64,000 nucleotides of DNA, from the NCBI GenBank assembly GCA_965197475.1, contig CBDANF010000003.1, forward strand, positions 2,912,001 through 2,976,000, in the 5' to 3' direction. The notes under the pieces were generated by a model. That model did not search any database and was not told where the DNA came from. It was given only the letters and a program-made list of their open reading frames with translations. The translations under genes and the position numbers were made by a program. Below, one piece after another: positions 1 to 64,000 of this stretch (its first letter is position 1; the number at the start of each line of letters is the position of its first letter). The DNA is from Candidatus Poribacteria bacterium. GTDB lineage: Bacteria; Poribacteria; WGA-4E; WGA-3G.

Positions 1-786
1 GCACGGAATATTGGTGTTAATCTCGAAAACGTATTGATTTCACAACCGGATTCTGGCGAACAAGCATTAGAGATTGTTGAAACTCTCATCCGAAGTGGTG
101 CGATCGATGTTGTCATTATTGACTCTGTTGCTGCCTTAACACCGCAAGCAGAAGTTGAAGGTGAGATGGGTGATACACATGTCGGATTGCTTCCACGCTT
201 GATGTCGAAGGCATTAAGAAAATTATCCGGTGTGACAAACAAATCAAAAACTTGCGTCATTTTCACCAATCAGATTCGTCAAAAGATCGGCATCATGTTT
301 GGGAATCCAGACACGACCCCGGGCGGACTTGCATTGAAGTTTCATACCTCTGTACGATTGGAAATCCGCCGTCCTACACAAATCAAAGAAGGACAAGATG
401 TGCTTGGGAACAGAGTCCGTGTCAAGGTCGTGAAAAACAAAGTAGCACCGCCCTTCAAAGAAGCGGAATTTGACGTGACTTTCGGCAAAGGTATATCGAA
501 AGAGGGTACCATTTTAGATATCGCTGTCGAAAACGGGTTTATTGATAAAAGAGGTTCATGGTTCTCATATAACAACGAACGGATAGGTCAAGGTCGGAAT
601 AATGTAAAAACCTATTTGGAGCAGAATCCTGATGTGGCGGCTGAACTTGATAAAAAAATTCGGGAGAACCTCAGTTCACTTTCCCAATCAGAATCTGTGG
701 CAGGATCCATTCCGGGCGTTGATGTTGTTGATGAGGAGATTGACACCGAATTTGAAGACACGTCTGATGACGACAATGAAAATTAG
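1..786 (+). CDS. recA: Recombinase RecA (5' end outside window)
   Basis: [40 protein letters not shown] and KNKVAPPFK are canonical RecA motifs; acidic C-terminal tail. Confidence 0.98.
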
Positions 787-877
787 ATTTTTTGATTAGA
801 TGCCTCTTGTGGGAGGGGTTTTCAACCCGATTTATAGTGATACTTTATCCAAACTGAATACTACTTGTTGTTTTTTC

Positions 878-906
878 TTGATGTAAATTTTCCAACATGC
901 TATACT
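878..906 (+). promoter_or_regulatory. Putative sigma70 promoter for the proteasome operon
   Basis: TTGATG-N17-TATACT upstream of arc. Confidence 0.55.
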
Positions 907-991
907 TTTACACCAAAGGTTGGTCCGACAAAATCTGACCATTATTCTACCATACCATCAATCTTTTCAATGGAAAGTGAGAACTTCTTGT

Positions 992-2788
992 ATGGCTACC
1001 AAAAGAGAAACTTCATCTGAATTATTAAAAGGTCCCGATATTGAAGGGATTGAATCAGATACGGTTGACTACCCACAGTTGATCCGTGAGTTAAATTGGC
1101 AAATAGAGATGCTTCAAAACGAGGTGGGTGATCTGAGAAGACAACTCAGAGCCGCCCCGGATGAAGATGTTGATGCGCGCTTATACGAAATGACGCGTGA
1201 ACTGATGCAGGCGCACAGACGCAACCGAAAGCTCACAAGTACCCTCAAAGAGGCGAAAGAAAAAATTGAGCTTTTAAAAGAAAAGGTCGACCAACTCAGT
1301 GCGCCCCCGAACAACTACGGCATCTTCCTTGGTGCGAACGATGACAACACAATTGATGTTGACATCAGCGGGAAAAAATGGCGTGTTAACCTTGATCCCG
1401 CCATAAAAGCGGATCAAATACAAGTTGGGCAAGAGGTCATTGTCAATAGTGGCTTAAATGTCATCGCAATCAAACCGCCTGAAAAACACGGTGATGTTGT
1501 TAAGATAAAAGAGGTGCTTGAATCTGACCGTGCTATTGTCAACCTCAGAACAGATGAAGAACAAGTTGTGCGCGTTTCTGCAGCGTTGAAAGACGAAATT
1601 TTGAAGACAGGGGATAGCGTCTTATTGAATCATACCAGCGGGATGCTCCTCGAAAAACTGCCAAAACGTGAACTTGATGACCTACTGCTTGAGGAAGTGC
1701 CGGATATAAGTTATGCTGACATAGGTGGACTGGATACACAGATAGAGTCGATTCGAGATGCCATTGAAATGCCTTATCTTTACCCGGATGAGTACAAAGA
1801 ATTTGATCTGACACCACCGAAAGGTGTGCTGTTGTATGGACCCCCGGGATGCGGAAAAACATTGATAGCGCGGGCGGTGGCGAATAACCTCGCTGAAAGT
1901 ATCCGGCAAAAGACCGGTAAAGATGATGTCAGAGGATATTTTATAAATATTAAGGGACCCGAACTTCTCAATAAGTATGTCGGTGAAACCGAACGCAAAA
2001 TACGAGAAGTCTTCCAAAAGGCGCGTGACAAGTCCAAAGAGGGTTTTCCGGTTGTCATCTTCTTTGATGAAATGGATTCCTTGTTCCGATCACGCGGCAT
2101 GGGAATTTCATCCGACATGGAATCTACATTGGTCCCGCAGTTCCTCGCAGAAATTGATGGTGTAGAAAATTTACGCGATGTTATTGTTATAGGGGCAAGC
2201 AATCGACAAGATCTTCTGGACCCCGCTGTTTTGAGACCGGGTAGGCTTGACATAAAAATAAAGATTGATCGCCCCAACATGGACGGTGCTAAAGATATTT
2301 TTGCTATCTATTTAACACCGGATCTTCCGTTCGCAAAAGAAGAAATGGATAAATTTGATGGTGATACTGATAGTATTTCAGAACATCTCATCTCCGCTGC
2401 TGTGGACGAGATGTACGCGACTACAGATGAGAATAGGTTTATTGAAGTAATATACACCCGTGGTGAACGCGAAACCCTCTTTTTTAAGGATTTTGTGAGC
2501 GGGGCAATGATTAGGAACATTGTTTCACGCGCGAAAAAGACAGCAATTAAACGCTTAATTGATTCTGAAGGAAAGGAAAAGGGGATTTCACTTGACGATC
2601 TGAAGACCGCTATTCGAGAAGAGTATCGTGAAAACGAGGACCTACCGAATACCACTAATCCAGATGACTGGGCAAAGATTTCTGGCAGAAAAGGCGAAAA
2701 GATCGTCAACATTCGGGCACTGATCAATGAACCTGAAACGCGTCGAAAGTCTGAAGTGAGAGTCAGTAAGGGTGGAACTTACCTATAG
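992..2788 (+). CDS. arc: Proteasome-associated AAA ATPase ARC/Mpa
   Basis: N-terminal coiled coil, OB domains, Walker A GPPGCGKT, Walker B FFDEMD, NEDLPNTTNPDDWAKISG motif, C-terminal GTYL (HbYX-like); ATG at 992 chosen as start. Confidence 0.95.
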   Translation: MATKRETSSELLKGPDIEGIESDTVDYPQLIRELNWQIEMLQNEVGDLRRQLRAAPDEDVDARLYEMTRELMQAHRRNRKLTSTLKEAKEKIELLKEKVDQLSAPPNNYGIFLGANDDNTIDVDISGKKWRVNLDPAIKADQIQVGQEVIVNSGLNVIAIKPPEKHGDVVKIKEVLESDRAIVNLRTDEEQVVRVSAALKDEILKTGDSVLLNHTSGMLLEKLPKRELDDLLLEEVPDISYADIGGLDTQIESIRDAIEMPYLYPDEYKEFDLTPPKGVLLYGPPGCGKTLIARAVANNLAESIRQKTGKDDVRGYFINIKGPELLNKYVGETERKIREVFQKARDKSKEGFPVVIFFDEMDSLFRSRGMGISSDMESTLVPQFLAEIDGVENLRDVIVIGASNRQDLLDPAVLRPGRLDIKIKIDRPNMDGAKDIFAIYLTPDLPFAKEEMDKFDGDTDSISEHLISAAVDEMYATTDENRFIEVIYTRGERETLFFKDFVSGAMIRNIVSRAKKTAIKRLIDSEGKEKGISLDDLKTAIREEYRENEDLPNTTNPDDWAKISGRKGEKIVNIRALINEPETRRKSEVRVSKGGTYL

Positions 2789-2935
2789 CAGCGGATGTGG
2801 AAGTGCGTAGGTTTCGATCCCACTTCAGGGAGGCGTGCTTTGTAAGCGCGCTGATTGTCTGAACCAGAGCGTAGCGAAACCCAACATGTGTTTGAATCCG
2901 TATCTTGAATCACGTTATAAATACGAAAGAGAATA

Positions 2936-4423
2936 ATGGCAGTACCAACAATTATCGGCACCGAAACTGAATTCGGCATCTCTGTCAAAAATGCACGAGA
3001 GCAAGACCCGATAGCGGCATCAACATTAGTTGTAAACGCCTATAAAAGCCGTAACATTCCAACGATTTCATGGGATTACGCACAAGAAAGTCCATTGATG
3101 GATGCCCGCGGATTCATGGAAGAAGCGCAAAATACATCAGTGGAGGACGAGAACCACAATGTTATCAACGATATTTTGATAAACGGTGGTAGATATTATG
3201 TGGACCATGCGCACCCGGAGTACTGCACACCCGAATGCTCAAACGCTCGAGACCTCGTCAAATATGAAAAAGCAGGCGAACTCATTTTAGATTTAAGCCG
3301 TCTCACTGCAGAGCAGTTGCTACTGGATAACCAAGAAATTATTATCTACAAAAACAATACGGATTACAAAGGACATAGTTACGGAGCACATGAAAATTAC
3401 CTGATGTCGCGTAAGGTGCCATTTTCGGATATTGTTAACGGATTAACACCTTTCCTTGTAACACGTCAGATTATTACCGGAAGCGGTAAGGTGGGTGCAG
3501 AAAACGGGGCCGACGATACGGATTTCCAAATTTCACAACGAGCGGATTTCTTCGAAAAAGAGGTCGGTCTCAGCACAATGGTCGAACGCCCCTTGATCAA
3601 TACTCGCGATGAACCGCACGCAGATTCAAAACTTTATCGTCGGTTACATGTTATCGTCGGTGATTCAAACATGTCCGAATACGCTATCTACTTAAAAGTC
3701 GGTATTACGGCTATCGTCTTGCAATTAATAGAGAAAGGTGTCGTCGGTAATCAATTTGCTTTACAAGAACCTGTTGCGGTGGTAAAATCTGTATCACGTG
3801 ATCTATCCTGTAAAAACAAGATTGCGCTAAAAGATGGTCGCGAATGGACAGCAATAGAGGTTCAACGAGCGTATCTTGAACTTGCGCATCAATATCTGTC
3901 GGATGAGGAGCGAACTCCTATTGTTGAAGATGTCTTGGATAAATGGGAATTTGTCTTAAAAAGTTTACAAATGGATCCAATGTCATTAGGACAGCATTTA
4001 GATTGGATTATTAAGAAAAGACTCATTGATGCTTATGTAGCACGACACGATTTTAAATGGACTGACCCGCGTGTTCGGATGCTTGACCTTCAGTATCATG
4101 ACTTACGCCCGGATAAAGGACTTTACGCACGATTGCTCAAAAATGGACATGTTGAATGCATCTTAACGCATGAGGAAATTGTTCATGCAATTCAGCATCC
4201 GCCTTTAGACACGCGCGCATATTTTCGAGGCACATGTTTACGAAAATTTCCAAATAATATTCACAGCGTAAGCTGGAATTCAATTATTTTCAACGGTCCA
4301 ACCGGTTTTGATAAAATTATGATGGAACGTCCGCACTTTGGCACACAAGAAATTGTCGGTGAACTGCTAAACACCTGTACAGTCGATGAACTCGTGAACC
4401 AAATCCGAATTGACAGTAAATAA
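2936..4423 (+). CDS. dop: Pup deamidase/depupylase Dop
   Basis: GTETEFGI, NGGRYYVDHAHPEY, INTRDEPHAD, RLHVIVGDSN; lies between arc and pup. Confidence 0.93.
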   Translation: MAVPTIIGTETEFGISVKNAREQDPIAASTLVVNAYKSRNIPTISWDYAQESPLMDARGFMEEAQNTSVEDENHNVINDILINGGRYYVDHAHPEYCTPECSNARDLVKYEKAGELILDLSRLTAEQLLLDNQEIIIYKNNTDYKGHSYGAHENYLMSRKVPFSDIVNGLTPFLVTRQIITGSGKVGAENGADDTDFQISQRADFFEKEVGLSTMVERPLINTRDEPHADSKLYRRLHVIVGDSNMSEYAIYLKVGITAIVLQLIEKGVVGNQFALQEPVAVVKSVSRDLSCKNKIALKDGREWTAIEVQRAYLELAHQYLSDEERTPIVEDVLDKWEFVLKSLQMDPMSLGQHLDWIIKKRLIDAYVARHDFKWTDPRVRMLDLQYHDLRPDKGLYARLLKNGHVECILTHEEIVHAIQHPPLDTRAYFRGTCLRKFPNNIHSVSWNSIIFNGPTGFDKIMMERPHFGTQEIVGELLNTCTVDELVNQIRIDSK

Positions 4424-4517
4424 CTTTGTTGATTAGGGGTTTAACCCCGATGTTGATAATATGCGATAACGCAGGTATATGGGTTTTCGTAACCCAAACT
4501 TTAAAAAGGAGTACCAC

Positions 4518-4715
4518 ATGCCACGCGAAAAACAGCAAGAATACCGAGATCACCCCATCAATGAAAATGAGGAGATCCAACCTAATCCCGAACTCAATGA
4601 TAACGTTGACGAGTTGACTGAAGATTTAGACGCACTTCTTGATGAAATTGATGAGATTTTAGAAGAGGATTCCGAGGAATTCGTTGAAAACTATATCCAG
4701 CGGGGAGGGCAGTAG
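4518..4715 (+). CDS. pup: Prokaryotic ubiquitin-like protein Pup
   Basis: 65-aa acidic protein, LDALLDEIDEILEE..EEFVENYIQRGGQ; AGGAG RBS before ATG 4518. Confidence 0.93.
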   Translation: MPREKQQEYRDHPINENEEIQPNPELNDNVDELTEDLDALLDEIDEILEEDSEEFVENYIQRGGQ

Positions 4716-4717
4716 GA

Positions 4718-5509
4718 TTGCTCAAACCCGGTGACTATGGAACTTCCGATTTTTTGCAAATTCTGAAAAGCCGATATCCCGATCAGGTAGGTGACTGGAA
4801 CCGACTCAACGGGTTGCAGGATACCCTTCAACACAATTTTCTGGAGGGCACTACAGTCCTTGCACTTGTTTACAGTGATGGAGTTATCATCGCAGGAGAC
4901 CGCCAAGCAACAGAAGGCTACCAAGTCGGAGAGCGGCGGATTCAGAAAGTTTATAAAATCGATCAGCATTCCGCAATTGCTGTTGCTGGTGTCGCAGGGC
5001 CCTGTATTGAAACAGCAAAACTTTTCCAAGTTCAAATTGAATTTTATGAAAAGATAGAAGGGGCATCTTTGAGTTTAGATGGGCAAGCTAACTATCTGTC
5101 TACGCTCGTTAGATCAAATTTAAGTTTAGCCATGCAGGGGCTTATTGTTTTGCCGATTTTTGCTGGCTATGACTTAAAACAGGGGAAGGGACGAATTTTT
5201 AAGTACGATGCACTGGGCGGACGTTACGAGGAAGATACTTATTATGCTATCGGTTCCGGTGGGAAAGATGCCCGCTCAACACTAAAAAAGTTGTATCAAC
5301 CGCAGATGTCAAAACAGTCCGCGCTAAATGCAATTGCAGAAGCTCTCTGGGATGCAGCAGATGAGGATATTGCGACTGGTGGTCCAGATTTAATTCGCAA
5401 AATCTTTCCAACCTTGACGATAATTACAGAAGAAGGTGTTTCCGATATCCCGGATGACACCGTTGCAGAGTTGTTCCGGGAGTTAATTTCCCGCTTAGAA
5501 CACCCGTAG
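4718..5509 (+). CDS. prcB: 20S proteasome beta subunit
   Basis: Propeptide then G/TTVLAL (catalytic Thr), AGDRQAT, GSGG, D..TGGPD. Confidence 0.95.
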   Translation: MLKPGDYGTSDFLQILKSRYPDQVGDWNRLNGLQDTLQHNFLEGTTVLALVYSDGVIIAGDRQATEGYQVGERRIQKVYKIDQHSAIAVAGVAGPCIETAKLFQVQIEFYEKIEGASLSLDGQANYLSTLVRSNLSLAMQGLIVLPIFAGYDLKQGKGRIFKYDALGGRYEEDTYYAIGSGGKDARSTLKKLYQPQMSKQSALNAIAEALWDAADEDIATGGPDLIRKIFPTLTIITEEGVSDIPDDTVAELFRELISRLEHP

Positions 5510-5555
5510 ACGTGTTTAGCATGCGCGTTTTCGGTAGACCTTTCAGGGAGTATGA

Positions 5556-6266
5556 ATGTCTACACCTTACTACGTGTCGCCTGAACAGATTTGGGAAGAT
5601 AAAAAGGATTTTGTCCGTCGCGGGATTGAACAAGCAAAAGAGGTTGTCGCTTTAGCGTATAAAGATGGACTTTTGATGGTTGCTGAAAACCCACGTAAAA
5701 TGACCTTTAAAATTTCTGAAATTTATGACAAAATTGCACTTGCATCAACTGGTCGGGTTGCTGAATACGAAGCACTTCGGGTAGCAGGAATTCGTGAATC
5801 AGAAATAAAAGGATATACCTATTATCGGGAAGATGTCACCGGAAAATGGTTGACAAATCTCTATTCACAACACATGGGCGCGATCTCCCAGGCATGGGAC
5901 GCAAAACCTCTGGAGCTTGAATTGCTTGTGTGTGAGGTCGATGGAAATCCTGCCGTCGGCAACCAGATTTACTACATAGACTTTGACGGCACCTATCAGG
6001 AAGAGGAAAAATTTGCGGTAATAGGCGGTAGATCAGATGCTATCGCTGAGATACTTAAGGATACTTACACAGAAGGTTTGGAATTTGTTGAAGCATTACA
6101 ACTTGCCGCACGCACCTTTGAAACCATTGAAGCTGAAGAGTCGGAACCGTATGAGATATCGCCACAAACTATAGAAGTTGCGTGTCTTGACGCAACTACT
6201 GGACGCCGTAAATTTCGTCGGTTTTCCGTTGAAGCTATAGCTGAGATTTTTAACCATGCATCGTAG
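5556..6266 (+). CDS. prcA: 20S proteasome alpha subunit
   Basis: PYYVSPEQ..DK..F.RRGI, KISEIYDKIA, KPLELELLVCEV as in actinobacterial PrcA. Confidence 0.95.
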   Translation: MSTPYYVSPEQIWEDKKDFVRRGIEQAKEVVALAYKDGLLMVAENPRKMTFKISEIYDKIALASTGRVAEYEALRVAGIRESEIKGYTYYREDVTGKWLTNLYSQHMGAISQAWDAKPLELELLVCEVDGNPAVGNQIYYIDFDGTYQEEEKFAVIGGRSDAIAEILKDTYTEGLEFVEALQLAARTFETIEAEESEPYEISPQTIEVACLDATTGRRKFRRFSVEAIAEIFNHAS

Positions 6267-7617
6267 AATTTATGGTTTGGAAACCGAATACGGAATAATC
6301 TGTACCCCTGAAAAAAGCAGAGGTAAAAAACTCACGGTACAGAATGTTGTGATGTATCTGTTCCGTGAAATTATTTCTGGACGGATGTATCCCGATGTGT
6401 TTCTGGAAAACGGCGCACGGTTTTATCAAGACATTGGGTGCCACCCTGAGTACGCAACCCCCGAATGCGATGACGTGATTGAACTGGTCGCACACGATAA
6501 AGCGGGAGAGCGAATCGTCACGCGGCTTGCTACCACAGCTGAGCGTAGGATGCGAGCAGACGGTTTCCGAGGAAAAATCTCTATTTTTAAAAATAACTTA
6601 GATTCGGTAGGAAATACCTACGGCTGTCATGAAAACTATCTAATGGAGCGAGAAAAAGTTAGTTTCCGGCAGTTGGCATCACAACTCATCCCTTTTTTTG
6701 TCACCCGACAAATTTACTCAGGCGCGGGCAAAGTAAAACGAAGTGATCAAGGTTTCTATGAGATTTCACAGCGCGCACAACATATCCGAGAAGAAATTTC
6801 CATCGCTACGACCACAGCACGCGGCATTATCAACACGCGCGATGAACCCCACGCGGACCGAGAAAAATATCGGCGGTTGCATGTCATCGTTGGTGATTCT
6901 AATATGTCCGAATTTTCAACGTTTTTGAAAGTTGGCACAACTGGAATCATTCTCAGGATGATTGAAGACCATTTTATTGAAGAACATTTCGCACTACGCA
7001 ACTCTGTGCAAGCGATACATGAAATCTCTGAAGACATTACCTGCAAGCGACTTATTGAACTTGACAACGGAAAAAGACTATCTGCTATAGAACTTCAATG
7101 GCAATACTTTGAATGTGCAAAACGATATCTCGAACAGGCAGAATCAGACCCAACGACTGATGAGGTTATGGCGCGCTGGGAATACGTCATGACCTGTCTT
7201 GAAGATGATCCAATGCAATTAGATCGTGAACTTGACTGGATCATCAAGCGAAAGTGGATTGAAACTTATATCAAACACCGTTCTCTAAACTGGGATTCCG
7301 CAGAAGTGAAACGCCTGGATTTAGAATACCATAACATTCGACAAGATGCGGGTGTTTACTACAAAGCTGAAAAACGAGGTTTGACAGAACGGATTTTGGA
7401 CGATACTCAGATTCGTCGCGCCATGCATGCCCCGCCTGAAAATACCCGTGCTAAATTTCGCGGTAGATTTATCAAACTTGTTAATAATGGCAAAGTTTTA
7501 TGTGGCGTAAATTGGAGTTATATCCAACTGTATGAACCTTACCAAAAACTATATCTGTCTACTGACCCACTTAATCCGGAATTTGAAGAAGCAAGTCGAA
7601 TGATTTACTCAATTTAA
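6256..7617 (+). CDS. pafA: Pup-protein ligase PafA
   Basis: RRIYGLETEYG, FLENGARFYQDIGCHPEYATPECD, KNNLDSVGNTYGCHENY, INTRDEPHAD. Confidence 0.94.
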   Translation: MHRRIYGLETEYGIICTPEKSRGKKLTVQNVVMYLFREIISGRMYPDVFLENGARFYQDIGCHPEYATPECDDVIELVAHDKAGERIVTRLATTAERRMRADGFRGKISIFKNNLDSVGNTYGCHENYLMEREKVSFRQLASQLIPFFVTRQIYSGAGKVKRSDQGFYEISQRAQHIREEISIATTTARGIINTRDEPHADREKYRRLHVIVGDSNMSEFSTFLKVGTTGIILRMIEDHFIEEHFALRNSVQAIHEISEDITCKRLIELDNGKRLSAIELQWQYFECAKRYLEQAESDPTTDEVMARWEYVMTCLEDDPMQLDRELDWIIKRKWIETYIKHRSLNWDSAEVKRLDLEYHNIRQDAGVYYKAEKRGLTERILDDTQIRRAMHAPPENTRAKFRGRFIKLVNNGKVLCGVNWSYIQLYEPYQKLYLSTDPLNPEFEEASRMIYSI

Positions 7618-7747
7618 TCCTAAAACATCCGAATATAAAAATAACTATGAGTTAATATGCTTTACCTCAGCAAAATCCAATGCCAACCTTGACACGCACT
7701 CCCAGTTACGCTACAATGAAGATATCAGTGAATTACCGGAGGAACCC

Positions 7748-8338
7748 ATGGCAACTTCTGCAGTACAAACATACCTCACACCCGAAGAATATATTACTTT
7801 AGAACGCAAGGCGATACCTGACGCAGAAACAGTTAGAAGTGAGTACGTTAAGGGTAAAATAATCGCAATGTCCGGTGCAAGTCGAGAACACAATCTTATT
7901 ACCAGTAATATATCTGGTGAACTTCGCAATCTGCTGAAAGGTGGCGAATGCGAAACTTATGCAAACGAAATGCGGGTAAGTACACCCAGTACTTCATCCT
8001 ATTTCTACCCCGATGTCGTTGTCGTCTGCGAAGAACCACGTTTTGAAGATGATGTCTTTGATATACTTCTCAATCCAATTATTCTCGTAGAAGTTTTGTC
8101 ACCTTCAACAGAGGCTTATGATCGCGGTGAAAAATTTATTCACTACCGACAGCTGCCATCTTTACAGGAATACATCCTTGTTGCACAAGACAAGATTTGT
8201 GTTGAATGCTTCAGCCGCCAAGAGAACCAGTGGATTTTAACCGATTTTCAAAACCTTGAGGAACGCCTACCGCTTATTTCAGTCCAATCTGAACTGCCTT
8301 TGCGTGAAATTTATGATCGCGTAACATTTCCTGAATAA
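7748..8338 (+). CDS. Uma2 family endonuclease-like protein
   Basis: MSGASREH, YPDVVV, VEVLSPSTEAYDRGEKF; TTGACA-N17-TACAAT promoter at 7689-7717. Confidence 0.9.
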   Translation: MATSAVQTYLTPEEYITLERKAIPDAETVRSEYVKGKIIAMSGASREHNLITSNISGELRNLLKGGECETYANEMRVSTPSTSSYFYPDVVVVCEEPRFEDDVFDILLNPIILVEVLSPSTEAYDRGEKFIHYRQLPSLQEYILVAQDKICVECFSRQENQWILTDFQNLEERLPLISVQSELPLREIYDRVTFPE

Positions 8339-8351
8339 GTATAGGCGAACT

Positions 8352-10043
8352 GTGAAAGATACTACATTTATGCCAAAACAGAACTTCAACGAAAAACTGA
8401 TCGCACTCCTCAAAACCCATCCCGAATTTACTGACGAATCAGATGAACTCCTCCCCGCTGCAGTCAAAGACCACGCATGGCAACTCAACCACAACCTCAT
8501 CAGGTTACTTCTTTCCGACCCAGAGATAAAAACAACCTTCTTTGACGAAATTGACGGACATTGGGTTTTTAACCACAACACCTTCATTGATTATATCGAT
8601 GAAAAGAATTTCCTCGCCAATTCCTATACCCAATTCCGCAACAAAATCGGCTTGAACATTGATGGTAGGTTTCTCCGAGAACGCGGCGAAGTCTCACTTG
8701 TGTGGCCCTACAAAGATTGCGTGCTTGAGGGCGGACAAACAAAGGAGGAGGAGAAACGGAAAGAGATATTTTTCAACGAAATCCTCGCGCAAGACGAAAT
8801 CAACCGCATGTTTGATCCGAAGGTACTTACTAATTGGAAACGCCACACCGCCACAGGTGAACAGGATGTAACAGAGATCCAACGCGATGACAAGGGCATT
8901 ATCCGCGAAAACCTTATCATCAAGGGCAATAACCTCATTGCACTTCACACCCTTAAACAGCAGTTCCGCGGACAGGTTAAACTGATTTACATTGACCCCC
9001 CTTTTAACACTGGAAACGATTCATTTGGTTATAACGACTCATTCAACCATTCCACCTGGCTAACGTTTATGAAGAATAGACTGGAAGTGGCTAAAGAATT
9101 GTTAAAAGATGATGGTTCAATCTATGTTCATCTTGATGCCAATGAAGTCCATTATTGTAAAGTATTGATGGATGAAATTTTTGGTAGAGGCAATTTTCAG
9201 CGAGAAATTATTTGGCGGATTGGTTGGGTATCAGGTTTCAAAACAACAGTGAAGAATTGGGTCAGAAATCACGATACAATTCTGTTTTATACAAATAAAA
9301 AATTGTTTTTTAATAAGGAGTATATCCCATATCCAGAGAATTATGTGCGTAGGGATGGAAGTACTCCAGATGGAGTAGGACAAGCCATAGAAGATACTTG
9401 GAATTGCAGTGAGTTGGACAAACTTGATTCAATTCAAATTAAGAGTTTTGGTAAAGAGAAAACTGGTTTTCTTACTCAAAAAAATGAAGAATTGTTAAGA
9501 CGTATAATATTTTCTGCGACAAATGAAAGTGATATTATCCTTGATTTTACTGCGGGAAGTGGCACAACAAATGCAGTTGCTCACAAAATGAACAGACAAT
9601 ACATTGGCATTGAACAGTTAGGGAAAGGCGTAGTTTATACAATTGAACGCTTAAAAAAAGTAATTGCTGGTGATCAATTTGGTATCTCTAAATCGGTTAA
9701 TTGGCAGGGTGGTGGTGATTTCATCTATTGTGAACTGAGGAAATACAACCAAGCATATATGGACAAAATCCAAGCCGCGCAATCCTCTGAAGAACTTGTT
9801 GCACTCTGGAAAGACATCGCCCAAAACTCGTTCCTTAACTGGTATGTCAATGCAGAAACGCCACAAGAAGCGGTAGACGATTTCATCAAAATTGATGACC
9901 TTGAAGCACAGAAACATTGCTTGGTAGAATTGCTGGATAAAAATCAACTCTATGTCAACCTCTCCGAAATAGAGGATACGGATTTTGGTGTGAGTGAGGA
10001 AGATAAGGCGTTGAATAAGACGTTTTATGGGGGTTCTTCGTAG
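8352..10043 (+). CDS. mod: Type III restriction-modification methyltransferase (Mod, beta class)
   Basis: NLIIKGNNL, IYIDPPFNTG (motif IV), LDFTAGSGTT (motif I), WQGGGDF. Confidence 0.9.
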   Translation: MKDTTFMPKQNFNEKLIALLKTHPEFTDESDELLPAAVKDHAWQLNHNLIRLLLSDPEIKTTFFDEIDGHWVFNHNTFIDYIDEKNFLANSYTQFRNKIGLNIDGRFLRERGEVSLVWPYKDCVLEGGQTKEEEKRKEIFFNEILAQDEINRMFDPKVLTNWKRHTATGEQDVTEIQRDDKGIIRENLIIKGNNLIALHTLKQQFRGQVKLIYIDPPFNTGNDSFGYNDSFNHSTWLTFMKNRLEVAKELLKDDGSIYVHLDANEVHYCKVLMDEIFGRGNFQREIIWRIGWVSGFKTTVKNWVRNHDTILFYTNKKLFFNKEYIPYPENYVRRDGSTPDGVGQAIEDTWNCSELDKLDSIQIKSFGKEKTGFLTQKNEELLRRIIFSATNESDIILDFTAGSGTTNAVAHKMNRQYIGIEQLGKGVVYTIERLKKVIAGDQFGISKSVNWQGGGDFIYCELRKYNQAYMDKIQAAQSSEELVALWKDIAQNSFLNWYVNAETPQEAVDDFIKIDDLEAQKHCLVELLDKNQLYVNLSEIEDTDFGVSEEDKALNKTFYGGSS

Positions 10044-10095
10044 CGCAAACTTTTAGTTTGCGTGCTAAGATGCACAAACTGAAAGTTTGTGCTAC
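10040..10095. repeat. GTAG-type REP doublet (inverted pair)
   Basis: GTAGCGCAAACTTTTAGTTTGCG...CACAAACTGAAAGTTTGTGCTAC; related copy at 58974-59028. Confidence 0.75.
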
Positions 10096-10121
10096 AATAG
10101 ACTTTGCTGCATGCTACTTTT

Positions 10122-10964
10122 ATGGAGAATAGACAAACCTCTGGGACACTCACTTCAATCCGTCACTATTTTGTAGACGAAGGTGGAGACAGTGTCCTCT
10201 TTTCCAAGACAGGGAAAGCATTAGTCGGCACAGAAGGATGTTCCCGATTTTTCATACTCGGTTTATTAGATGTGCCGAATCCAGTGGTGTTAAAAGACCG
10301 TTTTGATGAATTGCGGGAGCGACTCATCAATGATTCTTATTTTAAGAACGTACCATCTATGCAGCCAAATGAACGAAAAACAGCAATTGCATTCCACGCG
10401 AAAGATGATTTGCCAGAAGTCCGCAGGGATGTATTTCAGATTTTACGTGATACTGGGGGACTACGTTTTTTTGCTGTCGTTGCCGATAAATTGAGCGTAC
10501 TTGAATACGTCCGGCAACGCAACAAACGGGAACCCGATTATCGCTATCATCCCAATGAACTTTACGACTATTTGATGGGACGTTTGTTCAAAGAGAGATT
10601 AGGTCAGCATAATAGGTTTAATATTATTTTCTCAAAACGAGGCAAATCTAACAGATTTGACGCTTTGCAGAAACTGGTTGAAACTGCATCCGATTCTCTG
10701 ATACAAGAACCGGACAGCGGCAACAATCCCGTTACCTATGTGTCTGCCGCAACACCAAAGGAACATGCAGGTTTGCAGGCTGTCGACTATTTTGTTTGGG
10801 CATTACAGAGACTCTATGAGCGAGATGAGGAGCGATATCTGCTATATCTATGGGACGCTTTTCGACTTGTACACGATATTGATGACATACGGGAATCCGG
10901 TAATGGTGTCTATTATACACAGAACAAACCGCTGACAGCAGAAGTTCTACAGTGGAGAAAATAG
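10122..10964 (+). CDS. DUF3800 domain protein (RNase H-like fold)
   Basis: YFVDEGGD at N-terminus, FHAKDD, GLQAVDYFVWA near C-terminus. Confidence 0.85.
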   Translation: MENRQTSGTLTSIRHYFVDEGGDSVLFSKTGKALVGTEGCSRFFILGLLDVPNPVVLKDRFDELRERLINDSYFKNVPSMQPNERKTAIAFHAKDDLPEVRRDVFQILRDTGGLRFFAVVADKLSVLEYVRQRNKREPDYRYHPNELYDYLMGRLFKERLGQHNRFNIIFSKRGKSNRFDALQKLVETASDSLIQEPDSGNNPVTYVSAATPKEHAGLQAVDYFVWALQRLYERDEERYLLYLWDAFRLVHDIDDIRESGNGVYYTQNKPLTAEVLQWRK

Positions 10965-11037
10965 AAAAGCCAGGGATATAGGATTGTGCAGACCGCAGCC
11001 CGACAATCACGTGGCATGGAGCCGTTTCGTCCCTGGC
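10965..11037 (-). ncRNA. DUF3800-associated structured RNA (three-way junction), convergent with the gene
   Basis: Closing stem GCCAGGGA/TCCCTGGC (10969-76/11030-37), inner stems GATTGT/ACAATC and GGC/GCC, G-U pairs only on the minus strand, U-run after the stem, dedicated promoter. Confidence 0.7.
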
Positions 11038-11043
11038 AATTGT

Positions 11044-11072
11044 ATTGTACTACATACTTGTCATTTTGTCAA
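11044..11072 (-). promoter_or_regulatory. sigma70 promoter driving the DUF3800-associated RNA
   Basis: Minus strand TTGACA-N17-TACAAT ending ~7 nt before the closing stem. Confidence 0.7.
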
Positions 11073-11102
11073 GTAATTTTCATACCTTTGAACAATCATT
11101 TT

Positions 11103-11131
11103 TTGACAAATCACATCTTTTGTGTTATACT
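11103..11131 (+). promoter_or_regulatory. sigma70 promoter for the HTH-peptidase/PIN pair
   Basis: TTGACA-N17-TATACT. Confidence 0.65.
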
Positions 11132-11234
11132 TTAATTCAGACCAAACAGCATGTGTTAATTTAGTTATCTCTATTAGTTAATTTGTCTGTGAGTTTTCAA
11201 ATTTTAACGGTAAACCGTTTAACTCATTAGCAGG

Positions 11235-12422
11235 ATGTATACCATGGCTAAATCTGTCCAAGCACTCATTACGCCGGAAGTTCTGAAGTGGGCGCGCGAA
11301 GAGCATATCCGACTAAATTTATCCGATGCTGCAAAAAAAATAAAGGTAAAACCCGAACAGCTGGAGAGATGGGAAAACGGAAATGCACAACCAACCATAC
11401 GGCAATTAAAAGACATTGCAAAGTGTTATAATATTCATATAACTGTTTTCTATCTTCCTGAACCGCCTACAAGTTTTCCACCACTTGTTGATCATAGGTT
11501 TTTGCCTGAACCATTAGCAATTAATGATGAACAGTCTTATAGATTGCGAATCAACATCATTGAGGCATTCCAAAGGCGGGAAATACTTATTGATCTTTAC
11601 CAAATGTTAGATATTACTCCCCCTGAGGTGACACTTAAAATTGATAGGAATGAAACTCATACTAAAGCTGCACAAAAAATAAGACAATTCCTCAAATTCA
11701 ATCCCAAAGAACTTCCACGAACCAATAATCCACATAACACATTGAAATTTTGGAAGCAAACTGTTGAGTCAAAGGGTATTCTTGTCTGTCAAATTATCTC
11801 TCATCGATCTGTCGAATTAGAAACGGTCCGTGGATTTTGCATTGCTCAAAGACCTTTTCCAGTGATTGTAATAAACCCTAAAGACAGTGCTTTCGGCAAA
11901 ATTTTTACGATTTTCCACGAATTAGTTCATATAGGTCTAGGGGAAAGTGCCATTCAGAATACAAGTTTTGAAGAAGTGAAATCTAGTTATCTGAATGAAA
12001 TCGAAGTTTTTTGCAATTATGTGGCGGGAGCGACTTTGGTTCCTGAAGATGAATTGTTAAAAATGGTAAGATCGAAGTCAGTTGCAAAAAACTTATCCGA
12101 AATCTCTAAACACTTTCAAGTGAGTCCTGAAGTAATCATGCGGAGGCTGTTAATACTCAATGAAATTTCCGATAAAAAGTACCAAACTTTCAGAAACAAA
12201 CAACAAAAAAAGCATAAAGAAATTCAAGAAAAAGAAACTGAAAAAATATCTTTTCCTGGACCTCACTATAGAAAACTTCTTAATGCATCAGGTGAGTTAT
12301 TAGCTAAAACAGCTTTTAGTGCTTATTATGAAGAGAAAATTACTATTTCTGAATTAACTTCTATTTTTTCTAATTGTGACACGAAACACCTCTTTGAAAT
12401 TGAGAAATCCATCTTTGCATGA
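11235..12422 (+). CDS. XRE-HTH + ImmA/IrrE Zn metallopeptidase (RmrA-like antitoxin)
   Basis: N-terminal HTH (WENGNAQPTIRQL), FTIFHELVH (HExxH), EVFCNYVAG. Confidence 0.88.
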   Translation: MYTMAKSVQALITPEVLKWAREEHIRLNLSDAAKKIKVKPEQLERWENGNAQPTIRQLKDIAKCYNIHITVFYLPEPPTSFPPLVDHRFLPEPLAINDEQSYRLRINIIEAFQRREILIDLYQMLDITPPEVTLKIDRNETHTKAAQKIRQFLKFNPKELPRTNNPHNTLKFWKQTVESKGILVCQIISHRSVELETVRGFCIAQRPFPVIVINPKDSAFGKIFTIFHELVHIGLGESAIQNTSFEEVKSSYLNEIEVFCNYVAGATLVPEDELLKMVRSKSVAKNLSEISKHFQVSPEVIMRRLLILNEISDKKYQTFRNKQQKKHKEIQEKETEKISFPGPHYRKLLNASGELLAKTAFSAYYEEKITISELTSIFSNCDTKHLFEIEKSIFA

Positions 12423-12931
12423 ATACACTATTTAATCTAAATCAGATAATTTACAGTTTAGATACAAGTTCACTTATTGATGCGTATCGTTCTCTGTATC
12501 CAATGGAAAACTTTCCGGCATTGTGGAAAAAATTTGAGGAGCTTATTAGAAATGAACGACTTAAAATGTCTGAGTTTGTATTTGCAGAAGCAATGCGAGA
12601 TAAAGTCTTAAAAGGTTGGTGCCGTCGGGAAAATTTGAAGTCACATCTTGAATTGAAAATTGATGATTCAGATCAAATGGAAGTTCGTAAAATATTGTCA
12701 AAGTACCCTGGAATGCTAAAGCTCAAAAAGGGGATATCAGGCGGTGATCCTTGGGTAATAGCTTTGGCAAAGCGGTATCAACCAAATGTAATTGTAGTAA
12801 CCGAGGAAAAATTAACAGGTAACCTACAACACCCAAGAATCCCTGATGTATGTAAGGATTCTAACATAGAATGTGTTACAATAGCTGGTGTTGTCCAAAA
12901 AGAAAATTGGGTCTTTAATTCCAGCACTTGA
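12419..12931 (+). CDS. DUF4411 family PIN-domain protein
   Basis: YSLDTSSLI, FPALW, DPWVIALA, VVTEE, IPDVC; overlaps the upstream peptidase gene. Confidence 0.85.
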   Translation: MNTLFNLNQIIYSLDTSSLIDAYRSLYPMENFPALWKKFEELIRNERLKMSEFVFAEAMRDKVLKGWCRRENLKSHLELKIDDSDQMEVRKILSKYPGMLKLKKGISGGDPWVIALAKRYQPNVIVVTEEKLTGNLQHPRIPDVCKDSNIECVTIAGVVQKENWVFNSST

Positions 12932-12941
12932 TAAAAGCAAA

Positions 12942-13449
12942 ATGCCCGAAAAATTTTTATACGATCTCATATTAGAGCAATTCGGACGACGAGAGATCCA
13001 AAACACCGAAATTCCGACATATCTCACCGATAACCTCAACCCCACTTTTGAACTCCGTGAATATCAAAAAGAAGCGTTCGCGCGGTTCCTTCTCTGTTTT
13101 GAAAACGATTTCCCAGGTGAGGGAAAGCCTCTGCATTTTCTTTTCAACATGGCAACCGGTAGCGGTAAAACGCTTATCATGGCAGGTTTGATCCTCTACC
13201 TCTATGAGCAGGGTTACCGCAATTTTCTCTTTTTCGTCAACTCCACCAACATCATTGAAAAGACAAAAAACAACTTTCTCAACCCACGTGCGACAAAATA
13301 TCTCTTCAGTGAAGACATCCATATTGAAGGGAAACGGGTGGCTGTGGCACAAGTAGACAGTTTCGACGGAGCCAACGAAAACGACATCAATATCTGCTTC
13401 ACAACGCTTCAGCAACTCCATACCGATATGACATCAGAAAAGGAAAACG
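12942..13449 (+). pseudogene. res: Type III restriction subunit Res (helicase), truncated by IS3-family element
   Basis: LREYQKEA, FNMATGSGKT, FFVNSTNII; homology ends at the IS terminus at 13450. Confidence 0.85.
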
Positions 13450-14154
13450 TGAAGTGCCATCGATTTTTTAGACCAGAATTTCGTAAAGTTAAGACAAGTG
13501 TTCTTTCTCAAATTCAATAGGTGTCAAATAGCCTAACGCCGAGTGAGGTCGTTTCTGGTTGGACACCTGTTCAATAAAATGCCCGATGTGAGTTTTAGCC
13601 TCCGTTATGTCATCATAATTTCGGATAACGCATAGACAACTTTTCTATTTCCTGTCGGAGCACCTCTTCACAAGGGTCCTTTTTCGGTTGATAATAGAGA
13701 CTGCTCCGATTGAAACCAAGTGTATCGCAAATCTGTCGCACAGAGTAATCGGTTCGCAAAGTTTTTACGATTTCTCGTTTTTCAGCTGGATTCAACTCAG
13801 CCAAGTTGAGGCTTTTTTTGAATGTCCAAGGCAAGGGTCAACCTGCCAACGAGTTGCTCAAGTTGAGAAATCCGCTGTTGAGACGCATTCGTTTGCTTAT
13901 CAGCAGGTTCAAAGAGGGTCGCCGCGTTTTCAAGGAATTGGCGTTTCCACTTTGAGAGTTGTTCGTCGCTGAGGTTATGGCGGCGACACAACTCCGCTTG
14001 TGAACTTTGACCGCTAAGCGCCTCAATAACAACTTCAGCCTTAAATTCGGGAGTGAATCTTCTTCGTTTTGCCATCGGTTCCTCCTTTCAATCAGATTGT
14101 TATTATATCACAATCTTGGTTTAGACAGTGGTCTAAATTTCCGATGGCAGTACA
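13450..14154 (-). mobile_element. IS3-family element, internally deleted
   Basis: Imperfect TG..CA inverted repeats TGAAGTGCCATCGATTTTTTAGACCA / TGTACTGCCATCGGAAATTTAGACCA; orfA 13797-14075 (RRFTPEFKAEVV); orfB N-terminus joined directly to its C-terminus (HSALGYLTP), DDE core missing. Confidence 0.88.
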
Positions 14155-14814
14155 AACTTTGTTTCAACATCTGATGGAAGAAACTTTCTAAAACGTGCAT
14201 TTGATGAGAATCTCTCCAATTATCTGGTAAACAACGGTGTCATGGGTTCAGTTACCACTATACGTCCAGTGCCTTCAATTGTCGCGTCGGTACATCTCAA
14301 CTATCCACCCTTCTTATCTGAATCTGGACAACTTAATTTTCACTTTAGTCAAGACTGTACCTTGCTTATCGCAGAAAATATAGCAAACCCTGATAATCTT
14401 GGAATGACATTGCGTACCGCTGACGCAGCAGGGACAACTGCTGTCTTACTTGGTGGGGAAGGTGCGAGTCCTTTTCATAAAAACTGTATCCGTGCATCGC
14501 GTGGTGCTGTTGGTCGTCTGCCTATGTTCCACCTACCAAACACTAATTTGACGATTGAACAACTCAAAACATCAGGGTGGAAAGTTGTTGGTGCTACAGC
14601 CAGTGCAGAAAAAGATATCAATGGTATGGAGCATTTTTCTCCTACAGCAATTGTTGTCGGTAACGAAAATAGCGGATTATCGGTTGGAACGCGTAAATGT
14701 TGCACAGAATTAGTCCGTATTCCGATGGCAACAGGACAATCGTCCTTAAATGTTGGAGTCGCAGCGGGGATTTTACTCTACGAATTATCTCGGCAAAAGA
14801 TGACATTTTCATGA
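14155..14814 (+). pseudogene. TrmH/SpoU RNA methyltransferase, 5' truncated
   Basis: NPDNLG..LRTA, GNENSGLS, IPM...SSLNVGVA; reading frame is open back to the IS end at 14155 with no native start. Confidence 0.75.
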
Positions 14815-14902
14815 CTTCAATTTGACAAATTGACCAGAAGATGGTAAAATTGTTTAGTTTTAAAGAGTCGTAGAAAAGTTACAAGATTTTGAAGAACTAT
14901 GG

Positions 14903-15676
14903 GTGTTAACACCTAAGGAACGTTTGCATTTGGTATCAAATTGTATTCTAAAATATCTACACGAGGTTCTTGAAAAACAGAATGCGGGTTATCTCGTGCT
15001 GATTGATCCTGAAGAATGTGAAGTTGAAAATTGTGCTAAACTTGCGCGCGAAGTTGAACAGGCAGGCGCGGATGCGATTCTCCTTGGTGGCAGTCTGTTG
15101 ACAAGTGACCTGCATCCGATTGCGGCAGCCCTAAAAGCAGAAACAGCACTGCCTATCGTTCTTTTCCCTGGGGACTCGATGCATCTTACGCCTCACGCAG
15201 ATGCAATTCTTTATATGAGTCTAATCAGCGGACGAAATCCAAACTACCTTATCGGTGAACAGGTAAAAGCAGCACCGTGGATTCAACGGTATTCTCTGGA
15301 ACCCATTCCTACAGGCTATATGCTCATCGAAGGTGGTAACCGAACGGCTGTTGAATTTATGAGTGGAACAGCACCTATCCCTCGAAATAAACATGACATC
15401 GCAGCACCACACGCATTGGCTGCGCAATACCTTGGTATGCAGCTGATATATTTAGAAGCTGGAAGCGGTGCCGAACTTCCTGTTCCGAACGTTATGATTT
15501 CGACGGTGAAAACGCAAATTGAAATTCCACTGATTGTAGGCGGTGGCATCCGAACGCCGGAAATCGCTGCAGAAAAAGTTAGTGCTGGTGCCGATTTCAT
15601 CGTTACAGGGAACATACTTGAAAAGACAGGTTCCTTTGATTTGATGAAACAGTTTGCGGATGTTGTTCATGGATGA
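14903..15676 (+). CDS. pcrB: Geranylgeranylglyceryl/heptaprenylglyceryl phosphate synthase (group II type)
   Basis: LIDPE, LLGGS, SLISGRNPNYLIGEQV, YLEAGSGA, VGGGIR, GADFIVTGN. Confidence 0.88.
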   Translation: MLTPKERLHLVSNCILKYLHEVLEKQNAGYLVLIDPEECEVENCAKLAREVEQAGADAILLGGSLLTSDLHPIAAALKAETALPIVLFPGDSMHLTPHADAILYMSLISGRNPNYLIGEQVKAAPWIQRYSLEPIPTGYMLIEGGNRTAVEFMSGTAPIPRNKHDIAAPHALAAQYLGMQLIYLEAGSGAELPVPNVMISTVKTQIEIPLIVGGGIRTPEIAAEKVSAGADFIVTGNILEKTGSFDLMKQFADVVHG

Positions 15677-15749
15677 GCATCGCAAGGAAATTTTCTTATA
15701 GAAACATAAGTAACAAGGATTCAAGCAAAAGAAAGAGAGGTAATTCATT

Positions 15750-16502
15750 ATGTCTGAAAATAATGAGGTAGTAATAAAGATAGAGACAGAAAAAGAAAAC
15801 AATGACAAGCCTGATTTTCTTATTGATGTGTCTCAAGATGAAACGGATGCGTCTAATGAAACGGATACTGAAACAGAAGAACGGACAATAGAAACCGTTG
15901 AGGCTGAACTTGAGGCACTCAAAGAAGAATTTAAAATACAGATAGAAGCAATAGCCGAAGCCGAGCGTGCACAATATGAAGCAGAACGAGAACGTTTGCT
16001 ACGTACTGCCGCTGAAGCCGAAAATACAAAAAAACGTCTGGAAATCGAAGCACAGAAACAACTTAAGTACGCGAATAAAAACATAATTGAAGGATTGATC
16101 CTTGTATTAGATAGTCTTGAAGCAGCAATAAAAAGTGTCAACGAGAAAGTTGAATCAAGTGAGACCTCCTCAGATCTTTCAAACTTCAGCGAAGGGGTGC
16201 AATTGGTTCATAAACAACTCATGGATATTCTGAAAATCCATGGACTCACACCAATTGAAGTGGTCGGTGGAACGTTTGACCCGAATCAACATGAAGCAGT
16301 CTTTGCTACTGAATCAGATGAAGTCGCAGAAGGAAATATTATTGAAGAATTCAGACGCGGCTATCAACTCCACGATCAGGTAATTCGTGCCGCACAAGTC
16401 GCGGTTTCTAAAGGAAAATATGAGCAGTCTCCCTCTGAGGATAACGAGACACAAGATCAGGATAAAGAAGCGCAAGAAGTTGAAAACACTACCGAAAATT
16501 AG
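15750..16502 (+). CDS. grpE: Nucleotide exchange factor GrpE
   Basis: LRTAAEAENTKKR, FDPNQHEAV, GYQLHDQVIRAAQV. Confidence 0.95.
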   Translation: MSENNEVVIKIETEKENNDKPDFLIDVSQDETDASNETDTETEERTIETVEAELEALKEEFKIQIEAIAEAERAQYEAERERLLRTAAEAENTKKRLEIEAQKQLKYANKNIIEGLILVLDSLEAAIKSVNEKVESSETSSDLSNFSEGVQLVHKQLMDILKIHGLTPIEVVGGTFDPNQHEAVFATESDEVAEGNIIEEFRRGYQLHDQVIRAAQVAVSKGKYEQSPSEDNETQDQDKEAQEVENTTEN

Positions 16503-16537
16503 GTGAAATTAAAACCACAGTGTAAGTAGGTAAACAA

Positions 16538-17656
16538 ATGGTGCAAAAACGGGATTATTACGAAATATTAGATGTAAGTCGAGATGCGGATGAAAACGAA
16601 ATCAAGAAGGCTTACAGAAAGTTAGCCATTAAATATCATCCGGATAAAAATCCGGGTGATAAAGAAGCAGAAGAAAAGTTTAAAGAAGCAACCGAAGCTT
16701 ATGATGTCCTGCGGACACCTGAGAAACGACAACGTTACAATCAATTTGGACATGCCGGACTTGAAGGTGCATCCAGCGGGCACGGATTTGGGGTTAACTT
16801 TGACGATATTTTGAGCGAAGTCTTCGGAGACGTTTTAGGCGGATTCGGTAGGACACAACATAGACCAAAACAGGGTCGCAGCCTACAATGTAACCTTGAA
16901 ATCACTCTTGAAGATGCCTTTTACGGGAAAGGGGAAACAATCGAAATTCCTCGCATTGAATCCTGCCCAGAATGTAATGGAAGTGGAGCAGAAACAGGTT
17001 CAACGGCTGAAACCTGCCCACAGTGCTACGGACGAGGACAGATAACCCAATCCCAAGGCTTTTTCACGATGTCCCGAACCTGTCCACGCTGCCGAGGTGA
17101 AGGTGAAATTATACAAAATCCATGCAGAAATTGTAATGGACAGGGGCGAATTAGAGTGAAACGCGAAATTAAACTGAAGATTGACAAAGGCGTAGATAAC
17201 GGTTTTGAATATCGGTTGCGTGGAGAAGGGGAAGCGGGTACACTCGGCGGGCCTCCAGGTGATTTACTTGTCGTCGTTCAAATCAAACCACATCAGCGGT
17301 TTAGTCGTGAAGGTAGCAATCTGCTTACTTCTGCCAAAATATCGTTTGTCCAAGCAGCATTAGGCAGCACCATCGAAATCAATAGTATTGACGGCACACA
17401 AAAATTGGATATTCCCGGCGGAACGCAGTATGGGGATCAGTTGCGTATCCCCGGTAAAGGAATGCCAGAGTACAGACGTTCTAGCTTCGGAGACCTCGTT
17501 GTACAGATCGGGATCGAAACACCGAGAAATCTCAATGAACAGCAACGCGAACTTTTAGAACACTTTGCTGAACTACAAGATAAATCAGCGGAATCTGGAC
17601 ACGGTGGATTTTGGGACAAGCTTTTTCGTCCTCACGATGATGAAGATAAATCGTAA
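16538..17656 (+). CDS. dnaJ: Chaperone DnaJ
   Basis: J domain with HPD, four CxxCxGxG repeats. Confidence 0.97.
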   Translation: MVQKRDYYEILDVSRDADENEIKKAYRKLAIKYHPDKNPGDKEAEEKFKEATEAYDVLRTPEKRQRYNQFGHAGLEGASSGHGFGVNFDDILSEVFGDVLGGFGRTQHRPKQGRSLQCNLEITLEDAFYGKGETIEIPRIESCPECNGSGAETGSTAETCPQCYGRGQITQSQGFFTMSRTCPRCRGEGEIIQNPCRNCNGQGRIRVKREIKLKIDKGVDNGFEYRLRGEGEAGTLGGPPGDLLVVVQIKPHQRFSREGSNLLTSAKISFVQAALGSTIEINSIDGTQKLDIPGGTQYGDQLRIPGKGMPEYRRSSFGDLVVQIGIETPRNLNEQQRELLEHFAELQDKSAESGHGGFWDKLFRPHDDEDKS

Positions 17657-17679
17657 AAGATTCAAATGTAAGAGGCGCA

Positions 17680-18564
17680 ATGAATTGGGCGCGGATTACT
17701 GTAACAACTTCTAATGACGCATCTGAAGCTGTTGCAAACTATTTATTTGAAATGGAGACTTTCGGTGTTGAACTGAAAGACGCTGCCGATTCAACAACTT
17801 CTCTCACCGCATATTATCCGCTGGATGACCGTGTAAACACAAGAGTTAAAAATCTTAGAGATTTTCTCTCTAAACTGCCAACGTGGGGCATCCAACCACA
17901 TCCTGCGAAAATTGACTTAAAACGGGTTGAATCTGAAGAGTGGACAGATGCGTGGAAGTCAGCTTTCCCACCGCAGCGGATCGGCAAACGTCTACTTATC
18001 GCACCAACTTGGCATAAAATCCCCCCTGATGAGGCACGTATTCTAATCCGACTTGATCCTGGTATGGCATTTGGCACCGGTTACCATCCGACTACACGTT
18101 TATCATTGGAAATGTTGGAGCAAACGATTGAGCCGCATCAACACGTCGCGGATATCGGAACAGGTTCCGGTATACTTGCAATTGCTGCTATAAAGTTAGG
18201 CGCAAAACAAATTGATGCGATTGAACTTGACCCGACAGCAATTCCTGTAGCAGAAACAAACTTCGCCATTAATGGTGTGGCGCAACAAATTCGTTTGCAT
18301 CAAGGCGATGGAATAAAGACTGCCGATGGCAAATATCATCTAATTGTTGGGAATATTCTAACAAAAGTGATTCTTCCTATTATTCCACATTGTCCTTCGC
18401 GATTGCGACCCGAAGGACACATCATTTTTTCTGGAATTTTGGATTCAGAACTGCAAGAGGTTCAGGAGGTATTGGCGGAAAACGGATTGCAATGTATCCA
18501 TGTGATGCGTGAAGCAGAAGCAGAAGTAATGTGGGTTGCAGTCTTAGCGCGCTTCCTTCGCTAA
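17680..18564 (+). CDS. prmA: Ribosomal protein L11 methyltransferase
   Basis: DPGMAFGTGYHPTT, DIGTGSGILAI; follows dnaJ. Confidence 0.95.
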   Translation: MNWARITVTTSNDASEAVANYLFEMETFGVELKDAADSTTSLTAYYPLDDRVNTRVKNLRDFLSKLPTWGIQPHPAKIDLKRVESEEWTDAWKSAFPPQRIGKRLLIAPTWHKIPPDEARILIRLDPGMAFGTGYHPTTRLSLEMLEQTIEPHQHVADIGTGSGILAIAAIKLGAKQIDAIELDPTAIPVAETNFAINGVAQQIRLHQGDGIKTADGKYHLIVGNILTKVILPIIPHCPSRLRPEGHIIFSGILDSELQEVQEVLAENGLQCIHVMREAEAEVMWVAVLARFLR

Positions 18565-18801
18565 CCCGTGGCAGAGGTTACATCTGCCGAGGTTGAGGTG
18601 TGGCATTGTCGGTGATTTTTCGTCACCTTTCAAATGGCAATTCAGGCATGCAGCGTCTTCTACAGACTTCCGATGTACTTCAATGTTTGAACGCGCGGGA
18701 GCGGCGTTAAAAAAGAGAATAACCATCACTATGGCAAAAATAAGACCGATTACGCAAACAATATAAAATAGCACCTTGGGGTTAGCTTGTTCGGTCGGCA
18801 T
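18544..18801 (-). CDS. Small membrane-anchored diheme c-type cytochrome
   Basis: N-terminal hydrophobic helix; CLNCH and CNLCH heme motifs. Confidence 0.7.
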   Translation of the reverse strand: MPTEQANPKVLFYIVCVIGLIFAIVMVILFFNAAPARSNIEVHRKSVEDAACLNCHLKGDEKSPTMPHLNLGRCNLCHGLAKEAR

Positions 18802-18892
18802 ATAAGAAAAGTAGACTCCTAATCTGCAGTGCTTTTAGTCTCAGCTAATAGGATACCTTATATTTACCCGTTCTGCAACTGAAATTGCAGTC

Positions 18893-19717
18893 TTATTCAA
18901 AAAAAGGAAAAAGGACCGGTAAATTTTCTGCTGTTAGTGAAGAACCGTATTCACAAGATTCAAATGCTTCAGCATATTGAATGTTAACACCGATTTTTTC
19001 CCCGTAATGTGCTTTTAATAGATCGCGATATTTTTCTGCTATAGTACGGAAACGATTTCGTAAACGTTCTGCAAGCCATTCGCGCCGAACTTCGGCATTA
19101 TCGGGAACTGCATTTAGGGTGCCGCTGTTGTAAGGAAGCCATTCATAGAATTGTGATGTATGGCAATGCAACATATCAATTTTCTGTCCCACTACGGTGT
19201 CAATACCGACAACGACATCCGGTGTAAACGGGATAGGTTTCATAAAACCATCGCTCAAATACACAATGACAGGGTTTTTCTCCAGATGTGGCGTAAGCGC
19301 ACAGATATTGGGAACGGTTACCATATACGCTGCATCCTGCACCAGTATTGACGTATAACGATGATCGGGATGATAGTCGTTGGGGCGGTGTGTCATAATC
19401 AGGTCTGGCCGGAATTCTCGAATAGTGCGGATAATTTGATACCGATTTTCTAAAGTCGGCATCAATTTACCATCGTGGTTGTCAAGCAATTCATATTCAA
19501 TGCCGATAATTTCTGCGGCTGCTTGTGCTTCTGCATTACGCCGTTGCGTTAAAGGACCACCACCCACTTCATGATGTCCGGCATCACCGTTGGTAACAGA
19601 AACGAATTTAACATGGTGTCCCTGCTCCCTATATAGTGCAGCAACGCCGCCAGCTTTAATATCACAATCGTCGGGATGCGCTCCGAAAACTAAAATGCGG
19701 ATATGTTTTGTGTCCAT
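18893..19717 (-). CDS. PIG-L/LmbE family deacetylase
   Basis: GAHPDD, DYHPDH. Confidence 0.9.
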   Translation of the reverse strand: MDTKHIRILVFGAHPDDCDIKAGGVAALYREQGHHVKFVSVTNGDAGHHEVGGGPLTQRRNAEAQAAAEIIGIEYELLDNHDGKLMPTLENRYQIIRTIREFRPDLIMTHRPNDYHPDHRYTSILVQDAAYMVTVPNICALTPHLEKNPVIVYLSDGFMKPIPFTPDVVVGIDTVVGQKIDMLHCHTSQFYEWLPYNSGTLNAVPDNAEVRREWLAERLRNRFRTIAEKYRDLLKAHYGEKIGVNIQYAEAFESCEYGSSLTAENLPVLFPFFE

Positions 19718-19741
19718 TAGATTTTCCGTAAAAGTGTCCTG

Positions 19742-22700
19742 TTAATTTTCCTCTGGATCCAGAAAGTCCAAATCGTCAAAGGGTTTTCCATTCATATCAG
19801 TAAGTCGCAGATAGAATCCTGCTTTTTCTTCTTGATTGCACACCTTAACAAGAATAGTGTTTTTGCCCTGCTTGAGTATAACAGGGACAGTGTACTGGTC
19901 CACTTCTGCATCGTGAATTTCCGTATTCGCGAACACCTTTTTACCATTTAACCAGACTTTCGCTTGGCAACTGCTGCCAAATCGAATTTGTGCTTGCCGT
20001 TCATCAGGTGAAGTAAGTGTTGTCCATGCATAAGTGGTCAGCCAATTGCTGTCTATGCCGAATTCAACATATCCATCAAAGGTCTCATCCTCAGTCATTA
20101 CCCAAGTTACACTGCCATTTACGCTATCGTATTTTTCAGTTGTGTTAATCTGCGTTGCGTTTTCAGGGATGTATGCTTTATCGTACCCGATGCCATTCGT
20201 GTTGTCAAACGGTCCGAGAATCAACCATAAGTCTTCAGAGATGAAACCTGCTTTCTGAATGTACGTTTTTGCCTTTTCGGGCTCGTCATATTCACGGTAA
20301 AATTCAGCCATTGTCAAATTGGTGTTTAGGTTGAGACTTGGCATGGCTTTAAGCAAATTGTCTGCCATCCGAGCAAGTTCAGTGTAGATCCGTTGCAACT
20401 CTCGAGAGATTTCCTTCCGTTCACTGTCCCGGGCGGTCATATCCAGTGCTTTCTTATATGCATTGACAGCTTTTTCCAATTCACCATCATAACGATACCT
20501 CCGGGCAATTGATCGCTGCATACTAAACGTAAGTGTACCTTTACTTTCTTCTCGTATAAAGAATTCCTCTAGCTTGTCATGGTTGCGATAGATATTTATT
20601 AACTGTCGTTCAATATTCTGACGACTATAATCTGAAGAAGTGTATTGGATAGCTTGCTCATAAGTTTTTTCGGCAGCATCCATGTCATTTTTCCTGAGAT
20701 AAAGTTCTAACAATTCATGATAAACTTGTTGATCTCCAGGTGTAAGTTCAATTGCTTTTTCGTATGCAGTGATAGAATCATCAATCTGCTTTTTGGAGGC
20801 ATAAAGTTTTGCGATACGTGCATAGTGGACTCCGATTTCCGGTTCTGCATCAATGTATTTATGGGCGAGTTCAAGTGCCTTACTGTATTTGCCAACAGCC
20901 TGGTAACTGTTGACGAGTCCATCTTGATACTTTGTGTTCACTGGATCTTTTTCAAGTAAAGCATTCCAGATTTCTACTGCCTTACTATGCTGATTTTGAC
21001 GAGAATAGAGCGTTGCCAGTTTTTCTTTTGATACAAGATCCTCTGGTACTGCTTTCGTAATCTGCTCATAAGCTTTGATAGCTTCGTTAGGTTTATTGCT
21101 GTTCATATACTGTTGTGCCAAAGCGCGTAGGGTTCCGAAGTCAATTTTTTCTGTATTTTGGGCTGCATTGATAGATTGACTTTGCCTTTTTTTAATTTCT
21201 TGCAACTTTTCTTGTGTCTCTCGGCGTTTCCAAGAATGTACCAACCAGTTGTCTCTGATATCAGTAAACAGTGCTTCGGCATCATCCCACATTCTGAAAG
21301 ACATGTATTTTTTGGCGACTTGTTCCTTATCTGATATACTTCCTCCTCTTCGCATAATTTGAATGTTGCCTATCTTTCGGCATATCTCTTGTGCCTTTTC
21401 AATCTCGCCACTGTTTTTATAAGCAATGACAATTGAATCGTATATACTTTGGACAGTACTATCATCCTGCAGATTGACTTGTGCAACAGCCGCTTTGAGC
21501 AGTTTAAGTTCAAGGTTGTAATTATTAGCAGCCTGACAGGTGTTCGCTAATTTTCTTATCCATCTTAAATTTGCTCGTGCCGGATCATTCTCAAGTATCT
21601 GATTAACGAGCGGTGCTGCATCTTCATTATTATTCATAGTTATTTTCATGAGTGTAACGAGATAAAGCAAGAATGTATCTGTAGGATTCTCTACGAATTT
21701 TTCTTCGTATTCTTTTGAAAAGACTTCTAAATTGCCAGTGGTTTTGTAAAGCTCAACAAGTTTAAGTATTAACTGTTCTTGGAGTAAAACCCTATTTACT
21801 GTGTCCAGTTTTTGACGCAAGAGCTGAATAGCCTTGTCATGTTCATTTATGTGTGAATATGCAGATGCAAGTTTCAAATATGTATCTATATCGCTTGGAT
21901 CAATTTCAACGATCTTCTCAGATAACTCAATGATGGTCATAGCTGCTTCCTGATTGTACTTGGTTCTATTAGCATATTCTTCAACTATGTTCCGCGCGAT
22001 ATTGAGTCCAATATATTGACTTTCGGTCAACGTATTTTCCTTTGTCACGAGCATTTCTTCTACGAGTGCAACGAGTTCGTCAATTTTTTCTGACTCAATA
22101 AATGCACTGATCAGTGACCAATAATAGGTTCTAAAAAGACCTGGGTTATCTTTAAGGAGTATAGCATATTGGGTTGCGGCATTTTTATACTGTTCATTTT
22201 CTTTCAACATATATGCATATCTCTGTCGGGTTGCATTATCCTCCGGTTTTAGTGTTAGTGCCGCCTTATAAGCCTCTGATGATTTTTTATACTGTTCTCT
22301 TCTTTCGTAGAACTCCACTAACCTGATTTGTGCCTGGAATGAATCGGGATTCTTTTGGGCAGCATCAACTAACAAGGATTCGCGTTTTTTAGTAACTTCT
22401 ACTCGTCTTTTCTTAGCTTCTGCATTTTTCGCTGTTAGCTGGAGAGCTCGCTGGAAATCCCATTGGTCTAACTCCTGCCTCCGTGAAGAACTTCTGTTAT
22501 CCAGATACAGAGCACGTTTGGCAAGAAGTGCTGCATCCTGATGTTGACCAAGATCTTTTAGATACTGTGCTAATTGAGTTAAATCGGATGGATCTTTTTC
22601 TTGCCTCATTAAGGACATCGCTTTTTTTGCGACAGCAATTGCATATTGTGTAAGTCCTGCGTTCTGAAGTTGTCGTGAAAACTGATAGAGTTCTCGACTT

Positions 22701-25700
22701 CCTGCCCCTGAATTCAGTTTTTTTACCATTAACTCGCGTACAGTTTCAATATTTCCTGTGTGCAAGGCAAGTTGTAACATAAGCTGAAGGTAATGCTCTC
22801 GATTTCTCGGATCATCTGCAGCAGATTCTTTAAGCAAATCTAATGCTGTTACATATTGATGTGTCTGAATAGATATGAAAACTGTGTTAAGTTTGAGCGT
22901 AATATCATTAGAAAATTCTTTTTGTAGTGCATAGAGGATTTCACGTGCTTTGTCTCGATTTCCCTCCCACCAATAACAATAACTGAGAGCTAAAGCTGGA
23001 TAAATACGGTCTTTGCCTTTAGCGGATTCTAATTTCGTTTGAAATTTGGCGTACAATGTTTCCTTTTGATTTTTCATCCACAGTTGGCTAAAAATTTGTT
23101 GAAGAAACTTCAACCGATTCTGATTAAAGTAAATCGTTGGGGATGTATAATTTGATTCTGTCTGAGTATAGCCTCCGTAAGCAATTGGCGAGTAACCAAG
23201 TGTTGAGACGTTTTCGGTTGTTGTGATGTTCGGTTTGCTGTATTCAAGGTACTTCCAGAAAAGCGCAATTGCTTTGTCGGTCTGTCCTAATGCAATGTAA
23301 GCAGTTGTAAGACTCTGATAACTATCCAAGTACAGCTGCCACTGTTGTTCAATGGACGATTTCTGCTTGCTTCGTTGCGTCCGAATGTTAGGCTCCCCTG
23401 ATGGGATTGGAAATTGGTCGAGTAATTTTTGTGCCCTGTCAACTGCCTCTATTTGTGCAAGAGTCGTAATTAATGTTGCACCTGTGTTAAGGTCAGTTAT
23501 TTCTTCATCTTTAATTTTTTCAACGAGTTTTTGAGCATCTGCCTTTCTGCCCTCACGAGAAAGTATGCTCGCGTATTGTACTATATACCAGAATCGTATT
23601 TCTGGAGGTAAGTCCGTTACGTCATTAATGTACTGCGCTAAGAAATCAGAGTCTTGGTTTTTCTCAATTGCGTGATTCATTCGTATGGCTTGATACAATG
23701 GATTATCTGGTTCGGCGACAATTAATCGGTCAATCACTTCGTTTGCTTTTTTGGAATCCTCAATTAAAGTATAGAAATGTGCTAATGTTTCAAGAATCCG
23801 TATATCTTTTGGGTTTGCTGCAGCGTTTTTCTCAAATTTTTGAATTAGCTCAGATAGTTTGCCTTGACTTTCTGCGATTTCCTTCAACATAACAAGGGCA
23901 CCGGCTTGTGCTTCCTCAAAACTACTCGGTTTCCAAATTTGTTCACCTCTGTCCCAATGGATGATTCCGAAAGAAACTTCCCAAGCAAGATTTTGCGCGA
24001 GATAAAAATCGTTAATGTTAATTCCTGGAGGCCAAGATTTGGAGTCAAACAATCTTCCAGCTATATGCTGAGTTGGATTAAACTTTGCTGACACGGGTTT
24101 TGGCATTTCCAGAATTCGTTGAAAGTACATCTCTGTTTTGTCTATTTCGGTCATTGCGGCAAATAGTGCACCAACCTGATATAATGATACTGCATCATTT
24201 GCTTTTTCAGATACTCGTCCAAGCAAGGTAATAGCATCATCCAGCATCCTATGTCGCATCAGTAAAGTCACCAATTTGATCCCAACTTCAAATGTATGAT
24301 TTTTTGTATGCAGAAGTTTTTCCCATGCCTGAATCGCTTCCTCTTCGCGTCCTGCATCAAATAACAATTCACCCAGTTTTTGGTGATTGATGGGATCCGG
24401 GTGTGTTTCCACAAGCCGCTGTTGATAGGCGAGAGCATCTGCAATATCACCGAGGTCCAGACTAATATTAACCAGTCTTTCTAACAACTCAGGATTTCCT
24501 CGTTCTCGGTCTAAGGCACGTGCTAATTGGAAACGTGCGTTTGCTAATTCGCCCTCCAAGCGATAAAATTCTGATAGTGCTAAAACAGCTCCGACATAGG
24601 TTGTGTCAACTTTTGCCATCTGCTTCAGTTTTTCTTCAAACTCACCACGTTTACCTAATTCATAATATACTTCAGAAAGCGGTTTGACGAGATTGAGTTT
24701 GTCGTCCACATTAGTACTTAGTTCCCAACATCGCCAGTATTGGACGATAGCTTCTTGCGGCTTGCCCGAAAGTTTGAGTGTTTCAGCAAGTTTTATGCAA
24801 ATGTCAACAGCATCCGGACGAAGACGTACTGCCTGTCTGAGACTATTAATTGAAGTTTCAAAATCTCTGGACTGCTTAGCGATTTCCGCCAACAGCTGAT
24901 GTCCTTCAGGATTGCGAGGGGTGTGTGCAACAACTTGTTTTGCAGCAGCAGTTGCAGCCGCAAAATCCATAACATTTAGATAAGAACGCGCTATATTCGC
25001 ATAATATTCGCGTGCATTTGTGTTGTCCACTTTGATTAAGTGTTTATAGATAGCATTTGCAGCCTCACGATGTCCCTGCTTGTCGTAGATGTCTGCAAGC
25101 CAACGGTTAATAACTACATTATCAGGTTGGAGTGTTTTGACTTTTAATAGTACTTTAAGCGCGTGAGTGATGTTGCCCAATTTTAGATACATTTTCGCAA
25201 GTCGCTTATGGTTTGCAAAGGTCTCGGCAGAAGCAAGATTCGGTTTTTGAAGTTCAACCTCCATCGCTTCAACTTTGTCCATGAGCGTTCCTTGCCTACG
25301 ATAGATTTCAATTCGCCGATCGTCAATCTGTTCGGCGAAAAAATCGTTGGGGGCGAACTTAGCGGCTTCTGTGTATTCTGCTAATGCTTCATCGTAAGCT
25401 TTGTTTTCCATCAACCTTTTCGCTAATGCTTCACGATAACGGTATGCTTCCGGCATCAACTGCACCGCTTTTCGACTAACATTGATTGCCTGAGTTTGTA
25501 ATTCCTTTGCTCCGAACAGTTGTGCCAACTGGTCATAATTTTCAGCGATACCTTTATCATTGGCAACCATCCGATTCCATGTCTCAATTGCTTTTTCATG
25601 GTTTCCCTGACGAAAGTAGAATTCACCGAAATACCGAATGTAATCCAGATTGTCGGGGGCGAGCGAGATTGCCTTTTGATATGCTGCGACAGCATCAGCG

Positions 25701-26974
25701 GTCCACTTATGGTTGGTGTAAATCTCGGCGAGAGTGATGTATGTGCTTGCATTCTCCGGGTCGTAGTCAATCATTCTCTGATAAGTCGCCTTTGCCTTAT
25801 CTTCGTTTTCTAATTGCAAATACAGTTTGCCGAGCTCACGATAGATACCAAAATTGTCGGGTTGTTGCTTGCTGAGTATTTCGTATTCTACCGCTGCATC
25901 CTCAAATTTATCTGCGTTGCGAAGGGTATTGATAAGGTTCAGACGTAAATTCGTGTCAGTTGGAGCAAGTTCCAATCCTTTTCTATATGCCGCAATACCT
26001 TCTTCTAACTGCTGATTTTCAATATATGCTGCAGCAAGTAATCCGTGTAACTCTGGCTCTTTTGGTGTTGCTTTAAGTTTTTCTTGATAGTATGAGATTA
26101 GGTCTTTCCAGTTTGCATCGTTGGCGTAAATAGTGATAATCCGATTTTGAAGGTCTTTACGCAGCCAGTTCCCCGGGGCAGTCAAGGCAAGTGCATCATC
26201 GTAACTTTGAATGGCATCCTGATAATCACCTTTCTCTTCCTGAATATTTCCTATTTCCCGACGACTTAGACACACACGATATGGATCATCTTTTTTAATC
26301 TCAATGATTGTTTGATGTTGCACTATCGCTTGTGAGTAAAGACCCTGTTCGTAGTAAAGATCGGCAAGTTCAATAAGGGCGAAGATGTTCTGTGGATTAA
26401 GTTCAGAGATTTTTTCCCATGCTTGAATCGCTTCTTTTACCCTATCTTGACGGAAATAAACGTGTCCAAGGGACTTATAAATTGCAATCAATTCCTCGGG
26501 AGGCACAGTCTGTGCTTGTTCTAATAAGGCTGCGGCTTTGCCTAATTCTGTGATTGCCTCCTTATCTTGACGCAAAGTCGTATACATCTGTCCTAATGCG
26601 AAATGGGTGTAATAATCGTTCGGAGAAAGCTCAACTGCACGTTGATACGCCGAAACTGCCTTAATATCTTTAGCAAAACGTTTGTATATATGTCCCAGTA
26701 TAAGGTGCAAATTTGGGTCGTTCGGGTTAGCTTGTGTTTCTGCCTGATAATCGGAAATCATTGCATCTAACCCCTTGTCTTCAAGGTAAAACTGGCACAA
26801 ACGCTCGAATGTATTACCCTCTTTCGGCTTTTGACGCAGCATCAGTTTGTAACGCTCAATGATTTTCTCATCGGGCACCTCGTCTTGAGCAGTAATAATT
26901 GATGTAAAACATAACGTGTAGGATATAAGAAAGACAAAAAACACAAACGTTCGTTGTTTTTCAAGCTTAGACAT
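19742..26974 (-). CDS. Giant secreted tetratricopeptide-repeat protein (2410 aa) with C-terminal beta-sandwich domain
   Basis: Signal peptide, many TPR units, C-terminal WLILGPFDN...KVWLNGK...LKQGKNTILVKV. Confidence 0.85.
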   Translation of the reverse strand: MSKLEKQRTFVFFVFLISYTLCFTSIITAQDEVPDEKIIERYKLMLRQKPKEGNTFERLCQFYLEDKGLDAMISDYQAETQANPNDPNLHLILGHIYKRFAKDIKAVSAYQRAVELSPNDYYTHFALGQMYTTLRQDKEAITELGKAAALLEQAQTVPPEELIAIYKSLGHVYFRQDRVKEAIQAWEKISELNPQNIFALIELADLYYEQGLYSQAIVQHQTIIEIKKDDPYRVCLSRREIGNIQEEKGDYQDAIQSYDDALALTAPGNWLRKDLQNRIITIYANDANWKDLISYYQEKLKATPKEPELHGLLAAAYIENQQLEEGIAAYRKGLELAPTDTNLRLNLINTLRNADKFEDAAVEYEILSKQQPDNFGIYRELGKLYLQLENEDKAKATYQRMIDYDPENASTYITLAEIYTNHKWTADAVAAYQKAISLAPDNLDYIRYFGEFYFRQGNHEKAIETWNRMVANDKGIAENYDQLAQLFGAKELQTQAINVSRKAVQLMPEAYRYREALAKRLMENKAYDEALAEYTEAAKFAPNDFFAEQIDDRRIEIYRRQGTLMDKVEAMEVELQKPNLASAETFANHKRLAKMYLKLGNITHALKVLLKVKTLQPDNVVINRWLADIYDKQGHREAANAIYKHLIKVDNTNAREYYANIARSYLNVMDFAAATAAAKQVVAHTPRNPEGHQLLAEIAKQSRDFETSINSLRQAVRLRPDAVDICIKLAETLKLSGKPQEAIVQYWRCWELSTNVDDKLNLVKPLSEVYYELGKRGEFEEKLKQMAKVDTTYVGAVLALSEFYRLEGELANARFQLARALDRERGNPELLERLVNISLDLGDIADALAYQQRLVETHPDPINHQKLGELLFDAGREEEAIQAWEKLLHTKNHTFEVGIKLVTLLMRHRMLDDAITLLGRVSEKANDAVSLYQVGALFAAMTEIDKTEMYFQRILEMPKPVSAKFNPTQHIAGRLFDSKSWPPGININDFYLAQNLAWEVSFGIIHWDRGEQIWKPSSFEEAQAGALVMLKEIAESQGKLSELIQKFEKNAAANPKDIRILETLAHFYTLIEDSKKANEVIDRLIVAEPDNPLYQAIRMNHAIEKNQDSDFLAQYINDVTDLPPEIRFWYIVQYASILSREGRKADAQKLVEKIKDEEITDLNTGATLITTLAQIEAVDRAQKLLDQFPIPSGEPNIRTQRSKQKSSIEQQWQLYLDSYQSLTTAYIALGQTDKAIALFWKYLEYSKPNITTTENVSTLGYSPIAYGGYTQTESNYTSPTIYFNQNRLKFLQQIFSQLWMKNQKETLYAKFQTKLESAKGKDRIYPALALSYCYWWEGNRDKAREILYALQKEFSNDITLKLNTVFISIQTHQYVTALDLLKESAADDPRNREHYLQLMLQLALHTGNIETVRELMVKKLNSGAGSRELYQFSRQLQNAGLTQYAIAVAKKAMSLMRQEKDPSDLTQLAQYLKDLGQHQDAALLAKRALYLDNRSSSRRQELDQWDFQRALQLTAKNAEAKKRRVEVTKKRESLLVDAAQKNPDSFQAQIRLVEFYERREQYKKSSEAYKAALTLKPEDNATRQRYAYMLKENEQYKNAATQYAILLKDNPGLFRTYYWSLISAFIESEKIDELVALVEEMLVTKENTLTESQYIGLNIARNIVEEYANRTKYNQEAAMTIIELSEKIVEIDPSDIDTYLKLASAYSHINEHDKAIQLLRQKLDTVNRVLLQEQLILKLVELYKTTGNLEVFSKEYEEKFVENPTDTFLLYLVTLMKITMNNNEDAAPLVNQILENDPARANLRWIRKLANTCQAANNYNLELKLLKAAVAQVNLQDDSTVQSIYDSIVIAYKNSGEIEKAQEICRKIGNIQIMRRGGSISDKEQVAKKYMSFRMWDDAEALFTDIRDNWLVHSWKRRETQEKLQEIKKRQSQSINAAQNTEKIDFGTLRALAQQYMNSNKPNEAIKAYEQITKAVPEDLVSKEKLATLYSRQNQHSKAVEIWNALLEKDPVNTKYQDGLVNSYQAVGKYSKALELAHKYIDAEPEIGVHYARIAKLYASKKQIDDSITAYEKAIELTPGDQQVYHELLELYLRKNDMDAAEKTYEQAIQYTSSDYSRQNIERQLINIYRNHDKLEEFFIREESKGTLTFSMQRSIARRYRYDGELEKAVNAYKKALDMTARDSERKEISRELQRIYTELARMADNLLKAMPSLNLNTNLTMAEFYREYDEPEKAKTYIQKAGFISEDLWLILGPFDNTNGIGYDKAYIPENATQINTTEKYDSVNGSVTWVMTEDETFDGYVEFGIDSNWLTTYAWTTLTSPDERQAQIRFGSSCQAKVWLNGKKVFANTEIHDAEVDQYTVPVILKQGKNTILVKVCNQEEKAGFYLRLTDMNGKPFDDLDFLDPEEN

Positions 26975-27099
26975 GAGACGATCTCCTTGAAAGTGGCTGT
27001 GTTAGGAAAATAATCTTTTAATTCTGCTTCTTATTGATATCTGAAATAGCCAGGTTTAGCACAAGTGATGGAATGTCGTTATACTTGCAAAGACATGCA

Positions 27100-27270
27100 C
27101 ACGGGTGAAGAAACACACAAAATCCAATATGGTAGACAAGTCTTGAGCCAACAGAAGCACCTGCCAAACGCTTACTCACTGAACGTCGGGGACATTGGGC
27201 AATAGAGACAAGGTGTACTGAGTGCGGGATGTTGTGTTTGGAGAAGATACTTCTCACGTCCGACAAATGC
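27100..27270 (+). pseudogene. ISAs1-family transposase remnant
   Basis: Frameshifted fragments reading ..APAKRLLTERRGHWAIE.. and ..RDVVFGEDTSHVR (HWxIE..D..F.ED signature). Confidence 0.6.
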
Positions 27271-27310
27271 CATACTCGCTTAACCCAGCAGGTAAAGGTG
27301 GCAAATAGCG

Positions 27311-28744
27311 TTAGATTTGGTCAAACCTTTCCGGTTGCAAACCAAGTTTTTGATATGATTCAGCAGTTGGGAAAATCTTACCGGGATTACAGAGTCCTGT
27401 CGGATTGAAAATCTCCTTGACATTCGCCATCACTTGTAAATCAGCAGGACTGAAGATAAGCGGCATATAATCCATCTTTTCAACACCGATACCGTGTTCT
27501 CCTGTGATCGTGCCACCGACTTCAGCGCATACGGTCAGGATTTCTTTGTTCACATGTTCCACCCGTTCACACTGGTCGTGATCACGTTCGTCAAAAAGAA
27601 CAATCGGATGGATATTACCATCACCCGCATGGAACACATTCGCAATCGCAATCTGATATTTTTCAGAGATTTCTGAGATACGTCGTAGTACCTTTGGTAA
27701 CCGAGTACGTGGCACAACCCCATCCTGCGTAATATAGTTCGGAGCAAGTCGTCCGAATGAACCGAACGCGCTTTTGCGCGCCTTCCAAAGCTCTTGACGT
27801 TCCGCATCATCTTTGGCGTAGTTCACCTCTCGAGCGTTGTGTTGCTTGAAGATTTCAAGTATCCGATCTGTTTGATTTTGCATGCCTGCCTTAATACCGT
27901 CAAGTTCTACAATTAGAATCGCTTCGGCATCAAGGGGAAAACCGAACTTGAATGCTTCCTCCAATGCACGAATAACAAGCGTATCCATCATTTCAAGTGC
28001 GGCTGGAATAATTCCCGCACCGATAATTGTTGAAACAGCATTAGAGGCATCGTCCATTTTGTCAAAGACTGCAAGCGCGGTTTGATACGCTTGCGGATTC
28101 CGTGTGAGACGGAGTGTCGCTTTTGTTACGATCCCAAACGTGCCTTCAGAACCGATCATTACACCACGTAGATCATAACCGGGAACTTCTTCAACAGCAC
28201 CACCGAATTCGATTATTTCACCATCCGGCATTACCACTTCCATTCCAAGCACATGGTCAGAGGTGACACCGTATTTTAGCGTGTGAGGACCGCCAGAGTT
28301 TTCAGCGATATTACCACCGATTGTACACGCCTTTTGACTTGATGGGTCTGGTGCATAATGGTAACCTTGAGCCTGCACTGCCTGAGACAAAAGCAGATTG
28401 ACAACTCCCGGTTCAATGACTGCTCGCTCGTTTTCAATGTCTATTTCAAGGATGCGGTCCATTCGATTGAGCGCAATAATTATGCCCCCTTGAACAGACA
28501 ACATGCCACCGCTCAAACCTGTTCCACCGCCGCGTGCGATAAATGGTGTATTATATTTATTCGCTAACTTGACAATATCCGACACCTGTTGTGTTGTATC
28601 AGCAAAGACAACAACATCCGGCAATGCCTTAAAAGATGGTGCTGCGTCACATTCGTATACCGACAAAGCGGTTGCATCTGTTAGGACATTTTTGGAACCG
28701 AGGAGTTCAGAGAGTTCTGCAATGAGTTGTTCTTTTTGTTCCAT
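27311..28744 (-). CDS. glcD: FAD-linked oxidase, glycolate oxidase subunit GlcD-like
   Basis: RGGGTGLSGG, PDPSS..CTIGGN, HAGDGNIHP, GEHGIG. Confidence 0.85.
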   Translation of the reverse strand: MEQKEQLIAELSELLGSKNVLTDATALSVYECDAAPSFKALPDVVVFADTTQQVSDIVKLANKYNTPFIARGGGTGLSGGMLSVQGGIIIALNRMDRILEIDIENERAVIEPGVVNLLLSQAVQAQGYHYAPDPSSQKACTIGGNIAENSGGPHTLKYGVTSDHVLGMEVVMPDGEIIEFGGAVEEVPGYDLRGVMIGSEGTFGIVTKATLRLTRNPQAYQTALAVFDKMDDASNAVSTIIGAGIIPAALEMMDTLVIRALEEAFKFGFPLDAEAILIVELDGIKAGMQNQTDRILEIFKQHNAREVNYAKDDAERQELWKARKSAFGSFGRLAPNYITQDGVVPRTRLPKVLRRISEISEKYQIAIANVFHAGDGNIHPIVLFDERDHDQCERVEHVNKEILTVCAEVGGTITGEHGIGVEKMDYMPLIFSPADLQVMANVKEIFNPTGLCNPGKIFPTAESYQKLGLQPERFDQI

Positions 28745-28964
28745 GGTGTTTTCCTTATTACACAATTTTATCGTGTTTCTTCAGATTAGATTATCATATT
28801 TCCATTTGTTTGTCCAATTAGAAATGTCACGAAGTATTAATTTTTTGGCACAAAATAGCGTAAAATGTTATAATATTAAAGTTATAGAATTAGTCAGAGT
28901 TTAATTCGGAAAATCCATTATCTTATTAATGCACGTTTTCGCGTGCAGAAATGAAGGAGACAAA

Positions 28965-29747
28965 ATGCGAAAATTAGTTTTGATTTTAGGAATCACATGT
29001 TTAATTGTGTGGCTGCTACCACATATTAGTTCTGCTAAGATTGACCCAGAAAAAGTGGTCGGTGTATGGCTATTTGATGAAGGTGCAGGTAATAATGTTG
29101 AAGATTCTTCCGGTAAGGGCAATAATGGCACGATTAATGGGGCAAAATGGAAGGATGGAAAATTCGGCGATGGACTTGAGTTTGATGGTGGAGATTGGGT
29201 GTCCATTCCCTCTACACCTGAACTTCAAGTTGGCGAAGAACTGACCATGATGGCATGGTTCTATGCAACTAATATTGGGGATTGGAGACAACTTATAGCC
29301 AAAAGTGACGAGTATCTGTTACGTATTGACCCACCACATGAACAAAACAAAATGTCTGCCTTTGTAAATGCTGAAAATGAATGGGAGCCGCGAGCATCTT
29401 CACGTGTGCCTGAAACAAACACATGGATTCACTTCGCTGCGACTTATGACAGTGGAGCAAACAGTGATCATCTTGTTGTATATGTTAACGGTGAACACGC
29501 TGGCGCAAGTTCTCGTGCCGGGCAGGTTGCCGTAACCGGAAATGCTGTTGAAATCGGCAAGTGGGATAATGGTTCATATTTCGTCGGAATTATTGATGAA
29601 GTGGCTACATTTAAAGATGTACTCACTGAAGATGACTTGAAAACTATCATGGATAACGGTTTAGATAAAGCACTCGGTGGTGTCGCAGCTGTTGATGCAT
29701 CCGACAAATTGGCAACAACTTGGGGCACCATTAAAGCGAACCGGTAA
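28965..29747 (+). CDS. Secreted LamG/concanavalin-like domain protein
   Basis: Signal peptide, WLFDEG, WIHFAATYD, GIIDEV, C-terminal KLATTWGTIK. Confidence 0.85.
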   Translation: MRKLVLILGITCLIVWLLPHISSAKIDPEKVVGVWLFDEGAGNNVEDSSGKGNNGTINGAKWKDGKFGDGLEFDGGDWVSIPSTPELQVGEELTMMAWFYATNIGDWRQLIAKSDEYLLRIDPPHEQNKMSAFVNAENEWEPRASSRVPETNTWIHFAATYDSGANSDHLVVYVNGEHAGASSRAGQVAVTGNAVEIGKWDNGSYFVGIIDEVATFKDVLTEDDLKTIMDNGLDKALGGVAAVDASDKLATTWGTIKANR

Positions 29748-29854
29748 AACAGTTCAAGTGCACACTACGTGGGCGGATAAGAACACTTCCGCCCTTAATC
29801 TTAAAATACACATCTGAACATTGAAAATAAACACGAAGGAGAAATTTTGCCCTC

Positions 29855-32800
29855 ATGTCCATTCCTAAAATGTCTGTGAATAACCCTGTTTTAGCGAACA
29901 TGCTGATGATTCTTATTATTATTTTTGGGTTGTATGCATGGATCAACTTACCAAGGGAACTCACCCCGGAAATCGCCCTACAAAGTGCTACCGTAACGAC
30001 ACTATACCCAGGTGCATCCCCGGAAGAGGTTGAAAAACTGATATCTGCACCAATTGAAGAGGCAATTGAGGAAAACGTCAACAAAATCAATCTGATGCTT
30101 TCCACTTCTTCAGAGGGTAGATCAATTATCTCGGTTGATTTTGATGAAATGAGTGACAGAGATTTCGACAAAGAGATGGAGAATCTCCGCACTGCTGTTG
30201 AAGGTGTAAATGATTTACCGGAGGAGATTTTAGACGATCCCAAGGTAATGGAATTGGATATTAGTTCCGGATTTCCGATGTTGACGATTGTTGTCGGAGG
30301 AAACATTTCAGAGTCTCAAATGCGGGAAATTGCGGAGAATCTAAAAGACGAGATATTAGAAATTAAAAACATTGCATCTGTGCAAATTGCTGGACTACGT
30401 GATAGAGTAATTTGGATTGAGGTTGATCCGGATCGGTTGAAAGCGTATAATCTCCCGATCACTGCTATTACAATGGCACTACAAGCAGGGAATTTAAATC
30501 TACCCGCAGGAACAATGGAGATTGGTAACACGGAGTTTATGGTGCGAACAATGGGAGAATTTCCTAATCCTGACTATATCGGTGATACAATCATCAGTGT
30601 TCAGCCATCAGGGACACCACTTAGACTTCGAGATGTTGCAACAGTATCTGATGATTATGAGGAAGCACGAACACTTTCAAGAATTGAAGGGAAATCCTCT
30701 ATCAGTCTAAGCGTTCAAAAAAAGAAAGAGGGCAACACTATCTCTTTGGTGGCGAAACTTCGCGATTTAGTCAAAAAACGCCAAGTTGAACTTCCTGAAG
30801 GTGCAGTGTTGACACCTGTGAACGACTATTCCGTGATCTTAAAAGAGAGGTTGGGCATTCTTGAAACAAATGCTGTATTCGGACTTATTCTTGTCATATT
30901 CATGCTTTTCCTATTTATCGGATGGCGAAATGCCCTCTTTGCAGCACTTGGTATTCCGGTGGCATTTATGGCAACTTTTTGGTTCATGTCAATAGTGGAT
31001 TATTCGCTGAGTGGTGTGGCACTGTTTGGTCTCATCTTGGTCGTAGGAATTGTTGTAGACGATGCCATCGTTGTTATAGAGAACACCTATCGGCATATAG
31101 AGGCAGGAGAATCCCCGAAAGTTGCAGCCGTTCGCGGTGCAGAAGAGGTTGGCTGGCCTGTTTTAGCGGCAAGTTTGACAACGATTGGTGCATTTGGTCC
31201 CTTGATGTTTATGTCAGGTGTTTCAGGGCAGTATATGCGGATCGTGCCAATAATGGCAATTATCGTCTTAGTGGCTTCGCTCTTTGAAGTTTTTGTAATT
31301 TTACCGGCACACGTTGCTGAGTGGGGAAAAGCCAAAACACGGACAGGACGCAGTAGACTTGAAAACCTCCGTACACGATCTCAAGGTGCATTCACCATAA
31401 GTATCCTTTTTGCTGGCTTTTTTGCGTGGTTTGCCACGATTTTTGACATTATACGGAACAGATATGTCAGAATCCTGAAAATAACGATCCGAAAACGGTA
31501 TATCTTTGTAGGAAGCGTTCTCTTTATCGGAACGATTGCGTGCGTCAGTGCCTTTGTAGTTCTTGACAAGGAACTTTTTCCCGGTGAAGACTTTCCACAA
31601 TTTTACGTCAAGGCAGAAATGCCACCGTCCTACGGCATACAGGAAACAACTGATGTAATCGCACAACTTGAAGATGCAGCCAAAACTTTGCCGGAAGATG
31701 AAGTTGCTGCTATTGTTAGCAATATAGGCTTACATACACCTATCTCAGGGCTTCTTAAAGGCATCACCTACGGTTCCAATTTTGGAGAACTTATCATTGA
31801 ACTTGTTCCCAAAGATCAACGGACTCGGAACACTGACCAAATCATCGATTCCTTACGGCAACAGACTGCTAATATCAGTGGCATGGAAAAAAAACCCAAT
31901 TTTGTCAAACTGGAAGGGGGTCCACCCCAAGGACCAGATGTTGAGGTAAAGGTCAAGGGGACTCGGTTTGAACAGTTAGTTGAAATTGCTGATCGACTTA
32001 AAGCAACATTAAGCCAAATAGATGGTGTGGAAGACATACGAGACGATTTTCGCGTCGGTAAATCTGAATTACGTATCTATTTGAAACCTGAAAAAGCTGC
32101 GCAATTTGGAATGTCAACCCGCCAAGTTGCTCAGGCTGTTCGCACTGCTATTGAAGGTGCAAAGGCGACAACCTATCGTGAGGCAGATGAAGCAATTGAT
32201 GTAATCGTCAAATACAGAGAGGATCGTTTACAGACAATAGAAGAACTGAACGACCTATTGATAGCAACACCGACTGGAGCGATTATCCCTTTAAAAGATG
32301 TTGCTGATATAACTGAGGAGAAAGGGTATGCGGATATCCGCCGCTTTGAAGGAGAACGTGCAATCACTGTTTATGCAGCGGTTGATTCAACGAAAACCAC
32401 ACCATTTAAAGTTAACCAAATATTAATGAACTCTTTTGCTGATATTGAATCTTTATATCCCGGTTATCGGCTTGATTTCCGTGGGGTCTTTGACGAAATA
32501 CGGGAATCTTTTGGAGAGTTATGGAAACTTTTTATCGTTGGAATTCTTGTCATCTATATGATATTGGGTGCGCAATTCAAATCGTTTACACAACCGATCA
32601 TAATCCTTTTTGCTGTGCCGTTCGGAATGATAGGCGCGATGGTCGGGTTACTCTTTTCCAATGCAACGCTTAGTATGGTTGCAATGTTCGGTATCGTCGC
32701 ACTTGCGGGGATTGTCGTGAATGATTCAATTGTGTTAATTGATTTTATCAACAAGTACAGAGAACGCGGTTTTAATAGATGGTATGCGATTCTTAAAGGT

Positions 32801-33085
32801 GGGAGTGTTCGTCTACGTCCAATTGTCTTAACCTCATTAACGACAATTTTCGGACTTATTCCGATGGCATTGGGGCTTGGTGGAAAATCCCCTATCTGGC
32901 AGCCGATGGCGAATACTATCATATTTGGTCTTGCCTTTGCAACGATTATGACACTGTTTGTAATGCCTTCATTGTATGCAATCACTACTGACCTGCGCGG
33001 AGTTTTTCTAAAAGACCCTGAAGCGCGTTTCCGAACTGTAACTGATGAAGAATTATTAGGGGCTGCTGTTCCTGCGGATGATTAG
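29855..33085 (+). CDS. RND family efflux transporter (AcrB-like)
   Basis: YPGASPEEVE, GIVVDDAIVV, RLRPIVLTSLTT. Confidence 0.93.
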   Translation: MSIPKMSVNNPVLANMLMILIIIFGLYAWINLPRELTPEIALQSATVTTLYPGASPEEVEKLISAPIEEAIEENVNKINLMLSTSSEGRSIISVDFDEMSDRDFDKEMENLRTAVEGVNDLPEEILDDPKVMELDISSGFPMLTIVVGGNISESQMREIAENLKDEILEIKNIASVQIAGLRDRVIWIEVDPDRLKAYNLPITAITMALQAGNLNLPAGTMEIGNTEFMVRTMGEFPNPDYIGDTIISVQPSGTPLRLRDVATVSDDYEEARTLSRIEGKSSISLSVQKKKEGNTISLVAKLRDLVKKRQVELPEGAVLTPVNDYSVILKERLGILETNAVFGLILVIFMLFLFIGWRNALFAALGIPVAFMATFWFMSIVDYSLSGVALFGLILVVGIVVDDAIVVIENTYRHIEAGESPKVAAVRGAEEVGWPVLAASLTTIGAFGPLMFMSGVSGQYMRIVPIMAIIVLVASLFEVFVILPAHVAEWGKAKTRTGRSRLENLRTRSQGAFTISILFAGFFAWFATIFDIIRNRYVRILKITIRKRYIFVGSVLFIGTIACVSAFVVLDKELFPGEDFPQFYVKAEMPPSYGIQETTDVIAQLEDAAKTLPEDEVAAIVSNIGLHTPISGLLKGITYGSNFGELIIELVPKDQRTRNTDQIIDSLRQQTANISGMEKKPNFVKLEGGPPQGPDVEVKVKGTRFEQLVEIADRLKATLSQIDGVEDIRDDFRVGKSELRIYLKPEKAAQFGMSTRQVAQAVRTAIEGAKATTYREADEAIDVIVKYREDRLQTIEELNDLLIATPTGAIIPLKDVADITEEKGYADIRRFEGERAITVYAAVDSTKTTPFKVNQILMNSFADIESLYPGYRLDFRGVFDEIRESFGELWKLFIVGILVIYMILGAQFKSFTQPIIILFAVPFGMIGAMVGLLFSNATLSMVAMFGIVALAGIVVNDSIVLIDFINKYRERGFNRWYAILKGGSVRLRPIVLTSLTTIFGLIPMALGLGGKSPIWQPMANTIIFGLAFATIMTLFVMPSLYAITTDLRGVFLKDPEARFRTVTDEELLGAAVPADD

Positions 33086-33313
33086 ACCCAATGCGAATTT
33101 TCGTGATTTAAATTCCTCAAAATCTATACTTTTCGCATAAGTAATTCATTAAAGTGCATGCGGTAAAAGATGGACGAATTTAGTTTTCAAAAGCGTCTTA
33201 GATGTGGTATAATGTGAATGAATTTATTTCAATGTCCGCACGAATTCTTCGCACCACCAAAGATCTACATATTTAATTTTAAAATAAAAAAGTTTAGAAA
33301 AAAGGACAACAAC

Positions 33314-33646
33314 ATGGGTAAAATAGCCGATGCAACCTTTCAAGGTAAGATGGACACCTACAACTTTGGGGTTTATACCACGGACACGGTTTTCATTGAC
33401 GTTGGAGCCGTTTACATATTCTCAAAACGTGTAGTTGGATCCGATGGAAGGGGTACACATACGTTTCTATACATCGGTCAAACACATTCACTTGAAGACA
33501 GAATCCCGTATCACGAACAGTGGCTCTGTGCACAGAGGAATGGTGTAAATTGTATATGCGTTCATCCAGACGATGATGCCAGTTCCCGAATAAAAAAAGA
33601 AGCAGATCTTCTCGCTACAAACCCCACCCCGTGTAACAGAGAATAG
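33314..33646 (+). CDS. Small GIY-YIG-like protein
   Basis: GAVYIF...LYIGQT..LEDRI..H pattern; RBS before ATG 33314. Confidence 0.6.
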   Translation: MGKIADATFQGKMDTYNFGVYTTDTVFIDVGAVYIFSKRVVGSDGRGTHTFLYIGQTHSLEDRIPYHEQWLCAQRNGVNCICVHPDDDASSRIKKEADLLATNPTPCNRE

Positions 33647-33688
33647 TTCATGCTTAATCATCGGAAATAGCTCAAGGAAGATTATCAA

Positions 33689-36063
33689 ATGGCGATACTA
33701 GAAGGTTTTAGAGTAAGGAACTATGGTGTTCTAAAAGATGTGACATTGGGTCGTCTATGGGACCAAGGGAAAGTACCGCTCACTCCTATAACTGCAATAA
33801 TTGGAAAAAATGGAGTCGGTAAGACCACATTATTTGATGCGTTTGGTTTCCTTGCTCATGCTTTTAAGTTTGATGTCGAGACAGCTTGTGATGATCGCGG
33901 AGGTTTAAAAAAATACGTTCGCAAGGAGAGAAAGAGCCAATTGTTTTTGATGTGTACTACCGAGAACATAAGAATGTTCAACCTATTACATACCAAGTAG
34001 CAATTGGAGATGACCAATTTGGTCGTCCTTATGTCCTACAAGAACGTCTCAGGCAAAGGCGAAAGGGACAGAAATACGGTGAACCGTATACTTTTTTAAG
34101 ACTTGATAACGGTAGTGGGGTAGCGTGGAAAGGCAACCAAGAAGGCTATCAGAAAACTCCTTTTGAATCCATAAAATCAATAATTATAAGTACTTCAAGT
34201 AGCAAAAAAAAAGAAAAAGTTAAAAAGATAGATATAAAAAAAGGTGACCTTATTGACGATAACGAGAACTCAAGTCAAGCCTCAAGTAACTTAGACCTCT
34301 TAGAATACATAGTCAATAAGGAAGCCGACGAGACTGAGATTATTAAATTGGAGGATCCGCGAAAACTTGGCATTGCCACTCTCGGTGCTTTGAAGCAGCA
34401 TCCGCGAATTTCTGCTTTTCGTAGGTTCATTGAAGGATGGTTTCTTAGTTACTTCACTCCTGATGCAGCACGTAACTTACAATTTGCCGGCCCGCAAGAA
34501 CACCTCAATATACAAGGCGATAACCTCAGAAACGTTGCGCAATTTATGGAGCGCGAATACCCTCAACGTTTCCAAGTAATTCTAAAAAAAAATCGCAGAT
34601 AAAATTCCGGGCATAGAAAAAATTGACACCAAGAAAACAGAAGACAATAGGTTACTACTCAGGTTCAACGAAAAAAGGTTGGCTCATGTAAAAAGTAAGT
34701 GCTATTTTTTCAAAGTTATGTTAGCGTGTTACCTATGGACTTTCCAATACAATCTCTCCTGGATGAAGAAAAAACTCAAGCGTGGGTGTTGGATCATTTC
34801 CACCTTCAAGGGCTGTGTTGCCCAAAATGCCAAGCGAGCGTGGCGGAGGCACGCAAGTTCCGTCCGACTGAAACAAGTGGTCTACAAGTGTATCGCTGCA
34901 AACACTGTGAGAGCATCTACAACCTCTATACCGGGACGGTCTTTGCTGGCACGCAGTTTCGTCCCTCACAGGTCGTTCTGCTTTTGCGCGGTGTCTGTCA
35001 AGGTGTTTCAAGTGCACAACTCGGGTGTGAACTGGGTCTAAGTCGTCAAACCGTTCTTTCTATAAGACGTAAACTCCAAACTTCGGCAGAGCAGATACAA
35101 CCCGAAGCTGCTTTACCTGATGCTGAAGTCGAAACAGATGAGATGTTTCAAAACGCCGGTGAAAAAGGCGATAAGCACGTTGATGCTTCGGATCCGCCGC
35201 GTCGGCGTGGCAATAAACGCAGGGAACATGGGACTTATGACAATGATCGTCCGCCTATTGTTGGGACGAAAGGTCGCGAAAGCGGTCTCCTGAGATTACG
35301 TGTTGTGCGGCACACCGATTCTGCGACGCTTTCAACACACGTTCATCAGTGGACGTTGCCGACTTCAACGGTGTATACGGATGGTTGGCGTGGCTATAAC
35401 CGTATTCAGCGCGCCCGTGAGATTGTTCTCCATAAGGATGGCGAGTGGGCAAGAGACGCAGACGGTGATGGTCTTTACGAGATCCATACAAGGACGATTG
35501 AAGGTGCCTGGACGACGCTGCGAAACTTCCTTCGTCCCTTTCGTGGCGTTCATAAAAAGTTCCTCGCCGGTTACGTCGCAATCTGTGAGTTCGTCATGAA
35601 TCTAAAAGCTGTCAGTGTTGATTTTATAGCAAAACTCGTCAAAAGCACTTACTCTTGACATGAGCGAAAAGGTTTTCAAGATCCCTTCCAAGTTGAGCAA
35701 ATGTCCGATGGAACACTCAAACTGTTTGCATATCTTCTGATGCTTGAAAATCCTACGCCACCGCCATTTCTTTGTATTGAAGAACCGGAAAACTACTTAT
35801 ATCACAAACTTTTGGAGATTCTCGCCACTGAATTCCGAGAACATGCAACAGGACTCAAAGGCGGTTCACAGGTTTTTGTTACGACGCATCAACCATACTT
35901 TGTCAATGCATTAGACCCGAAAGAGGTCTGGATCCTCGAAAAAAAAGAAGATGGGTTTTCCAAAATCCGTCGGGCAAGCGAAGATCCGCTTGTGAATAAC
36001 CTGGTTGAAGAAGGGTTACCTTTGGGCGGGCTCTGGTATAGCGACTATCTTGACCCGAGGTAA
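33689..36063 (+). pseudogene. ABC/AAA_21-type ATPase, frameshifted and interrupted by IS1595
   Basis: Walker A GKNGVGKTT (33689-34000), middle part 33952-34680, signature MSDGT with IEEPEN and TTHQP (35701-36063). Confidence 0.85.
34681..35666 (+). mobile_element. IS1595-family insertion sequence (transposase 34735-35658)
   Basis: Inverted repeats GGCTCATGTAAAAAGTAAGTGC / GCACTTACTCTTGACATGAGCG; 8-bp target duplication AAAAGGTT (34673-80, 35667-74); Zn ribbon, ETDE, YTDGWRGY, TIEGAW. Confidence 0.93.
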
Positions 36064-36066
36064 TTA

Positions 36067-36708
36067 ATGCACTTTGAGATACTTATTGAAGACTTGTCAG
36101 GCAAGAAAGCACTTCAGATTTTGATTCCAAAAATCGTCGGTGCGCGACATACATTCAGTATCTATCCCTATAAAGGAATTGGACACCTTCCAATAAAATC
36201 TCAAAATCCGACAACTGCGAATACTGGTCATTTGCTTGACGATCTACCAAAGCAGCTCCGTGCTTATGGAAAAAGTTATGCCAATGATCCTACCAAAGTT
36301 GTAATTGTCGTTTGCGACTTGGATAAAAGGTGTTTGAAAACATTTCGAAAAGAACTTTTTTCTGTCCTTAATGCGTGTAACCTCAAACCAGAGACTCGGT
36401 TTTGTATTGCTATAGAAGAAGGTGAAGCCTGGCTGCTTGGGAATATCCCCGCGATCAAGAAAGCTTTCCTAAAAGCCATTGATAATGTTCTGAATAGTTA
36501 TCAAAATGACTCTATTTGCGGAACGTGGGAACTTCTGGCTGATGCTATATACGCAGGAGGTGCAAAATCGCTGCAAAAGAAAACTTGGCGTGCAAGAGGC
36601 AAGGTAAAATCAGTATGGGCACAAAAAATAACTCCATATATGAATGTAGACAAAAACGCGTCTCCCAGTTTCTGTTATTTTCGAGATAAGATTCGAGAAT
36701 TGATCTGA
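36067..36708 (+). CDS. DUF4276-like (TOPRIM/RloB-like) partner of the ATPase
   Basis: EILIEDLSG, VCDLD, EEGEAWLLG, N.SPSF. Confidence 0.7.
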   Translation: MHFEILIEDLSGKKALQILIPKIVGARHTFSIYPYKGIGHLPIKSQNPTTANTGHLLDDLPKQLRAYGKSYANDPTKVVIVVCDLDKRCLKTFRKELFSVLNACNLKPETRFCIAIEEGEAWLLGNIPAIKKAFLKAIDNVLNSYQNDSICGTWELLADAIYAGGAKSLQKKTWRARGKVKSVWAQKITPYMNVDKNASPSFCYFRDKIRELI

Positions 36709-36757
36709 GCATCCGCCCATTGAACTGCCAACTTGTTGAAACAAAGGAGAAAATAGT

Positions 36758-37744
36758 ATGAGTCAAAGCGATTTGAAAATTGCTTTTATTGGTGTTGGCG
36801 GTATTGCAGGTAATTACCGCCGAAGCCTAAAACAACTACAACGTCCGATTGCATCAATATGTGATATAAACGCTGAACGCGCAGCAGCGATTGCTGCCGA
36901 TGAAAATGCTACTGCATACACCGATCATCAGGAAATGCTTCAGAAAGAAAAACCTGATGTCGTTTTTACCTGTATCCCACCCGGTGCACACACCACACAA
37001 GTTGCGGATGCTGCAAGGGTTGGTGCTGCGGTCTTTGTTGCAAAACCGGTTGCAGATAGCATTGCTACTGCCCAACACACGAGTGCCTCAATTCGTAGGG
37101 CAGGAGTTATCAACCAAGTCGGTTATATGGCACGGTATAGCGACATCACTGACAAAGCAAAGGCGTTCGTAGGAGATCGGAAGCTTACAATGGGGTTTGG
37201 ACGGTTTCTCACGCGGATGGGCGCAAACCATCCGTGGTGGGGAAAATTTGAAGTATCTCGCGGACAGATGGTTGAGCAGACTACTCATGTCTTTGACCTA
37301 ATCCGATATTTCCTTGGTGATGTTGAAAATGTCCAAGCTTTCGGTATCAAAGGTGTCTCTGAAGGTATTGCAGATTTTGAGGAGTGCACTGTTTGCAATC
37401 TGAAGTTTAAAAGCGGTGCCGTAGCAAGTATTACCAGCACCTGTGTTGCTCGCGCACATGATAGTTTCGCAACTGAATTGGTGGGAGATGACATCTATCT
37501 CAAACTGACGCACGATCTCAGTTTGCGCGGACAGATTGGCGGTGAAGGAATAGACTATACCGGCACCGAAGCCGGTTATTTCCGACAGATTGAGCAGTTT
37601 ATCAAAGCGGTTGAAGCAAATGACCAAGAGCTGGTACGTTCTTCCTATGAAGATGCGTTCAAGACACTTGCGGTCACACTTGCTGCGAATCGTTCGTTAG
37701 AGACAGGACAGGTTGAACAGGTTGTGGAAGAGATCACTGATTGA
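36758..37744 (+). CDS. Gfo/Idh/MocA oxidoreductase
   Basis: IGVGGIA Rossmann motif, KPVA, HVFD. Confidence 0.9.
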   Translation: MSQSDLKIAFIGVGGIAGNYRRSLKQLQRPIASICDINAERAAAIAADENATAYTDHQEMLQKEKPDVVFTCIPPGAHTTQVADAARVGAAVFVAKPVADSIATAQHTSASIRRAGVINQVGYMARYSDITDKAKAFVGDRKLTMGFGRFLTRMGANHPWWGKFEVSRGQMVEQTTHVFDLIRYFLGDVENVQAFGIKGVSEGIADFEECTVCNLKFKSGAVASITSTCVARAHDSFATELVGDDIYLKLTHDLSLRGQIGGEGIDYTGTEAGYFRQIEQFIKAVEANDQELVRSSYEDAFKTLAVTLAANRSLETGQVEQVVEEITD

Positions 37745-37916
37745 AAATGTGATCGGTGAATAGCCCACCTCAAACTGGGTATAGTATTGAGAAATTTATT
37801 GATTATGAAACGTGAATCTGGTATAAGAATACCAGATTACTATCTGTATTGCATTAGTGTTAAGTCCGTGCTTCAGAATTGGTAAAACCTCCTATATAGG
37901 AAAGGAGTCTCATTTG

Positions 37917-40900
37917 ATGAAAAAACATATTTTTCGTTTTGCCATATTTACGTTAATCTGTCTATTCTTTTGTATGCTATCTGTTGAGTTTGTTTATGCT
38001 GGGATTGAAGCTTCTATTATACTTGATATAGACCTTAACGAAAATGGTCTCATGCGTGATATTGCGGCGACAGCTACGCGTTTTTATGTCTTGTTTGCAG
38101 GCAGGCAACCGGAAATAGGAGGAACGTCCAATAGTGGATCGTCTTATATACGGAAAGTCTACGTTTTTGACCATGAAGGAACACGTAAACCAGACGAGGA
38201 GTTTGAAATAGATACAGAACTGACACCATACAGCATTGCAGTAACAAATAAATTTATCTATATTTCATACTGGGATAGTTCCGGTATTGATGCCTATGCG
38301 TTTGATGGTACGCGTTTACATGATGAGGGCTTACGTTATGCCTCTGCAGGTCAAAAAAGTAGTATAGCAGCAACAGAGACGCACATATATGTTTCAGATG
38401 TCTCTTATTTAGATGAAGTTGATATTTACAAGTTTAAAGATACACAAGGCGATCTAAACGCAAGGAACGTTTCCTGGGAGAAAGAATTTAAACTTACCAC
38501 AAATGAGAGTCTTAGAGCTTTCATCGCCGCAACAGATACCCGTGTCTATATCCAAAATCCTAACGATTCTACAATCTATGTCTACGATACCCGGGACGGT
38601 GGTAGACGCGCACGTGAAGATTTCGTACACTGCTTATGGACTGGGCTAAGGAAAGAATCTATTTACGTCCCCTCACGCTATTTATCAGGCATTACAACAA
38701 CACCATTAGGTGGAAAATTGTATATGTTAATTTCCCGATCAAGGGATGATGGAATAGAGGGACGCCAACTTAAGGTCTATAGGTATTCTATTCCGGAAGA
38801 AAATGCTGCACGTCCTGAGGTCTTTTTGCCTGCAAAACCGCCTCGCAGAGCAAGTTATTATTTCTATTTGCCGCCTTCTGGTTCCGGGATAGCTGCGACT
38901 GATACAACCGTCTATATAGGAGCTGATGGTTCACGTTATTTTGGTCGTGCTGCTACAATACATGCCGAAACCTATTCCGATGGGGTACCGGGCAGTTTAT
39001 TCGCAGATGCCGGCAAACTGAGAGGTAATATATCCGTAACCTATCCTCATCTAGGTTCTTCCGGTATGACAGTTGACTATAACAATATCTATCTGCTTAT
39101 TCGTCGGGCATCTGATGTACTTACTCAAGAACACAACTATGCCGTTCGACACTGTTTACTTAATTCAGATGGAACTATTCATGGTGGTAAGACGACATTA
39201 AGAGATCTTCAACTACCACTTGCAATGGAAAATTTTAAGAATGGAATAGGGCTAGCTATTGACTCAGAAGGAATTCTATACGTGATGGCTGCTGGTGAAA
39301 ATTACAAAGGACCTCCGCTAATCTATCGATATAAACCTTCATTGGATTCTCCACAACATAGTCAAGCTTTGCCTGGTAACCCTATCTTGTTACATCCTGA
39401 CCATAAGGCTCCATGCGGTATAACGATTGTAAAAAACCGCGCTTATGTTCTGGATAGGGCGTTTATAACTGATGAAGGCACCCCTCGATTGTACGCAAAG
39501 GTTTTTGTCTACGATTTGGATGCCCACGATGTATTTGAGTACTTACCTGAGGAGAGTTTTTTAGTAAATGCCCGAATAGGAAATCAGACAATCATACCGT
39601 ATGATTCAGGTATTGCTGTAAATGGAGACACATTTTTCATCTCAATGAGAGCAGAGTGGCCTTCCAATTATAAACATGTTCTTGTCTACGGTCCTCTTGC
39701 AGCACCGAGTTGGGGGCCCATACGCGCAGATACAATTCAGCGTAGGCAACCCTATGGTGGGGACATTAGAAGAATGTCAATAGTGGCTACAAATGGTAGT
39801 GACTACTACAAATACCAGGCAATCGAAGGTATTCCATGGATTCTTTCACTGGATTTTGACTTTGTATTTGGCAATCCTGATCCTTCCATTACCTTTAAAA
39901 CAGGTTATAAAAAACCAGAATGGTTGACCTTAAAGGATGGTGTTCTATCAGGTACCCCTTCATCAGCAGGTAAGTTAACAATTGAACTCACTGCCACCAA
40001 CGAACAAGGAAGTACGGATGAAAGTATCACCTTAAACGTTGGTCCGGGGGTTGTGGCACCGAGTTGGCATGATTTCTCAGTGCCAGAGATAAGGATACAC
40101 GATGCTTGGTCATTAACCTTAACTGACTTGGTTACTGGTAATCCGACACCGGAGATATATTTTACACAAGGATACACACCACCTGACTGGTTAAAGCTAA
40201 GAGAAGGCGTGTTATCAGGGACACCGCCAAAGGCGGGTACATATTCTATCCAAGTTACCGCTGCCAGTGCTCTCAGACGCCCTGGCTATGTAAAGTGGGC
40301 GGATATTGTGATATATTTGGTTGTCAAAGGTCCAACATCTCCTAATTGGGCACTTGATTCCATGAACGATACTGCACAAGGTATCGCCGCTACGGACAAC
40401 CGGATCTATGTGACAGACCTTATTGATGACAAAATCTATGTTTACGGACACGATGGAGAGCGATATGTTGCTCAGGATATAGACCTCAAGACACTCACAG
40501 AAAACCCAATCGGTATCACTGCTACGGTGACACATATCTATATTGTTGATAACAGCGAGGATATCGTCTCAATTTTAGATGTTACAGAAACAGGTTCTGT
40601 CGGCAATTTCAAGCTTGACCCCGATAATAGAGGTCCAACCGGTATTGCAGCGACAGCAAGACGACTTTATGTTGTTGACCACGAGGATGATAAGGTCTAT
40701 ACCTACGCACACGACGGTACACGGCACCCTACTGAGGATGTTAACCTGCACAAACATAGTGAACCCACCGGTATTACAGCGACAGCGACACGACTTTATG
40801 TTGTTGACGGTGATGATGACAAAATCTATCCCTATGAATATGATGGCAAAATGAAGAACAGTGAAATTGTTGAACTTGTTACAGAAAACAGAAGTCCAAC

Positions 40901-42707
40901 TGGTGTTACTGCAACACCAGCGCATCTGTTTGTCGCAGATATTATTGACCAGAAAGTCTATTCATATCCGATCCCTGGTGTTACCGAGGTTGTTGTAACT
41001 GTAGGCGCGCCGAGTTGGAAGCCCGTGTCAATTCCCGAAGCAGTGAAAGGTTCCCATTGGACGCTCTCCTTAGCAGATTTCGTAAAAGGGGACCCAACGC
41101 CACAGATCTACTTTACAGACGGTTATACGTCATCTAACTGGCTTACGTTGCAAAATGGTGTGCTTTCAGGCACCCCTACGATGGCTAACACTGAATATAT
41201 CAAAGTTACCGCAACAAATAGTAAGGGAAGCGCAGACATAACAGTACCGCTTTCTGTGTCGCATTCAGAATATACATCCTGGGACCTCAACCCCGAAGAA
41301 ATTTATGTAAATACCATTGCCAGCACAGAAGAGTTTGTCTATGTGTTTTATGGGACCCAGAATAATATACCTCACATAAGTGCTTACACTCATGATGGAA
41401 TTCGCCGTCCGGATAAGGATATAAAACTTGGAACGGAACATAGAAAAGACTCACACAGCATTAACACCCACATCACCGCCTCTGAAACACATCTTTTTAT
41501 GGTGGAGACATATAACGATTCCGATGAATCGAATCCAACTGGTGGAAGAAAAGTCTATGTGTTTGACATTACAGGAACAGGCACTAAACGGCATTTTTTT
41601 CTAAGTAGGGAGGTAGGTATGTACACAGCGGAGATTGCTGCCACTACAACGCGCTTTTATGCAGTCAATTGGTCTGAAAGGAAATTCCATGTTTACGGAC
41701 ACGATGGAACACCTTACCCAAATGAGGATTTTACACTCAAGCCGCACGACACTGAAGGTACATTTTTTTTGGACGTAGCGACAACTGAAACGCGTATCTA
41801 CGTTTTGTTAGCAAAAGTGAATGGTTATGTTCGTGGTAAAGTTTTTGTATATGGGCATGATGGCACACCTTATCCTGACGAAAACTTCAACGTCGGTGAA
41901 GTAAAAACTGTAGATATTACAGCAACATCAACGCATCTGATGGCATATTCCGGTCCGTATCTTAGAGGCATAAATACCGGCTCTATTTTTTACTTCCCAC
42001 TTCCTGAGGCGGAAGGAAACACCGAAACAGCTGTTCATATCCAAGATACAACGCCCGCTTGGGATGTCAATCAGGATGGAAAGGTTGATATCCAAGACCT
42101 AATTAAGGTCGCACAGTATATTGATGAAACAGAACTTTCTAATCCACAAGCAGACGTAAATGGAGATGGAACAATTGATGTTCAAGACCTACTCATTGTT
42201 TCACAACATTTAGGAGAATCAGCTGAGGCAGCATCACCTATAAAAACAACTGCTTTGCGATTTCCTGCCCTTGTAAAAAACGTTGCAGATGGTGATGTCA
42301 CAACGGAACTAATTCAAACATGGATAGACCTTGCGCGGATTTCGGACGATGGTTCGCCTGTTTTTCAGCGCGGTATTGCAAACTTAGAACGTCTATTAGC
42401 TGAGATGCTACCAGATAAGACAGAACTCCTCGCAAACTATCCGAATCCTTTTAACCCAGAAACGTGGATACCTTACCATCTTGCTAAGGAAGCTGAGGTG
42501 CAAATTACTATTTACGATATAAACGGTGCTGTCGTGAGACAATTAGACCTGGGATTGAAACTCGCCGATAATTATACGGACCGTTCCCGAGCTGCTTTTT
42601 GGGATGGACGCAATGCTGATGGTGAGAAGGTTGCAAGCGGAATTTACTTCTATCAACTCCGTGCAGGCGGCTATGATCACACCCGCAGAATGCTTATTGT
42701 TAAATAG
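37917..42707 (+). CDS. Large secreted protein: beta-propeller repeats, Ig-like repeats, dockerin-like and FlgD-type C-terminal domains
   Basis: Signal peptide, GIAAT..R.YV.D repeats, three WL.L..GVLSGTP units, DVNQDGKVDIQDL/DVNGDGTIDVQDL, NYPNPFNPETWIPY, WDGRN...SGIYFY. Confidence 0.85.
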   Translation: MKKHIFRFAIFTLICLFFCMLSVEFVYAGIEASIILDIDLNENGLMRDIAATATRFYVLFAGRQPEIGGTSNSGSSYIRKVYVFDHEGTRKPDEEFEIDTELTPYSIAVTNKFIYISYWDSSGIDAYAFDGTRLHDEGLRYASAGQKSSIAATETHIYVSDVSYLDEVDIYKFKDTQGDLNARNVSWEKEFKLTTNESLRAFIAATDTRVYIQNPNDSTIYVYDTRDGGRRAREDFVHCLWTGLRKESIYVPSRYLSGITTTPLGGKLYMLISRSRDDGIEGRQLKVYRYSIPEENAARPEVFLPAKPPRRASYYFYLPPSGSGIAATDTTVYIGADGSRYFGRAATIHAETYSDGVPGSLFADAGKLRGNISVTYPHLGSSGMTVDYNNIYLLIRRASDVLTQEHNYAVRHCLLNSDGTIHGGKTTLRDLQLPLAMENFKNGIGLAIDSEGILYVMAAGENYKGPPLIYRYKPSLDSPQHSQALPGNPILLHPDHKAPCGITIVKNRAYVLDRAFITDEGTPRLYAKVFVYDLDAHDVFEYLPEESFLVNARIGNQTIIPYDSGIAVNGDTFFISMRAEWPSNYKHVLVYGPLAAPSWGPIRADTIQRRQPYGGDIRRMSIVATNGSDYYKYQAIEGIPWILSLDFDFVFGNPDPSITFKTGYKKPEWLTLKDGVLSGTPSSAGKLTIELTATNEQGSTDESITLNVGPGVVAPSWHDFSVPEIRIHDAWSLTLTDLVTGNPTPEIYFTQGYTPPDWLKLREGVLSGTPPKAGTYSIQVTAASALRRPGYVKWADIVIYLVVKGPTSPNWALDSMNDTAQGIAATDNRIYVTDLIDDKIYVYGHDGERYVAQDIDLKTLTENPIGITATVTHIYIVDNSEDIVSILDVTETGSVGNFKLDPDNRGPTGIAATARRLYVVDHEDDKVYTYAHDGTRHPTEDVNLHKHSEPTGITATATRLYVVDGDDDKIYPYEYDGKMKNSEIVELVTENRSPTGVTATPAHLFVADIIDQKVYSYPIPGVTEVVVTVGAPSWKPVSIPEAVKGSHWTLSLADFVKGDPTPQIYFTDGYTSSNWLTLQNGVLSGTPTMANTEYIKVTATNSKGSADITVPLSVSHSEYTSWDLNPEEIYVNTIASTEEFVYVFYGTQNNIPHISAYTHDGIRRPDKDIKLGTEHRKDSHSINTHITASETHLFMVETYNDSDESNPTGGRKVYVFDITGTGTKRHFFLSREVGMYTAEIAATTTRFYAVNWSERKFHVYGHDGTPYPNEDFTLKPHDTEGTFFLDVATTETRIYVLLAKVNGYVRGKVFVYGHDGTPYPDENFNVGEVKTVDITATSTHLMAYSGPYLRGINTGSIFYFPLPEAEGNTETAVHIQDTTPAWDVNQDGKVDIQDLIKVAQYIDETELSNPQADVNGDGTIDVQDLLIVSQHLGESAEAASPIKTTALRFPALVKNVADGDVTTELIQTWIDLARISDDGSPVFQRGIANLERLLAEMLPDKTELLANYPNPFNPETWIPYHLAKEAEVQITIYDINGAVVRQLDLGLKLADNYTDRSRAAFWDGRNADGEKVASGIYFYQLRAGGYDHTRRMLIVK

Positions 42708-42728
42708 TATCAAATGACCATAGGATAT

Positions 42729-42831
42729 CTGGAAGGTTGATGTTTATTGGCTTCCCAGCGATCATTAATGAGTGGGTTGCGTTGGGATCGCGAGCATCCT
42801 CTTTGAGAAATGATGCGTTTAGCGATAAACG
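42729..42831. ncRNA. Candidate structured RNA (four abutting hairpins) inside the DUF1670 element
   Basis: Hairpins at 42729-58, 42758-91, 42794-816 and 42816-31; strand ambiguous. Confidence 0.5.
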
Positions 42832-42838
42832 TGTCTAA

Positions 42839-42867
42839 AGTATAGCAAAACCAGTAGCGGTTGTCAA
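42839..42867 (-). promoter_or_regulatory. Near-consensus sigma70 promoter facing the left inverted repeat
   Basis: Minus strand TTGACA-N17-TATACT. Confidence 0.7.
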
Positions 42868-42934
42868 CCATATTTTCAAGGCACCTGCCCCGGTTTTGCG
42901 AAGTAAAGTTCGTCGGGAACATAGGATTAGGGTC

Positions 42935-43819
42935 TCATTGGGCTTCTCCTTGGTGAGTGGCTTCATCGTTTGAGTCTGAATTGGCAAGGTCTGCATCTAT
43001 GGCTTGGAGTTGGTGCTGCGGTATGAGGTCGAGATATTGAGAGATGACGCGTTTAGAAAGTCGTGTAATCTGTGAGATTTTATCAATATCTGCGGTTGCT
43101 TTCCGAACGACTTTGACGCTCTCATAATCGCGAATGTATCGGTCAACTGCCTCCTTAGAGTGTTTGGTCTTTGCGGCAATCCTGGGGGTGAGATGTCCTT
43201 GAAGATAGAGGGTTATGATCTCTTTCTTATGGGTAATAGCCCCCGATAAGTCATGGATATTGCCACGGGTGGGCAAGAGTTCTCCAGTGGTTTTTTGCCA
43301 TTCATTAACATAATCACAGACAACGGCATCGCAGACATTGAGCAAAACTGCCAAGTCGAGTTGTGTCAATAATGCCCCTTGGTCATAAGCTTGATGACAC
43401 CAGCGGACCAAGCGATTGATCCGCAATTGCCGGGAGGTGAAACCGTTGCGAAAGGATTCAATATCCTCTGCGGCGAGGTAAGTCAGGATGACGGGTTTCA
43501 TGCGGGTTTTGACGATGGACTTTCCTCTTTCTGGATGCTCTTCAATAGGGACAGCCATCCAAACGAGGTGTCCATAGCTCAGCAGCCGCTCCTCTGGGAG
43601 TGCGTCACCAGTGGCGAGTTTCTCCAAAGGAAGGGTAATCACGAAATAGTCCTCAACGGTCTTAAGAATATCATCAACAATAGCTGTCGCCGTGACTTCG
43701 CCTTTGTCATAACCGTAGTCATTGAGAAAGCGATGGATCAGCAACTGTCGTAGGGATTTATCGTTGATGCGTCTGAACTTTTTCTCGTTGATTTGGGTGC
43801 GCGTCAAAGGTTTGCTCAT
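42935..43819 (-). CDS. DUF1670 domain protein B
   Basis: QAYDQGALLTQLDLAVLL, PTRGNIHD..AITHKKEII, HSKEAVDRY. Confidence 0.8.
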   Translation of the reverse strand: MSKPLTRTQINEKKFRRINDKSLRQLLIHRFLNDYGYDKGEVTATAIVDDILKTVEDYFVITLPLEKLATGDALPEERLLSYGHLVWMAVPIEEHPERGKSIVKTRMKPVILTYLAAEDIESFRNGFTSRQLRINRLVRWCHQAYDQGALLTQLDLAVLLNVCDAVVCDYVNEWQKTTGELLPTRGNIHDLSGAITHKKEIITLYLQGHLTPRIAAKTKHSKEAVDRYIRDYESVKVVRKATADIDKISQITRLSKRVISQYLDLIPQHQLQAIDADLANSDSNDEATHQGEAQ

Positions 43820-44623
43820 CAGAGTTCCTCCTTTTTTTTCTCCACGGGCTCTGGGTGAAGGAGTTGGGTCATGCGATCGGTGTGTTGATATTCCTCGGAC
43901 AGCGAGAGATACTCGCGGATCAGCCGGTCAGAGAGATGAGTGATGAGTGATGAGCCGTATCTGTGCGTTAGGAAAACCTTGATGATGGAGCGTGGCGACT
44001 TGTATTAAGTCCCTCAAGTAGCGGTAGACGGCCCGTTCGGAGTGGTTCGTCTTTTGCTCAATCTCGGTGAAGGTGTATGCTTTGAAGGACAACTCAAGAA
44101 TCTGCGTCTTATGAGACAGTCCCGGGCCCATGTCGTGTTTCGCCCCGCGCGTCATCACGAAATAGCCGGACTGCTTCAACGCTCGGATGTCGCGTTTGAC
44201 GGTGGCAGGACTGGTAGTTAATAACACTGCCAAATCCTCATAACTCAGCAAGGCATCTTGGTCATAAGCTTCTTGGGTCAATCGGAGGATCCGATGCCGT
44301 CTGAGACCTGCGAGCCCATAAGTCGCTAAAACTTCAAGGTCGGCTTCAACATCGTTGAGTTTGAGTCGACAGGAAACTTTTTTCGCTAAAGCGATGTGTT
44401 TGCCTGCGGGTTCCTCAGCGGCGACTGCCTCATAGCAGATTTGCCCTGAGGTAAGTTGCACATCGGCGTGCTGTTCAAAGTAGGTGGAAATCTGTTTATA
44501 GTAGGCTTCAGCAACGAGAGGCATTAGATTAAAGTCTGCTGAAATCTTCTGAATAATAGCGGCTCTGGCATTCTTGGATTCCAGTCGATTGATACCGTAG
44601 GCGGTATCCTTCTTACGGTCCAT
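43819..44623 (-). pseudogene. DUF1670 domain protein A, C-terminus frameshifted
   Basis: EAYDQDALLSYEDLAVLL, TRGAKHDMGPGLSHK, HSERAVYRY; 7-bp tandem duplication near 43935-54 shifts the frame; reconstructed stop overlaps gene B start (TGATG). Confidence 0.75.
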
Positions 44624-44757
44624 ATTGACCTCCATGAAGAAAGTGTCGGCGATGCAAATACATCTACCCGTTAGTTTAACGAATACTAATAGTATAACTC
44701 ATGGGGTCATTTGATACAAACTATAAGTAAGTTGAAACCTATTTCCTAAATATATGC

Positions 44758-44782
44758 GTAGGCGCGCTTTGTAAGCGCGCCT
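44758..44782 (+). repeat. GTAG-type REP palindrome
   Basis: GTAGGCGCGCTTTGTAAGCGCGCCT; similar copy at ~2831-2852. Confidence 0.7.
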
Positions 44783-44804
44783 CTCACAAAGGATAAAACA
44801 GCGT

Positions 44805-45212
44805 TTAGACTCTGCTTTTGCCGAACAATACACCTGCAAGATTCCGTGGTCTGCCACAACGCCCTATCTGAATTAGTAAACGCTAACGAATTGCAGTTGG
44901 GACAATTTGAGCGATAAATTTCAAACTGTTTTCCAACTTTTCGATTGCCTCTGATTCGCGAGCTGTCCCACTCTTGAGTTCAATCGAAACTCCCACAAGA
45001 TTATTTTCAGTTGGAGAAATAAAAAAGAGAAGTCGGTCACACCTTTTTTCAGTTTTTTGGCGCAAATCAAACTCATGTTCAAGATTTACAATCACCCGTT
45101 CGGATGGTATGTCATCCATGTCAACATTGCATCCTTCTCCACTGCATGCATCAACTAAACTACCTGTATTAAAACGTGCACGGAGTTCACCAAGAATTCT
45201 ACTCTGATTCAC
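44805..45212 (-). pseudogene. Small PD-(D/E)xK-like partner of the ATPase, with internal stop
   Basis: KRCDRLLF...SIELKSG; frame continues past TAG 44883 to TAA 44805. Confidence 0.5.
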
Positions 45213-47885
45213 GCTTAGTGTTGCCTTTCATTTCTTCAAGTCGATTTTGTAGACGTGCGGAACGGTTGTAAAGGTCCTCAGCGACATCCAAATATTCCAT
45301 CGGTTCAACGCCGTCAATACGATTGTAAGGTATTTCTTCCACCTTTCCATTTTTCTGAAAATGCCAAATTCCAACTTGTTCTGTCTGAAGAGAAGTCGGC
45401 AGGTCGCTAACTTCCTGCCCTGCGTTCTCAAGTTCTCCTGCACGTATCAGATTCCCTATTTCCTGAAGTAACCAATCGCTATGTGTTGTTATTATTATTT
45501 TCACGCCTGCCCGAACTAAACGTGCAAGAATGACTGCCATGCCTGCTTGGGCACCCGGGTGTAGGTGTGCCTCCGGTTCTTCAATGATCAGCGTATCACC
45601 TGGCTGTACAAGACTTCGGAGATATAGGACTAAGGGCGCAAGTTCAGATACCATTGAGGAAGATTGGCTGAGACGAAATTCTTCATTAGTGCCTTGTGGT
45701 AAATAACGAAAGTCCGGATACCCACTCGCTGAAGGTTTTAAGCGTATCTTTCCAGCAAGTACTTCAGTTTCCAAAGTTTCAGAATGTTGTTTCATCTCAG
45801 CATTCGGTTTTTTTGGTTCTTCGTAAAGGATAATTTTTTCCATAAAGTCTGCTATCACTCCTGACATAGTGGGAACCTCAGGAAAACGTTCGAAACCTAC
45901 TCGGGTTGATCGCTTTACAAGCGAAGTTGCTATCACTCGATGACTTTGCATGATGCCGCTCCGGGCAGCAGGAAGGTAGTAACGGTTTCCTCCATTTTTG
46001 ATGTTTCCCTTAAAACCATGTATTTTTTTTACTCCGCTTGTCAGTTCAACTCCCCAATCTCCGCTAAAAGTGAAATTAAAATTACCTTCACCTTTCCAGT
46101 CTGTGGAGATTGCCAATCCCTCAGGAATAAGAATCATAGTCTCGTTGAATGAACTATTAAGGATAACATCTGATTCAGATGTATTTAACTTGATACTCCA
46201 ACCGTCTTGCTGTTTTTCATCAACCATCAGTGAAACAGTCATTTCATTTTTTTCTCCCGTTGTCAATCGTCTTAATTCCAAAATTGCATCAAAATCATAA
46301 CAGTTTTTGAGTTCAGACTGTAGTTTGTCCCCAAAAACCTCTGCATCATCAATAATTGTCTTTAAGAGATCTCGTAGTTCTGTTGGAAAATCTAACAATC
46401 TAAAGGCCCCTGTCACTGGTGTTTAGTTTTTTGAGCACATCCTGAACTTTTTGCTTTGCTGATGGACTCGCGTTTGTCAAAACAAAGTTCTGTAAAGCAT
46501 GTAAAATACCTACAATCCCTTGGAGCCCAGATGGAAATAGAAGTTGGGGTTCTGTCATATCCGGAAATACACCGTACAAGGCGTACACCAGCGTAGAAAA
46601 ATAAGTTTTCGGAATAAGTCGTTTTGGACTTGACAAAAGTTGGAAAAGTGCGCTAAACCCTTGTAAATAAAGGGTTTTCATAGTATAATATCAGTAAGAA
46701 AATAGGGGGTATCAACCCCCTATTTGAAACTCAAAAAAGCGAGTTGCTTTTCTGGTTCACACTTATCTGATATTGTATCAGAAACTATCAGAAAAATGCA
46801 ACTCCAAAAAACAGGAGTGTTTTCTGATGGATTTAATCAAGGTGATGAAGACGTTCTCAACGCAAGAGGATTGCATCGAATATCTGGAGCGGCTCCGATG
46901 GAAAGAATCGCCAGAATGCCCGCATTGTCCAAGTCTAAACGTCCGAAGGCGGAACGAACACGAGGTTGGGCGTGTCGGACGCTGGAACTGCCACGATTGC
47001 CGTGCTACATTCAAGGTGACACACGGCACAATATTTCACGGCACGAAGATACCGCTCCAAAAGCGGTTTCTCGCTATCGCTCTCATGGCAAACGCAAAGA
47101 AAAGTTTGTCCTCCCATCAACTTGCGCGCGATTTAGGGATGAAACAGAAAGCTGCTTGGTGTCTAATGATGGCTATACGCACAGAGATGGGAAAGGATAA
47201 TGTCCTACTACAAGGGGTCATTGAAGCAGATGAAACCTATATCGGTGGTAAGCGTCGCAAAGACTATGACCGGGAGGATGGTGAACCCCGTAAACGCGGA
47301 CGCGGCACCGCTAAAGATGCCGTGCTGGGCGCAGTCGCACGTGGTGGACACGTCATCGCACAACTCGTATCCAACGCCACTGGTGAGACGATCTCCGACT
47401 TCATCAACAGATTCGTCAATACCGAAGATTCTGAACTCATTACCGATCAGTATAGAAGCTACAACGAAATCGGTAAGGAAATGAAACATGAGACACTTAA
47501 CCGTAGTGAGAAATGGGAGGCTGGCGACATCCATACCAATACGATGGAAGGCTTTTGGTCTTTCGTCAAGAGGGCATGGTATGGACAACAACACCACTAC
47601 TCAACAAGATACACGCCCCTGTATCTCGCAGAGGCAGGCTATAAATATAACTACCGAGAAACCAACATCTTTGAGAAGTTTCTCACCGAAAGTATAACGT
47701 GAGAAATCTGAAAAATAAAAACTTCCAAGTCCAAAACGACTTATTGCGTAAGTTTTTCCTGTATTACTGGGACCAACAAATACCGTCAACGGGCGCAAAT
47801 CGATATTGGCTTCCGCAATAGGTCCAAAATTCTCAACTGCAATTTCAACCTTCGGCTGCTCTTGTGTGTCTTTGACTTCGCTCAT
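45199..47885 (-). pseudogene. ABC/AAA_15/21-type ATPase interrupted by IS1595 and a frameshift
   Basis: ENFGPI..GPSNTGKTY rejoined to FSTLVY across the IS; YLPAARSG, SSMVSEL, IEEPEAHLHP, TTHSD; extra G near 46406. Confidence 0.85.
46610..47748 (+). mobile_element. IS1595-family insertion sequence (transposase 46827-47702)
   Basis: Inverted repeats CGGAATAAGTCGTTTTGGACTTG / CAAGTCCAAAACGACTTATTGCG; 8-bp target duplication TAAGTTTT (46602-09, 47749-56); CPHC, EADETYIGG, HTNTMEGFW. Confidence 0.94.
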
Positions 47886-47919
47886 GGTCATCTCCTCAAA
47901 AATGATTTGTTTATGTAGG

Positions 47920-49290
47920 TTAGAAAAACGTTAAATACGGCTTACCGATAATCTCCCGCCACAACAGGACCGCAAGTTCGCGGGCGTGATAATCTCCCCA
48001 CATAGATGCCTCACCGCACGGAATCTTCCTACCTTCCGGCACATAATCCCATCCATTCGGACGGTGATACACGGAATGCAACAACAAGCCTTGATGTGAA
48101 TCAGAAGTAGAGAGATACGGTTCAGCGAAGAGAGTCTTTGCTACCGTCAAACCTGCTTGGTAATAGGAGTTGCCTGCCTCAGCTTCACCATGCTTTTTGA
48201 GATAGTTGCCGAGTCGAATTAATCCTTGGGCAGCAATCGCAGCTGCGGAGCTATCCACCGGTTCAAAATCGTTGAACGGATCGGCGGGTGCTGCCAAATA
48301 ATCTCCGAGCTCAGCTAAACCGGGAGCACCTGTATCCCAATATGGAATGCCATCTTGTGCGGTGTTCTCAATGTAGAAATCGGCAGTGGCTTCCGCTGCT
48401 TTGCGCATGTGTGTGGTTACTTCTACATACCCACCGTAAGGTTCAAGGTCATCTTCAGTTAGCGTGTCAAAAAATTCAAGTTGTTCAGCGTAGCCTGCTA
48501 TAATCCATGCCAATCCACGTGTCCACGTCGAAAACGGGGAATAACCTTGTTGTGTGCTGGGACAACGGTAATTACCATCATTTGTATTGAAGATAGATTC
48601 ATGCACAACACGTCCTTGCACGTCAAAAGCATCACGTCCTTCACCGTAGTAGACGTTATAGGCTGCTGTCGTCTGGGAATGTTGGAGCAGGCGTTCCAAT
48701 AGACTGATAGCGACATCGCCTTCACCCATCAGTACTGCACCGAGTGTATGTCCGATTGCTAAAACGCGTAGTGAACGAATAGTGTCAGAAAAGAGCGAAT
48801 GCGGACCGTTGAAAGAGGTGATATAGCCCGTTCCGTCTTTAATTCGTGTCCAGCGACTTGCTTGAACGGCAGCGGAGGCTTTCAGTGCAAGTTCATAGAA
48901 ATGCATCTCGCTATCGTTCCACGGAATGACACCTTCACGCATTAGTTGTCTTAGGTTTCCGTAAGTGGAGACGTTGTTGAAACCGTGGTCATGCACACCG
49001 ATGTGTGTGACATGGGGTGCCATCTTTTCAATCGTGTTCTGCCTACCAATTTCAAGAAACTGCTCATCACCTGTGGCATCAAATTGAAGGATAGCAGAGC
49101 CAAATTGGAATCCTTGTGTCCACTCAGTCCAACCTCGCGTGGTATAAGTACCAGCGACAGTAAAAACAGGGGTGCCTTTTTCAGGAGACCACGTATCTTC
49201 TATAGCCAATATTTTTTGACCTGAGCATTCAAAAAGTCGTTCTATCTGACGTTTCAGGTCATTAAGTTGCAATGAATCGTTTATCTGCAT
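47920..49290 (-). CDS. Glycoside hydrolase family 88-like protein
   Basis: WTQGF, HDHGFN, STWTRGLAW, PYWD, DSSAAAI, WGDY. Confidence 0.8.
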   Translation of the reverse strand: MQINDSLQLNDLKRQIERLFECSGQKILAIEDTWSPEKGTPVFTVAGTYTTRGWTEWTQGFQFGSAILQFDATGDEQFLEIGRQNTIEKMAPHVTHIGVHDHGFNNVSTYGNLRQLMREGVIPWNDSEMHFYELALKASAAVQASRWTRIKDGTGYITSFNGPHSLFSDTIRSLRVLAIGHTLGAVLMGEGDVAISLLERLLQHSQTTAAYNVYYGEGRDAFDVQGRVVHESIFNTNDGNYRCPSTQQGYSPFSTWTRGLAWIIAGYAEQLEFFDTLTEDDLEPYGGYVEVTTHMRKAAEATADFYIENTAQDGIPYWDTGAPGLAELGDYLAAPADPFNDFEPVDSSAAAIAAQGLIRLGNYLKKHGEAEAGNSYYQAGLTVAKTLFAEPYLSTSDSHQGLLLHSVYHRPNGWDYVPEGRKIPCGEASMWGDYHARELAVLLWREIIGKPYLTFF

Positions 49291-49341
49291 TTGTCCTCGG
49301 TGTTTTTTGTAGATGGAGTACTATATGCTGCGTATTCTATA

Positions 49342-49830
49342 TCACGAATCCCCATGTCGTTCACATATTACTTCTATAAGGTTCGTTGTAGATTTACCCG
49401 GTACATTGAGTCCAACGATTACCTTGCCTCCGTTTGCCTCAACGACTTCCCTTTCAACCAACTGTTCCAATTTATAATCGCCACCTTTGACGTGAATGTT
49501 CGGTTTGAGTTCAGAAAGTAATTCAATAGGTGTTAATTCAGGAAAGATGACGACATAATCGACGCATTCTAAGCCAGCGAGCATTTCAGCGCGCTCTTCT
49601 TCGGGAACGAGAGGACGATTTTCGCCTTTCAGTTCTCGGACAGAAGTATCACTGTTAACTGCCACTACAAGCAAATCACCGAGTCGTCGCGCTGCTTGAA
49701 GATAGCGGAGATGTCCTAAATGTAGAACATCAAAACATCCGTTCGTAGTGACGATAACGTTGCCTTCGGATTTCAGTTGCTGAAGAAGGGATGCAAGTTC
49801 GTTGCGTTTGTATGTTTTTTGCTGTGACAT
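49342..49830 (-). CDS. rfaE2: D-glycero-beta-D-manno-heptose 1-phosphate adenylyltransferase
   Basis: TNGCFDVLHLGH, NSDTSVRELKGENRP, VKGGDY, STT. Confidence 0.88.
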   Translation of the reverse strand: MSQQKTYKRNELASLLQQLKSEGNVIVTTNGCFDVLHLGHLRYLQAARRLGDLLVVAVNSDTSVRELKGENRPLVPEEERAEMLAGLECVDYVVIFPELTPIELLSELKPNIHVKGGDYKLEQLVEREVVEANGGKVIVGLNVPGKSTTNLIEVICERHGDS

Positions 49831-49912
49831 TATGTTATTAATTTATCACGCTTGGTGTATTTTAGCAACTTGGATTTTCTATTATCAACTTACATGAATA
49901 TACGATTTCGTA

Positions 49913-50075
49913 CGGGTGTGTAAAGTTTTTGTCAATTTCTGAATCGCGGATTATGCGGATTTTGGGAACTTGGTGTCAAATCAATGGCAAATGCGCGCTT
50001 GATATTGGAAATCGGGGTTGAAAACCCCTCTTACAAGAGAAAGGGAATGGTTAATGCCAAAAACTTTACACACCC
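49913..50075. mobile_element. MITE with 18-bp terminal inverted repeats and 8-bp target duplication
   Basis: GGGTGTGTAAAGTTTTTG (49914-31) / CAAAAACTTTACACACCC (50058-75); ATTTCGTA direct repeats at 49905-12 and 50076-83. Confidence 0.8.
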
Positions 50076-50177
50076 ATTTCGTAATACATTATTGCACAAT
50101 CTCCAAACTTTTGCTATAATAAAAGACACATTCCAATAGGCAATCATTCCCATTAAGAGACCCTGAAGGAGAGATAG

Positions 50178-51338
50178 ATGGACGCAAAGAGAGGTTCCGC
50201 AGATCGTTCCCTACCTATCTGTACACTTGGCGCAGACGAACATGGTAAAACAACGTTGACAGCAGCGATTGCAAAGGTCGTTGCACGAATCGGATCAATC
50301 CGTTCCAAAGCGAACAACCAATTTGAACAGCAAGCACCAGTTCACCACCCAATCCGCGAAGGTGTTGGCATTACCTATCGGGCAATTGATTACGAAACCA
50401 GCGGAAAATTCTATTTGCAGATTGACTGTGAAGCACATCTGGATATTATCAAAATGTTAGTCAGTCGTTCATTTGCAATCCAGGGTGCCATTTGGATTGT
50501 GGATGCTGATGAAGGGGTTACACAGGATTCCGAGGCACATCTCCGCATAGCGAACCGTATAAATTTGCCAACGGTAATTTCATTTCTCAATACACGAAAT
50601 ATCGCAAAAGATGATGAACTGGTAGATATTTGCCAACAAGAGATGCGCGATTTACTCACCGAATATGGATGGGAAGAACAGAACAGTCCTATAATTGTCG
50701 GAGATGCCAATAGGGCGTTAAACTACAAAGGCGATCGGATCGGTTCTGATCAGTGGAAACCGATTGTTGACCTGATATTTGCGATGAATCGGTGTATGCC
50801 TAAACCTGTCAATTCTGAAAACTTACCGCCCATTATGCCAATCTATGAGATTGTAGAGGAGCTGAAGGAACGCGTCACTGTGCGGGGTGAGATTGTTCAA
50901 GGACATCTTGCTGTCGGGCAGGCGGTCGATATTGTCGGTAAGGGCGATCGGATAAAGACAAAATGTCTTAGCATTAAAAAGAATGAAGTGAGTGTAGAGT
51001 CTGAACCCGATTGGTTGTCTATTGGGCAAGTTTTGTGTACACCTAAGACCATAAAGGCGCATTCAGATTTTACCGCTCTTATCTATCTGCTTACACAGGA
51101 AGAGAGCGGCACACATATCCCACTTATCGAAAATGATAAACCTGAAATCCATTTGTGGGGTATTGATATGCCAGCGAGTCTGCAGCTTCCACCAGAATTA
51201 TCCATTGTTACCCCTGGAGATAATGCTCATGTATCGTTTTCTCTCGAATTGCCGCTTGCAATGGAAGTTGGCACAACGTTTGAGGTAAAGAAAATGGGAT
51301 CACGGATCGGACTCGGTGTTGTGACTGATGTGGTGTAA
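50178..51338 (+). CDS. Divergent elongation factor Tu-like paralog
   Basis: HGKTTLTAAI, G(V)GITY, QEMRDLLTEYG, YLLTQEESGTHIP, PGDN, P.AMEVG..F.V....IG.GVV align to EF-Tu domains I-III; G motifs degenerate. Confidence 0.8.
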   Translation: MDAKRGSADRSLPICTLGADEHGKTTLTAAIAKVVARIGSIRSKANNQFEQQAPVHHPIREGVGITYRAIDYETSGKFYLQIDCEAHLDIIKMLVSRSFAIQGAIWIVDADEGVTQDSEAHLRIANRINLPTVISFLNTRNIAKDDELVDICQQEMRDLLTEYGWEEQNSPIIVGDANRALNYKGDRIGSDQWKPIVDLIFAMNRCMPKPVNSENLPPIMPIYEIVEELKERVTVRGEIVQGHLAVGQAVDIVGKGDRIKTKCLSIKKNEVSVESEPDWLSIGQVLCTPKTIKAHSDFTALIYLLTQEESGTHIPLIENDKPEIHLWGIDMPASLQLPPELSIVTPGDNAHVSFSLELPLAMEVGTTFEVKKMGSRIGLGVVTDVV

Positions 51339-51356
51339 TACCAGTTAATATTATTT

Positions 51357-52064
51357 TTAACGTGCAACGGCAATTGCATCACACAGTGCAAGGTCACCGG
51401 TATACAATGCTCGTCCAATAATTGCACCGCAGGCACCGATGTCCTTCAATGCTTTAATATCAGAAAGTGAGGTAACCCCTCCTGAACCGATGACATCTGC
51501 TGACACCGCATTGACAATATCCGCAGTAGTCTCAACATTAGGTCCCTTAAGCATACCGTCGCTTTTGATGTCAGTGTAAATAAGCGTTTGCACTTCAGTC
51601 ATTTCCACAGCAAATTCAACAGCAGATTTTTGAGAAACTTCTAACCATCCGTGTGTGGCAACTATACCGTCTCTTGCGTCAATACCTACAGCGATACGTT
51701 TCCCATGTTTTGCGCAAGCCTGCTTCACCAAACTCGGTTGTTTTAGCGCAGCCGTGCCTAAAATTGCGCGGTGCACGCCTAACGCTAAAACTGCATCCAG
51801 CTGTTCCATACTCCGGATTCCGCCGCCGAGTTGCACAGGGATATCAAGCACATCAACAATTTCACGGACAATGTGTAGGTTCGCCGATTCTCCTTGAAAT
51901 GCACCGTCTAAATCAACGAGATGAAGATATTCCGCCCCCTCTGCTTGCCATCGCTTTGCCATTTCCACAGGTGAATCAGAGAAGACAGTTTCTTGTTCTG
52001 CAATACCCTGTACCAGATTTACACACTTTCCACCGCGAAGATCTATTGCGGGTAATATTTGCAT
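51357..52064 (-). CDS. hisA: ProFAR isomerase HisA
   Basis: PAIDLRGGKCV.L.QG, HLVDLDGA, QLGGGIRS, TDIKSDGML.GPN. Confidence 0.96.
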   Translation of the reverse strand: MQILPAIDLRGGKCVNLVQGIAEQETVFSDSPVEMAKRWQAEGAEYLHLVDLDGAFQGESANLHIVREIVDVLDIPVQLGGGIRSMEQLDAVLALGVHRAILGTAALKQPSLVKQACAKHGKRIAVGIDARDGIVATHGWLEVSQKSAVEFAVEMTEVQTLIYTDIKSDGMLKGPNVETTADIVNAVSADVIGSGGVTSLSDIKALKDIGACGAIIGRALYTGDLALCDAIAVAR

Positions 52065-52079
52065 TAAATTTCCTTTCCG

Positions 52080-52979
52080 TTATTCCTCTCGGAAAACACC
52101 GAGTAATTTTAATTGCGCTACTGAGATAATAGCAATTATGATAAAAAGCACCCAACCGATTGTCGCGGCATAGCCGAGGCGCATGAACTGAAAGCCGTTT
52201 TTATAGAGATACATCACGATGGTTGTACCAGCATCGGCAGGTTCACCGCCATTCGTTAAAATATATGGTAAGTCAAAGAGTTGGAACGAACCGATCATAG
52301 AAACAACAAAGACGAACGCTATAACTGGTCGTAAAGACGGCAGCGTGATATGCACAAACGATTGCCACCAATTCGCACCGTCAACTGCTGCTGCTTCATA
52401 TAGTTCCTGCCGAATACCCTGTAGCCCTGCTAAAAAATAGATCATGTTGAAACCTGCCCACTGCCAAACACCTGTTAGAATAACCGCTGGCATAACATAT
52501 TCTTCTTGGCTGAGCCAGCCGATTTCTTTTCCAAAAAGTATAAATTCGTTGTTGATCAATCCCGCCCGTTGGTCAAATATCAGATTAAAGATGATTGCTA
52601 CAAAAACCCCGGCAACGAGGACCGGCGTAAAAAAGGCGAGTCGTAGAAAATTCTTCCCTTTTACGAACTTTGCATTAAGCAGAATAGCAAGTAACAATGC
52701 AATCGGTAATTGGAGTATTAGGGTGCCAATGGCAAAATAGGTCGTATTCCATAATGATTTCCAAAAGATTGGATCGCTAAACAGATCGGTGAAGTTGCCA
52801 AAGCCGACAAAGATTCGACTCTGGAATCCGCGCATCTCATAAAAACTCATGATGAGCGATGAGATTAGGGGATACCCTAAAAAGATAGCAAAGAGGATGT
52901 AAAACGGGGCAATAAAAAGATAGGGAGCGATTTTCTGTTGCTGATTCCAGAAGCGGGACGTAGTCAGTTTTGTTTTCAT
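52080..52979 (-). CDS. Carbohydrate ABC transporter permease
   Basis: LYEAAAVDGA EAA motif, multiple TM helices. Confidence 0.92.
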   Translation of the reverse strand: MKTKLTTSRFWNQQQKIAPYLFIAPFYILFAIFLGYPLISSLIMSFYEMRGFQSRIFVGFGNFTDLFSDPIFWKSLWNTTYFAIGTLILQLPIALLLAILLNAKFVKGKNFLRLAFFTPVLVAGVFVAIIFNLIFDQRAGLINNEFILFGKEIGWLSQEEYVMPAVILTGVWQWAGFNMIYFLAGLQGIRQELYEAAAVDGANWWQSFVHITLPSLRPVIAFVFVVSMIGSFQLFDLPYILTNGGEPADAGTTIVMYLYKNGFQFMRLGYAATIGWVLFIIIAIISVAQLKLLGVFREE

Positions 52980-54340
52980 CAATAATTCCTTTTTCCCCAA
53001 CGTTCTTGGTCTTTTGCAATAAGTGAGCGCACCTTTTCAGCGAGTTCTGTCAAGGCTTGCCGCGGTGTCTGTTTTTCAGTAACAGCATTGAAAATTGCAT
53101 CATTCAGCAAATCCGCTGCTTCAGACCAATATGGGTTCTGATAAAGCGGCGGCAAATCGGGTGCAAGTTCAATAAACAACTTTCCAAGTGGCTGCCCGCC
53201 CAAGTAAGTATCTGATTTTTTAAAAATTGGTGCATCCCATGCATCTTTGAGTGGTGGAATAATCCGCGTCGTTTCATAACGGTTAATCAATCCTGCCCTA
53301 TCAAAGTAGGTAAATTTCAGAAGTTCCCATGCAAGGTCTGGATTCTTGCACTGTTTTGTAATCCCGATCATTGTTCCGCCGCGAGTGGAAGTACGTCTGC
53401 CACCGGGCATCCACGCAGGCATACTGATAGCCTTCCATTTGCCGGACATCCGCTGGACTTGACTTTTGAGGAGGCCGACATACCAATCCGGGGCAAGCAC
53501 AGAAAGTATTTTTCCGTCTTGCATTGCAGCGTAGTTACTCGGATGTCCATGCCATGTGCCGTAAACTGGTGTGGCAATTTCGTGTTCATTAAATAACGAT
53601 GTAAAAAATTCCAATGTTTCAATTGCAATATCGCTATCAATTATTACGTTCCCATCAACATCAAAAAAGCCACCACCCCGTTGAAGCAATAGGTTAAAAT
53701 AGTCGCTTTCTGTCTTGCTATCAAGCACAATCGCATATTGGTCAATTTTACCGTCGCCATCGAGATCGCGAGTTGCTTTTTTTGCCGCAACAATAAAGTC
53801 ATCCCACGTTTCAATTTCGGTCATCTCAACACCAGCAGCTTTAAATAAGTCATCACGATAAAGAAGGACAACAGGATGCAAGTCGTGAGGAATACCAAAA
53901 ATTCTGTCACGGTAAGACCAAGGTGTAAAACGACTGAGGACCAATTTATCCATCCAACCTTCCTTTTCTAAACGGGGACGTAAGTCAATAAAACCGACTT
54001 CATCTATTGCCCCTTTGAGGAAACGACCGATAGATGCAATCTCAACTTCAACAACGTCTGGTGCACCGAAATCGGATAATAAGGCGGTGAGGAGTTTATC
54101 GTGCATCGTGTCGCCATAATTGATAAGTTGCACGTTAACTTCCGGATGCTGTGTCTCAAAAATTGGTAAACGTGCTTGATATTCCTCGTAATGGGTAGGG
54201 GCGAAAATCCAAAATTCTAAATTCTCCCCCTTTTCTTTAGCAGGAGCAAAAACAAAGACCGAAGAAATAAGGAAAAGAATTAACATCACCATCGGACCCT
54301 TGCCAAGTGGGAAACTGTCTATATCATATAGGAAGCGCAT
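52979..54340 (-). CDS. Sugar ABC transporter substrate-binding protein
   Basis: APDVV, YRDDLF..AG, TWDDF, SBP family 1 pattern. Confidence 0.88.
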   Translation of the reverse strand: MRFLYDIDSFPLGKGPMVMLILFLISSVFVFAPAKEKGENLEFWIFAPTHYEEYQARLPIFETQHPEVNVQLINYGDTMHDKLLTALLSDFGAPDVVEVEIASIGRFLKGAIDEVGFIDLRPRLEKEGWMDKLVLSRFTPWSYRDRIFGIPHDLHPVVLLYRDDLFKAAGVEMTEIETWDDFIVAAKKATRDLDGDGKIDQYAIVLDSKTESDYFNLLLQRGGGFFDVDGNVIIDSDIAIETLEFFTSLFNEHEIATPVYGTWHGHPSNYAAMQDGKILSVLAPDWYVGLLKSQVQRMSGKWKAISMPAWMPGGRRTSTRGGTMIGITKQCKNPDLAWELLKFTYFDRAGLINRYETTRIIPPLKDAWDAPIFKKSDTYLGGQPLGKLFIELAPDLPPLYQNPYWSEAADLLNDAIFNAVTEKQTPRQALTELAEKVRSLIAKDQERWGKRNY

Positions 54341-54475
54341 AAAATGCCTCTAATGTAAAACTTGACGTAATTTCGGTGTATTGGCAAATTTGACTTGACA
54401 ATTTCACGATAAACCATTAGAATTTAATCAAAACATGTTCTTTTTATCAACTAAGAAATGGAGGACAATGGTTAT

Positions 54476-54775
54476 ATGCCTACTTACGACTATAAGTGTC
54501 TTGAGTGTGATGTTCAGTTTGAGAAGTTTCAGGGTATTACAGCACCACCACTTGAAGAATGCCCCGAATGTGGCGGTAAAGTTAAACGACTCATCGGGGC
54601 AGGCGCAGGATTGATTTTCAAAGGGTCCGGCTTCTATATCACTGATCACCGGAGTGAAGGATACAAGGAATCCGCAAAGAAAGATAAAAACCCACCGTCA
54701 GAAAAAAGCGATAAAAAAGAAAAGAAAACTGACACAAGTAGCGAATCGAAAAGTAAATCCAGTGACTCTGACTAA
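54476..54775 (+). CDS. FmdB family zinc-ribbon protein
   Basis: MPTYDYKC..C...CPECGG...FKGSGFYITD. Confidence 0.9.
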   Translation: MPTYDYKCLECDVQFEKFQGITAPPLEECPECGGKVKRLIGAGAGLIFKGSGFYITDHRSEGYKESAKKDKNPPSEKSDKKEKKTDTSSESKSKSSDSD

Positions 54776-54820
54776 AAAGTGGATTGTCCATTATGTTGCC
54801 AATCACTTTAAGGAGACACT

Positions 54821-55768
54821 TTGCCAAATCATATCCATCAGCATCATCAGCATCAAGACGAACCACATGTGCATAGCCATCAGACACATCTGCAGAAAAA
54901 ATTTAAAATTGCAGTGTTAGTAACGTTTTTAGTCTTCCTTGGAGAAGTTATCGGAGGAATCTGGTCAGGAAGTCTCGCGTTGCTAAGTGACGCTGCGCAT
55001 GTGATGTCGGATGTTCTCTCGCTTCTAATCAGTTGGTTGGCAATCTATCTATCAACACGTCCTGCAACATCATCTCGGACTTTCGGCTATCATCGTGCGG
55101 AGGTTTTCGCTGCGTTTATCAACGGCGTTTCACTCATCGGTATCTCCGGTTGGATTTTTTACGAAGCGTACCAACGATACAATTCACCGGAGGATATAAA
55201 GGTGACAGGGATGTTTGTTGTTGCATGTCTCGGCTTGGTTGCGAACCTGTTTATCTTGTGGCAACTACACGGTGAGAGCCATGGCAACCTAAACGTTCGG
55301 AGCGCGGTGCTTCATGTGGTAGGCGATACGCTTTCTTCTGTTGCTGTTGTCGTCGGCGGAGTGATCATTTTTTTCACAGGATGGTATCCAATTGATGCGA
55401 TCCTCAGTTTCGTTATCGGTGGGATAATTCTTTTCGGTGCCATTAACGTAACAAAAGAAGCGGTGCATATTCTGCTTGAGAATTCGCCACGGAATACTGA
55501 CGCTCACACGGTGGCAAAACACCTCTGTGATTTAGCCCCGGTGAAAGATGTTCATGACATGCACATTTGGTCGCTCTGTTCTAACTATAGTGCATTAAGC
55601 GCGCACATTGTCATTAACGAAAATTCTACGCTGCCTCATGATCAAATTCTCAAACAGATTAACGCAGAATTACAAAAACGTTTCGGCATCAACCATACAA
55701 CCCTTCAATTAGAACGGATCGCGTGTACACAAGCAGGCAACCTGCTATGCAACGCGCAACATTCGTAG
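54821..55768 (+). CDS. Cation diffusion facilitator (CzcD/ZitB-like)
   Basis: His-rich N-terminus, SLALLSDAAH, TFGYHR.E, LHVVGD, HDMHIW. Confidence 0.92.
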   Translation: MPNHIHQHHQHQDEPHVHSHQTHLQKKFKIAVLVTFLVFLGEVIGGIWSGSLALLSDAAHVMSDVLSLLISWLAIYLSTRPATSSRTFGYHRAEVFAAFINGVSLIGISGWIFYEAYQRYNSPEDIKVTGMFVVACLGLVANLFILWQLHGESHGNLNVRSAVLHVVGDTLSSVAVVVGGVIIFFTGWYPIDAILSFVIGGIILFGAINVTKEAVHILLENSPRNTDAHTVAKHLCDLAPVKDVHDMHIWSLCSNYSALSAHIVINENSTLPHDQILKQINAELQKRFGINHTTLQLERIACTQAGNLLCNAQHS

Positions 55769-55785
55769 CATCACACGAAAATAGA

Positions 55786-56364
55786 TTAACTGTGTTCTTC
55801 TTTTAAACGGTGTGCTTTCCGTATAAGGGAGGTATCTTTAGCAAACTTTTGGGTTGCTTGCACGAGTCCGTCTACATGCGATACCATATCCTTTTCAACC
55901 TGCACAATACGATTCATAAGATAAGGTTGATTGCTTTCTTGAATTGCTTTTCTCATTATAGAGAGTAGATACATATAGATAGTATCTGTTTCGCTTCCCT
56001 CAATGGCAATGGCTATTTCAAACGCCTCGTCCAATGAAATTCTCCCACTTTCTACCTTCGATTCGTGTGTATTTAGAGCGTCTGTGATTTTTTGAATCGA
56101 TATATCAGGCAGTAGTGCTATCGGTGATGAAGATTCATCTGTGTCCGCAGAAGATATAGGCGTGTCAATGCCGAACGCTTCTATACATAAAGCACGACCA
56201 AAATCCACAAGAATATAGTGTTGCCACTCCTCCGTACTCATCCTTTCCCAAAATCTCGCTATCCGTTCATCAACATCTCCCAAAAGTAGCGCGAAAGAGG
56301 CGTATAATTTTGCTTGTCGCAGCTCAAGGTCTTGGCATACATCAAAAAGGTCTTCTAATGTCAA
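55786..56364 (-). CDS. Ferritin/rubrerythrin-like hypothetical protein
   Basis: LE....LY, EEWQH, A..IE.SE, VSH four-helix diiron-like pattern. Confidence 0.55.
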   Translation of the reverse strand: MTLEDLFDVCQDLELRQAKLYASFALLLGDVDERIARFWERMSTEEWQHYILVDFGRALCIEAFGIDTPISSADTDESSSPIALLPDISIQKITDALNTHESKVESGRISLDEAFEIAIAIEGSETDTIYMYLLSIMRKAIQESNQPYLMNRIVQVEKDMVSHVDGLVQATQKFAKDTSLIRKAHRLKEEHS

Positions 56365-56421
56365 TGGTTCTCCTTTCTTAATTAGGTAGTAGGCACACGC
56401 CGATGTGCCAAAACTAATTGT

Positions 56422-57459
56422 CTACATTTGAAGCGGCAAAGGAATTGCCGCACCCGATAACATACTCCGCGTAACCGCCTCCGTAAACTCCATATACTTA
56501 ACGCCAGTGTCAAAGTCGGTATGTGTGATAACCTCCCCGCCACGGATAGCGTTCACAAATTCCTCTTCTACTCGCCACGCACCTTCCTCCTCAGTGGGAA
56601 TATCAATCTCATTTAGTTCATCATCTTCTTTTTGTCCACCGTAGACTTTATTTCCTGAAAATCTCAAGGTTCCTTGACTGCCAAAAATAAAAACCTCTGG
56701 TGCACCTACCAACCCTGTTACAGCGGAAATTTGCATGTGAAGTTGTGCACCACAAGCGAGTTCCCCAACAACATCAATATGTTCCGGAATTCGCACCGCA
56801 CGCATCACGTCTTCAGCATCAGGACGCATTTTGACGAATGTTTTACCCATCGCCATAACTCTTGTCGCTTCTCCGACCCAACGCATCAACGCCTCATACC
56901 AAATTCCCATGCTCATGATGTTCATGCCACTCAGGTCAAAATCTTGCCGCCACTGCAGCGGTGCTTCGCTATCCAGAAACGCACCGCCTGCACGCACTTC
57001 AACGGCAAGCACCTCTCCGATATATCTGTCTGTGATGTGCCGCTTTATAGTGTTATCCACTCGGAGTGTCATCGGTGATGGGACAATTTGCGCGGTAAGT
57101 TGCGATTTCCGACGTGCCATCAAACGCATCGCGTGTGCCTCACGGGCATTCATTGCCATCCGTGCTTCACACATCACGTGCTTATTTGCCATAAGTGCTG
57201 AAACTGTTGCACGGCAGTGCATGTAGGGCCATGTCCCGATAACAATCGCATTCGTTTCTTTATCGGCAATTGCATCCTGCCAGTTGTCGTAGATTTTAGG
57301 GATTCCGAACTCGTCTGCTACGCGCTGCGATGACTCTCGACTCCGATTACAAACGCCGATAATCTCAACGCCTTCAATCGCTTGTAGTCCAGGGATATGT
57401 CGTGATTTTGTGTTTCTGCCTGCGCCGATGATACCGACTCGGACTGTTTCTGATGCCAC
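56422..57459 (-). CDS. Gfo/Idh/MocA oxidoreductase
   Basis: VGIIGAG, KHVMCEARMA. Confidence 0.9.
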   Translation of the reverse strand: MASETVRVGIIGAGRNTKSRHIPGLQAIEGVEIIGVCNRSRESSQRVADEFGIPKIYDNWQDAIADKETNAIVIGTWPYMHCRATVSALMANKHVMCEARMAMNAREAHAMRLMARRKSQLTAQIVPSPMTLRVDNTIKRHITDRYIGEVLAVEVRAGGAFLDSEAPLQWRQDFDLSGMNIMSMGIWYEALMRWVGEATRVMAMGKTFVKMRPDAEDVMRAVRIPEHIDVVGELACGAQLHMQISAVTGLVGAPEVFIFGSQGTLRFSGNKVYGGQKEDDELNEIDIPTEEEGAWRVEEEFVNAIRGGEVITHTDFDTGVKYMEFTEAVTRSMLSGAAIPLPLQM

Positions 57460-57478
57460 TTAATTTGCTCCTTGCTAT

Positions 57479-57661
57479 TTAGGTAACAGGCGTTTCGGAT
57501 TTCTTCTTACGAGATGTACAGAAATCTGCATATTTCACACTTTGCTTCAACCGTTTCTCCTGCCGACGCATCACAAATTCTTTATAGGTCTCCAGGTCAC
57601 CAAAGATGGCGACGAGACGCGCCTTGGCCTGTCGAATGTCTTCCACTGGATTTTTACACAT
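57479..57661 (-). CDS. Small hypothetical protein
   Basis: 60-aa ORF with GGAGG RBS, start overlapping the stop of an upstream remnant. Confidence 0.5.
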   Translation of the reverse strand: MCKNPVEDIRQAKARLVAIFGDLETYKEFVMRRQEKRLKQSVKYADFCTSRKKKSETPVT

Positions 57662-57713
57662 TAGAGTGCCTCCATTATCGCTTTTGGTGAGTCAACGTGA
57701 GGCGGTGAATAAT

Positions 57714-57833
57714 AGGGTTATTTAGTTCTCCATATTTTTGGTTATTCTTGAATGTCCCTCTTGCTTGTAGGAGCGAGCTCCGCTCGCGACTTTTTGACGA
57801 AAATGTGCAAAAACCCTAAAACTAAATAACCCT
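57714..57833. mobile_element. MITE-like element enclosing a GTAG REP
   Basis: 14-bp inverted repeats AGGGTTATTTAGTT / AACTAAATAACCCT; inner GTAGGAGCGAGCTCCGCTCGCGAC; no clear target duplication. Confidence 0.55.
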
Positions 57834-57871
57834 GGCGTGTCACGTTATCGTGATACGCTTTATTTTTTTAC

Positions 57872-57927
57872 TGATAACCTAACTAATCTGTTTCAACTAA
57901 TTTTGAAACGGATTAGTTAGGTTATCA
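57872..57927. repeat. Long near-perfect palindrome
   Basis: TGATAACCTAACTAATCtGTTTCAA-ctaatt-TTGAAACgGATTAGTTAGGTTATCA. Confidence 0.8.
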
Positions 57928-57950
57928 AGTTGTTATAAGAAATAAAACAC

Positions 57951-58172
57951 TTATTTCTTATCAGATGGTTTTTCACTACTCGGTTTATCTTCAGATGGTT
58001 TTTCAACAGGTTTGGTAGGTTCTATATTAGGCTTGTTATCAGGTAATACTCTATCTGGTAAAACTATAATTTCAGGCGGATTTTGTGATTTTTTCACTCT
58101 AACTGTAACCATAGGTTTACTCTTATTGGGCGTATCCGCTCGTGATCGGCTATTTGGTTTCTGGTTTTTCAC
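57951..58172 (-). CDS. Small Pro/Lys-rich hypothetical protein
   Basis: GGAGG RBS, low-complexity KPS repeats. Confidence 0.45.
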   Translation of the reverse strand: MKNQKPNSRSRADTPNKSKPMVTVRVKKSQNPPEIIVLPDRVLPDNKPNIEPTKPVEKPSEDKPSSEKPSDKK

Positions 58173-58185
58173 AATAGGCCTCCAT

Positions 58186-58671
58186 TTAATTGATCTGATT
58201 AATAAAATTATCTTGATTTAATATAATAAATAACGAAGTTAGTATCAGGGCTGCAATATAGAGTATGACTGAAAAAAATCTAAGAAGATCAACGCGCACT
58301 GAAAATATATTTTTTTCACCTAATACACTGGTATCTCCTAGCAAATAATATTTTACAATACGTTCTCTCTGAAATCGCAACGCTTTTTTTGCAGGCGAAT
58401 ACGATACCAGATTTAGAACAATTGCAGTAATAAAACAAAACCATGAACTAAACAGCACCCAATTATTTGATGATGTTGATAAATTGATAATACCTTTAAT
58501 AAATGCAATAGAAAAACCTAGTCCAGCACTTGAAAGTGTAAATAAATATTTGTCAACTTGTTCATAAAGCGAAAACTCTCGTTTAGATACCTCTTTCTGC
58601 ATTTCAATATAGGTATTAAATGTTCTGTCATCAATTTCATGTTCATGTTCAGATTCATGTTCAGAATTCAT
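58186..58671 (-). CDS. Hypothetical membrane protein (about 3 TM helices)
   Basis: DKYLFTLSSAGLGFSI, hydrophobic segments, AT-rich coding. Confidence 0.7.
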   Translation of the reverse strand: MNSEHESEHEHEIDDRTFNTYIEMQKEVSKREFSLYEQVDKYLFTLSSAGLGFSIAFIKGIINLSTSSNNWVLFSSWFCFITAIVLNLVSYSPAKKALRFQRERIVKYYLLGDTSVLGEKNIFSVRVDLLRFFSVILYIAALILTSLFIILNQDNFINQIN

Positions 58672-58684
58672 AAAGATACTTACC

Positions 58685-58713
58685 TTGCAGTTTTTAAGTT
58701 GTTACGGTATAAT
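58685..58713 (+). promoter_or_regulatory. sigma70 promoter for the tRNA-like pair
   Basis: TTGCAG-N17-TATAAT ending ~6 nt before the first tRNA-like gene. Confidence 0.65.
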
Positions 58714-58718
58714 ATATA

Positions 58719-58793
58719 ACCCCCGTAGCTCAAATGGATTAGAGCAACTCTTTGCCGAAGGGTAGGTTATGGGTTCAAGTTCCATCGGGTCTT
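58719..58793 (+). tRNA. tRNA-like gene, anticodon GCC (Gly), mismatched acceptor stem, no CCA
   Basis: TAGCTCAAATGGATTAGAGC D arm, ACTCT-TTGCCGA-AGGGT anticodon arm, ATGGG-TTCAAGT-TCCAT T arm. Confidence 0.6.
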
Positions 58794-58804
58794 ATATATA
58801 ATAC

Positions 58805-58890
58805 AAGCATGTGCAGGAGTGGTCGAACTGAATTTCTTTGCAAGGAAATAGTCTTTTTGACTCACGGGGGTTCGAATCCCATCCCGCCTC
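58805..58890 (+). tRNA. Class II (long variable arm) tRNA-like gene with 8-nt anticodon loop; degenerate
   Basis: CAGGAGTGGTCGAACTG D arm, ATTTC-TTTGCAAG-GAAAT, AGTC-TTTTT-GACT variable arm, GGGTTCGAATCCC; poor acceptor stem. Confidence 0.5.
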
Positions 58891-58973
58891 ATACACTTTG
58901 TACTATTGTACTTACGTATTAGTATACAATAATTCAATACAGTTTGTCAAGTGTAACTCAAGTTGCTGCCTAT

Positions 58974-59028
58974 GTAGCGTAAACTTCCACTTTGTGTCAT
59001 AAGGGAGCAAACTGGAAGTTTACGCTAC
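58974..59028. repeat. GTAG-type REP doublet
   Basis: GTAGCGTAAACTTCCACTTTG...CAAACTGGAAGTTTACGCTAC. Confidence 0.75.
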
Positions 59029-59083
59029 AGTAGTGTCCAAATAATTATGGATTTTACTATAAAGGTTCTTAATGGATTAGTTT

Positions 59084-60025
59084 CTATTTCAGTTCTGCAT
59101 CAGCTTTAGTCAACAAAAGTATGTTTGATGCCGTTAGGTGAAGCGCGTAAGCAGCTAAGTACTCTGGTACTGTTGTTATTTCTGGTCCCTGTCCGTGTCC
59201 GGACTCGCGATTGCGAACTGTAGGAAGTCCATCCTTTAATGTATTTTTCAATGTTTTTTTCAACGCTGAAAAGTGTGATTCCAAGTAAGTTGGAATCAAT
59301 TCATTGTCAAATACGATCTCAATTAGATCCTTGGCAGTAGCTCTATTTTCATCGTAGTGCCATCCTCTCTTTTTACAAATTCCTTTGAGGCAACTCTCAA
59401 ATGCTTTGAGACATTCATTCATACATTCCTTGTATCTGTGCTTTCGGTAATGTTGGTGTGCATTTAAGAATTCTTCTTTTGCGCCTTCATACATTGGATC
59501 GGAAAGGAAAGTCAGCACAGGTTTTACCACTTCGGTGTGAATAAACTGAGAATCAACTTTAATTATTTGACCAGATTCATACTGATACCCTACACCGTGC
59601 TCGCGAAATCGATTATTTAGTTCATCAATCGCTTGATCAGGTGGAACATTCGAACAGAAGTGTTTATTATTATCTGAAACCTCTGGGTCAAAACATCGAA
59701 ACGAGAACTCAATGACATCAATCACCTTTTCTGTTTCTTTTGTGTCCAGGAAAAAATTACAGACTCTCTGAAAAAGATCTTCCTCTTCACCAAGTGAAAT
59801 CATGCCATATTCACGACACAATTTATTGTGGATGAATGCATACGCTTCATAGGCATACTCATCGCTTATGTTATAGTAATTACACTCAATTTCCCCATAC
59901 TCATCTTTCCAGATATGGATTACTTGTATCCGTAATTCCTCTGGAATAGTTTCATGCTGGTACACATCAGGAACTTCACCACGTATTCGCTTCTGGCGTT
60001 TTGAAAAAAGTTCATAGTTTTTCAT
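59084..60025 (-). CDS. AbiJ-N-terminal + HEPN-like domain protein (STM4504/CBY_0614-like)
   Basis: FSKRQK...DVYQ, ELNNRFREHGVGYQYE, KAFES, VRNRESGHGQG (R-x-H HEPN-like). Confidence 0.72.
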   Translation of the reverse strand: MKNYELFSKRQKRIRGEVPDVYQHETIPEELRIQVIHIWKDEYGEIECNYYNISDEYAYEAYAFIHNKLCREYGMISLGEEEDLFQRVCNFFLDTKETEKVIDVIEFSFRCFDPEVSDNNKHFCSNVPPDQAIDELNNRFREHGVGYQYESGQIIKVDSQFIHTEVVKPVLTFLSDPMYEGAKEEFLNAHQHYRKHRYKECMNECLKAFESCLKGICKKRGWHYDENRATAKDLIEIVFDNELIPTYLESHFSALKKTLKNTLKDGLPTVRNRESGHGQGPEITTVPEYLAAYALHLTASNILLLTKADAELK

Positions 60026-60069
60026 ATTGTTTTCCTTTCTTCGTTCTATAAATATTCTATTTCACAAGA

Positions 60070-62976
60070 CTACTCCGCATCTAATTCAACCTTAGACTTC
60101 TTCCCACCGTGGATACTCGGCTCTTGACACAACATTTTCCGAAGTAGATCAAGCCCTTCATGCACATCCGGACGTTCCGATTCCGTGATACCGAGTACAT
60201 CTGATAACAACAACCGATCAAGTTCATGACGCACCGAATCCTCATCCATCTGATTAAATGGTAACATCTTCTTATGTTTAAGTTGATTGAAAATCCGCTC
60301 CGCATTTGCCAATGCATCATCAGAGAGTTCTCGTACATCTAACGTAGGCATAGCATCAAAAGTGGCTCGACTCAGAACACCCCTTCCGTGCTGTTGCTTA
60401 CCGCTCTGATACCAGTGACAGAGTAAGCCAAACGTTGAGTTGCACCACAACGTCCATACATACTCATGAATTTTGTTATCAAAAAAGACATTCGGAAGTT
60501 TATTTACGCCAATAGTATCTTGTTCGGTAAACATCACTGCTAACGAATTCGCATTAAACCGTAACTCCATGTTGTAATGCACCCGACTATTGAATCTCAT
60601 TATATTCTTAACTTTTTCCGCTGAATTTAAGCGAGGCTGTGCGTGAGCATTTGGTGCAACAATCATCGCTCGTTGTACATCAGTTTCTACATGCCATAAG
60701 CATGGATACATCACAGTATCAGAGCATCCCTTTTCAATATCAAATGCCCCCCTGCCACCGCCGCCTCTTATGTCTTTGGTACCAATTCCTAACGTCGCAA
60801 TTTCTGAAACACGCCGTATAGTGAGTTGAATATCTGCAGTTTGTCGAGGGATGCGTATTAACCCTTTAGCAAGATAATGTGCAGACTGAACAACCCCCAT
60901 GTCATTAACACAAGAAAGAGGCCATCCTGCATCACTTTGAACAATAGGCACTGAGATCACATATCCAATAACCTCCTTCCCTATGCGGATCGGGTCACCG
61001 CCGCTTAGTGTATCATCATCCAATTGGCGGACATCTTTCAACTTGTGGAGACCATTTGCGATTTCCAACGCTTCTAACTCTCCATTAGGACAACGCTTGA
61101 GGCAAACAAATTTACCGCCTCCCGTATTTTTGCGTTTACCTTTCTTCGCAACAATGAGACACTCTGCCATCTCCGTATCCGCAGAAAAGGAACACTCCTC
61201 AATATTTTCATGTGCGATAGTAATGACAAGAACATCATGATACTCCGCTGCCCACAGCTTTCTTACCTTTTGCCAACTACTGCCAGTAATAGCCGTGGCA
61301 GGTAGCACAAATGCCATTGTGCCGTTAGGTCTTAGCATCCTATCGGCAAGATCGACAAAGTCAACACCCTCCCCAGGATTGTTGCCTGAAAGCCGCCGGC
61401 CTTGTGCTTTACGTGACGCTCGCATCGCCGCCGCTTCCTTTTTGTCTGCGAAAATACTCTTGGGAACGTTAGAGTTTCCATCAGCACCTGCCCGAGTATA
61501 GGGCGGATTCTGAATAACGATGTCAAATTCACTATGTCTGAAAGTATCTCTCATGTCAGTAATTTCTGTACCTTGTCCCGTGGCGGTTTCCGTTGTGTCA
61601 AGGGTCAATGGGAGCGTACCTGATGGATCACTGAGTAAGTTGAGAGCACCGATGGCATAAAGTCCGTCGGCGCGTGGCGTGCCGTAGGGCATTGTGTGAA
61701 TACGTGTGCCACCGATGCGGACATCTGGGTAGGTGCTGGCAATAATAGAGGCTGTCAGATGCGCAGCATTCGGTAGAATGTCACACCCTACAAGATTATT
61801 CTCCATCATATATTGATGGATGGTTTCCCCTTTGCCGCCTGCTTGCTCATAGAGCATCAGCAGCCTTTGATATACTCCGTTGAGGAGTGAACCGGTGCCG
61901 CAGGCGAAATCTGCAATTTTCAGTTTTTTTGGATCGCGGTTGAGTTCTGGTAACGCAAGGGCACAGAGCAGTGCAGAAGATTCGGGGCGGGTATAGTTCG
62001 CTTTAATAATTTTCCTATTGTCAATGAGTTTCTGGAACACAATTCCTGCAAGTTCATGTTCTTGTGCAAGTCCCATCTTTTCTAATTCGCGGGCGGTATC
62101 TCTTAGCACACTCAAAATCCCACCGACAAGTTTATCATCGGCGGCGAGCGTCTCTACAATATTGTAGGCAACGTTGAAAATCGGGGCATAGTTAACCTTT
62201 TGGATTTCTCGCCATGCGCGGAGGATTTCGTCTGAATCAAGTTGTCCATATTCTGCGGTGAGTTCACTGAGTGATGGCACGTTTTCTAAATCTGGTTTGC
62301 GCGCAAGGGAACTCTGAAATACAAGAGCATTGCTGATGATCAACATCGCCATCTGCGTTGTTTGGTCGCCTGGTTCCTGGACAAGGAGTTCACCTATTTT
62401 TTTGCCAATGTGGGGTCGGTGTTCAATTGCGCTATTGACGATAACAGCAGCACGATGGATGCCGTTTTCCAGCACTTTGGCTGCTTGTTCAATTTTGGTG
62501 ATGGGTGTAGCACCAATGCGAATTGCGGTTGCGATGTCGGCGATACTGCCGTGAAGCCACCCTTTTTTCGGGAATCGCTGTGGATCATCAAGATTAAGAA
62601 GGAGATACGCGAAGTCTTTTGAGACTTCAAGGTTTTCACTAATCTCGTCGCGTGGCATTGAGCGGAATCTGTGTGGGATGCGGATTACCATTGCACTGGT
62701 AAGTTTCTCCTGTGTCATCGCGAGTGTCTTACCTAAGTACTGTTCACGTGCCTGCTTTTCGCCTGTTTCATTGGGACCGCGCTTGTAGTCAATTTTTACC
62801 TCAACTCCCATTGGGTAACGTTCGACTGTGCGGATAATCGCATCGGGTTTCTTTTGATTTTCGACAAGTGGTTGCGTTGTCTGCTCGTAAATTTTCCATG
62901 TGGCACTCATCGGCATCAAAATTTCGACGAGTAGGGTGGTAATAGTGTTTTCGCTATTAGTATATTGGTGGTTCAT
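60070..62976 (-). CDS. Type IIG-like restriction-modification fusion (nuclease + N6 methyltransferase + TRD)
   Basis: N-terminal PD..EVK, YTRP, DFACGTGSLL, IQNPPY, FVLP. Confidence 0.82.
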   Translation of the reverse strand: MNHQYTNSENTITTLLVEILMPMSATWKIYEQTTQPLVENQKKPDAIIRTVERYPMGVEVKIDYKRGPNETGEKQAREQYLGKTLAMTQEKLTSAMVIRIPHRFRSMPRDEISENLEVSKDFAYLLLNLDDPQRFPKKGWLHGSIADIATAIRIGATPITKIEQAAKVLENGIHRAAVIVNSAIEHRPHIGKKIGELLVQEPGDQTTQMAMLIISNALVFQSSLARKPDLENVPSLSELTAEYGQLDSDEILRAWREIQKVNYAPIFNVAYNIVETLAADDKLVGGILSVLRDTARELEKMGLAQEHELAGIVFQKLIDNRKIIKANYTRPESSALLCALALPELNRDPKKLKIADFACGTGSLLNGVYQRLLMLYEQAGGKGETIHQYMMENNLVGCDILPNAAHLTASIIASTYPDVRIGGTRIHTMPYGTPRADGLYAIGALNLLSDPSGTLPLTLDTTETATGQGTEITDMRDTFRHSEFDIVIQNPPYTRAGADGNSNVPKSIFADKKEAAAMRASRKAQGRRLSGNNPGEGVDFVDLADRMLRPNGTMAFVLPATAITGSSWQKVRKLWAAEYHDVLVITIAHENIEECSFSADTEMAECLIVAKKGKRKNTGGGKFVCLKRCPNGELEALEIANGLHKLKDVRQLDDDTLSGGDPIRIGKEVIGYVISVPIVQSDAGWPLSCVNDMGVVQSAHYLAKGLIRIPRQTADIQLTIRRVSEIATLGIGTKDIRGGGGRGAFDIEKGCSDTVMYPCLWHVETDVQRAMIVAPNAHAQPRLNSAEKVKNIMRFNSRVHYNMELRFNANSLAVMFTEQDTIGVNKLPNVFFDNKIHEYVWTLWCNSTFGLLCHWYQSGKQQHGRGVLSRATFDAMPTLDVRELSDDALANAERIFNQLKHKKMLPFNQMDEDSVRHELDRLLLSDVLGITESERPDVHEGLDLLRKMLCQEPSIHGGKKSKVELDAE

Positions 62977-63092
62977 GCTTTTCCTTAACTTTGGTTATGA
63001 GATCGCTTTTATTTGATTTCATTATAGCACGTTGGTAAATAGGTGTCAATTGAGAATTGACATGTTTCAGATTATGAAGTATACTCAATTAC

Positions 63093-63737
63093 ATGAAGTC
63101 AAAAACACAACGCGAACGCGGCATCATAGTCGGAATAACAGGCGGCATTGCCTGCGGAAAAACAACCGTCTCTGAACTTCTGGCAGAAAAAGGTGCAATT
63201 CCGATTAACGCCGACGAAATCGGACATCAACTCCTCAAAGCAGATAGTCCCGTTATTGGTGAACTTGTTGACACATTTGGACAGGAAATCCTTGAAGAAT
63301 CAGGGGATGTCAACAGGAAAAAATTGGGCGCAATCGTTTTCAAAGACAAAACAGTGCGTGAGCGATTGAATGCCATTCTACATCCGTTAATTATCCAACG
63401 TTCCCGCACTCGCGCCCACAAATTTGTGATGGAAGACCCATCATGCGTTGTGCTACTTGACGCACCGCTCCTAATTGAAGCTGGGGCTTACGATTCTGTC
63501 GATCTGATAGTCGTTGTAACTGCCTCGCCAGAAACGCAATTGCAACGGACATTAGAACGTAGCAGAGCACAGAACCGTCCACTCACCGAAAGCGAAGCAC
63601 AAGCACGTATCAACTCACAGATGCCAGTGTCAGAAAAGGTTAAATATGCAGATGTTGTTATAGAGAATGACGGAACACTTGAAGAACTAAATAGACAGGT
63701 TGAAGAACTGTGGCAGCAACTTCAGACACGTTTATGA
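63093..63737 (+). CDS. coaE: Dephospho-CoA kinase
   Basis: GITGGIACGKTT, DAPLLIE, RINSQMP, ADVVIEN. Confidence 0.96.
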   Translation: MKSKTQRERGIIVGITGGIACGKTTVSELLAEKGAIPINADEIGHQLLKADSPVIGELVDTFGQEILEESGDVNRKKLGAIVFKDKTVRERLNAILHPLIIQRSRTRAHKFVMEDPSCVVLLDAPLLIEAGAYDSVDLIVVVTASPETQLQRTLERSRAQNRPLTESEAQARINSQMPVSEKVKYADVVIENDGTLEELNRQVEELWQQLQTRL

Positions 63738-64000
63738 ATCGTGCCAAAGCAGATTGATAGCATTTGCCTTGATAACGCAGTAGACTTCCTTTCCCTCACA
63801 TAATTGGAGTTGTTCACACGCTTCATGCGTAATTTTCACTGAAAGGCGATGCGTTTCAACCAGAATAGACAACACTGTTTTATCTCCGACAACATCAACC
63901 TGATCAATCGTTCCCTTCAACATGTTACGCGCGCTGATTGGCAGATTGGGTTCAAGCGAAACGATAATATCTTCTGCCCGAATGGCGATTGGGACTTCTT
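63732..64000 (-). CDS. TOBE-domain C-terminus, probably molybdate ABC ATPase ModC (5' end outside window)
   Basis: IRAEDIIVS...ISARNMLKGTI...L.L.EG..V...IKANAI. Confidence 0.7.
   Translation of the reverse strand, partial: EVPIAIRAEDIIVSLEPNLPISARNMLKGTIDQVDVVGDKTVLSILVETHRLSVKITHEACEQLQLCEGKEVYCVIKANAINLLWHDS

Follow-up and report, generated by a model that had tools for sequence, protein, structure and literature searches.

A predicted outward promoter and a conserved hairpin in the non-coding left end of a site-specific DUF1670 element of Candidatus Poribacteria

Results

The stretch at positions 42720-42867 of the window (the whole 64,000-nucleotide stretch of DNA that was analysed) makes up the non-coding left (3') end of a mobile element that is active, site-specific and apparently undescribed. 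The preliminary description, made from the sequence alone, had called it the end of a DUF1670 element, and this is supported. Its ends were defined from 20 copies in different flanks, and the AA duplication from occupied and empty sites (Table 1). The element is 2,021 bp long (42704-44724) and carries two DUF1670 genes between terminal inverted repeats, with a 2-bp AA duplication. The 20 copies in this Candidatus Poribacteria genome comprise 18 of full length, one internally deleted copy and one short derivative; their identity to the window copy is 91.8-97.2%, and several pairs are 100% identical to each other in unrelated flanks. Multiple copies, defined ends, terminal inverted repeats, a target duplication and genes of its own, the general marks of an insertion sequence, are thus all present. 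The left terminal inverted repeat is identical in 42/42 aligned ends except for one variable column. The occupied site reads ...GTTAA/ATAG...CTAT/AAGTAA (slashes mark the junctions) and its empty relatives end in ...GTTAAGTAA, and the same logic holds at the palindromic target described below. AA is found at both junctions and once in empty sites, a pattern to be expected of a 2-bp crossover core no less than of a 2-bp target duplication. A single RE-AA-LE junction-like string was found in all DNA examined (in L098), and the RNA-library contigs held no circle or tandem junctions.

Table 1. Features of the element end and its surroundings, with positions in the window
Feature	Position	Strand	Basis or details
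Host ORF (1616 aa), type IX secretion C-terminal sorting domain at its end	37857..42707	+	ORF list, Pfam
Target duplication AA, left copy	42702..42703	none	Comparison of occupied and empty sites
Left terminal inverted repeat ATAGTATCAAATGACC	42704..42719	none	Inverted-repeat search; boundary set by 20 copies with different flanks
Hairpin 1, extended	42724..42763		Lower stem 42724-42728/42759-42763, upper stem 42729-42738/42749-42758
Hairpin 1 loop, 10 nt, GATGTTTATT	42739-42748		
Hairpin 2 (of the preliminary description)	42758..42791	none	Alternative to the hairpin 1 lower stem
Conserved unpaired linker ATGAGTGGGTTG	42768..42779	none	Near-invariant columns T66, A68, G69, G71, G73-T75
Hairpin 3 complex	42787..42826	-	Outer stem 42787-42791/42822-42826; middle stem 42794-42798/42812-42816 (hairpin 3 of the preliminary description, spanning 42794-42816); inner stem 42800-42802/42806-42808
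Hairpin 4 (CGTTTA/TAAACG)	42816..42831		Window's subfamily only; competes with the hairpin 3 outer stem
Predicted transcription start of P_out	42832..42835	-	Inferred from spacing, 4-7 nt downstream of the -10
Predicted promoter P_out	42839..42867	-	-35 TTGACA (42867-42862), 17-nt spacer, TG-extended -10 TATACT (42844-42839)
DUF1670 gene A (294 aa)	42935..43819	-	PF07900, E 7e-61
DUF1670 gene B (235 aa), paralogue of A	43928..44635	-	PF07900, E 8.4e-55; HTH_11, 5.2e-08
Right terminal inverted repeat GGTCATTTGATACAAACTAT	44705..44724	none	Inverted-repeat search, copy ends, occupied and empty sites
Target duplication AA, right copy	44725..44726		Followed by the host gene's original G TAA

Elements of this kind occur in records labelled Poribacteria, Gemmatimonadota, Ignavibacteria, Bacteroidetes, Zixiibacteriota, Eisenbacteria and Verrucomicrobia. 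At the protein level there are about 1,540 relatives. Only the Poribacteria clade of elements has the hairpins and the promoter; the relatives in other phyla have different, shorter ends. A full-text literature search by DUF1670 and PF07900 found the family nowhere in print.

At 71/84 distinct sites the element has inserted at the final Lys codon of a gene that has a type IX secretion tail at its end, and the Lys-stop is rebuilt. In the window the last 399 aa of the host ORF contain Por_Secre_tail (3.4e-07) and a dockerin, and the element supplies the last base of its Lys codon and a TAG stop (42704-42707). This genome has 29 gene ends that fit a strict secretion-tail pattern, of which 13 are occupied. 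The orientation is fixed, always head-on behind the stop codon of the host gene, and the elements of other phyla, which have none of the hairpins, insert at the same codon. A second target class, a palindromic repeat, is used in some element lineages. We considered whether the palindrome is a disguised secretion-tail site, but the five palindrome insertions read in register score only in the top 4-21% of random AA sites and L109, read one base out, at 63%; because these insertions score so poorly, the palindrome is a separate target class. Scanning metagenomes with the L113 protein gave 11 loci, among them one further palindrome insertion (L156) and three distant secretion-tail insertions.

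The two DUF1670 genes are about 35% identical. Pfam recognises only DUF1670 and helix-turn-helix families in both, with no recognisable catalytic or targeting domain, and by Pfam, the AlphaFold model and Foldseek both proteins are made of helix-turn-helix modules. The model of protein A (pLDDT 84.6, from a 77-sequence alignment) has no relative by fold in the PDB (Foldseek, best E 0.29), a profile search of this protein against PDB sequences gave 0 matches, and for the DUF1670 proteins NCBIfam, PHROGs, PADLOC and the ESM Atlas gave nothing past likeness to helix-turn-helix proteins. His197, His220 and Tyr228 are invariant in DUF1670 proteins, and the region round them may resemble the box II motif of tyrosine recombinases.

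Downstream of gene A, on the minus strand, lies a near-consensus sigma-70-type promoter (P_out) that would fire towards the tip of the element. Judged by sequence, the conserved P_out is the strongest feature of the stretch. It had already been pointed out in the preliminary description and stands up well: TTGACA-17-TATACT matches the consensus at 11/12 positions and has the TG in addition, and among 5 promoter-like sites in 42500-44900 it ranks first; shuffles gave 3.1 +/- 2.0 such sites. The TATACT -10 is kept in 53/53 distinct left ends and the TG before it in 52/53, the -35 is exact in 40/53 and has at least 5/6 matches in 50/53, and the spacer is 17 nt in 34/53 and 18 nt in 18/53. The -10 columns are invariant in the left-end alignment, in which mean column identity is 64%, and P_out is also kept in a short-end subfamily where a different hairpin replaces hairpins 2-4. 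A -35, a 16-18 nt spacer, a TATAAT-like -10 and conservation in relatives are what marks it as a likely sigma-70-type promoter. As its orientation is fixed, P_out points antisense into the 3' end of the host gene and would not switch on a neighbouring gene.

Hairpin 1, first drawn as 42729-42741/42746-42758, extends to about 15 pairs and alone folds far better than chance on either strand (mean z -3.24 on plus and -3.43 on minus, 43 distinct sequences). In its main helix 83.7% of cells are paired, and where indels have occurred the pairing is restored (as by GGAAACC/GGTTTCC in L061 and GTGC/GCAC in L104), with a few compensatory changes. Column entropy is 0.41 in the loop and 0.49 and 0.57 in the arms. 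The hairpin is retained in the only short derivative of the genome, the deletion derivative C3:94103-94563; a small form in one RNA-library contig retains 42703-42758 and the right tip, and in G035 and G026 miniature copies that have decayed, at secretion-tail ends, still have a hairpin beside the repeat, with other loops. In the right end (TGACCCCATGAG) the motifs TATCAAATGACC and ATGAG are contiguous, and in the left end hairpin 1 lies between them. The preliminary description had seen a preference for the plus strand in the G-U pairs of the stems. This is not upheld, as departures of the G-T and A-C kinds are about equal in hairpin 1 (48 vs 42) and in hairpin 3 (35 vs 32), and with no strand bias in hairpin 1 there is no sign of selection on one RNA strand, so that this hairpin could act as DNA.

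It could accordingly be suggested that hairpin 1, and perhaps other inverted repeats, are cis-acting DNA features of a transposon end, either as binding sites for winged-helix DUF1670 proteins or as a hairpin, extruded in single-stranded or supercoiled DNA, that joins the two halves of a split terminal repeat, and that the P_out RNA has no function of its own. The equal stability on both strands without wobble bias, the position between two motifs that are joined in the right end, the persistence in reduced and decayed copies and the helix-turn-helix make-up of both proteins all agree with such a role. Still, we regard this explanation as unlikely. It leaves unexplained why a near-consensus promoter conserved in every distinct left end is aimed at the stems and why the fold beside the promoter is good on the transcribed strand only, and arms that vary and are partly compensated, around a loop that is at least as conserved, are unlike a duplex site for a dimer.

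The one-stranded fold just mentioned is that of the region between hairpin 1 and the promoter, which beats shuffles on the minus strand only (mean z -1.95 vs -0.67, 33 sequences). It contains the hairpin 3 complex, in which 80-89.5% of cells are paired per helix and the pair of columns 93/131 changes from CG to AU in 7 sequences and to GU in 2. The other two of the four stems originally listed are less well kept: hairpin 2 is Watson-Crick in 145/240 cells and hairpin 4 in 164/240, with 31 A-C and 35 other mismatches. These counts are low, and therefore neither is a conserved feature. All four stems are present in the sequence as written, but conservation is limited to hairpin 1 and an enlarged hairpin 3. 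The linker ATGAGTGGGTTG resembles, when compared by eye, the inner part of the right inverted repeat (CCATGAG).

For the 227-nt spacer as a whole, the fold is not unusual on the plus strand (z -1.86, 9/200 shuffles as good) or on the minus strand (z -1.37, 18/200). RNAalifold on 42 homologous ends returned essentially no consensus structure, with 3 pairs on each strand, and since MAFFT places the bulges inconsistently a hand-drawn structure was scored. In this structure 83.4% of cells are paired, compared to 30-46% with slid partners and 80.3% in shuffles (0/500 as high). Two-sided changes occur in 33 cells vs 19 expected, and the pairs changed on both sides number 9 vs 7.5 in shuffles (93/500 as high). 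As the latter is near shuffle level, covariation is modest, and the sequences are close kin. An Rfam scan to E 10 over 42000-45500 gave three matches (E 2.7-9.9), all far below the gathering score and none inside 42720-42867.

These measures would suit another explanation, according to which P_out is nothing more than the ordinary outward promoter of an insertion sequence, the stems are neutral leftovers of inverted repeats and no discrete functional RNA exists: the whole-spacer fold is not significant, RNAalifold finds nothing, hairpins 2 and 4 are not conserved and covariation is weak by the stricter measures. We find this distinctly unlikely, since hairpin 1 survives indels and substitutions in 43 distinct versions (z about -3.3), and since a promoter held antisense into the 3' end of a host gene would not activate a neighbour.

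No ORF is conserved in the stretch, which agrees with the earlier view of it as non-coding. A minus-strand frame of 70 aa (42710-42922) is open in the window, and the stems lie between convergent ORFs, so that a small protein, or merely the terminators of two convergent genes, could be imagined. Both are extremely improbable: outside the close subfamilies of the window the frame is not open, being broken to 26-41 codons in most other relatives, it begins upstream of P_out and matches no Pfam family, and a search for terminator-like sites (a stem followed by a T run) gave 0 on either strand. Single-base indels separate the left-end subfamilies.

In metatranscriptome contigs from 4/4 runs the stretch is covered and the left junction crossed into secretion-tail-like flanks, which speaks for presence only and not for transcription, as DNA can occur in RNA libraries. 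The ends of RNA-library contigs at 42702/42703 and 42860/42867 are points where the copies diverge. Complementarity of the predicted P_out RNA to the 5' regions of gene B and gene A is at shuffle level (p 0.76 and 0.26, respectively).

Nothing shows that the P_out RNA steers the landing of the element, and a role as target guide is not supported. When left ends were compared with their own targets in every pairing tried, the best match was 9/12, a value reached by shuffles in 68-87% of trials, and loop-target matches by position weights were at chance level. The match between ATGTTTATTG in hairpin 4 and ATGCTTATTG in the flank, noticed earlier, is real but of the kind expected by chance (best 12-mer 9/12, reached by shuffles in 68%). 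The loop GATGTTTATT of hairpin 1 does match the informative target positions ATGnTnAT, and ends with the loop CGTGGTTAYT sit at 6 sites in the palindromic repeat, 1 secretion tail and 1 elsewhere, these being close kin from genomes that hold the palindromic repeat. The loops do not follow the targets: L093, at a secretion tail, and L107, in the palindrome, have a loop in common and are 96% identical in their first 100 nt, L113 has the usual loop type yet is inserted in the palindrome, and L094 and L103 are found at secretion tails although their GATGAATAGT has a mismatch to an invariant position of the target. Flank similarity was not correlated with element relatedness in 18 copies (rho 0.04, permutation p 0.37, in a test of low power), and identical copies sit in flanks that are 40-67% different. 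No correlation between loop and target emerged.

Some observations do favour an RNA that serves the DUF1670 proteins as a cofactor and selects the site by pairing, through its loop or through a flank read, in the manner of bridge RNA or omega RNA. The layout is that of a structured RNA with a strong promoter of its own, in a non-coding element end and reading through the tip, the proteins lack a recognisable catalytic or targeting domain, target choice is very precise with a second class in some lineages, and the loops show the partial fits given above. Against these stand the best matches at shuffle level, the elements that break the correspondence, the elements of other phyla that hit the same codon without hairpins and the uncorrelated flanks, and taken together they make such a guide very improbable.

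Discussion

The hairpins lie at the tip of the element just downstream of a conserved outward promoter, and it is therefore probable that they are made as a small structured RNA. Our preferred reading, to which we give about an even chance, is that a promoter-driven, structured, non-coding minus-strand transcript is combined with an end hairpin that acts in cis. The element-encoded RNA proposed earlier is the natural reading of a conserved promoter firing into the stretch, but the part of that proposal in which a plus-strand form is expressed from a circle junction does not hold, as TTGATA and TAGGAT are 27 nt apart when the ends are abutted and the -10-like TAGGAT becomes GATGAT or CATGAC in homologs.

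The predicted RNA would be about 130 nt long and would contain the hairpin 3 complex, a C-rich linker, hairpin 1 and then the terminal repeat, probably continuing into the flank, and hairpin 1, which adjoins the terminal repeat, would behave as a cis-acting part of the end. Two roles can be seen. Since the element lands head-on behind a host stop codon, read-through from the host gene enters it antisense to genes A and B; transcription from P_out, together with a stable RNA, would meet and pair with this read-through and so shield the element genes. In an excised circle or a tandem copy, transcription from P_out would cross the joined ends and enter genes B and A. Provided that the transcript and the end hairpin exist as proposed, we give a read-through or junction role roughly an even chance. 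We infer both the use of P_out and the function of its RNA, and the mechanism is drawn from geometry.

A bolder version would make the P_out RNA the obligatory partner of a new recombination machinery of DUF1670 helix-turn-helix proteins, with hairpin 1 and the hairpin 3 complex as the scaffold that lets the proteins recognise the element end and the last codon of a secretion tail or the palindromic repeat. We hold this, taken as a whole, to be a long shot. If true, site-specific insertion with the help of an RNA would have a second, unrelated example.

Short structured RNAs encoded in the ends of insertion elements have repeatedly proved to be regulators, as RNA-OUT, or programmable cofactors, as bridge RNA and omega RNA. 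The candidate RNA described here belongs to an element family whose proteins match no solved structure and which chooses its sites with unusual precision and without harm to the host. Should the RNA be involved in transposition, it would represent a new route to site-specific insertion; should it only handle host read-through, the element would be adapted to a landing site that is always met head-on. In both cases P_out and hairpin 1 provide clear experimental handles.

Tn7 inserts at attTn7 behind glmS, where the conserved 3' coding end is recognised and the host protein left intact. The DUF1670 element likewise targets a conserved 3' coding end and leaves the host protein intact, but it targets an entire gene family, inserts within the last codon and rebuilds the Lys-stop, and its proteins are unrelated.

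The IS110/IS1111 bridge RNA also goes by the name of seekRNA. The IS110 bridge RNA is a structured non-coding RNA in the non-coding end of a small insertion element with precise sites (PMC11208160). The DUF1670 element resembles the IS110/IS1111 case in having a candidate structured RNA in a non-coding end, precise sites that include palindromic repeats and a 2-bp sequence at both junctions. In contrast, Pfam, Foldseek and the PDB profile search found no DEDD/serine recombinase in it, no loop matches its target beyond chance or changes with target class, and P_out is complete and 3' of the genes, whereas the bridge RNA promoter is rebuilt at the circle junction. Together with the distant elements that reach the same target without hairpins, this argues against the loose analogy to bridge RNA drawn in the preliminary description.

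IS10 has a strong outward promoter near its end, from which the short, stable stem-loop RNA-OUT is made; this RNA overlaps, and pairs with, the transposase mRNA at its 5' end. The outward promoter near the end and the stem-loops are shared by the DUF1670 element, in which the transcript is predicted, but the P_out RNA would lie at the 3' end of genes A and B, on their own strand, with no significant complementarity to their 5' regions. The omega RNA, or right-end RNA, of TnpB/IscB elements is a structured RNA from the element's 3' end; it is on the coding strand and runs through the transposon tip into the flank. The predicted P_out RNA has the same layout (element 3' end, coding strand, towards the flank), and its orientation would allow a guide copied from the flank, for which the low-power flank comparison already given (rho 0.04, p 0.37) showed no sign. 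It differs in that no gene for a RuvC nuclease (TnpB/IscB) lies within 42704-44724.

Single-stranded recombination sites that fold are known from integron attC and from the subterminal hairpins of IS200/IS605. The DUF1670 element differs from these in having terminal inverted repeats and a 2-bp duplication and neither an integron integrase nor an HUH transposase, and the G-T and A-C counts could not show a strand preference for its hairpin. What it shares with them is an imperfect hairpin by the end of the element, the shape of which is kept better than its sequence, with conserved bulges.

Element, copies and insertion sites

According to the ORF list, the hairpins lie in the spacer 42708-42934, between two convergent ORFs, a large one on the plus strand that ends at 42707 and one on the minus strand that ends at 42935. 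Alignment of the junctions gave ATAGTATCAAATGACC as the left tip and GGTCATTTGATACAAACTAT as the right tip, which are imperfect inverted repeats, and the bounds of the element were set from this alignment and these repeats. Empty relatives of the host gene terminate in ...GTTAAGTAA, the occupied site reads ...GTTAA[ATAG...CTAT]AAGTAA (element in brackets), and their comparison indicates that two bases, AA, were duplicated. As the element donates the TAG stop and the last base of the Lys codon, the host protein is unaltered.

Features of the element and its left end in the window
Feature	Position	Strand	Description
Host gene	37857-42707	+	1,616-aa repeat protein, type IX secretion sorting domain at its end
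Element	42704-44724		2,021 bp; two paralogous DUF1670 genes, terminal inverted repeats, 2-bp AA duplication
Hairpin 1, extended	42724-42763		about 15 pairs, 10-nt loop
Longer irregular hairpin	42787-42826		hairpin 3 of the preliminary description is its middle part
Outward promoter, P_out	42867..42839	-	TTGACA, 17 nt, TATACT, TG before the -10
DUF1670 gene A	42935-43819	-	domain match
DUF1670 gene B	43928-44635	-	domain match

Within the genome of the window (G000), the 251 bases around the finding are present in 20 places at 90-100% identity. BLAST of 42600-44850 showed 18 of the copies to be full length; of the other two, one has an internal deletion and one is a short derivative (C3:94103-94563, retaining 42690-42857 and 44433-44728). 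Identity to the window copy is 91.8-97.2%. Several copies are mutually 100% identical, yet their flanks are unrelated, which indicates recent movement of the element. At the right junction of one further locus (L098, reverse-complemented) the right end runs via AA into a degenerate left end, ATAGTATCAAATAACC, the sole string of this kind in the DNA examined; it could be a tandem or a repeated insertion at the same AA. Two loci of one genome record (L089 and L104) share an altered left tip, TATCACTACCATATGACC, and an identical 40-nt flank before it, which suggests a duplicated or rearranged copy and not two independent insertions.

For target choice, 80 loci were fetched from named genomes. The automatic parser handled 65 of them and skipped 15; 16 loci, including 14 of the skipped ones, were read by eye, and three of these had lost the left end. 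Together with the copies of G000 and 11 loci from relatives, the named-genome loci gave 84 distinct insertion sites. ORF ends of the type ...RKMLILK*, the end of the type IX secretion sorting domain (secretion tail), made up 71 of them (69 by rule, two by eye), and here the element sits inside the last Lys codon in one fixed orientation, with Lys-stop rebuilt. In G000, 13 of the 29 strict-pattern secretion-tail ends are occupied. The second insertion target is a palindrome, GAAACCGAGTTTTGAAG AAAAAA CTCGGTTTC, whose loop holds six of the 84 sites, and a seventh such insertion, from a metagenome contig, lies beyond that set; the other seven of the 84 sites are elsewhere. The palindrome fits the secretion-tail position weights poorly, as the five in-register insertions fall in the top 4-21% of random AA sites and one read one base out (L109) falls at 63%. 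It is present in 70 copies in genome G035 and 34 in G026, and there (L131-L136) the palindrome, AAACCGAGTTTTGAAGAAAAAACTCGGTTT, is REP-like and often forms tandem clusters 150-350 bp apart. Four loci of these two genomes (L147, L149, L153 and L155) carry AAATAG secretion-tail ends followed by decayed or miniature element copies, which retain a terminal repeat and an adjoining hairpin but have no genes.

Inspection by eye showed the same ORF-end type and the same terminal repeat in relatives labelled Gemmatimonadota, Eisenbacteria, Zixiibacteriota, Ignavibacteria and Bacteroidetes, in unlabelled bacterial bins and in metagenome contigs; a Verrucomicrobia record has lost the left end. Elements of this kind occur in records bearing seven phylum-level names, counting Poribacteria, the label of the window's organism.

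Outward promoter

P_out is the part of the finding with the strongest support. The near-consensus minus-strand promoter of the preliminary description was confirmed by a promoter scan, with 11/12 matches plus the TG; none of the other four promoter-like sites in 2.4 kb scored as well. Among 53 distinct left ends (the two most distant were excluded), the minus-strand TATACT is present in all 53 and the TG ahead of it in 52; 40 ends have a perfect TTGACA at the -35 and 50 have at least 5/6 matches there, and a 17-nt spacer occurs in 34 ends and an 18-nt spacer in 18. One of the three ends with a poorer -35 is the deletion derivative, which has lost it. In an alignment with a mean column identity of 64%, the -10 columns do not vary, and P_out is also retained in a subfamily that has a left end shorter by about 33 nt and another hairpin instead of hairpins 2-4. 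From the spacing, transcription should start at about 42832-42835 and run leftward, crossing first the stems and then the terminal repeat.

Folding, strand and coding

All four stems described earlier are present in the sequence, but single-sequence folds and the alignment point to another drawing, in which hairpin 1 is extended and hairpin 3 becomes part of a longer hairpin. Hairpins 2 and 4 are poorly kept (Watson-Crick in 145 and 164 of 240 cells, respectively). Over 40 distinct rows the revised structure pairs 83.4% of cells; a shuffle control gave 80.3%, with none of 500 shuffles as high, and slid partners 30-46%. Both sides had changed in 33 cells, against 19 expected, but the nine pairs with such double change did not exceed shuffles (93/500). 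Covariation across the left ends thus appears modest, the sequences being close kin. RNAalifold returned almost no consensus structure on either strand, partly because MAFFT positions bulges inconsistently. Individual cases of apparent re-pairing are persuasive: in L061 three bases gained in the 5' arm of hairpin 1 are matched by restored pairing (GGAAACC/GGTTTCC), and L104 has GTGC/GCAC in place of the TAGC/GCGA of most others. Hairpin 1 alone folds well on both strands (mean z -3.24 on plus and -3.43 on minus, 43 distinct versions); the whole spacer is unremarkable (z -1.86 on plus and -1.37 on minus), and an Rfam search found no family at the stretch.

The plus-strand preference proposed from additional G-U pairs was not borne out. 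Hairpin 1 has 48 G-T against 42 A-C departures and the hairpin 3 complex 35 against 32; as the two kinds are about equally common, the extra pairs are under no visible selection. The sequence between hairpin 1 and P_out folds better than its shuffles on the minus strand (mean z -1.95, 33 sequences) but not on the plus strand (-0.67), and the minus strand is the one that P_out would transcribe. There is no conserved reading frame, a 70-aa minus-strand frame being open only in near relatives, and scanning of both strands found no terminator-like sites. Of the 20 listed runs, all as contigs, 14 are RNA libraries; contigs of 4/4 runs span the stretch and both junctions, which means presence in RNA libraries only. 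No joined ends were reported in the contigs of these four runs. The suggested plus-strand promoter across joined circle ends found no support.

A possible guide RNA or transcript from the left end

The IS110 bridge RNA, to which the stretch had been likened, carries guide loops. The loop of hairpin 1, GATGTTTATT, does agree with the informative target positions ATGnTnAT, but no loop-target match went beyond shuffles: the best 12-mer match of a left end to its own target was 9/12 in every pairing tried, and shuffles reach this in 68-87% of trials. The same loop is found with both target classes: L093 (secretion tail) and L107 (palindrome) share it, and their first 100 nt are 96% identical. L113, with a loop of the common type, nevertheless sits in the palindrome, and the loops of L094 and L103 mismatch an invariant target base, yet these two elements sit at secretion tails. 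In G035 and G026 the full copies lie in palindromes, and the decayed miniatures are at secretion-tail ends. Distant elements target the same codon without such hairpins, so the analogy is not sustained. A guide copied from the flank likewise gained no support: in a test of low power, more closely related elements did not have more similar flanks (rho 0.04, p 0.37). No significant complementarity of the RNA to the starts of gene B or gene A was found.

The preliminary description was thus largely right as an observation, and the core of its interpretation, an RNA encoded by the element and driven by a promoter of its own, is reasonable. The bridge-RNA analogy, the plus-strand preference, the junction promoter and two of the four hairpins found no support. 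In our judgement there is an even chance that the stretch combines a conserved outward promoter making a structured non-coding minus-strand transcript with a cis-acting hairpin next to the element end. The element always lands head-on behind the host stop codon, and the most economical role would therefore be that the P_out transcript meets host read-through and that, where a circle or tandem form joins the ends, P_out drives genes B and A across the junction.

Neighbourhood and DUF1670 proteins

In the host protein, dockerin and EF-hand motifs precede the secretion tail, and 129-nt repeats are visible within the gene. Just right of the element, the ORF 45199-46416 (minus strand) is an AAA_15/AAA_21 ATPase matching the defence-system models PD-T4-4_A (2.6e-27), NsnB, AriA and GajA-like. 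Inverted repeats at 46607-46632 and 47726-47751 (26 nt, 92% complementary, 1,093 nt between arms) may delimit a further small element.

The AlphaFold model of protein A reached a pLDDT of 84.6 from a 77-sequence alignment. Foldseek against PDB found nothing at E below 0.29, only helix-turn-helix pieces, and a profile search of PDB sequences gave no match; no paper mentioning DUF1670 or PF07900 was found in published full text. The alignment (mean column identity 31%) has only three invariant residues, His197, His220 and Tyr228, and R139, D190, K198 and Y262 are nearly so; these are candidate catalytic residues of a protein without a known catalytic fold. Four proteins of 930-952 aa (P0133, P0135, P0142 and P0145) have three DUF1670-like stretches each and look like fused triple forms of the family.
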